Below are positions 1 to 32,415 of a stretch of 32,415 nt of DNA, piece by piece. Within the stretch, counting starts at the first letter, position 1. Each line of letters starts with the position of its first letter. Source of the DNA: Phoronis australis. Lineage: Eukaryota; Animalia; Phoronida. The DNA is taken from the NCBI GenBank assembly GCA_002633005.1, contig NMRA01000614.1:1-32415 (forward strand), in the 5' to 3' direction. The position numbers and the translations under genes are program-made. The notes beneath the pieces are model-generated. The model saw nothing but the letters and a program-made list of their open reading frames with translations, was not told the DNA's origin and did no database searches.

Positions 1-810
1 TCTGTTTTCAGAAAATGGATCCAAATAATTTAAGACCCCCATGGCTCGCGTAATCAACAACGGCTTTACTACCAGATCTTTTCCACTCCAACGGGGAGTG
101 CGACAGGATGACTCACTCTCTGGGCCCTTGTTTTGCTTAGCTGTTGAGGTTATGGCAAATTATTTCAGATCAAGTGATGTTATTTCAGGAATTAAAATCG
201 ATAATACTGAAATAAAGCTTGTCCAGTATGCGGATGACACAACAATGTTCTTAGACAATAATTTTTCGGGATATAATTGTTTTCAATTTTGGATAAATTT
301 GGCCAGTTGCCTGCTTTAAATTTAAATTATAAAAATGTGAAGAGAAAAAGCTTGTTCCGGGCCATTGCAAGGGGTTAAATGCACTGTCAGGCCAATCACG
401 TGTTTAGGTTTTTGGGCCACAATAAAAAGGAAAATGATCATTTAACTCATGACTTCAAAGTTAAAAGTTTTAAGAAAACTTTGGGCTTTTGGAAAAGCCG
501 CAATATTAGTTTATTGGGCAGAATAGATGTTGTAAAAACTTCGCCTTATCTAATATTATTTATGTCATCAATAATTTGAGTATTGATACTGCTCGTAGAG
601 AACAGATCAACTTTTTGATATCCAATTTTTTGGCAAAATAAGACTCCTAGATTGAATAGAAGTGGCAGTAAATACCCGTGCAAATGGTGGCTTAGCAGTA
701 CCAGGTATAAATGTTACCTATAACTCATTGTTAGTGAAATGGGTTCAGCATTATGTAGAAGGAGAGAAAAATTACTGGAAGTCCTTTCCAAATTTCCTTT
801 TAGGAGGTAT
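1..810 (+). mobile_element. Degenerate non-LTR retrotransposon (L1/Tx1-like) reverse transcriptase relic
   Basis: Broken frames give ARVINNG, RGVRQDDSLSGPLFCLAVE, QYADDTT (RT catalytic motif), WKSRNISLLGRIDVVK and GGLAVP, in the order typical of L1/Tx1 ORF2. Several stops and frameshifts. Confidence 0.9.
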
Positions 811-820
811 GGGTGTCTAT

Positions 821-1024
821 TGATACGCAGTAAAATGTAACAATTTCGTAAAATGTAACAACTGCTATGTTTTACGACATTGTTACACTTTACGTTGGTA
901 GACCTCTCCTAAAATTTAACAAGTTGTTACAGTTTGTGTAATTGTTACATTTTACGTCCAATGCACAAGCGAGAAATGTACCATTGTTACATTTTACGAA
1001 ATTCTTACATTTTACGGGTTATCA
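821..1024. mobile_element. MITE-like element (~204 bp) with ~40-bp terminal inverted repeats
   Basis: Left end tgatacgcagtaaaatgtaacaatttcgtaaaatgtaacaa matches the reverse complement of the right end, tgataacccgtaaaatgtaagaatttcgtaaaatgtaacaa. Internal copies of ttgttacattttacg. AT on both flanks. Confidence 0.8.
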
Positions 1025-1033
1025 ATGATCTCC

Positions 1034-1137
1034 AGAGCAGTGAGTGCAAGAAAACGACTTCTGTATGACCCCGACTGAGATTTGGTGGACAGATATTCAC
1101 TACTTCGTATAACAGTTTATTAATTTGAAAACAGAGA
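1034..1137 (+). repeat. Dispersed repeat fragment, copy 1 (related to 30860-30965)
   Basis: agagcagtgagtgcaagaaaacgactt...gagatttggtggacagatattcac aligns by eye with agagtaatgagtgcgcgaaagcgactt...cagatttggttgacagaaattcac at 30860. Confidence 0.65.
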
Positions 1138-2994
1138 ACTAAATCCCATTGTCAACCTCTTCACGGTCTCCGGAAAGTTCGCCTTGGAGGCCGAAATTCT
1201 CAAACCGCCGTTTGGCTTTCTCCGAACTAAAACTGTCGCTGTTTTTAACGTCACTTTCATTTGATTGGTTATGTTTTGACCAGACTCAGCGAGTACATGC
1301 ACCGGTCTATCATTCACAAACCCTTTTTGTGAATGGGACATTGCTGTCTACGCATTTTTTTTTCTCAGCTCGGCTAGATTTGACTAATCTCACAGTCTCG
1401 GTGTTCCTAAATATTGAAGAGCTTACAAAGATAAATAAAATTTGAGTAGCTCACATTGAGGTCAGTGTCTTTTTATAACCCCAAAGTGTCGCAGAATAGA
1501 GAAATTATTTCCTTGCTGGTTGAGTGTGTCCAGTCCGTGTAGTGGAGATTGGTGAAACTGGTGACCGAGTGTCAAAATATATACCAAATATAAAAAGCCA
1601 AATTCCGAAGAAGTGGCTATTTTTATCGGAAACTTGTGGTAATTAAGTAGTTCGGCCAAGCATACAGACGTGCTACATGTACATGTCACAGCGTCTGCCC
1701 TGTCTTGTGTTCTCTGTTCTGCCTGAAACCCCCAGATATCAGAGACACGTAACTTTTTCAATGTCCTTGATGATTTAAGAAAGACGTTCACAGTATGTTG
1801 CTCGGGTTGTCAGATCTCGGAAAAGTTATTTTTGCGGAGATCGGCGTGACTTTATTATCCTCACCCTGCAACGTCGACATTGTCGTCATCCCCATGAATT
1901 ATGCCACCATCGTCTTAATATCCAATTTCCAAAATATTAAAAAGTATGTGTATGCTTTATTTTTTGCAACTGCTACTAATTCCAAAAAATGAGAATACAA
2001 ACATAATTCAGTCATGTAGTTGTTGAGTTAGAAATTATTAATAACTTGGTATGTAGTTTTAAGAAAATCACTTGTTAAAAACGAATGTGACAGAAACGGT
2101 GGTTCTGTGTTTCAGAAAAATGGATTTAGTTTTAAAGGTTTTTTTGAATCACGAAGTTACATGTAGCTCCCTCACTTTTGCCCCAAATTTCTCCTTGCCA
2201 TGATAGCCATCACTTTTTACCGTCAATAGGCACTGAAGAGACATCTGCCGTCTTACGCAGAAGCAGGCTGGGATAGATGACGAGTGTAATACACATTAAT
2301 GACTCATCATGTGTTGGAAATGATTTATTATTTTCATCTGATTTCATGTGACAACATTGCGTTTCATCGTAGCTAACTATTATCTATTTTTGGAATTTTC
2401 TGCAGATTTTTTACACCAGTAAATTAATTCTGCAAACGTCACAATCATCATAAGTGTAACGTCTATTAAACACATCAACTTTTAACTACATGCATACATG
2501 TATTTACCAATTGTGAACAGCGGTATTTCTATTTCTGTCATCCACAATCTCAAGACCTCCATACTTTTCCAAGCCGAGTATGAATTAAACTAAACAACAT
2601 TTTAGGAAACATCCAATGCAACGGCATAGTTGCCAACTCTCGATAATAAAAAAGGACATCTAGATCTAGGCCACACCGTAAAGTGTGAAGTGTCTGTCGC
2701 AAAAGCGTTTTTAATTATTTTTATAGTTGTGCCTCAGCGAATGGAACGGGAAAACAGGGGTAAATTGTGTGGAGAATAGGAAATACGAGACGTAAATTTC
2801 GTTGCGTGTTAAAAAGAGGGACATTCTGATGTTGTGGCGGAGCGAGGTACAAACTTTCAAAAAGCGGGACAGTGCTACCAAAAGCGGGAAAGATGCCACG
2901 TACATATATGAAACTCTTGTCCGCGATAAAATGTTTGGCAAGTGCATGACGCACATTGATAACACCCTTCAATTATAGAACAGAATATACGGCG

Positions 2995-3362
2995 TAGCAA
3001 TTTAGAATACATCATTTCCATTTTAATTATGCACGTCTAATTAATGTAAAGATATCACACAAACAAATTTTGAGTTTTCCACAATAATATGGTTAATCAG
3101 TAAGGCTATCGATGCCTTGAAGCAACTTAGAACGCAATAACTTCACTTTAATTATGCACGTCTAATTAATGTGTAGATATCACACAGACAAAATTAGTAG
3201 GTTTTACAAAATAAGAATTAAGAATGTTAAGGCCTTGTAGCAACTTAGAATACGACTATTTCATTTTTAATTATGCTCTTTTAACTAACGTATAGATATC
3301 ACACAAACAACTTCTAGGTTTTCAAAATAATATGGCTAAACATCGAGGCTCTTGATGTCCTG
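2995..3362. repeat. Diverged tandem repeat, 3 copies of ~120 bp
   Basis: Units start at ~2995, 3120 and 3238. Each has agcaa(c/t)ttagaa...tttaattatgc...agatatcacaca. Confidence 0.85.
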
Positions 3363-3686
3363 GGTTACAAGCCCACTCGGATACAATGTAAATGCTACTT
3401 TTGATAATCCACGAGGTAAGGGACATCTCACCGTGTAGAAACTTAAGTGCCGTCCACGGATCTTATTGCTTTACAGCGAGTCCCTTAGAACTTAAGACCT
3501 GAATTTCTTTTTCAGAATAGCCACCATCATCTCCTCTGGAATACGAAAAAATACAATGTGCTAAACAGATTCATTACACAAACACTCTTTTTTAAATTCT
3601 TAATGTTTTAAAAAGTACAGATAATTTATGAAAAAAGGCGTCACTACGAGACAGGGCAACTTTGTGGATATAATCAAGTAAATTAC

Positions 3687-3801
3687 CTGCTTTTGCCACC
3701 AATTTGACGGCCTTACGCTTGAACAACAGCGTGGTGTTGCGGAGTTCCAGCAGCACGTATTCACCTTGCACTTTCTTTACGATAGCAGTGTGCCCAAGAG
3801 C
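3687..3801 (-). CDS. MIB-like: Exon of a Mind bomb-type repeat (SH3-like REP) protein
   Basis: ttacag acceptor and g|gtaatt donor. Encodes ALGHTAIVKKVQGEYVLLELRNTTLLFKRKAVKLVAKA. Its phase-0 start fits the phase-0 end of exon 6846-6990 (DMAA|ALG..). Confidence 0.7.
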
Positions 3802-3833
3802 CTGTAATAATTTAGATGAAAGAAAAATTAGGG

Positions 3834-4694
3834 TGGTTATATAATCCATTCGACCCCCACACCCCACGACCCCCTCGACCCACGACCTACGACCCATGAC
3901 CCACAACCCCCTCGACCCAGTTTGCACAAGCTCGACTTGATCTGAACACATATGTCGAACAAGCGCAGACTTGCAGGACCAACGGGATCGGCCGTGAGCT
4001 CGGCTGGCTTTTCCCTATTTTTTTCCAATTAACAATTAAGAGAGTCGATTCGGCAAGTTTGAAAGCCAAAAACAGAAAAACGTCAGAGCCAAATCAAATC
4101 AAAGACCTGCCAACGTTAGAAATCGTCTCATTTCCGGCAGAGTGCAATCGTCTCGTCTGCTCTTCACTGAATGGCAGATTCAAGCTATTTTTGGGGGGAG
4201 TGCGAAAAGGCCACGGATGTGCAATTTATTCAATAAATAGAGTTTGAAAAAACAAACTATAACTAAAAAGGCATCTCAATGTGACATATAGTATATTGTA
4301 AAAGAGTATATGACAAATAGCAACTAATAAAAATATGAAATTATGTGTATGCACGTTAAGGTACTCTCTCCCTAAATTTAGTAGAACAGGGTCATTGGTA
4401 GCCTTTCGTGGAACTATTTCCGTGGCAACGATAGCACACTCACAATCCGTCATTTTAATTTCTTTCGCCACTTTCTGTTTTTAAGCACCAGTCTTGAGCC
4501 AGAGCAGATTTGTGTACGTAAGTCTTATTAGAAAGTCACTCAGCGACGTAATAAGATAATGAAATATGCAAAACCGCAGTGTTACCTCTATTGCCGCAGG
4601 TCGTGGGTCGAGGGGGGCTGTGGGTTGTGGGGGGTTGTGGGTCGTGGGATTGTCGGTCGAGGGGGTGTGGGGTCGAGGGGTCTTAGAACAACCA
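3834..4694. mobile_element. Foldback/MITE-like segment bounded by inverted CGACCC-rich arrays
   Basis: 3834-3918 (tggttatataatccattcgacccccacacccc...) is an imperfect reverse complement of 4599-4694 (...ggggtgtggggtcgaggggtcttagaacaacca). No clear TSD. Confidence 0.6.
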
Positions 4695-4905
4695 AAAAAT
4701 TGGCATTCGACAGTAAACATATGGCTAAATACATAGTTATAGCCAATTCAAACGCCTAAAGATGAAAAACTATAGTTGGTATAGATGAATTGAATTGATT
4801 TCCTTCTTATATCGAGAATTAAGTTATACTTTATATCGTAATTCCGTCACTTGTGTACTTCAATATAATACCTGGAAGAATTTGCTAAGTTATGTAGGGC
4901 TGGTT

Positions 4906-5148
4906 CTAGTCCGAGATATATTGCAGAATTAAAAAGCTTCGCCAGATGCCGATTTCGTTACAAATAAATTTGCACATAAATAAATTTGCACATAAATAAA
5001 TTTGCACATAAATAAATTTGCACATAAATAAATTTGCACATAAATAAATTTGCACATAAATAAATTTGCACATGCTGTAGACGCCTCCATGTGGACAAAT
5101 TGTTCCAAGAATGACACTAACCATTGCAAACATTTCGTTACCAAACAT
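4906..5148 (-). mobile_element. Possible KDZ/Zisupton-type (HMGXB3-like) transposase relic
   Basis: GTICPHGGVYSMCKF resembles the CPHGxVYxxKF motif of KDZ-type transposases. Only one short motif is seen. Confidence 0.35.
4962..5073. repeat. Perfect 16-bp minisatellite (aaataaatttgcacat) x7
   Basis: Seven identical consecutive units counted directly. Confidence 0.97.
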
Positions 5149-5821
5149 TTTTCTCTATCACATCGCAACAATGTATGCTAGCAGATATAAGGCAAGCATT
5201 GTGATATGCCAATAATTACAATACAAAAATCCAAGTCAAATCAGAGGTGATTTCCGGACTCGAAAAGTTCGTTATTGCTGGAGACCCGCTCAACAATTTG
5301 GTTTGCTACGCGCCGAGTGTGGTCTCATGTAATAATTAGTGCTCAGATCATTACAAATCCAGAAACTTCTCATCTGAGTGTGGAACAAGTTGAGACCAGG
5401 TTTATATGTTCCAAATCGACGGTATGTACATGTACTATAACATATTGCATTTGTAATGGCAGACACTCCGTTGTAGTAGTGATACACCATATTTACAATA
5501 CGAATTAACAAAGAGAGTTTAAAACATATACACATGTACATGTGTGCATGAAGCATATAAAGACTGCCTGAAGGATTCAAAGAGTTCGCTTACCACGAAG
5601 TCACCGGAAAAACAATGTTACTACAAATTAATACCAATAGGGGACTTAAGCGCACTTAAGAGTAATGACAGCAAAAAACTGACTCCCGATTGATCCTGTA
5701 CAACATTGGTGAAGAAAAATTCAGCTACTACATGTAGTGGTTCATAAATATAAAGCAGAGGACTAAATTCCGCTGTCAGCCCCTCCAATTAATTATTTAG
5801 TTAAAAGTTCACTAATTCATT

Positions 5822-6013
5822 TTAAATTTTTGACACCTGCTGGGATTGGAATTCTATTAGCGGCAGCCTCTGGCTTTGTCGCGGATACATCTTCAAATAT
5901 GGAAGTGTACGAAACAGGAGGTTCTTGCTCATTAACTGATATTTCAAAAGGTTTGTCTTTATTCGTAAGGCATTGGTACATCCCACCGCACAGCAGTGGA
6001 AATTTGCCGGCAT
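5822..6013 (-). pseudogene. Internally deleted THAP zinc-finger relic
   Basis: Starts MPANFHCCAVGCTN (THAP N-terminal MxxxCxxxGCxN). The middle W/CxxHF motifs are absent; a shifted frame gives PPVSYTSIF, similar to the AVPTIF box. Confidence 0.55.
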
Positions 6014-6242
6014 GATAATAGGAATAAAGGGGTTAAAACGCTGGATCTGTCAGTGCCTCTGAACGCCTGTCCACCAAAGACCTTGTCGCCGTCTGGCGGA
6101 ATAGTGAATTTTAATAAGGCGCGGCTATTTCGAAAGTCAGCTACATGTACACATTAAAATAAATGAAACTGGATAATTTTGTAAAAGCACTTGGGATTGG
6201 TGAATTCAAGACAACTTTAGTAGCATATACTTTTTGAAACAG

Positions 6243-6800
6243 TTAAGAATAAAAATCAATGCAGACCATGACTTGAATTTTTTTGCAAAAAAACAATGAA
6301 CTTGTATAATATTTTCCTAAAATTTTTATGAGAAGGTAGTTAATAATATTTAAGGTGTATTGCAGACAGAGACTTTTGCAAAACTTTTGAGACAAATGTG
6401 TGCAATGTTCACGTAACAAACAGCGGGTAATGAAGTTCAACACATTAAAATATGGAGGTAGAGAGTTATGAGCATCTTTATGAAAACGTGTCAGGAATGC
6501 AGCAACATGCATTCGCAAATTAATGTTTTATTTTGAGTGTCTTTGTAGACTTGTATGGGCATTCAAATAACTAGATGTGATAATTCTTTTAAGAAGTTTT
6601 AACAACTTGACTATTTTATAATGATCACACTGCCATGGCAATATTCCATAATTAAACTGAGGCAAAGCAAGATAAAGAATCTTCATAATTTCAAAGATGA
6701 GAAGTGTACCTCAGTATCTGTTTAATATTTTCCTCACCAAAATGTTTGAAAATGACCTCAAAGCTGTATTCAACCTTTTCAAATAGCTTGAAAAACGAGG
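6243..6800 (-). mobile_element. Degenerate LINE (L2/CR1-group) ORF2 C-terminal relic
   Basis: Broken frames give KILYLALPQFNYGILPW, KRIITSSYLNAHT and NSLPPYFNVLNFITR, similar to the copy at 7495-8066. Confidence 0.65.
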
Positions 6801-6845
6801 GAGTGCACAATTAAGTGTGCAATTATCTAAAAGTACAGTGCTTAC

Positions 6846-6990
6846 TGCTGCCATATCGTCCGTCAAAGGACTGCTGTGGAGTTTCTTCAACTCCTCGACA
6901 TCGTCGATAACGAGGACAAAGTCCCCGGGTTCCAACACTGCGTCATGTGGGTGCTCTGCCAGAACCAACAAGTCGGGGTTGAAAACCCAG
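6846..6990 (-). CDS. MIB-like: Exon of a Mind bomb-type repeat protein
   Basis: cttttcgtag acceptor and gtaagc donor. Encodes WVFNPDLLVLAEHPHDAVLEPGDFVLVIDDVEELKKLHSSPLTDDMAA. WxFNP ends one MIB repeat; GDxVxVxxDxExLKxL..M starts the next. Confidence 0.85.
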
Positions 6991-7389
6991 CTACGAAAAG
7001 AGCAATATAGGAGTATGCATGGGAAAATGCTTGATGATCTTGCAACTCAACATAACTATCGCTAACACATCTCGTTGCACTAGTATTTAACTCTCTACCT
7101 TCTTTCCCAGGATCACGCTTCATCTAATTCTTCTTATATTAATATTACAGTTACATATCATGATAGCTTCTTTTAGCCCTGTTAGCCGGGACGTGCTGTT
7201 AACAAGTAAAACTTCATTTTTGGCAGCCGAGTCTGATCTCAGGAAAGAAGGACATGATGAATCCACAGAATTCGCAAGTTCCGTTCCAAAAGTTAAATAG
7301 AAAGACACAGAAACGTCTGTGAAATCGCAGCAGCTGAGGTAGGTAGCAACTTTAATTATCGTAATATTCCTTATTATTATAATCCATAC

Positions 7390-7466
7390 TCATCTCCGTT
7401 GATACACTCGCAAAAGACATCCCCATCTTGGTCGACGTGGTTCACGATCGCTTTCAAACCAAGACT
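7390..7466 (-). CDS. MIB-like: Exon of a Mind bomb-type repeat protein
   Basis: tatttcag acceptor and ga|gtatgg donor. Encodes SLGLKAIVNHVDQDGDVFCECINGD (LGxxxxVxxVxxDGDV motif). Phase-2 end joins the next exon in frame (GDD|WVFNP). Confidence 0.85.
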
Positions 7467-7494
7467 CTGAAATATTTTTTTTTGAGAAACACGT

Positions 7495-8066
7495 TCAGGA
7501 ACTGACATGAGGTAAGAAGGCATTGCGAACTGAATCTTCAACAAATGATTTAGTACAACGTGGAGTTTGTAGATGTCGTTGCCTAGTGTAATGTTCATGA
7601 ACAGAACCACGGGTTATTAAATTGAATGTGTTAAAAAATGAAGGTAAGTAATTACGAACATATTTGCAGAAAAAAATTGATAATAGCAGCAACATACAAG
7701 TCCTTTAATTTGCGTGTCTGTGTAGTCCTAAATAAAGGATGTGTATGTGCATTAAAATAACTAGAGGTAATAATGCAAATGACTTTTTACTGTAATTTGA
7801 ATATTCTATGATGTTCACACCCCCATAGCAGAAGAAGGACAAGACCAGTATATAGTTTTCAAAGTTTTAAAGGGCAAGAAATGTTTAATATTGTTAAGAA
7901 TGCCACAGAATCTGCTGGTCTTTCTCAAAATATTGTTTTTGAGTGGAGTCCGTAACAGGTTTTCGTTGGTGGTAACACCAAGTAAATTGAATGAAATAAC
8001 TCTTTCAATTTGCAAGTTATCAAACTTTAAATAAAGTTTTACATCACTATATAAAAATACCAACAC
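7495..8066 (-). mobile_element. Degenerate LINE (L2/CR1-group, Crack/Daphne-like) ORF2 C-terminal relic
   Basis: IERVISFNLLGV, SRFCGILNNIKHFLPFKTLKTIY, LPSFFNTF and HEHYTRQ (HxYxTR motif) occur across broken frames. Confidence 0.8.
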
Positions 8067-8499
8067 TCAATGGTGTGTAGTGCGACTGTTCACATGATTT
8101 TGAAACAGAGTTTAACCAAGTTGGAAATAAACATTGCGAAATTTTTAACGTAAAGCAATCCCTAAGTTTGGGTTTCTACAGGATAAATTCCTGACATCAA
8201 ATAACCAACCTGCCGGAGCTTTCCCAAGGTACACTATTGTGTAAAGGTTATAATAAATTCGGTTTCGCGGTTTGGCCAAGAAATGACCATCAAGGAATCT
8301 CTTGTAGAACACTAAAGGATACCGAGAGTACGACAAACATGGTTGTTAGAGAACCTAATTACGTTGGATTTAGGGATTTTTTTTAGTTTGTATTAATCTG
8401 AAAATGACTAGTGGAGTCAGCGACCCGTATCACATTGACAGTAGTGACGTGAGTAACGGAGACATTGTTCATATAGCAGTGGTGACGAAGAATTTTTTC

Positions 8500-9217
8500 A
8501 CGGATAGTCAGTGAGTGGGTATACTTTGTATGTTTGAGCCCGAGTATAATGAGGCAGAGTAAGCACAAGCACAACTGTCCCACTTGCCCCAGTGTCCCGC
8601 GACACACTCCCACTGGATGGTGACATGAGCACCCAAACTGCTTACATCCCGCAGTATGACTCCCTCGCATCACCCCTAGCTCCAATACTTTAGACAAGTC
8701 CACAATAAACTTATCAAAGTTTGGCTCACCGATCTGTTCGTTAGACGACGAACTTTCCTCTTCACTGAGTGTCGAACTGGGCTTGTATTCACTCCCACAA
8801 CTCAACATCGCTGCGGGGCTGCTTACAGGCTCTGTGCTAGAGACAACCGCAAGCTCTGTACGTTCGGAGGAAAAGGTGACAGTAGATGAAGTGCCTCCAG
8901 TCACTGTAGTGGCCACAGCTCGCGAGGCTTCTCGCTTCAAAAATGCACTTCTCGGTGGTGGCGACGGAGCACTGCCGGGAATCACGGTATGGCACCCTTC
9001 TTCAGGCGTTGTTTCGCAGGGACCTTCATCAATTCAGCGTATATCTCTCTCGTAATCTGACGGCAGAAAATGCTTGCCCTCCACTGCGTTCTTCACACGA
9101 ACGAGCCAAGTACGGCAAAGTGTGTCATCCTTCGGAAAGCGATGCAAAGTCTGGTATTTCCAAAGCGCGCGTGAGACGATAATGAGTACATCCCGGTACG
9201 CAGCAACAGTGTGGCAT
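8500..9217 (-). mobile_element. Degenerate THAP-domain DNA transposase (Kolobok-like architecture), 5' part
   Basis: MPHCCCVPGCT / LHRFPKDDTLCRTW / HFLPSDYERD / ELMKVPAKQRLKKGAIP form a THAP domain across frameshifts. Then an S/T-rich linker, KFIVDLSKVLEL and GAHVTIQWECVAGHWGKWDS, which resemble THAP-associated transposases. Confidence 0.7.
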
Positions 9218-9447
9218 GTTGTCTGACTCGTAAACAAAAGCAAACGACGACCGAACTTATCACAACCGAGGTAGAACTATGACTGACTCGACAGCTCTCA
9301 CAGTCAGACTATGTGAAAAGAAATTGGCTCGAAATTCTTGCCTCCAAAACGTCATTTCCGGAGTACAGGACGAGTAATTGATTGAAATTACGAAAAGCTG
9401 TAATTAAGTGAAAAATATGTCTGGGATAACCAACAAACATTTTTTTG

Positions 9448-10672
9448 CTAAAAATGATATGTAAAAAGGTTGCCTTCACCTTTAATAGCTTCAGCTGTAC
9501 TATCGCTCGCGCCCACACGTTGAGCGTTTGTAGCATCTGTTAGTCTACCTCTCACGTTCACCAGTTTCTTGTTTGCAGGGTCTGTTAGTCTATTGCTCGT
9601 GTCCAGCATTTTCTCACCTACAACATCTACTGGCTGATCGTTCGCTTCCACCAGTTTTTTATTTGCAGTATCTGATGGCCTATGGAAATTGCACACCAGT
9701 CTACTATTTGTAACACCCACAGGTCTATCGCTGATGTCTACCATTTTGTCGCCTGGTTTGTCGCTCGTACCGACTACTTTGACGTTTGCTGTACTTGCTG
9801 GTTCACCTCTATTGCCCAACACTTTCTCTTTTGTAGCACTTGCTGGTCTACTCCTCATTTTGTCATCTGGTTTGTCGTTCGTACCGACTTGTTTGTCGTT
9901 TGCTGCACTTGCTGGTTTATCTCTGGTGGCCAACACTTTCTCTTGTGTAGCACCTGCTTGTCTAGCACTCATGTCCACCATTTTTTCATCTGGTTTGTCG
10001 CTCGTACCGACTAGTTTATCGTTCGCTGCACTTGCTGGTTTATCTCTATTGGGCAACAGTTTGTCTTTTGTATCACCAGCTTGTATAGCACTCACGTCCA
10101 CCATTTTTTCATCTGTTTTGTCGCTTGTACCCACTAGTTTCTCGTTTGCTGCACTAGCTGTTTTTTTCTCTATTGGCCAACAGTTTCTCTTTTGTAGCAC
10201 CTGATGGTTTATCTCTCATGTCCACCATTTTTTCATCTTGTTTGTCGCACGTACCGGCTAATTTGTTTTTTGCTAAATTTTCTGGTTTATCTGTATTCAC
10301 CAACAATTTCTTTTTTCTAGCATGTGCTGATCGTTTACAGGTCGTGTTCAGCAGTTCCACGCTCTTAAAATCTGCTAGCCTGTCGGACGTGTACACTAGT
10401 TTTTGGTTCGCAGCATCTGTTGGCTTATCACTCGGGCTTACCAGATTGTCATTTGCAGCATATACATGTACTAGTCTGTCGTTCGTGTCAACAAATGCCC
10501 CGTTTCCTTGATGTCCGCTCATTGCCACCACTTTCTTCGTTGTGGCATCTATTGGTGTTTCGCTCTTGACCATCAGTTTATGATGTACAGTATCTGAAGC
10601 TGATCTGAAAATTAACTCGCTTTGTCTGATTTGTTGAAAACGAGAATTAAAATGAAATAATGTGTCGTTCAA
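9448..10672 (-). pseudogene. Low-complexity repeat ORF (41-aa/123-bp higher-order unit) split by a +1 frameshift; large exon or pseudo-exon
   Basis: ORFs 10154-10672 and 9448-10200 share KLVGTSDKP-type units. Removing one base from the T7 run at 10161-10167 fuses them (NREKTASAAN). Confidence 0.55.
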
Positions 10673-12096
10673 CTTCGCGTACCAGAAGTAAACTTAAAGA
10701 GTCATCAAACCCGTACTTTCTCACAAAGACATTTTTTTCATTTAAGTCAATTGATCAATCGCAAGCTCTGCCCCCTTGTTAAAAGTTACCGACGTCATGT
10801 TGTTTTTCGGGTAAAATGGCGGCTTGGAAACTTAGACAAATGTGTGTCAAGAATGTTGCATTCTAATTGGTCAGCTAAGACGTCAGTCAAAATCCAGACC
10901 AGTTGGCCTCAAATAGTACCTTAGTCAAGTTGGAGGCGATTTCGTGGTTTCGAGAGAACTGTCTGACAGTTCGCTTTTTCTTCAGATCGAGCTTATCAAA
11001 TTTTTGTTCCTGTTATGCGTAATGGTCTGATATAACGTGCCCGCATTTAGAGAACCAGTTTTCTCCACTGAATAACGGACACCAAACTGGTTCTCAAAAT
11101 ATGGGCAGTCGTATCGTCATATTCGACTATTGCCCATGCAGTGACCTGAAAGGTTATGAGCTTAATATCTAAGGAATAACAAACCCCGGGCTCTTCCTGA
11201 GAGATAATGTATGAGTAAGGAACAAGGTAAGTCTAATCTTGCAACGCGGAGCGTTGAAATGTGCCCACGACTGCAGCGCAAACAGTGTGCTTCTAGGGGG
11301 GTGTGTTTAATACATGCTTGCACACAGGGGAGCTCGGGGGGCTCGTCTGGGACAATCAATCGTATTTTTACTGAAAGTTACATGAAATAGGTTGTTTTCT
11401 CCTTTAAGACCTGATACAGAAGAGGAGTTTCATTGTTAACTCGATGACAATTTTAGGCAAAAGCTTAACTTCACAACTGGAAAATTGAACATATTCTGAT
11501 TTATTGGGGTTCGTGGAATGTTTGCACGATTTTTTCCTAAAAGCAATGGTTGACTTATTTCATGCGTAATGTACATTTTACATGTACTAGTGGCTAAAAC
11601 CACTGCAGTCTAGTGTACAGGTGGCCAAGTATGTATTATTAAAAATGGCATGCGCCAAAACCACTTTTGGTTGATTGAAAATCTCCAAGTTGTTATTACA
11701 AGAAGGTGAGGGATGAGAGGCCTGTGCACCGCCATTATCTTCATCGTTGGTGTCGACTGGGGGTATCGAAGTTGACAATGGCCGATGAACCAAACTGGGA
11801 GTATCATGATATTTGCGATGATCACCGCGGGGGCACAGTTTGATGATGAAATGAAATACATGTATGTCTCACGGACTTCGCCTTATGATAATCCTTGCCC
11901 TCGAGCTCACAACGCATCTGTTGTCACATTTGACCTGGCAGTCAGTGTTACTCTTGACACACTATCACACGAACACAAAGATTTGTAGTCGACTTTAGTT
12001 AGTGATAAGGCTTCTACAGGGCAACGAACTGAAGGTTATGCGTTTAAAAGAGTGCACACTTGCTATCTTAGAGTCATACCGATAGTGGCTTGGATC

Positions 12097-12355
12097 ATGA
12101 AGTTCGCCAAAAATAGTTTTATCGTTGCTAATATTGTGTTGGTTATTGTAGGAATATTTTTCTATTACCATAGTGAAGTGCCCTGTTTGCTGACCCGATG
12201 CACTTCTTCAACAGTTGCATGCGTTTTGAACGAAGACTGCCGCAACGCTGTCATATGTCAAGGGAGTTGCGGAAGTAATATGAATTGCACCTACGCGTGC
12301 CTCGCAAGTTACGAGAACGACATATTTAAAAACTTTGTGCAGTGTGGCATCTCAG
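12097..12355 (+). CDS. VDE-like: Violaxanthin de-epoxidase-like protein, exon 1 (signal/anchor + Cys-rich domain)
   Basis: atcATG start, hydrophobic FIVANIVLVIVGIFFYY, then CLLTRC..C..C..C..C..C..C..YEN..C with VDE Cys spacing. cag|gtaat donor, phase 1. Confidence 0.92.
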
Positions 12356-13116
12356 GTAATGAAACAATGATAACTAATCTGTGTCAGTGTATGGCCTAAA
12401 AGACCCGTACAAGAACTTGGCCCAGTTTTAGACCTGTCGATAAAGATAGTAAAATACCATATACCTTGGTTCCCTTATTTTATATGATAGGATTTTCACG
12501 GCCTTTCTCGTCTCTAGGAGTGATGCGGGCTATATCTAATGTATGGAAATACACTACAGGTTTGTAGGCGTTCACTTCTCGTGAGCAACCTAGAGCATTC
12601 CTTATCCTGGGGCGGATCTAGGGGACTGAGTGAAGGTACACGCGTCGTCAGTTGCCAAGGGGGCGGGGGCACCGAAGCGTCGTCCGATCAACCAAAACAA
12701 GAAGAGGACAAAGACGTGGGAAGGTTTTCCTTAGGATAAATGCACCCCAGCCCCCCACCAAAGACACCATAACACCGCGGTTGTATTTTTCCTGTTTGTT
12801 CCTAATAGACCTCTTCTGTGGGTTTTGAAATTGTTTTATTGGTCATTGTGAGCGATCACCGTCGTCCTCTGAGATACCTCTAACCATAGACCTGTACTTT
12901 AACTTTTTGGTGATGTACCTTTTCTAACAAACGTAGCTTATTGGTTTTAGCGTATGGAAAATATGAGAATCCCGGAAAATATGATCTCTATATCTGATAA
13001 TTTCTGCTACGCAACTGGCCCCTCTGCTGACTTTGATCGACTGGCACGGTGTGTATATGTTTATGAAGTATGCATAACTTGACGTCAAATCAATTTAAGT
13101 GCATTGTGTTTTTTAG

Positions 13117-13376
13117 ATGAACAGTGTATCATTCCGGAAGTCGATCCGAATCAGCCTGAATGCAATGTTCCAGCTGTGGATCGATTAAGTAAAGAATTTG
13201 CACTTAGCAAGCTCGTTGGTAAATGGTACATTGTGTATGGGTTAAATCCAATCTATGATTGCTTTAACGGCCAGTGGAGTAAATACGAAGAAAAAGACAA
13301 TGAAACGCTTTTTCTCACGGAGTTTTATGACGTCATCGCACTCAATGGAAGTACGAGGACAATGCGCGTAAGAGAG
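13117..13376 (+). CDS. VDE-like: Violaxanthin de-epoxidase-like protein, exon 2 (start of lipocalin domain)
   Basis: ttttttag acceptor, phase-compatible (GIS|DEQC). Encodes GKWYIVYGLNPIYDCFNGQ (cf. plant VDE GKWYITSGLNPTFDAFDCQ). gag|gtaaat donor, phase 0. Confidence 0.93.
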
Positions 13377-14642
13377 GTAAATTGACGTTCTGAATTTAAA
13401 GCGGCAAATTCCGTCTTACAGCAGAAAAACCTTTTCGGTGAAAATGGTCCCAAATTGTTCCCTATTCAAAGTGGAGAGGATATTATGACTTCGAAAAAAT
13501 TGACACTACGTTATTGATTGACACCATGCTCTACAAAATGACGCCATTTTATACGATTAGTCTCAGCCAATAATGAACGCTCATTTCTTTGAAAACCCTG
13601 GACATCACTTCTTGTTTGAGTAAAGAACAAGTTTAGATTAACTTTATCGCAGTAAGTGCTCTTAATCAAAATTTTGCTTCTTGAAGGTACCGCCGATTGA
13701 CAGGCCCTTTAAGTGTTTACAAAAATTATTAATTAAAGAATTTGACGACTTTGTGGCTCAAACTATTAATCAACGAATTGTCACATTTAAAGCGACATGC
13801 ATTGTACCGGGTTGTATCGAAATACCAAAAATGATCAACTTTAAACTACAATAAAACAAACTTCCGTCAAAATTCCAGGATGCAATCACAATTTATTGAT
13901 TACACTTCGGTCCTTCCCAGCACCGTCGTGAGCTGAAAATCACAATTACAGATTCAAAAAATCAAAGCTGTTGTCGAATGGAATGCAATATGTGGAATAG
14001 ACATCACCTTATTTACGGAGATGTTGCCTGTCAAATCCTCATTGACAGTTATGACAATTAACATGTCGCAAGCTAGGTGGCGAACTATTTTGATGTTTAC
14101 GGAGTAAAGTCGTTTTTACCTGCATTTTCACTAATTGCAGACTTCAATGCAATATCCGTTGAGAGTTCAAGTATAGTACGCTGAATGTAGTTAGGCAGAT
14201 AAATCCAAGTTTCGGCAAAATCGTCCAATCTGTCACAAAAGCACAACTAGCCTGCATACTCATCATCAGATGATTTTGAAATTCCTTGATGGTTTTACAT
14301 CATGTCTTGATCATTCACTTAAAAGTAACTTCATGTGTTAAGTGTTCAAAAATCACCAACCCTTCAGATGAATTTCGTGGTACATATACATGTATACTGA
14401 ACCCTTACATTCCAAATAATTAAACCACAAAAATATGACGTCAACTTTTTCCATACGCTACATAACATAAAATGATCTCCGTCCCTAGATTAGTCAAGGT
14501 GTTGCTAAGGAGAAAATAGTATCCAAATGCTATCAATGTTGATAGGGTAATGGTCATCTAAAAGCGGCATTAAATTCGTGTCTTTCATATCGATTTTTTT
14601 CTAGTTTTTATGCGTTTTTTATGACTAAGTTCTTTTTTTCAG

Positions 14643-14803
14643 GATTTAGGTTATGTTGATGCTTCGGTGTCCAAATCGGTGCTCTATCTAAGATCCAACG
14701 AGCCAGGAGTGTATAGGGACGACGAGTTCCGAATCTTGGCGGCCGATCCCACGTGGTCACGCTATATCTTGGTCTATTACTGTGGAATGTGCGCTAACAT
14801 AAG
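14643..14803 (+). CDS. VDE-like: Violaxanthin de-epoxidase-like protein, exon 3
   Basis: tttttttcag acceptor. Encodes DLGYVDASVSKSVLYLRSNEPGVYRDDEFRILAADPTWSRYILVYYCGMCANI (cf. VLYNHDNEYLHYQDDWYIL..YIFVYYRG). ag|gtgaga donor, phase 2. Not in the ORF track. Confidence 0.9.
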
Positions 14804-14876
14804 GTGAGAATTCAATGGAAGATCACTGTAACTAAACGGCTGATCAACAGGTTTGATTATGGCAAGGAGAAGCGGG

Positions 14877-15440
14877 ACACTGGATGGGAAGGACTGATAT
14901 CCCGGTGCGAAGGACTGGTCTCCCGGTGGGAAGGACTGGTCTCCCGGTGGGAAAGACTGATGTCCCGTAGGAAGGACTGATGTTCCGGTGCATGGAAAGA
15001 CTGATATGTAGATGGGAAGGGCTGATATTCCGGAGAGAAGAACTGATATGTGGATAGGAAGGGCTAAGTTCCCGGTGGGAAGGACTGATATCCCGATGGG
15101 AAGGACTGATATCCCTTTGAGAAGGACTGATATCCCTTTGAGAAGGACTGATATCCCTTTTGGAAGTACCGATATCCCTTTGGGAAGGACTGATATCCCT
15201 TTGAGTAGGTCTGATATCCCTTTGAGAAGGACTGATATCCCTTTGGGAAGGACTGATATCCCTTTGGGAAAGACTGATATCCCTTTGGGAAGGACTGATA
15301 TCCCTTTGAGAAGGACTGATATCCCTTTGAGAAGGACTGATATCCCTTTGAGAAGGACTGATATCCCTTTGGGAAGGACTGATGTCCCGGGGGAAGGACT
15401 AATGTCATGGTGGGAAAGACGGACATATAAAGGGAAGGAT
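14877..15440. repeat. 21-bp minisatellite (gggaaggactgatatcccttt-type) in VDE-like intron 3
   Basis: About 25 units. Homogeneous at ~15100-15380, degenerate at both edges. Confidence 0.95.
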
Positions 15441-16201
15441 GAACAGGAAGTGAGAAGGAAGATCCAAAAAAATGTGTATTACTTGGAATTTATTTTACAT
15501 GAAAATTAAAAAAAAACGGTCATCCTTCCCAATTTTAGTATCGTCGTTTTTCCCGTCCAAAGTCCCGCGGCGACTTTTCAACTGCCTGACCAAGCTTGAA
15601 GTACATTTCGTCATGTTTGAGATCCTATCTCATCAGGGTAGTCAGTTGTGATAATAATGCACATTGATTGTCACAACTGCGTGCGATTCAAATCAGCCTG
15701 TCTGATTTATAGTGTATTGCCTGCATAACTAAAACAAATGCCCCACTTTTAAAAACTTTGGTAAGTCTGGGGCTATTTTGACCAGTGAAACACCATGATT
15801 CCTGGCCTACACTAGTTAATCACTAGTCATAAAAGCTTTTGGTGAAAAGTATCACACTAAAATGGAAAATGCTTCAGTACTTACCACCCACGGCTTGTCG
15901 GAGAATGAAACAAGAGTTACCCAAAGGCGCAATAGCTTTCAAGTTGCATATTTTATCTCCGCATGATTTCCAACACCATGTTGATCTCCACGAGGGGTAT
16001 TACAATGTGACGTCGAGTTAAGCTATTGAGCATGCGTTTCCGATAATGCATTTCTGCTATTTTGCTGCTGTGTCGTCTGCAACCTGACCAATCTAGCTGC
16101 TACGGGTTCACTAAGTAGAGAAGTTCATGACTGGATTCTCGCAGCAAGGTCGCTAATACTGTAAAAGATGAACATTGTAGGTGTTAGTGTATGTACGTGT
16201 A

Positions 16202-16710
16202 CAGGGGAGGATCCAGGATTTTGAGTTAGGGAATGCCGGGATTCGCACCCTCAAATTGGCAAATGGAATATGGGAGAATTTAAGGGGGCCATGACCCCCT
16301 TGACCCCCCCCCCCCCNNNNNNNNNNNNNNNNNNNNNNNNNNNNNNNNNNNNNNNNNNNNNNNNNNNNNNNNNNNNNNNNNNNNNNNNNNNNNNNNNNNN
16401 NNNNNNNNNNNNNNNNNNNNNNNNNNNNNNNNNNNNNNNNNNNNNNNNNNNNNNNNNNNNNNNNNNNNNNNNNNNNNNNNNNNNNNNNNNNNNNNNNNNN
16501 NNNNNNNNNNNNNNNNNNNNNNNNNNNNNNNNNCCCCCCCCCCCCCCTTAGGGACAAGATCAAGAATTAAAATTTCGCCAGAAAAATGAAATCAGCTACT
16601 AAAAACCACAAAAAATCCCCCTCCCGACCTTCCTTCCGCTCGGCGCTACGCGCCTCGGATTCACTCGAACCCTAAACCCCCCGCTTACCGAAAATGTAGA
16701 TCTGCCACTG
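16202..16710 (+). mobile_element. GC-rich-TIR MITE (CAGGGGCGGATCC-type) spanning the gap; may be two adjacent elements
   Basis: Begins caggggaggatccaggattttgagtta and ends agatctgccactg. The left part is closely similar to 30291-30448. Confidence 0.65.
16317..16533. other. Assembly gap (217 N) flanked by poly-C runs
   Basis: Run of N in the sequence. Confidence 1.
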
Positions 16711-17450
16711 CATAGCATGATCATACGTTATAGTAGCGGCGTAAACAGCCAGGCCCCGTCTATAACTCGATAGACACTGCACCAATTTACGCGTTACGGT
16801 TACATGTATATAGGATCCTAGAAAAATTCCAATCTTGGCCAAATTTGAAACATTACATCTCAGAAATGGCCACACGGATTCACATGAAACTTTCAGGTAA
16901 ATGTTTTTTATACACTGTTTTCGAACGCGCTGTAAGGGATGGTTTTAAAGTGTTCCACTTTTACATGAGGGACTTTCAAAAATAGGGCTTATGTGATTTT
17001 GATGAATTGCTTTTAAGTTGCATAAACGAAAACGAAACTATAATTTAGAAAACTGTTTGAGATTTTATCTTGAACATTTATTTTATAGGAAATTTGTTCA
17101 TGTACCACCTTTCTTTGTCACTAAATTTTACTAAAAAGCATGAAATTGTGACACAATTACTGCAGTCTTGTCCATCATCCTACATACCTTATATAATAAA
17201 TGGAAGTGATATCATATTGGTGTTCAGTAACAATTTACGAACAACATTAACGTGCGTGCGCTCACTGGCGGATCTAGGATCCCGCAAGAGTAGAGGGGAT
17301 GGTCCAACCACAGTTTCGAAGGAATTCGCGTACGCCTTAAAAACGCCATGCCAACGGCTTTATTTTTTGTCGAAGGGGCCTGCTGCTTCCCTCTTTACCC
17401 CCCCCCCATGTCGTGTCATTTCTTTCACCAAGCATTTCTGTTTTTAATAG

Positions 17451-17580
17451 GTACGAAGGAGCAATAGTCTATTCGCGTGACCCCGTGCTGAGAGAAGAGA
17501 GTCTCCCCGATCTGAAAGATGACATGAAACGACATGGATGGACATTTGATCAATTTTGCCCTGTACTACATTTCCCATAG
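17451..17580 (+). CDS. VDE-like: Violaxanthin de-epoxidase-like protein, exon 4 (terminal)
   Basis: tttttaatag acceptor, phase-compatible (AG|G = R). Encodes YEGAIVYSRDPVLREESLPDLKDDMKRHGWTFDQFCPVLHFP* (cf. [35 protein letters not shown]). Spliced CDS is 810 nt. Confidence 0.9.
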
Positions 17581-17723
17581 TGCTTGGTAACAAATGGCGC
17601 TGCGAGGGAACGTGTAGTCATTTAGTTAACTAGGCAATGTCAACTTCTAACAACAATATATGTGGTATCTAAAGCTGAACTCGGGTTATCAGCTTTTTAT
17701 TAATCCGTGTGTTCTTTTTCCAC

Positions 17724-17729
17724 AATAAA
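17724..17729 (+). terminator. Candidate polyadenylation signal of the VDE-like gene
   Basis: AATAAA ~145 nt after the stop codon, followed by T/GT-rich sequence. Confidence 0.5.
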
Positions 17730-18697
17730 GTTACAAGCAGGTGTCAACGCATATCTCATTTTGTGTTTTTATTCTTCGTGCTTTTCTTTTCATAATAGTA
17801 GTGTTGAGCTGAAAACAAGTGAAACTTTATCGTTTCGAACAAGACAAATCAAGCTTCAATCTGTTACTGTTATAAAATTCAATTTGTTCCCCAGTTTTTG
17901 CTCACGTGTTTCGCATTCACGCGTATGCGCCTAGTTCCGCACAGGTGATAGATCAGAGCATATACGGTGACAGTAAACAGGTTTTACTTACATCTGTTTG
18001 TTCCCAGAACTGATGTGGACTTCGTCATTGGCAAATTGCATTAAAATGTACCATTACCACGTGCTTACAAAAAGGTACTTCAGATGAAGTTTCAGAAACG
18101 TGCTCCTTCATGAAAATAATGTTAGTTTTAATGCATTTTATTTTTGTTTGTCCTGTAGAAGCAAATCTACAAGAAGGCTTAGTGTTAAGGAGACATATCA
18201 GCGACAATGCGAACGACAAACATGCACGCATGTGAATAGAAACACAAGAATTTCCTTTTGAGATAACACTTCAACAATTGCTTACTACAGATTACTGTCA
18301 CAGACATTACGTCGATATTTTTAATATGTTTACTTTTGCTTTTCGAAAATAATGGTAGGCCAATGACACAACCTCCAGGAACCATGTTACTACATAAACA
18401 CACTGGATGGCAAAATGTTTCAGTTAAGCAAGATGTCAAAAACACAGTACACTGCAGGTAAAAAAATATAAATCCCAATGGCTTGTGTAGCAAAACTCGA
18501 GCAAGCCCGATATTACTGGAAATGGCCAATTTGTCTCGCACAACAATCCAACGCTCGATTTCGTTTCAAAATGGCTATTTAAAAGAACCTACTCCTTCAA
18601 TGTGCTGCAGTTCGTTGACTCTTCTTCTCGCAAACACTCAAGAAATTTACCCTGGCTTCTTTACACCGGACGTGACACCACCGTCAGCGCATTCAGT

Positions 18698-18737
18698 CGG
18701 CCATCTTATGGCGTAGCAAACAGATGATGACGTCATC
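18698..18737. promoter_or_regulatory. Possible promoter motifs: YY1-like site and CRE palindrome
   Basis: Minus strand aagatggccg lies next to the 12-bp palindrome gatgacgtcatc (18726-18737). Could instead be transposon-internal. Confidence 0.25.
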
Positions 18738-21700
18738 TCCTCCATTCAGTTGAGGCGGTATTTCGCTCTGTTTAGCTGGCAAAAACAGAAATTGAATTAA
18801 AACTTTTACTCGCATAAAATCGATGTCATGATATTCTTTATCACCAGTTGAATAAAAAATTTAGATATTCAAACGTGTTTGATCTTGCTTTTACCACTGA
18901 AGTGAGACGCCAATGTGCACTGGCATGAAAGGGGACGAGGATTAGTTGAAATCCCCAAAACATGGTCTGCTACCCTATTTTGAATCGGTAATTGTTAATA
19001 AAATCACCACAAGAAGTTTAGATATGTATATCCTACCCGAAAAAGATGTGAACGTGTGTTTTGCGGAACTAAAACGAACTATTTCCTTGAACCGTGAATA
19101 CTGTACAAAATTTATGTTGATTTACTTATAATTTTGTAGTACGAAAACGCAAAATTTTATTTCCGTTAGACCGTGCTTAAAACACTTTTTCCCTCCGCCC
19201 ATCCTCGCTGCTCTGAGATATGAAGGTCGGTAGGTAAAATGTTTTGTTTTTGCAATATTCATAGTCGCGGTTAACCAGTCGGTTAGCCAATATGACTAAA
19301 CGTCAGAACTCATCATAATCACAAATATGAGAGAATCATACACGAGTCTCAGGTTTATGACATTGCCAAAACCTTTTGAAATTTTCATCAAAATCCCGAG
19401 GCTTGCCGTAAAAACGATCATTTTTGCCGAAAAACTCGACGTGTCTAAAACTTTCAACCACATGATGCAGCTTTTGTAAAAACACGCTTGCGCAATGTAG
19501 AGAAATTCCGTTACTCTTTGTCAATAGTTTTACTATAAGCTTAAAAATTGTGTATTGCATTCAGCTTTCGTAGCAAATATTCGAGTTAGAATCTAATAAA
19601 TAGTCTTTGAAGTTGTAATATTAAAACTTAAAAATTGTTTATAAATAATAGTCAGCAAGGCTTTCCCGCACGTGTGCACTAAATTGACCTTGAGACAGCC
19701 CCGCCAGACAGTCAACTCGTAGCGCTTCTTGAGTTGGGGCTCGTCTCCGTTTGAATGAACGTGGATATGGAATTAGCCGCCGAAGATGAGTTTGTTTAAG
19801 AAGTTATTTGCATGTCCTTCCGACTGGGAGTACGTACAGTTGGGACATCCGATTTGTCGATCATAACCTTGTCACCTTCTTGGAATTCCGGCATTGTTTG
19901 GTTGGCGCGCGTTTGATTGTTTTATTTTTTTTTCTGCAGACGATAAAATGTAAGGCGTATGGATTTCTACTTTGCACTACTTTGTGGGTCGTCCATGTAA
20001 TATCAAAAAAAATTCGTACTCGGTGTTATTAACCAGTCGTGTCGTAGCACATTCCAGGTCATGTGAGAAATGGAATTCTTTTATATTGAGGAATATTATG
20101 AGACCTATTTTATGAGGGTAAAAGGACTCTAATTTATTTTTTGTTGTTTTTAGTCAAACAGGGCAAAGCGCAGTTTTAAATAATAGCGTCCAATATCAGT
20201 TTTACAATGACGTAATCAACTTGCAATAAACACGAGAATAGACATAAGCACAGATACAAAATAACATCTATTTACTTACCTCGAGGCAAAATGGCAAATT
20301 GGAATTGACAGAAGAAACTTCCTGCCTTAGTTTCTTTACATCAATTAAAATTATTTCTTAATCGCAACAATCACCATCTAGACTGAAATACGGCGAGACA
20401 ATCGTGGTTCATATTGAAATTGACGCCGGGTTTGTGAGACCAAATTGTGCATTCTTATGTGACGTTGTTTGAGCTGAAATAGATGTCTCACTGAAGTCTT
20501 TCCTTAAAATACGAAATTAAATGGATTGGTGTAATTTATGTGTCAAAGCCAAACTAGTGAAAAATTCTAGGTAATCAAAATCGAGAAAAAAAGTTTTCAC
20601 CCTGATTTAAGAAAATCCATGAAATATAATCAATTCAAAGCAGTTTAATCATCAAACTTGATGTCGTGCGAGGACATTAATCCTTTTCAAAATGAATTCA
20701 GACAAAAATTTAATAAGATGTTGCTTTTCAGTGACTCAAGTTTTTTTAATTGCATATTTCCGCGAGAGTTGCCTAATCGATTACTTTTCTCATCGAGTGT
20801 AGAGCTTAAGTGGATTCGCTGCCACGCTTCAATCCGCGCTTCTGCTTATTTCTGGAGAACTAATTTCTCACTCATGTTATATTTCTCGATCAACCAAAGA
20901 CCAATAAGAGTAGATCACCAAGGCAAATAATTAGGGAATATAATGTAACGGCAATGTACAAAAGACTGTTGGAGTTTCAAAACCGAAAGAAATGAAACAA
21001 GGGCAGTGTTTGCAATAGTAGGTCACAAGGTGGCAGTTTTGTTATCTCGTTTGATGAATGTTTGTTGTGCTTTGGAGCTAAGAGTTTGGAAAGTGAGGCT
21101 TCAAAGCTGCCATGCCTTCCAGCAACCAATTTCACTGCATTATTTCTAAATAACCAGTCTTGTTTCACTCATAAACACAACATAAAAACTGCCTTAAAAT
21201 TATATTCACATAAACATCATGTAACCCCATAGATCCAGTACATCGCCTTCCACGAACGCTTTCTTGAAATGCAATCTCATGTCTTCCTTGCTCGCCAATG
21301 GATACTGTGTATTACCTACAACGGTAAACTTTCATGATTCGAAGTGCCAATTTCACAGATTCCGGTGTTAAATATAAATATCTTAGATAAATAATCAAAG
21401 TCCTGTTAAAATTGTTAAGACCTAATTCTCTTCTGTACGCTAAAACATATCACACATTGGTCTAATATTTGTAATACTTAGTACTTTCATCTCAGCAAAC
21501 AACGATCCTCGATTGTTGACCGAATGCTATTTTTCTGGAAGAGGCAAACTGTAACATTGATTCGAAAAGTGACAATTTCCGTCGTTATAAAATCAATTAT
21601 TTGCATTTAATACAAGAATGGCACGGACTATTGTTACACTCTTTCCTAGTCCACGTTTCCATGCAGGTGGCGCTTCGACAGATTGTACGACTACTACTAT

Positions 21701-21852
21701 ACCAGCCCAATCTTGTTTTTCGGTCATTCCACTTGGGTTTTTCAACCCTGGGAGTTATTTCATGCGCTGTACTTTTTAATATGGAACTAGCTAACAGGTA
21801 TTTATATTTGATAATTTAATATTGCGCGGGTCAGTACCATAATAATTGCGTT

Positions 21853-22242
21853 ATGCTTGGATTAAAATGCTTCGTTGCTCTTGTTATGATTTGCCGTGTG
21901 AAAACGACCTCGTCTCAGTTGCCTTTTTATGGAATTTCGGTGAATCTATGTGATGTGAACTTTACATCACGAGTGTACCAAGCCGAGTTCACCCCCCTCT
22001 CGAGTTCGTACCGGCCTCCTTTCTACAAGACGGAGCCGGCAAGAAGCGACATGGAGTGTCTGGTGATTTGCAAGCGAGATTCTAGCGTCTGTGTGTCAGC
22101 CTACTGGGATCCAAACATGCAGACGTGCCAACTAACTAACGCCACTCTTCATTCACAAACGGAATACAGTTCCCACCAGCTAACTAGATCTACCATGACA
22201 AACCTCCGAGCAAAGGAAATGGTTACATTTAAGAAAAACATT
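21853..22242 (+). CDS. CTHRC1-like: Secreted PAN/apple + CTHRC1-C domain protein, exon 1 (signal peptide + PAN-like domain)
   Basis: MLGLKCFVALVMIC signal-like start. SDMECLVICKRDSSVCVSAYW..TCQL fits the PAN/apple CxxxC..CxS..CxL pattern. att|gtaagt donor, phase 0. Confidence 0.82.
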
Positions 22243-23748
22243 GTAAGTACAGTTGATTTCACAATAAACTGAACAACGACAAAATTTGATGAAGTTTCCG
22301 TGCACAAAATCGAAACTAAATATCTAATCAATTTTTACTAGAATACGTTTAAATTCTGGCTAAATCTCGACCAAAGCTCACCAGGTATTGCTTCAGTGTT
22401 GTAACTCACTATTGCAACAGTGAAACTTTATTGGCATGAAATATAAAATAGCCGTTAGCCGGCAGCATTGGGATGTTATCCCATAGACGTGAAGCATTAT
22501 GGGTAAATATAGTTGAAACATCGATGACGCTGGAACTGTGGTACGTGTGACAATAGGTTAACAAAGTATACGTTCAAACAGCAAGTCATAATGATCACGC
22601 CATATGGTAATGAATAATTGAAATAATGCATTCACTTAGAATGTCCATCAGTTTTGGCAATTGGTGACACACTCTTATCAAGCATCTGGTTATCAAAATT
22701 CAGAGTTTGGAGATGATAAGGCACTGGGGTGGGTCTAAACTGTATGCACAATTTTTTTTTTTTTTTCGTTCTAATTTCGTGTGAACTCAAAATAAGCGTC
22801 TAGTAGTTTGTGCTCAAGTATATTATGGTTTATACATATGAATTTATAGTCAAAGTTCCCACGAGTTCAGACTCGAAGTTTTAGCCTTAGACTGCCATTG
22901 AACGAGAAAAACAGACTGACTGCCTTCTTCAGAGTACTTCTCTGACAATGAAACATAAGTTAAACTGTTCCAGGTATTTTACGGTTCGTTAGTAAAGATT
23001 TTTGAATTTCTTTTGATGTCAAAGCATTTTTGTTTTTAGTTTCGAATTTCAGAAAAGCGATCTGCAACTGTTCTTCACCTCGTCGATTTTTGTCACACAC
23101 GGCAAAGCACGTGTCCTTATTAGGTATGCCAAAACATAGACGTAGCACAATTCCCTTGTGTGTAAATGTGACCTTTGACCTTTGATGTAAACGAAACAAT
23201 GGCGATTTATCAGAAGTAGCTAGTCCGACTTCTTTGAGGGGCAGTGAATACTCGAAACTGTATTGGAATGAACGAGTTTATATTTCGTCTGAGTTTCAAA
23301 AATAGCAAATCTGGTAATTCTTTTCTAGAAATTCTTGCAAATTCAAAGTTAGCATTCCCAAGAAGTACATGTAAATACCCCACGATACATGTATGTTTAA
23401 AAGGTATTTTACAAGTTTTCGCGTTTTATGCATTTTTAATACCGGGAAATCAAATGCAAACTCGGATTAGGCAGTTATTCACGCAATCAATAATTTACTT
23501 GAGCATCGAATGATAGACATCAATACCGAGTACGCAGAAAAGTAGAATTTTATAGAAAATCTCATTTTCACTGATTTCGAGTTCCCCTTTGAGTACAAAG
23601 ATTAGACCCAAGGTTCTGGTGAATTTTTGTCAGTAATTTACAACTTTTAAATTAATCATCTTATGTTATAGGTATAGTGCTGTACATGTATTTACATATA
23701 TGAGGTCGTTACATTGCATTAATGTGTGAGTTCATTTTTGCTTTATAG

Positions 23749-23857
23749 TTTTACACGGGAGTTATAGATCGAAGCACGGAATGTACTACCCGGAATTGTT
23801 CGGCAGGGGCGCACACCTGTAGAAAAGAATGCAACGACAACACCGCTGTATGCGCAG
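23749..23857 (+). CDS. CTHRC1-like: PAN/CTHRC1-like gene, exon 2 (Cys-rich, EGF-like)
   Basis: ctttatag acceptor and cag|gtaagc donor. Open in phase 0: FYTGVIDRSTECTTRNCSAGAHTCRKECNDNTAVCA. Ends in phase 1. Confidence 0.78.
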
Positions 23858-25186
23858 GTAAGCCCTCGCTCGTAGTACTTGTGCGGCTTTTCATTGGATA
23901 CTAATTATAATCGAAGATTATCCAGAGGTGGATCCAGGATTTTGGGGGGTCAGATCAACATACCCATGCCACGTCAACATACCCATGTCAAGTCAACACC
24001 AGTGCTATAAAGCCATGTTGACGCCCGTGAACTATGTTAGTCTGTATACAGAACAAAAGCACTTCCCAAGCAGTGCTGGGTTGACCAATAAGCTGAACTA
24101 ACAGTAAAACTTACAGCTACCGCACAAATTATGGATCCCACGATGTTCGAAGCCAAAGGCACGCCACGAAAGTTGTGGTAAACCTGGGGAAGTTCGAAAT
24201 TGTGGGGCGGAGCTAGTGGGTGGTAGCCCGCAACTTGTGTGCAGTAATCGATGAATTGTAGGGACTAGATAAAGGGGGTGGTTGAAAAACTTGAACCGGG
24301 GAGAGTTCAAATTGCCAGCTGGGCATTCTTCCCAGGGCAAAATCAAAGAAGCAAATTTGGAGAAGCCTAAACTATATGTAGCATAACACGTGTTATTGGA
24401 ACATTTCGCTTCAATGTCAAATAGGACACACTTGAAGTACATGAAATGCGAGACAGGCAATGCTCAGTGGGTTGTTTGTGACAGCGACCACTAAAATAAA
24501 GCGACCAATATCAAATCACATTTCCAAACCGATTTCTTATCCAGTAATGCATTGTTTTGACATTGCCAGAAGCTGGATGTCTACCTATTTGGAGGTTCCC
24601 GTGCCCCATCTCTGCTTTATTTTAAAGCGGGCTATGGTCCCGCCTTCAGTAACAAATATCTGCTTTTGATTAAGATCACTGTTGTGAAATTGGTCTCCAG
24701 TTGTTCCTTGGTCTATTCAAACTGACGTGCTTTCTGAGATCCTAAGATCAGGCCCTACCAATTGACGGCAGGTCAATTTATTCGCCGAACACGGTCTTGG
24801 GCAATACTGTAGCAATTTTCGGTAAGTCCTTGCAAGACCAAGAATTACTTCTCATCTGAGTTGAGAGCAATTTCACATATGTATGTGGTGTAAATCAAAA
24901 GTTATTTTATAAGTTCAGAGGAACGGGTGTTTATGGCCGCTTTGATTTATTAGTTGTCCGGAATGACGAGGTTTCTGCATGTGTCTGAGCTACAACGAGA
25001 ATTTTTGCGTGCCGGATTATGTTTATAGTATCGGAACCCTGCTACGCACCCTGTCGGTTGTCCACTAGACAACGACCGTGGTTTGAGAGGAACTCTACAG
25101 GAACGCTTCAGATGTCCGACGGAAATTTGTATGGGCAGCGAAAAGGTTCAAAATAGACAACACTACCAAATAAAGAAGTTAGTTTT

Positions 25187-25460
25187 CAAACAGACAGGTC
25201 ATTTGGTTAAATTTCTACAAACAGACAGGTTATTTGGTTAAATTTCGACAAACAGACAGATTATTTGGTTAAATTTCGACAAACAGACAGGTTATTTAGC
25301 GAACGAACAAGTTAGTTGCGCCGAACAGACAGGTTACTCAGGCCGAACGAACAGGTTACTTGTCAAACGAACAGGTCACTTCTACCAAACAGACAGGTTA
25401 GTCATCGAATGAACATGTTGGTCTTGCCAAACAGACGTAGTAGTCGAACAGACAGGACAG
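25187..25460. repeat. 31-bp tandem repeat x3.5 grading into degenerate ~21-bp units (aacagacagg core)
   Basis: caaacagacaggttatttggttaaatttcga units at 25187, 25218, 25249 and 25280, followed by shorter cgaacagacaggtta units. Confidence 0.85.
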
Positions 25461-26534
25461 ATGGCGCTGTCCCAACTCAAGGAATAGTTGACGTCACGAA
25501 GTCATGAGCCCCGCAATGAGCACAAAAATTCCAAAAAGTTGTTTTGGTGGTCTGTTGCAGTGAAGAATTTCTTTCATAGGACGTGCGCCATGGTGATGGG
25601 GTATATATTGGACCTCGAGCACCTGATGAACAGTTTCCGGACAGAGACACATATGAACGGTCCAAATATATGTTGCAATCCTATGCCACTTCGCACGGTA
25701 TCTTGAAGGCAGAAATTTAGCTTTTGCACCCACAACTCCTGTGCATCACACATTTTTCAAATCAGCTGCTGTAACCACTTATTCGAAAAAATGAGAAAAG
25801 TTTAGAGATACATAGTCTTTTTGATTCCCCTCTAAATCCCTCACTGCTCTGGGAGCAGTTGCAAAATTCACAATGACAGCAGAGTCGTTCTGATAAATGT
25901 TTTGACAGGCTACCAGTGCTCGGTGTGTCGTCAATCAGCAGACATCACGAATTCGCCAATTTGAGCAATTTCCATACAGCATTTTAGTACAGCCATTCAA
26001 ATGTTCGTCATACAACCCGACAAAACGAATTGTTAATAATTGTCATCCTTGACCATATTTTAAATTCTATGAAAATCAATTTAAAGAAATATTGCGTACG
26101 TTAGGTTACATTACATAAATTCTTCATTTTCAGAGTTTATCCATACCTTTCACGTGCAGCTGATGTCCTTTTGCTTAATATTTTTTAGTGGAATTGGTTG
26201 CATTGTTATTACTTTTCTAATCCAGCTGAAATCAGTTAAATCCGACAATGCAGTTAGCCTCTTTAAAGATTGTTTCTAAGTTTGTAATGCTCGATCAGAA
26301 CCCAGTGCATGCGATGAATGGTGATAGTCTAGACTTTGGTTTTGCCAGGGGTACAGTGTCCCTGCCTAGAGACAACCTGATTGATACCTTAACATATACG
26401 TGATTTTCATGTTATGTTAGGCTGCGTAACGGTTCATCGATGCCTGCAAGTGCATATTTTGTATCATTTATTCATAAAACCAGCATGTGCGACATTTTTT
26501 ATATACTGAAAATGGTTCTTTTTTTCTGTTTAAG

Positions 26535-26629
26535 CTCCGCTTGAAAGCTGTGAGGAAATACCCGTCTCAAATATTCGTCACTGGCATTGGAAAACCTGGC
26601 AAAGTGGTCTTGACGCGGGTGTATTGCTG
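26535..26629 (+). CDS. CTHRC1-like: PAN/CTHRC1-like gene, exon 3 (start of CTHRC1 C-terminal domain)
   Basis: tgtttaag acceptor and ctg|gtaagc donor; phase 1 in, phase 0 out. Encodes APLESCEEIPVSNIRHWHWKTWQSGLDAGVLL (cf. CTHRC1 NYKQCSWSSLNYGIDLGKI). Confidence 0.82.
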
Positions 26630-28582
26630 GTAAGCGCGAAATATATACCATTTTACATGGCAGGCAAATACGTGTAATTGGTACATTAAGGATATCTCAA
26701 ATGTTACTCACAAAAGTGGCCATTTTTACAATAATTCACAAATGTCTAGCAAAATACATTATCTTCATTCTCGGGAAACTTCAAATACGAAATATGTATC
26801 GTGAATCGAGAAAAAGATTAAGCAGAACTACACTGGAACCGCACAACCGCGCGGAAATTTGTTCACTATTTGCTGCCTCAGATCGGATCTTCCGCCGGGC
26901 ACATGGCAACTCCGTTTGCACCCTCAGTCCTTTCACACCGAGTCGCCATAATATTGAGTCAACGACGTGTGCATATGATAGAAAAATGCCGAAGAAAATG
27001 ATGACAAAACATATTTTTAATCCTGAGGGAGTTGTGTATCTGCATGCACACGACCGTTAAGAACGAGTCGCCTCATGCCTCTGTGAATTTGTGTTCACGA
27101 ACACAGCAAGTTGTGAAACTAGATAAATCCTCATCCAAATTCCTTAATTTGATAGGTAATTTGACATTTCGATGTTCTGATCTCATGCTCACGACGTGCC
27201 TTAACCATCGACTCAATTTATGTCATCCATTTCGTACTTGGTTTCATATCAGTCTCCCGGCGCGTGGTGTGTATAACAGGGATCTGTTGACTTACTTTAA
27301 AGTAGACCACAATGCACCAGCTTGACCCACTTAATATGTTGGCTCCGCCCATGACATAGTTGGACTCCATGCATTGGAAATATACTTGGGTAATTAAAGT
27401 TTTTGTGATAATTAAATTCATTACGCACTGAAAATTCAGTTGACATTGCACGTCAATGTGGTAACAATGAACACGCCTTAGGGATGTATATGTTATAGTG
27501 ACCGAAAACAAGTTTTCACCGAATAATTAACCGAAAACTTTGAGATTTTCGCATGTCCTAACTTAATTGGCTCGGTTTTATCAAATCGACTTAAATTGAA
27601 CTTAGGAACACAAGTTCTCAAAAACGGCTCAGTAGATTGCGCTGAAACTTTCCAAAGTTAATATTTAATCATCAATCTCAAAAACGCATTTTAGTATGTT
27701 TTGATATAAAGGCCTAGTTTTTGCGTAATATAACAAAGACGAATACGGCTGCTATTTTTTACAAAAGCGCCTTACTTTTTGTGAGTTGGCTTGTCACAGA
27801 AGCCAAACTAAAAGACTAATAGAAAATTTCTAATAGCGTTTTTTAGTTAACTGGCGAAGGTTTCATTGAAAAAAGATTCATTAAAATCCACCAACGGGTT
27901 ATTTTGCTACGAATATACCTTTCTTAAACATGAAATTTTGACTTAAAAAGGTGTTAACGTAATAAAAATAATGACATATAAATATAAAACATATTTTTAT
28001 ATTCCTTGATCCTTTTCCTTCCAGAAAATATATACTTTTGCTAGTTGACAAAGCCTAGTTTTTGACATACGAATTAGAATGGAGGCCACTAAATAAGATT
28101 TGAGTTAACCTTAAAGGAGAGACAATTACCTGTATACGAACCAGTAAACCTGACAGGACTGGGCTAATACCGTGACATTACCGTCAGCAGTAGTAATACT
28201 GCTCAAGCACTTTAGGTCAGTTCCCTGCCAAAAACTTCACCAGTACAGGGTAAGTACTGAGTCAATTCCGGGGCAGTGCCTTAAAGTTTTGGCAGTACTA
28301 TTTATGATGCTGAGAAGTTAAACTTCTATTTCCCAGCTGATATGTACGTAGAGAATTACTACGTACAACAGGAGACTTCCTTAATGCATCACTGGACCAG
28401 TGAGAAAACTGCACCGGGTCATACGACACACATTGTAGAGTACTACCTCGATATACAGTTACCAAATGAAGGGGACTGTGCCAAGTTGTGATCAACATGT
28501 GCTCATGAAAATCTATGAAGGCCGATTTGAAAATACCGGTTGTTTCATTAGGTCTATGATTAAATTTACACGCACCAGGAAT

Positions 28583-29741
28583 ATGGACTTTTAGGAATTT
28601 TAGAAAACCTACTAATCCTATTGCTGCTACTGTGCCTGTTTGCCTCTTTGCATTCCACCTACGTCACTCCAGAAATAAAGGTATATTTTGTGAGGTTGGC
28701 GCAAACAGTCTTTAAAAGTTGAAATTACACATAGGATCACTCATAAGTAATTGTGAAACTGTGAGCCAACATGCATGCTTGTGTGCTAAAATCAAATAAA
28801 TTGGGAGACTGGCAAACAAAATCTAATTTGACAGTAAAATATTATCGTGAATCAATAAAAAGGCGTTTCCGTTCTCACGCCTTGCTTTTTCATGAATTTG
28901 TTTACGATCGTGGGGTCATTGAAAACGCTACCTTTGCAGTCACTCAGAACAAATAGAAACCAAATGAACACTCAATCACCGCGCACTATTTGACCATCTT
29001 TTACTTCAAAATCTTCAGGAGACTCTGCAGTTGTGAATGTCTGACTTTCAGAATGAGATTCAAAATGGCGCATGTGAATGATGATACCCCTTGCTAACAT
29101 AAGTTATTCTAGAGGTATCGCTGCAGTATAAAAAGTGTACAGTTAAACGATTTTGAGACAAAGCGGTGCAAAAACTATGGTTTTGACAGCGAGGCGTTGG
29201 CCATCTACCGCCATAACGGTAATATTTCTGCCGGTACAAACCACGGCTTTGATGACATGAAACAAGCATTGGTCCAGTATTCTACTGTTAAAACAATACT
29301 CTTGGAAGTGGTCCATATCACACAAAGTCGACATTGGCAAGATATTTGCCAGTAACGTCGAAACGGTATACGATGCAATTAAGCGGTACAAGACGACGGT
29401 ACAAAGCTAATGACGGGGCAAAAAAATGCCGAAGATCGGACAACCAGGGCGATAAGATATTGGTGGCGATAGATAGTACCGAAGGAGTGGCAATACTGGC
29501 ATCGTGGAAGCAGCGCCGTTGTCTTTCGCCTCTTGTGCCATATATGATCTGCGCATCCCTTTATGCATCAGGGTTGAGGTACGTGGACGCAGGACATTCG
29601 TATAGCCCTTGCAGAGAGCAATCTTGGCTCATGAAGCCGACACAAGGCACAACGGACGCTACCGACAACTACGAATCGTACTACGGTTGGGATTGCACAG
29701 CTAGCCACTTGATACCACAGCGCCTGTACTTTCGTGTCTAG
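28583..29741 (+). pseudogene. Possible decayed secreted-protein gene nested in intron 3 of the CTHRC1-like gene
   Basis: LLILLLLLCLFASLHS signal-like stretch, with an ATG one base out of frame and an aag|gtatat donor. Coding-like but frameshifted sequence at 29113-29741. Family not recognised. Confidence 0.3.
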
Positions 29742-30290
29742 CGTTTGTTTGAAGATTACGGAAAAGAGATTGGTGTTAATCATAATTGCTGCCTTTTCGT
29801 GACAATGTCAATCTATTAACACAAAACTCGTCATTGAAATTTGAACTTCTTCATTTTTGAATGCCAAAGATCAGTTAATTTTGTTGATATGTCCCAACCT
29901 ATATTGTTTAACTTGCCTGAGCGACTTGACTTGTGAACCTCATACCACAATAGAGCGCTTATCAGAGTGATCTTAACACCTTCAGAGAATACAGTCAAAT
30001 TGGAATGGGGTCGTCCACCATTGTTTTAGTTATATCTGATATAAATCGTCGTTACATTCTCCACGCTTACTACACAAACGTGGCGCGTCTTACGTGTACG
30101 GACCATGACGTTTACCTGCAAAATGTCAAGCAACATGTGAACGAGTGTGCTAGAAGTTTATGTCAGACATAAATCGGAAATTATGTCGCATTCCCAATCA
30201 CACGCGGCTGCTATTTTTTTTAATATGCGCTACTAAGGTCACAGGAGTACTCCCCAAACACACACATTTCGCTTGAAATCGAGTGATCTT

Positions 30291-30448
30291 CAGGGGCGGA
30301 TCCAGGATTTTGAGTTACCAGGCAGGGCGTAGCATTAGCCAGGATTTTGGCCGTCAGACTTTCGCACCCACAAACTGCCAAATGGAATATGGAAGAATTT
30401 TAGGGGAGTATGGCCCCCTTGCCCCCCCCCCCCGTAATTCCGCCACTG
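30291..30448 (+). mobile_element. GC-rich-TIR MITE (same family as 16202)
   Basis: caggggcggatcc...attccgccactg termini. Internal ttcgcacccacaaactgccaaatggaatatgg is shared with the 16202 copy. Confidence 0.75.
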
Positions 30449-30546
30449 ATCCAAGTTTATCAAGAGTTTCAGCTATAGAACTCCCCCAGCACAAGAGGTC
30501 TATGTGCTTTCCATGAAATGATCAGCTATTGTTTATTTTGTTCTAG

Positions 30547-30745
30547 ACTGTCACGTACAAGAAGCAGTATAATTTAACGGGCCTCAGAGTGCAATTCCGT
30601 GGATGTCTTAGAGGTGCACGCAATGCTGCAAAAGCGTGTTCTAGGTGGTACTTTACATTCAATGACAAAGAGTGCCAGACACCGGGAACCATAGAGGCGG
30701 TTTGGTACACGGAAGTGAAAGTTGACTATCATAGGAACGGACGTG
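30547..30745 (+). CDS. CTHRC1-like: PAN/CTHRC1-like gene, exon 4 (CTHRC1 C-terminal domain core); gene 3'-incomplete in the window
   Basis: ttctag acceptor and g|gtaag donor. Encodes TVTYKKQYNLTGLRVQFRGCLR..ACSRWYFTFNDKECQTPGTIEAVWY..DYHR (cf. [46 protein letters not shown]..NIHR). Confidence 0.92.
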
Positions 30746-30859
30746 GTAAGAAAGGACCTCAGCAACACTCTAGTCCAGCTTCCACAACAAAACCCCAGCC
30801 AATGGTGTACTTACCTTCAGTATGTGTGGAATAGCGGACTTTTCACATTTGGGCTCTAT

Positions 30860-30965
30860 AGAGTAATGAGTGCGCGAAAGCGACTTTCGCTTGATCCCAA
30901 CTCAGATTTGGTTGACAGAAATTCACATGTTACTACACAGTGGTTTATAACTCTAAAAACGGAGA
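30860..30965 (+). repeat. Dispersed repeat fragment, copy 2 (related to 1034-1137)
   Basis: By-eye alignment with 1034-1137. Confidence 0.65.
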
Positions 30966-31070
30966 AATAATTAAAAATTGTCCAAATCTCGTGTGAAAAA
31001 GGTGAACCGCCGCTCATGGGATGAATGACATAAGAGTTGGCTGTCAACAGTAACTGCACACGTAATATCA

Positions 31071-31150
31071 GGACCTCAGTAGCTCAGTGGTAAGAGCATT
31101 AACTAGACCGGCAATCTAGAAACCTGTGGTTCGATTCCCAGTTGGGGTTC
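31071..31150 (+). mobile_element. tRNA-derived SINE head / tRNA pseudogene
   Basis: A box tagctcagtggtaagagc, stem-loop ctaga-ccggcaa-tctag, B box ggttcgattccc, acceptor-like pairing acctcag/ttggggt. Has a 4-nt insertion after the D arm and a distorted T stem. Confidence 0.7.
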
Positions 31151-31726
31151 CTTATTTCACTTTGTTTGTTTGATATATTTCACTACTGGCAAACCTTAGC
31201 GTCTATATATTTAGAAATAAATCCTATTGTCAGCCCCACTCACATTCAATAATTAGCTCTTTAACTTTGACTGAAATCAATATTCTACCGCTTCACCAGT
31301 CGTAGTCCTGACTTAGCAGAGCGCGAAATCTTTTTCGAGTTGCGAAATATATGGAATATGATATGTTCTTCATCCGTGGATATTTCAAGAGATTAACATT
31401 TTTCTTTAACCCTTTAGCACATCAGTGGAAACTTTGGCGGCATTATGATAGCAAAAAAGATATTAAATCGCTGTCCATATCAGTAGGTTGAAACCGCATT
31501 ATATTGGTTCTCTAGGATGCGTTGAACTTCCGTCCAACAAACTAATTTCTGTTTGGAGGAATAGTGATTTTCAATAATGCACTGCTATATCGAAAGTCAG
31601 CTATTGTTCAGACCTAACCCAAAACCACGTGGTGAATCGACATCATTCTTGTTCATTTTCTGGAGAGCGTGTACATGTACGTTTTGACTGTACTTACGTT
31701 CGTGTTCATAGCAGTGGAGGAGACGG

Positions 31727-31785
31727 TGTGGTGGCTCGGTAGTTTGGGCTGCAAGACCCGGGTTCCAATCCAGTCTAACACTTAC
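31727..31785 (+). mobile_element. Very degenerate tRNA-like/SINE head
   Basis: gtggctcggtag (A-box-like) and cccgggttccaatcc (B-box-like). Confidence 0.3.
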
Positions 31786-32396
31786 AACTGTGCCTCTGCA
31801 GACCTTGGTCTTAGTAATGGATGTACAGTATGTAGGGGAGTGGATAAGAGCCTGAATAAAACTTTTAAAATGCGAAAGCGGTTTCTGGGGTGAGCTAATA
31901 TTTTTAAGAAATCTATAGGGTGTCCCCAACAGTTAACAAAATACTCTAAAATATGAATACCAAAAATTAGTGTTCCGAAAACTAATGACGTTTTTCGTAT
32001 TCCAAGAGTACCAAAATTTGTAATTGTACATCACAGATTCTAGGGGGACTGTCAAAGCTGACACTAATTACAGAGAAATGAGGGGCGGTATTTTTTGCAC
32101 AGACGAATCTGGCTCTTACAATCATTGCATTCAACAGAGTCAGCATTTTCTCACTCAAACTGCATGTTGTGTTCAAGTCACGGCAGAAGACAAAGAAAAG
32201 TTCTTTAAAATGTTCCCACCTTAGCGCAATCAATTTCCTATGTCTACACGGTGGAACTTCACAACTGCTTGCGTTTGGTACCAAAACTCATTTTTTTGTT
32301 TTCTGCATTAAGAATCATTTGCTGTTGTTTTCTAATTTCTATGCACTGCAAAAACTCTCGGATTACTGAGAACAATCGTGTTTTCTCATTTCAGTG

Positions 32397-32415
32397 AGTG
32401 TGTGTGTGTGTGTGT
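32397..32415. repeat. (GT)n microsatellite at the window end
   Basis: Direct observation. Confidence 0.95.

Follow-up and report, generated by a model that had tools for sequence, protein, structure and literature searches.

A spliced and transcribed violaxanthin de-epoxidase-family gene in the genome of Phoronis australis

The analysed window, 32,415 nucleotides of Phoronis australis contig NMRA01000614.1, carries a four-exon gene of the violaxanthin de-epoxidase (VDE) family (Pfam PF07137). Its features are listed below, with pocket positions numbered as in VDE.

12097..12355, plus strand: exon 1, with the start codon, a leader of hydrophobic residues (about 8-22), all but one of the ten Cys in the Cys-rich domain and a phase-1 donor; PF07137 positions 2-63, E 5.8e-9
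12356..13116, plus strand: intron 1, 761 nt, GT-AG; 10, 2 and 0 junction reads in three RNA runs and a Logan contig of a fourth run
13117..13376, plus strand: exon 2, with the tenth Cys, lipocalin motif I, residues equivalent to D114 and Q119, Ser in place of H121 and Gly in place of C118; PF07137 positions 67-134, E 2.2e-11
13377..14642, plus strand: intron 2, 1266 nt, GT-AG; 6, 7 and 2 junction reads in the three RNA runs
14643..14803, plus strand: exon 3, with the D177 equivalent (D200), Phe at W179 and the Y198 equivalent (Y219) followed by Cys; PF07137 positions 155-196, E 0.15
14804..17450, plus strand: intron 3, 2647 nt, GT-AG; 11, 5 and 4 junction reads in the three RNA runs and a Logan contig of the fourth run
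17451..17580, plus strand: coding part of exon 4, with lipocalin motif III (Y214 equivalent), the C-terminal helix and the stop, without a Glu-rich tail; PF07137 positions 203-239, E 2.9e-6
17581..17729, plus strand: 3' UTR, with AATAAA at 17724-17729; RNA depth in the bin 17548-17771, a fourth-run contig reaching 17719 and no depth past 17772

The joined exons (810 nt) encoded 269 amino acids and a stop without internal stop codons, and the start codon was the first in-frame ATG downstream of the stop preceding 11989. The introns had GT donors and AG acceptors in phases 1, 0 and 2. This structure, proposed in the initial annotation, was reproduced on joining the exons, and its three junctions were found in stranded RNA reads. 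The reads originated from three runs chosen by species label, about 18-19% of each being read; the depth was modest and the tissues were unlabelled. The first mate of the junction reads was always on the minus strand and the cuts fell exactly at the listed splice sites, while the Logan contigs of the fourth run contained junctions 1 and 3. The gene is spliced and transcribed, all three introns being removed in the stranded reads. A pseudogene was ruled out by the stop-free reading frame and the spliced RNA. Among the 40 listed of 115 window-wide differences in the RNA reads, 15 were coding; seven of these were silent and none affected a Cys or a pocket residue. The AATAAA at 17724-17729 is likely the polyadenylation signal. 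A 21-nt tandem array (14885-15400) lay in intron 3, as did a gap of 217 N and pieces resembling repeats. Elsewhere in the window, a CTHRC1_C exon was detected at 30547 (E 6e-13), and the neighbouring PAN and CTHRC1_C open reading frames had no spliced reads in the RNA runs. Besides the CTHRC1_C exon, the length of the GT-AG introns and the tree position of the protein point to an animal genome.

When the exons were searched singly, the only Pfam match of each was PF07137, in successive profile order. Together they spanned positions 2-239 of the 242 in the profile; three of the four exceeded the 25.7-bit cut-off singly and exon 3 was below it. Since all four exons matched only this family and in successive order, the match is not due to chance. 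No exon matched the ordinary lipocalin profiles PF00061 and PF08212 at E values up to 1. The first ten Cys were located at residues 30, 35, 42, 48, 54, 58, 64, 68, 83 and 90, giving the spacing x4-x6-x5-x5-x3-x5-x3-x14-x6. The positions given for Arabidopsis VDE in a legend of PMC13181403 (9, 14, 21, 27, 33, 37, 46, 50, 65 and 72) agree with the earlier observation that plant VDE differs in a single loop, x8 instead of x5. The P. australis protein is a member of the VDE family, which comprises VDE, VDE-like (VDL) and VDE-related (VDR) proteins, as had been suggested from the sequence.

The sole PDB match of exon 2 was VDE (3CQN). The predicted model of the closest relative, P0018, had a pLDDT of 91.7 and eight strands, and its top match was also 3CQN (E 1e-11). 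The Atlas model of a clam relative gave a TM score of 0.81 against full VDE models, and its structure matches were VDE with E 7.6e-14, sandercyanin with 0.01 and ApoD with 0.18. The barrel is thus predicted to be most like that of VDE, the models being those of P0018 and the clam relative rather than of the P. australis protein. An ordinary animal lipocalin was ruled out by the exon matches to PF07137 only, the Cys-rich domain and the far weaker matches to sandercyanin and ApoD.

Annotated relatives were found in six bivalve genera, abalone, chiton, amphioxus, acorn worm and a chytrid, including XP_034326102.1 of oyster, XP_046346709.2 of abalone, CAH1247036.1 of amphioxus and XP_077994384.1 of acorn worm. 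A profile search from alignment A1 resulted in 12 matches, four of them new proteins. In one Atlas cluster the commonest phylum was Porifera, the phylum being known for 9 of 95. Phylogenetic analysis, proposed earlier as a check, placed the P. australis protein in a clade of its own within the family, together with the mollusc, amphioxus and chytrid relatives (support 100/96); the value was 89/91 (unstarred) after the acorn-worm fragment, which joined this clade, was added and six long rows were dropped. The protein was nested with these relatives in all four trees. AU tests rejected its grouping with VDE proper (p 7.8e-6), with the bacterial clade (p 1e-4) and with the clade that we presume from its motif to be VDL (p 0.018).

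The initial annotation had offered two origins, an algal gene acquired by this lineage or a patchily retained ancient member. The latter fits the tree, whereas the former disagrees with the animal and chytrid clade and the AU tests. More generally, a recent, independent transfer from an alga, a protist or a bacterium might have brought the gene into the P. australis lineage, the introns being gained later. The identity to the animal relatives was just 28-42% (38% to the nearest row, P0018), and the bivalve genomic reading frames, judged from where gene-caller frames leave homology, imply introns elsewhere than the three of P. australis; such a mismatch is unusual for simple orthologues. Nevertheless, a recent transfer is highly unlikely given the nested position, the AU tests and the GC content of the coding sequence, 0.44 vs 0.35-0.44 in the introns. 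It is also opposed by word-based scans of GTDB and IMG/VR with exon 2, the bivalve alignment and the P0037 group, which are sensitive to close relatives only and gave no real relative. Loci L001 and L002 of the scans were rejected as chance matches inside unrelated reading frames, and no genomic loci of the bivalve relatives or P0037 were found in scans of metagenome contigs. Within animals, the gene very probably goes back by inheritance to the bilaterian ancestor or further; this could have been preceded by a far earlier transfer into the stem of the animals.

In the VDE papers examined, the family is treated as photosynthetic. Coesel 2008 limited the fusion of Cys-rich and lipocalin domains to photosynthetic eukaryotes and set aside a single oyster EST as likely algal contamination; a clam genome paper lists the VDE family in one sentence. 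The words 'metazoa', 'mollus' and 'heterotroph' are absent from the 2026 VDE review. RefSeq already names the oyster and abalone proteins 'violaxanthin de-epoxidase, chloroplastic-like'. The presence of an intron-bearing, spliced copy in the genome and of relatives on contigs of 17-211 Mb in three other phyla does away with contamination as an explanation, and an algal contaminant was likewise ruled out for the P. australis gene by its position in the animal clade. The literature searches returned no characterised animal member, in line with the initial annotation; animal VDE-like genes may be listed in supplements. The novelty raised there is reduced by the RefSeq labels, the EST and the clam paper. 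The P. australis gene is not unique, and it is very unlikely to have come recently from an alga.

In the alignment mapped through 3CQN, the P. australis protein retained the equivalents of D114, Q119, the catalytic D177 and Y198, and Y214, and position 123 was aromatic. H121, W179 and C118 were replaced with Ser, Phe and Gly, respectively, and two extra Cys were present at positions 115 and 199. The protein ended a few residues past the last Cys of the barrel, with no Glu-rich C-terminal domain of about 100 amino acids; Glu accounted for 6% of its last 80 residues vs 12-20% in three VDE-proper rows. The residue at 177 is Asp and not Glu, as in VDE proper; together with the kept D114, Q119, Y198 and the aromatic residue at 123, this would suit genuine de-epoxidation with ascorbate in an acidic compartment of the animal, converting violaxanthin to zeaxanthin and diadinoxanthin to diatoxanthin. 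Such an activity is nonetheless quite improbable in view of the rejected grouping with VDE proper, the Glu or Ser at 177 of most animal relatives, and the missing H121, W179, C118 and Glu-rich tail.

The leader reached a hydropathy of 2.99 (15-residue window) and three N-glycosylation sequons were present. As judged from hydropathy only, the leader could also be an uncleaved anchor, and the 29-residue N-terminus is probably too short for a plastid presequence. Asp or Glu occupied position 177 in nine of the 11 animal rows (P. australis and 10 named ones), Y198 was retained in nine of the 10 that reach the position, and H121 was present in none. At 177, the oyster and Tegillarca rows had Ser and the chytrid had Thr; the position of W179 was variable and the chiton had His at 198. 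The Ser and Thr at 177 and the chiton His indicate that not all clade members are catalytic. The substitutions at 177, the variable W179 and the secreted-glycoprotein features would be compatible with a non-catalytic secreted carrier whose barrel, as in ApoD or crustacyanin, binds carotenoids or other lipids, the Cys-rich domain being structural; lipocalins are mostly carriers (PMC13181403). A carrier is considered somewhat unlikely, because the buried acid at 177 and Y198 are kept in most rows and such polar cavity residues are taken in the review as a sign of enzyme activity.

The protein belongs to a short VDE-family branch common to several marine invertebrate phyla, and we tentatively favour a secretory-pathway enzyme that may open or rearrange epoxides of dietary algal carotenoids. 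The hydrophobic leader and the sequons would send the protein to the ER and further to the gut lumen, lysosome or cell surface. The end ring of the xanthophyll would enter the barrel, where the oxygen of the epoxide could receive a proton from the Asp equivalent to D177, the role proposed for D177 of VDE. Without the Glu-rich tail and H121, the pH trigger of VDE, the enzyme would not be under the control of light-driven pH. Its chemistry would likely be a cofactor-free rearrangement or hydrolysis similar to that of VDL1, which is cofactor-free and works at pH 5-6 (PMC7056318). The step would be of the same kind as those turning fucoxanthin into the metabolites of bivalves and tunicates, which include an allene-to-acetylene change and epoxide cleavage (PMC6949322).

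The substrate could instead be a non-carotenoid hydrophobic compound (another lipid epoxide, a sterol or a pigment catabolite), its conversion being the job of the family before plastid recruitment. This would agree with the bacterial members, from Spirochaetales and two proteobacterial MAGs, with those of the chytrid and a vampyrellid amoeba, with the short form in Micractinium, and with VDR, which has no known substrate according to the review. The same pocket residues also occur in bacterial lipoproteins, weakening the connection with algal pigments. A non-carotenoid substrate is nevertheless considered somewhat unlikely. The named animal hosts live by grazing or by filter or deposit feeding, and both heterotrophic microbes with members, the chytrid and the vampyrellid, attack algae. 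Such a substrate is also opposed by the characterised family members, which all act on xanthophylls, both characterised branches using carotenoid epoxides (PMC7056318 and the review).

The gene provides a concrete candidate enzyme for a conversion long known from shellfish and other invertebrates, that of algal epoxy-carotenoids; no enzyme was found in the literature searched for the animal steps to halocynthiaxanthin and mytiloxanthin. The question of the origin of VDE is also reopened. A rather doubtful but broader scenario is that the enzyme with Cys-rich and lipocalin domains predates the xanthophyll cycle. It would have been exported by heterotrophic cells feeding on algae, and plastid VDE and VDL would have been recruited from it. 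Marine invertebrates would then still use it to convert dietary fucoxanthin, peridinin or diadinoxanthin to animal-specific carotenoids such as these two.

Compared with Arabidopsis VDE (PDB 3CQN/3CQR, PF07137), the P. australis protein has the same ten-Cys spacing bar one loop, the lipocalin motifs and the D114, Q119, D177, Y198 and Y214 equivalents. It differs in lacking H121, W179, C118 and the Glu-rich tail, in its short hydrophobic leader, sequons and extra Cys at 115 and 199, and in its separate clade (AU p 7.8e-6). With VDL1 and VDL2 of chromalveolate algae it shares the Cys-rich and lipocalin domains, the Cys at 115 and the absence of the Glu-rich tail and H121, whereas it is much shorter, has Asp in place of the Glu of VDL at 177 and falls outside the clade presumed to be VDL (AU p 0.018). 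VDR of plants and algae belongs to the same Pfam family and is likewise without an assigned function; in contrast to VDR, the P. australis protein has no N-terminal extension of about 250 amino acids, PF07137 beginning at residue 28 vs 248 in a 529-aa Medicago protein that we take to be VDR, and its tree position is distant. The animal lipocalins of the ApoD and sandercyanin type have a similar eight-stranded barrel, but they lack the Cys-rich domain and match much more weakly than VDE. The invertebrate proteins named 'VDE, chloroplastic-like' are only 28-42% identical, and the P. australis protein and P0018 have Asp177 and are without one Cys pair; nevertheless, clade, length, leader and the Tyr-Tyr-Cys-Gly motif are common to all of them.

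The window gene is a genuine member of the violaxanthin de-epoxidase family (VDE, Pfam PF07137). In an exon-by-exon Pfam search, each exon alone matched PF07137 and no other family, in agreement with the membership claimed in the initial annotation. The matches covered profile positions 2-63, 67-134, 155-196 and 203-239, that of exon 3 being weak (E 0.15). The ten-Cys spacing, described there as VDE-like with a single different loop, corresponded to the Arabidopsis numbering in PMC13181403, apart from one loop. The intact four-exon ORF was also borne out, with GT-AG ends, phases 1, 0 and 2, and 269 residues free of stops in the window sequence. In three stranded RNA runs sharing one species label, all three introns were spliced out at the predicted bases and every junction read was oriented as a plus-strand transcript, which confirmed the three junctions. 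The junction reads per intron across the three runs were 10/2/0, 6/7/2 and 11/5/4, determined from about one-fifth of each run. The RNA depth stopped close to AATAAA at 17724. Eight amino-acid differences between the reads and the assembly were listed; four of them, at 12101-12173, were located within residues 1-26 and were fixed in the reads. The other features of the window were as follows.

29-319, + strand, LINE-like reverse transcriptase remnant (PF00078, E 1e-4)
9034-10693, - strand, long low-complexity ORFs over a 123-nt tandem repeat
9034-9273, - strand, weak THAP-like piece adjoining the repeat ORFs (E 0.007)
14885-15400, 21-nt tandem array of 24.5 copies within intron 3, several frames open
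16317-16533, gap of 217 N
21820-22272, + strand, ORF of 150 aa, hydrophobic at its start and weakly matching the PAN domain (E 0.001)
30547-30834, + strand, exon-like ORF with the CTHRC1 C-terminal domain (PF25815, CTHRC1_C; E 6e-13)

The region 9034-10693 is possibly a THAP gene or a DNA transposon remnant. Spliced reads were looked for at the CTHRC1_C ORF in the RNA runs and none were seen, and most of the PAN ORF length was without read depth in these runs. The host is probably an animal, judging by the long introns, the CTHRC1_C exon and the phylogeny described below.

The exon 2 query matched a Mactra protein of 279 aa, encoded on a 42-Mb contig. Searched in turn, this protein retrieved proteins from Mercenaria, Dreissena and Sinanodonta as well as 640 cluster representatives with E values no higher than 0.001. 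The relatives were drawn from the best 150 of these 640, and 30 clusters were looked up (17 without a name, 2 labelled only 'hypothetical protein'). The animal clusters named among the 30 included oysters, Tegillarca, Haliotis, the chiton Liolophura, Branchiostoma and the acorn worm Glandiceps; the non-animal ones included Quaeritorhiza, Leptophrys, Euglena, Micractinium and Medicago. The gene is not unique among animals, and no characterised animal member was found. In the Atlas, Mollusca formed the majority of a 174-member cluster, and Porifera was the commonest known phylum of a 95-member cluster. Bacterial VDE-family proteins were located at L003:2431-3870, L004 and L005; one of the source MAGs belongs to the Spirochaetales and two are proteobacterial. 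P0079 was identical to an ORF of the Spirochaetales MAG. The start of the L003 protein resembled a lipoprotein. P0037, which has 264 aa and falls in the animal clade, was encoded by one complete ORF in metagenome contigs as long as 57 kb, and its gene is therefore likely intronless; a GTDB search gave no match. P0017 (chytrid Quaeritorhiza haematococci) and P0059 (vampyrellid Leptophrys vorax) were short secreted-type members. Both organisms are heterotrophs which attack algae.

For the phylogeny, 164 of 187 proteins spanned at least 190 profile residues; removal of 25 fragments and 22 near-duplicates left 117 rows, of which 68 were hand-picked for the slower LG+C20 model. The sampling was ranked by similarity to one clam protein and the root was one row. 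VDE proper was anchored by motifs common to 3CQN, the Arabidopsis VDE structure, and the VDE-like (VDL) and VDE-related (VDR) clades are those which we take to be such. In both the quick 117-row and the 68-row trees, the relative P0018 was the sister of the window protein (99/96). As the check proposed in the initial annotation showed, the two grouped with molluscs, Branchiostoma, the chytrid and a few further rows (100/96), apart from VDE proper, and the clade persisted with lower support (89/91) after Glandiceps and Tegillarca were added and six long rows removed. With rows chosen after the tree was seen, AU tests rejected placement of the pair within VDE proper (p 7.8e-6), the presumed VDL clade (p 0.018) and the bacterial clade (p 1e-4). 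The window protein belongs to none of VDE proper, VDL and VDR.

Of the two origins initially proposed, recent algal transfer is unlikely given this clade, while old animal presence stood: its occurrence in both protostomes and deuterostomes suggests an origin no later than the bilaterian ancestor. The chytrid member, on an 11.6-kb contig, hints at opisthokont-level age, and early transfer into the animal stem may have occurred. The branching order within the clade departed from the species tree. The bivalve genomic ORFs lost homology at two positions, neither a window intron site, which counts against simple orthology.

The branch is present in databases, but no description of it was found in the literature. 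The oyster and abalone proteins are named 'violaxanthin de-epoxidase, chloroplastic-like' in RefSeq, so that the animal occurrence is already visible in annotations. Full-text searches of mostly non-subscription papers turned up no study of an animal member. Coesel 2008 (PMC2483416) reports a single oyster EST, describes it as the sole VDE sequence known outside photosynthetic eukaryotes and suspects algal contamination, a dismissal contradicted by the spliced window gene. The accessible text of the Manila clam genome paper (PMC5499747) has one sentence on a VDE gene family as an antioxidant candidate, and that of Girolomoni 2020 (PMC7539987) does not mention animal, metazoa or fungi.

For VDE, D177 is named as the residue that donates a proton to the epoxide and H121 as the pH trigger; Y198, D114 and Q119 are assigned to ascorbate and W179 to carotenoid binding, the Glu-rich tail also being named (PMC13181403). 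An acid at 177 was present in 9 of 11 animal rows and Y198 in 9 of 10, and H121 in none of 11. The oyster and Tegillarca rows, in which residue 177 is Ser, would suit a passive carrier, a less likely role. The bacterial members would fit another lipid as the substrate, also unlikely; true de-epoxidation would be quite improbable. VDL1 rearranges a carotenoid epoxide on the VDE-family scaffold without a cofactor (PMC7056318), and in bivalves and tunicates the epoxide of dietary fucoxanthin is cleaved and the allene converted (PMC6949322). These reactions favour a putative role of the window protein in processing dietary epoxy-carotenoids, proposed tentatively, and the protein offers a direct assay.

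The N-terminus of the window protein is a hydrophobic stretch and three sequons are present. In the model of the relative P0018 (pLDDT 91.7), the Cys domain was helical and the barrel had eight strands; 3CQN was the best structural match of this model. Together with the residues kept and lost, these features suggest that the putative enzyme would be exported or lysosomal, constitutive and acid-favoured. In comparison with VDE, the equivalents of D114, Q119, D177 (D200), Y198 (Y219) and Y214 are retained, whereas Phe replaces W179, Ser H121 and Gly C118, and the Glu-rich tail is absent; with the short forms, the window protein shares two extra Cys, at the 115 and 199 positions.
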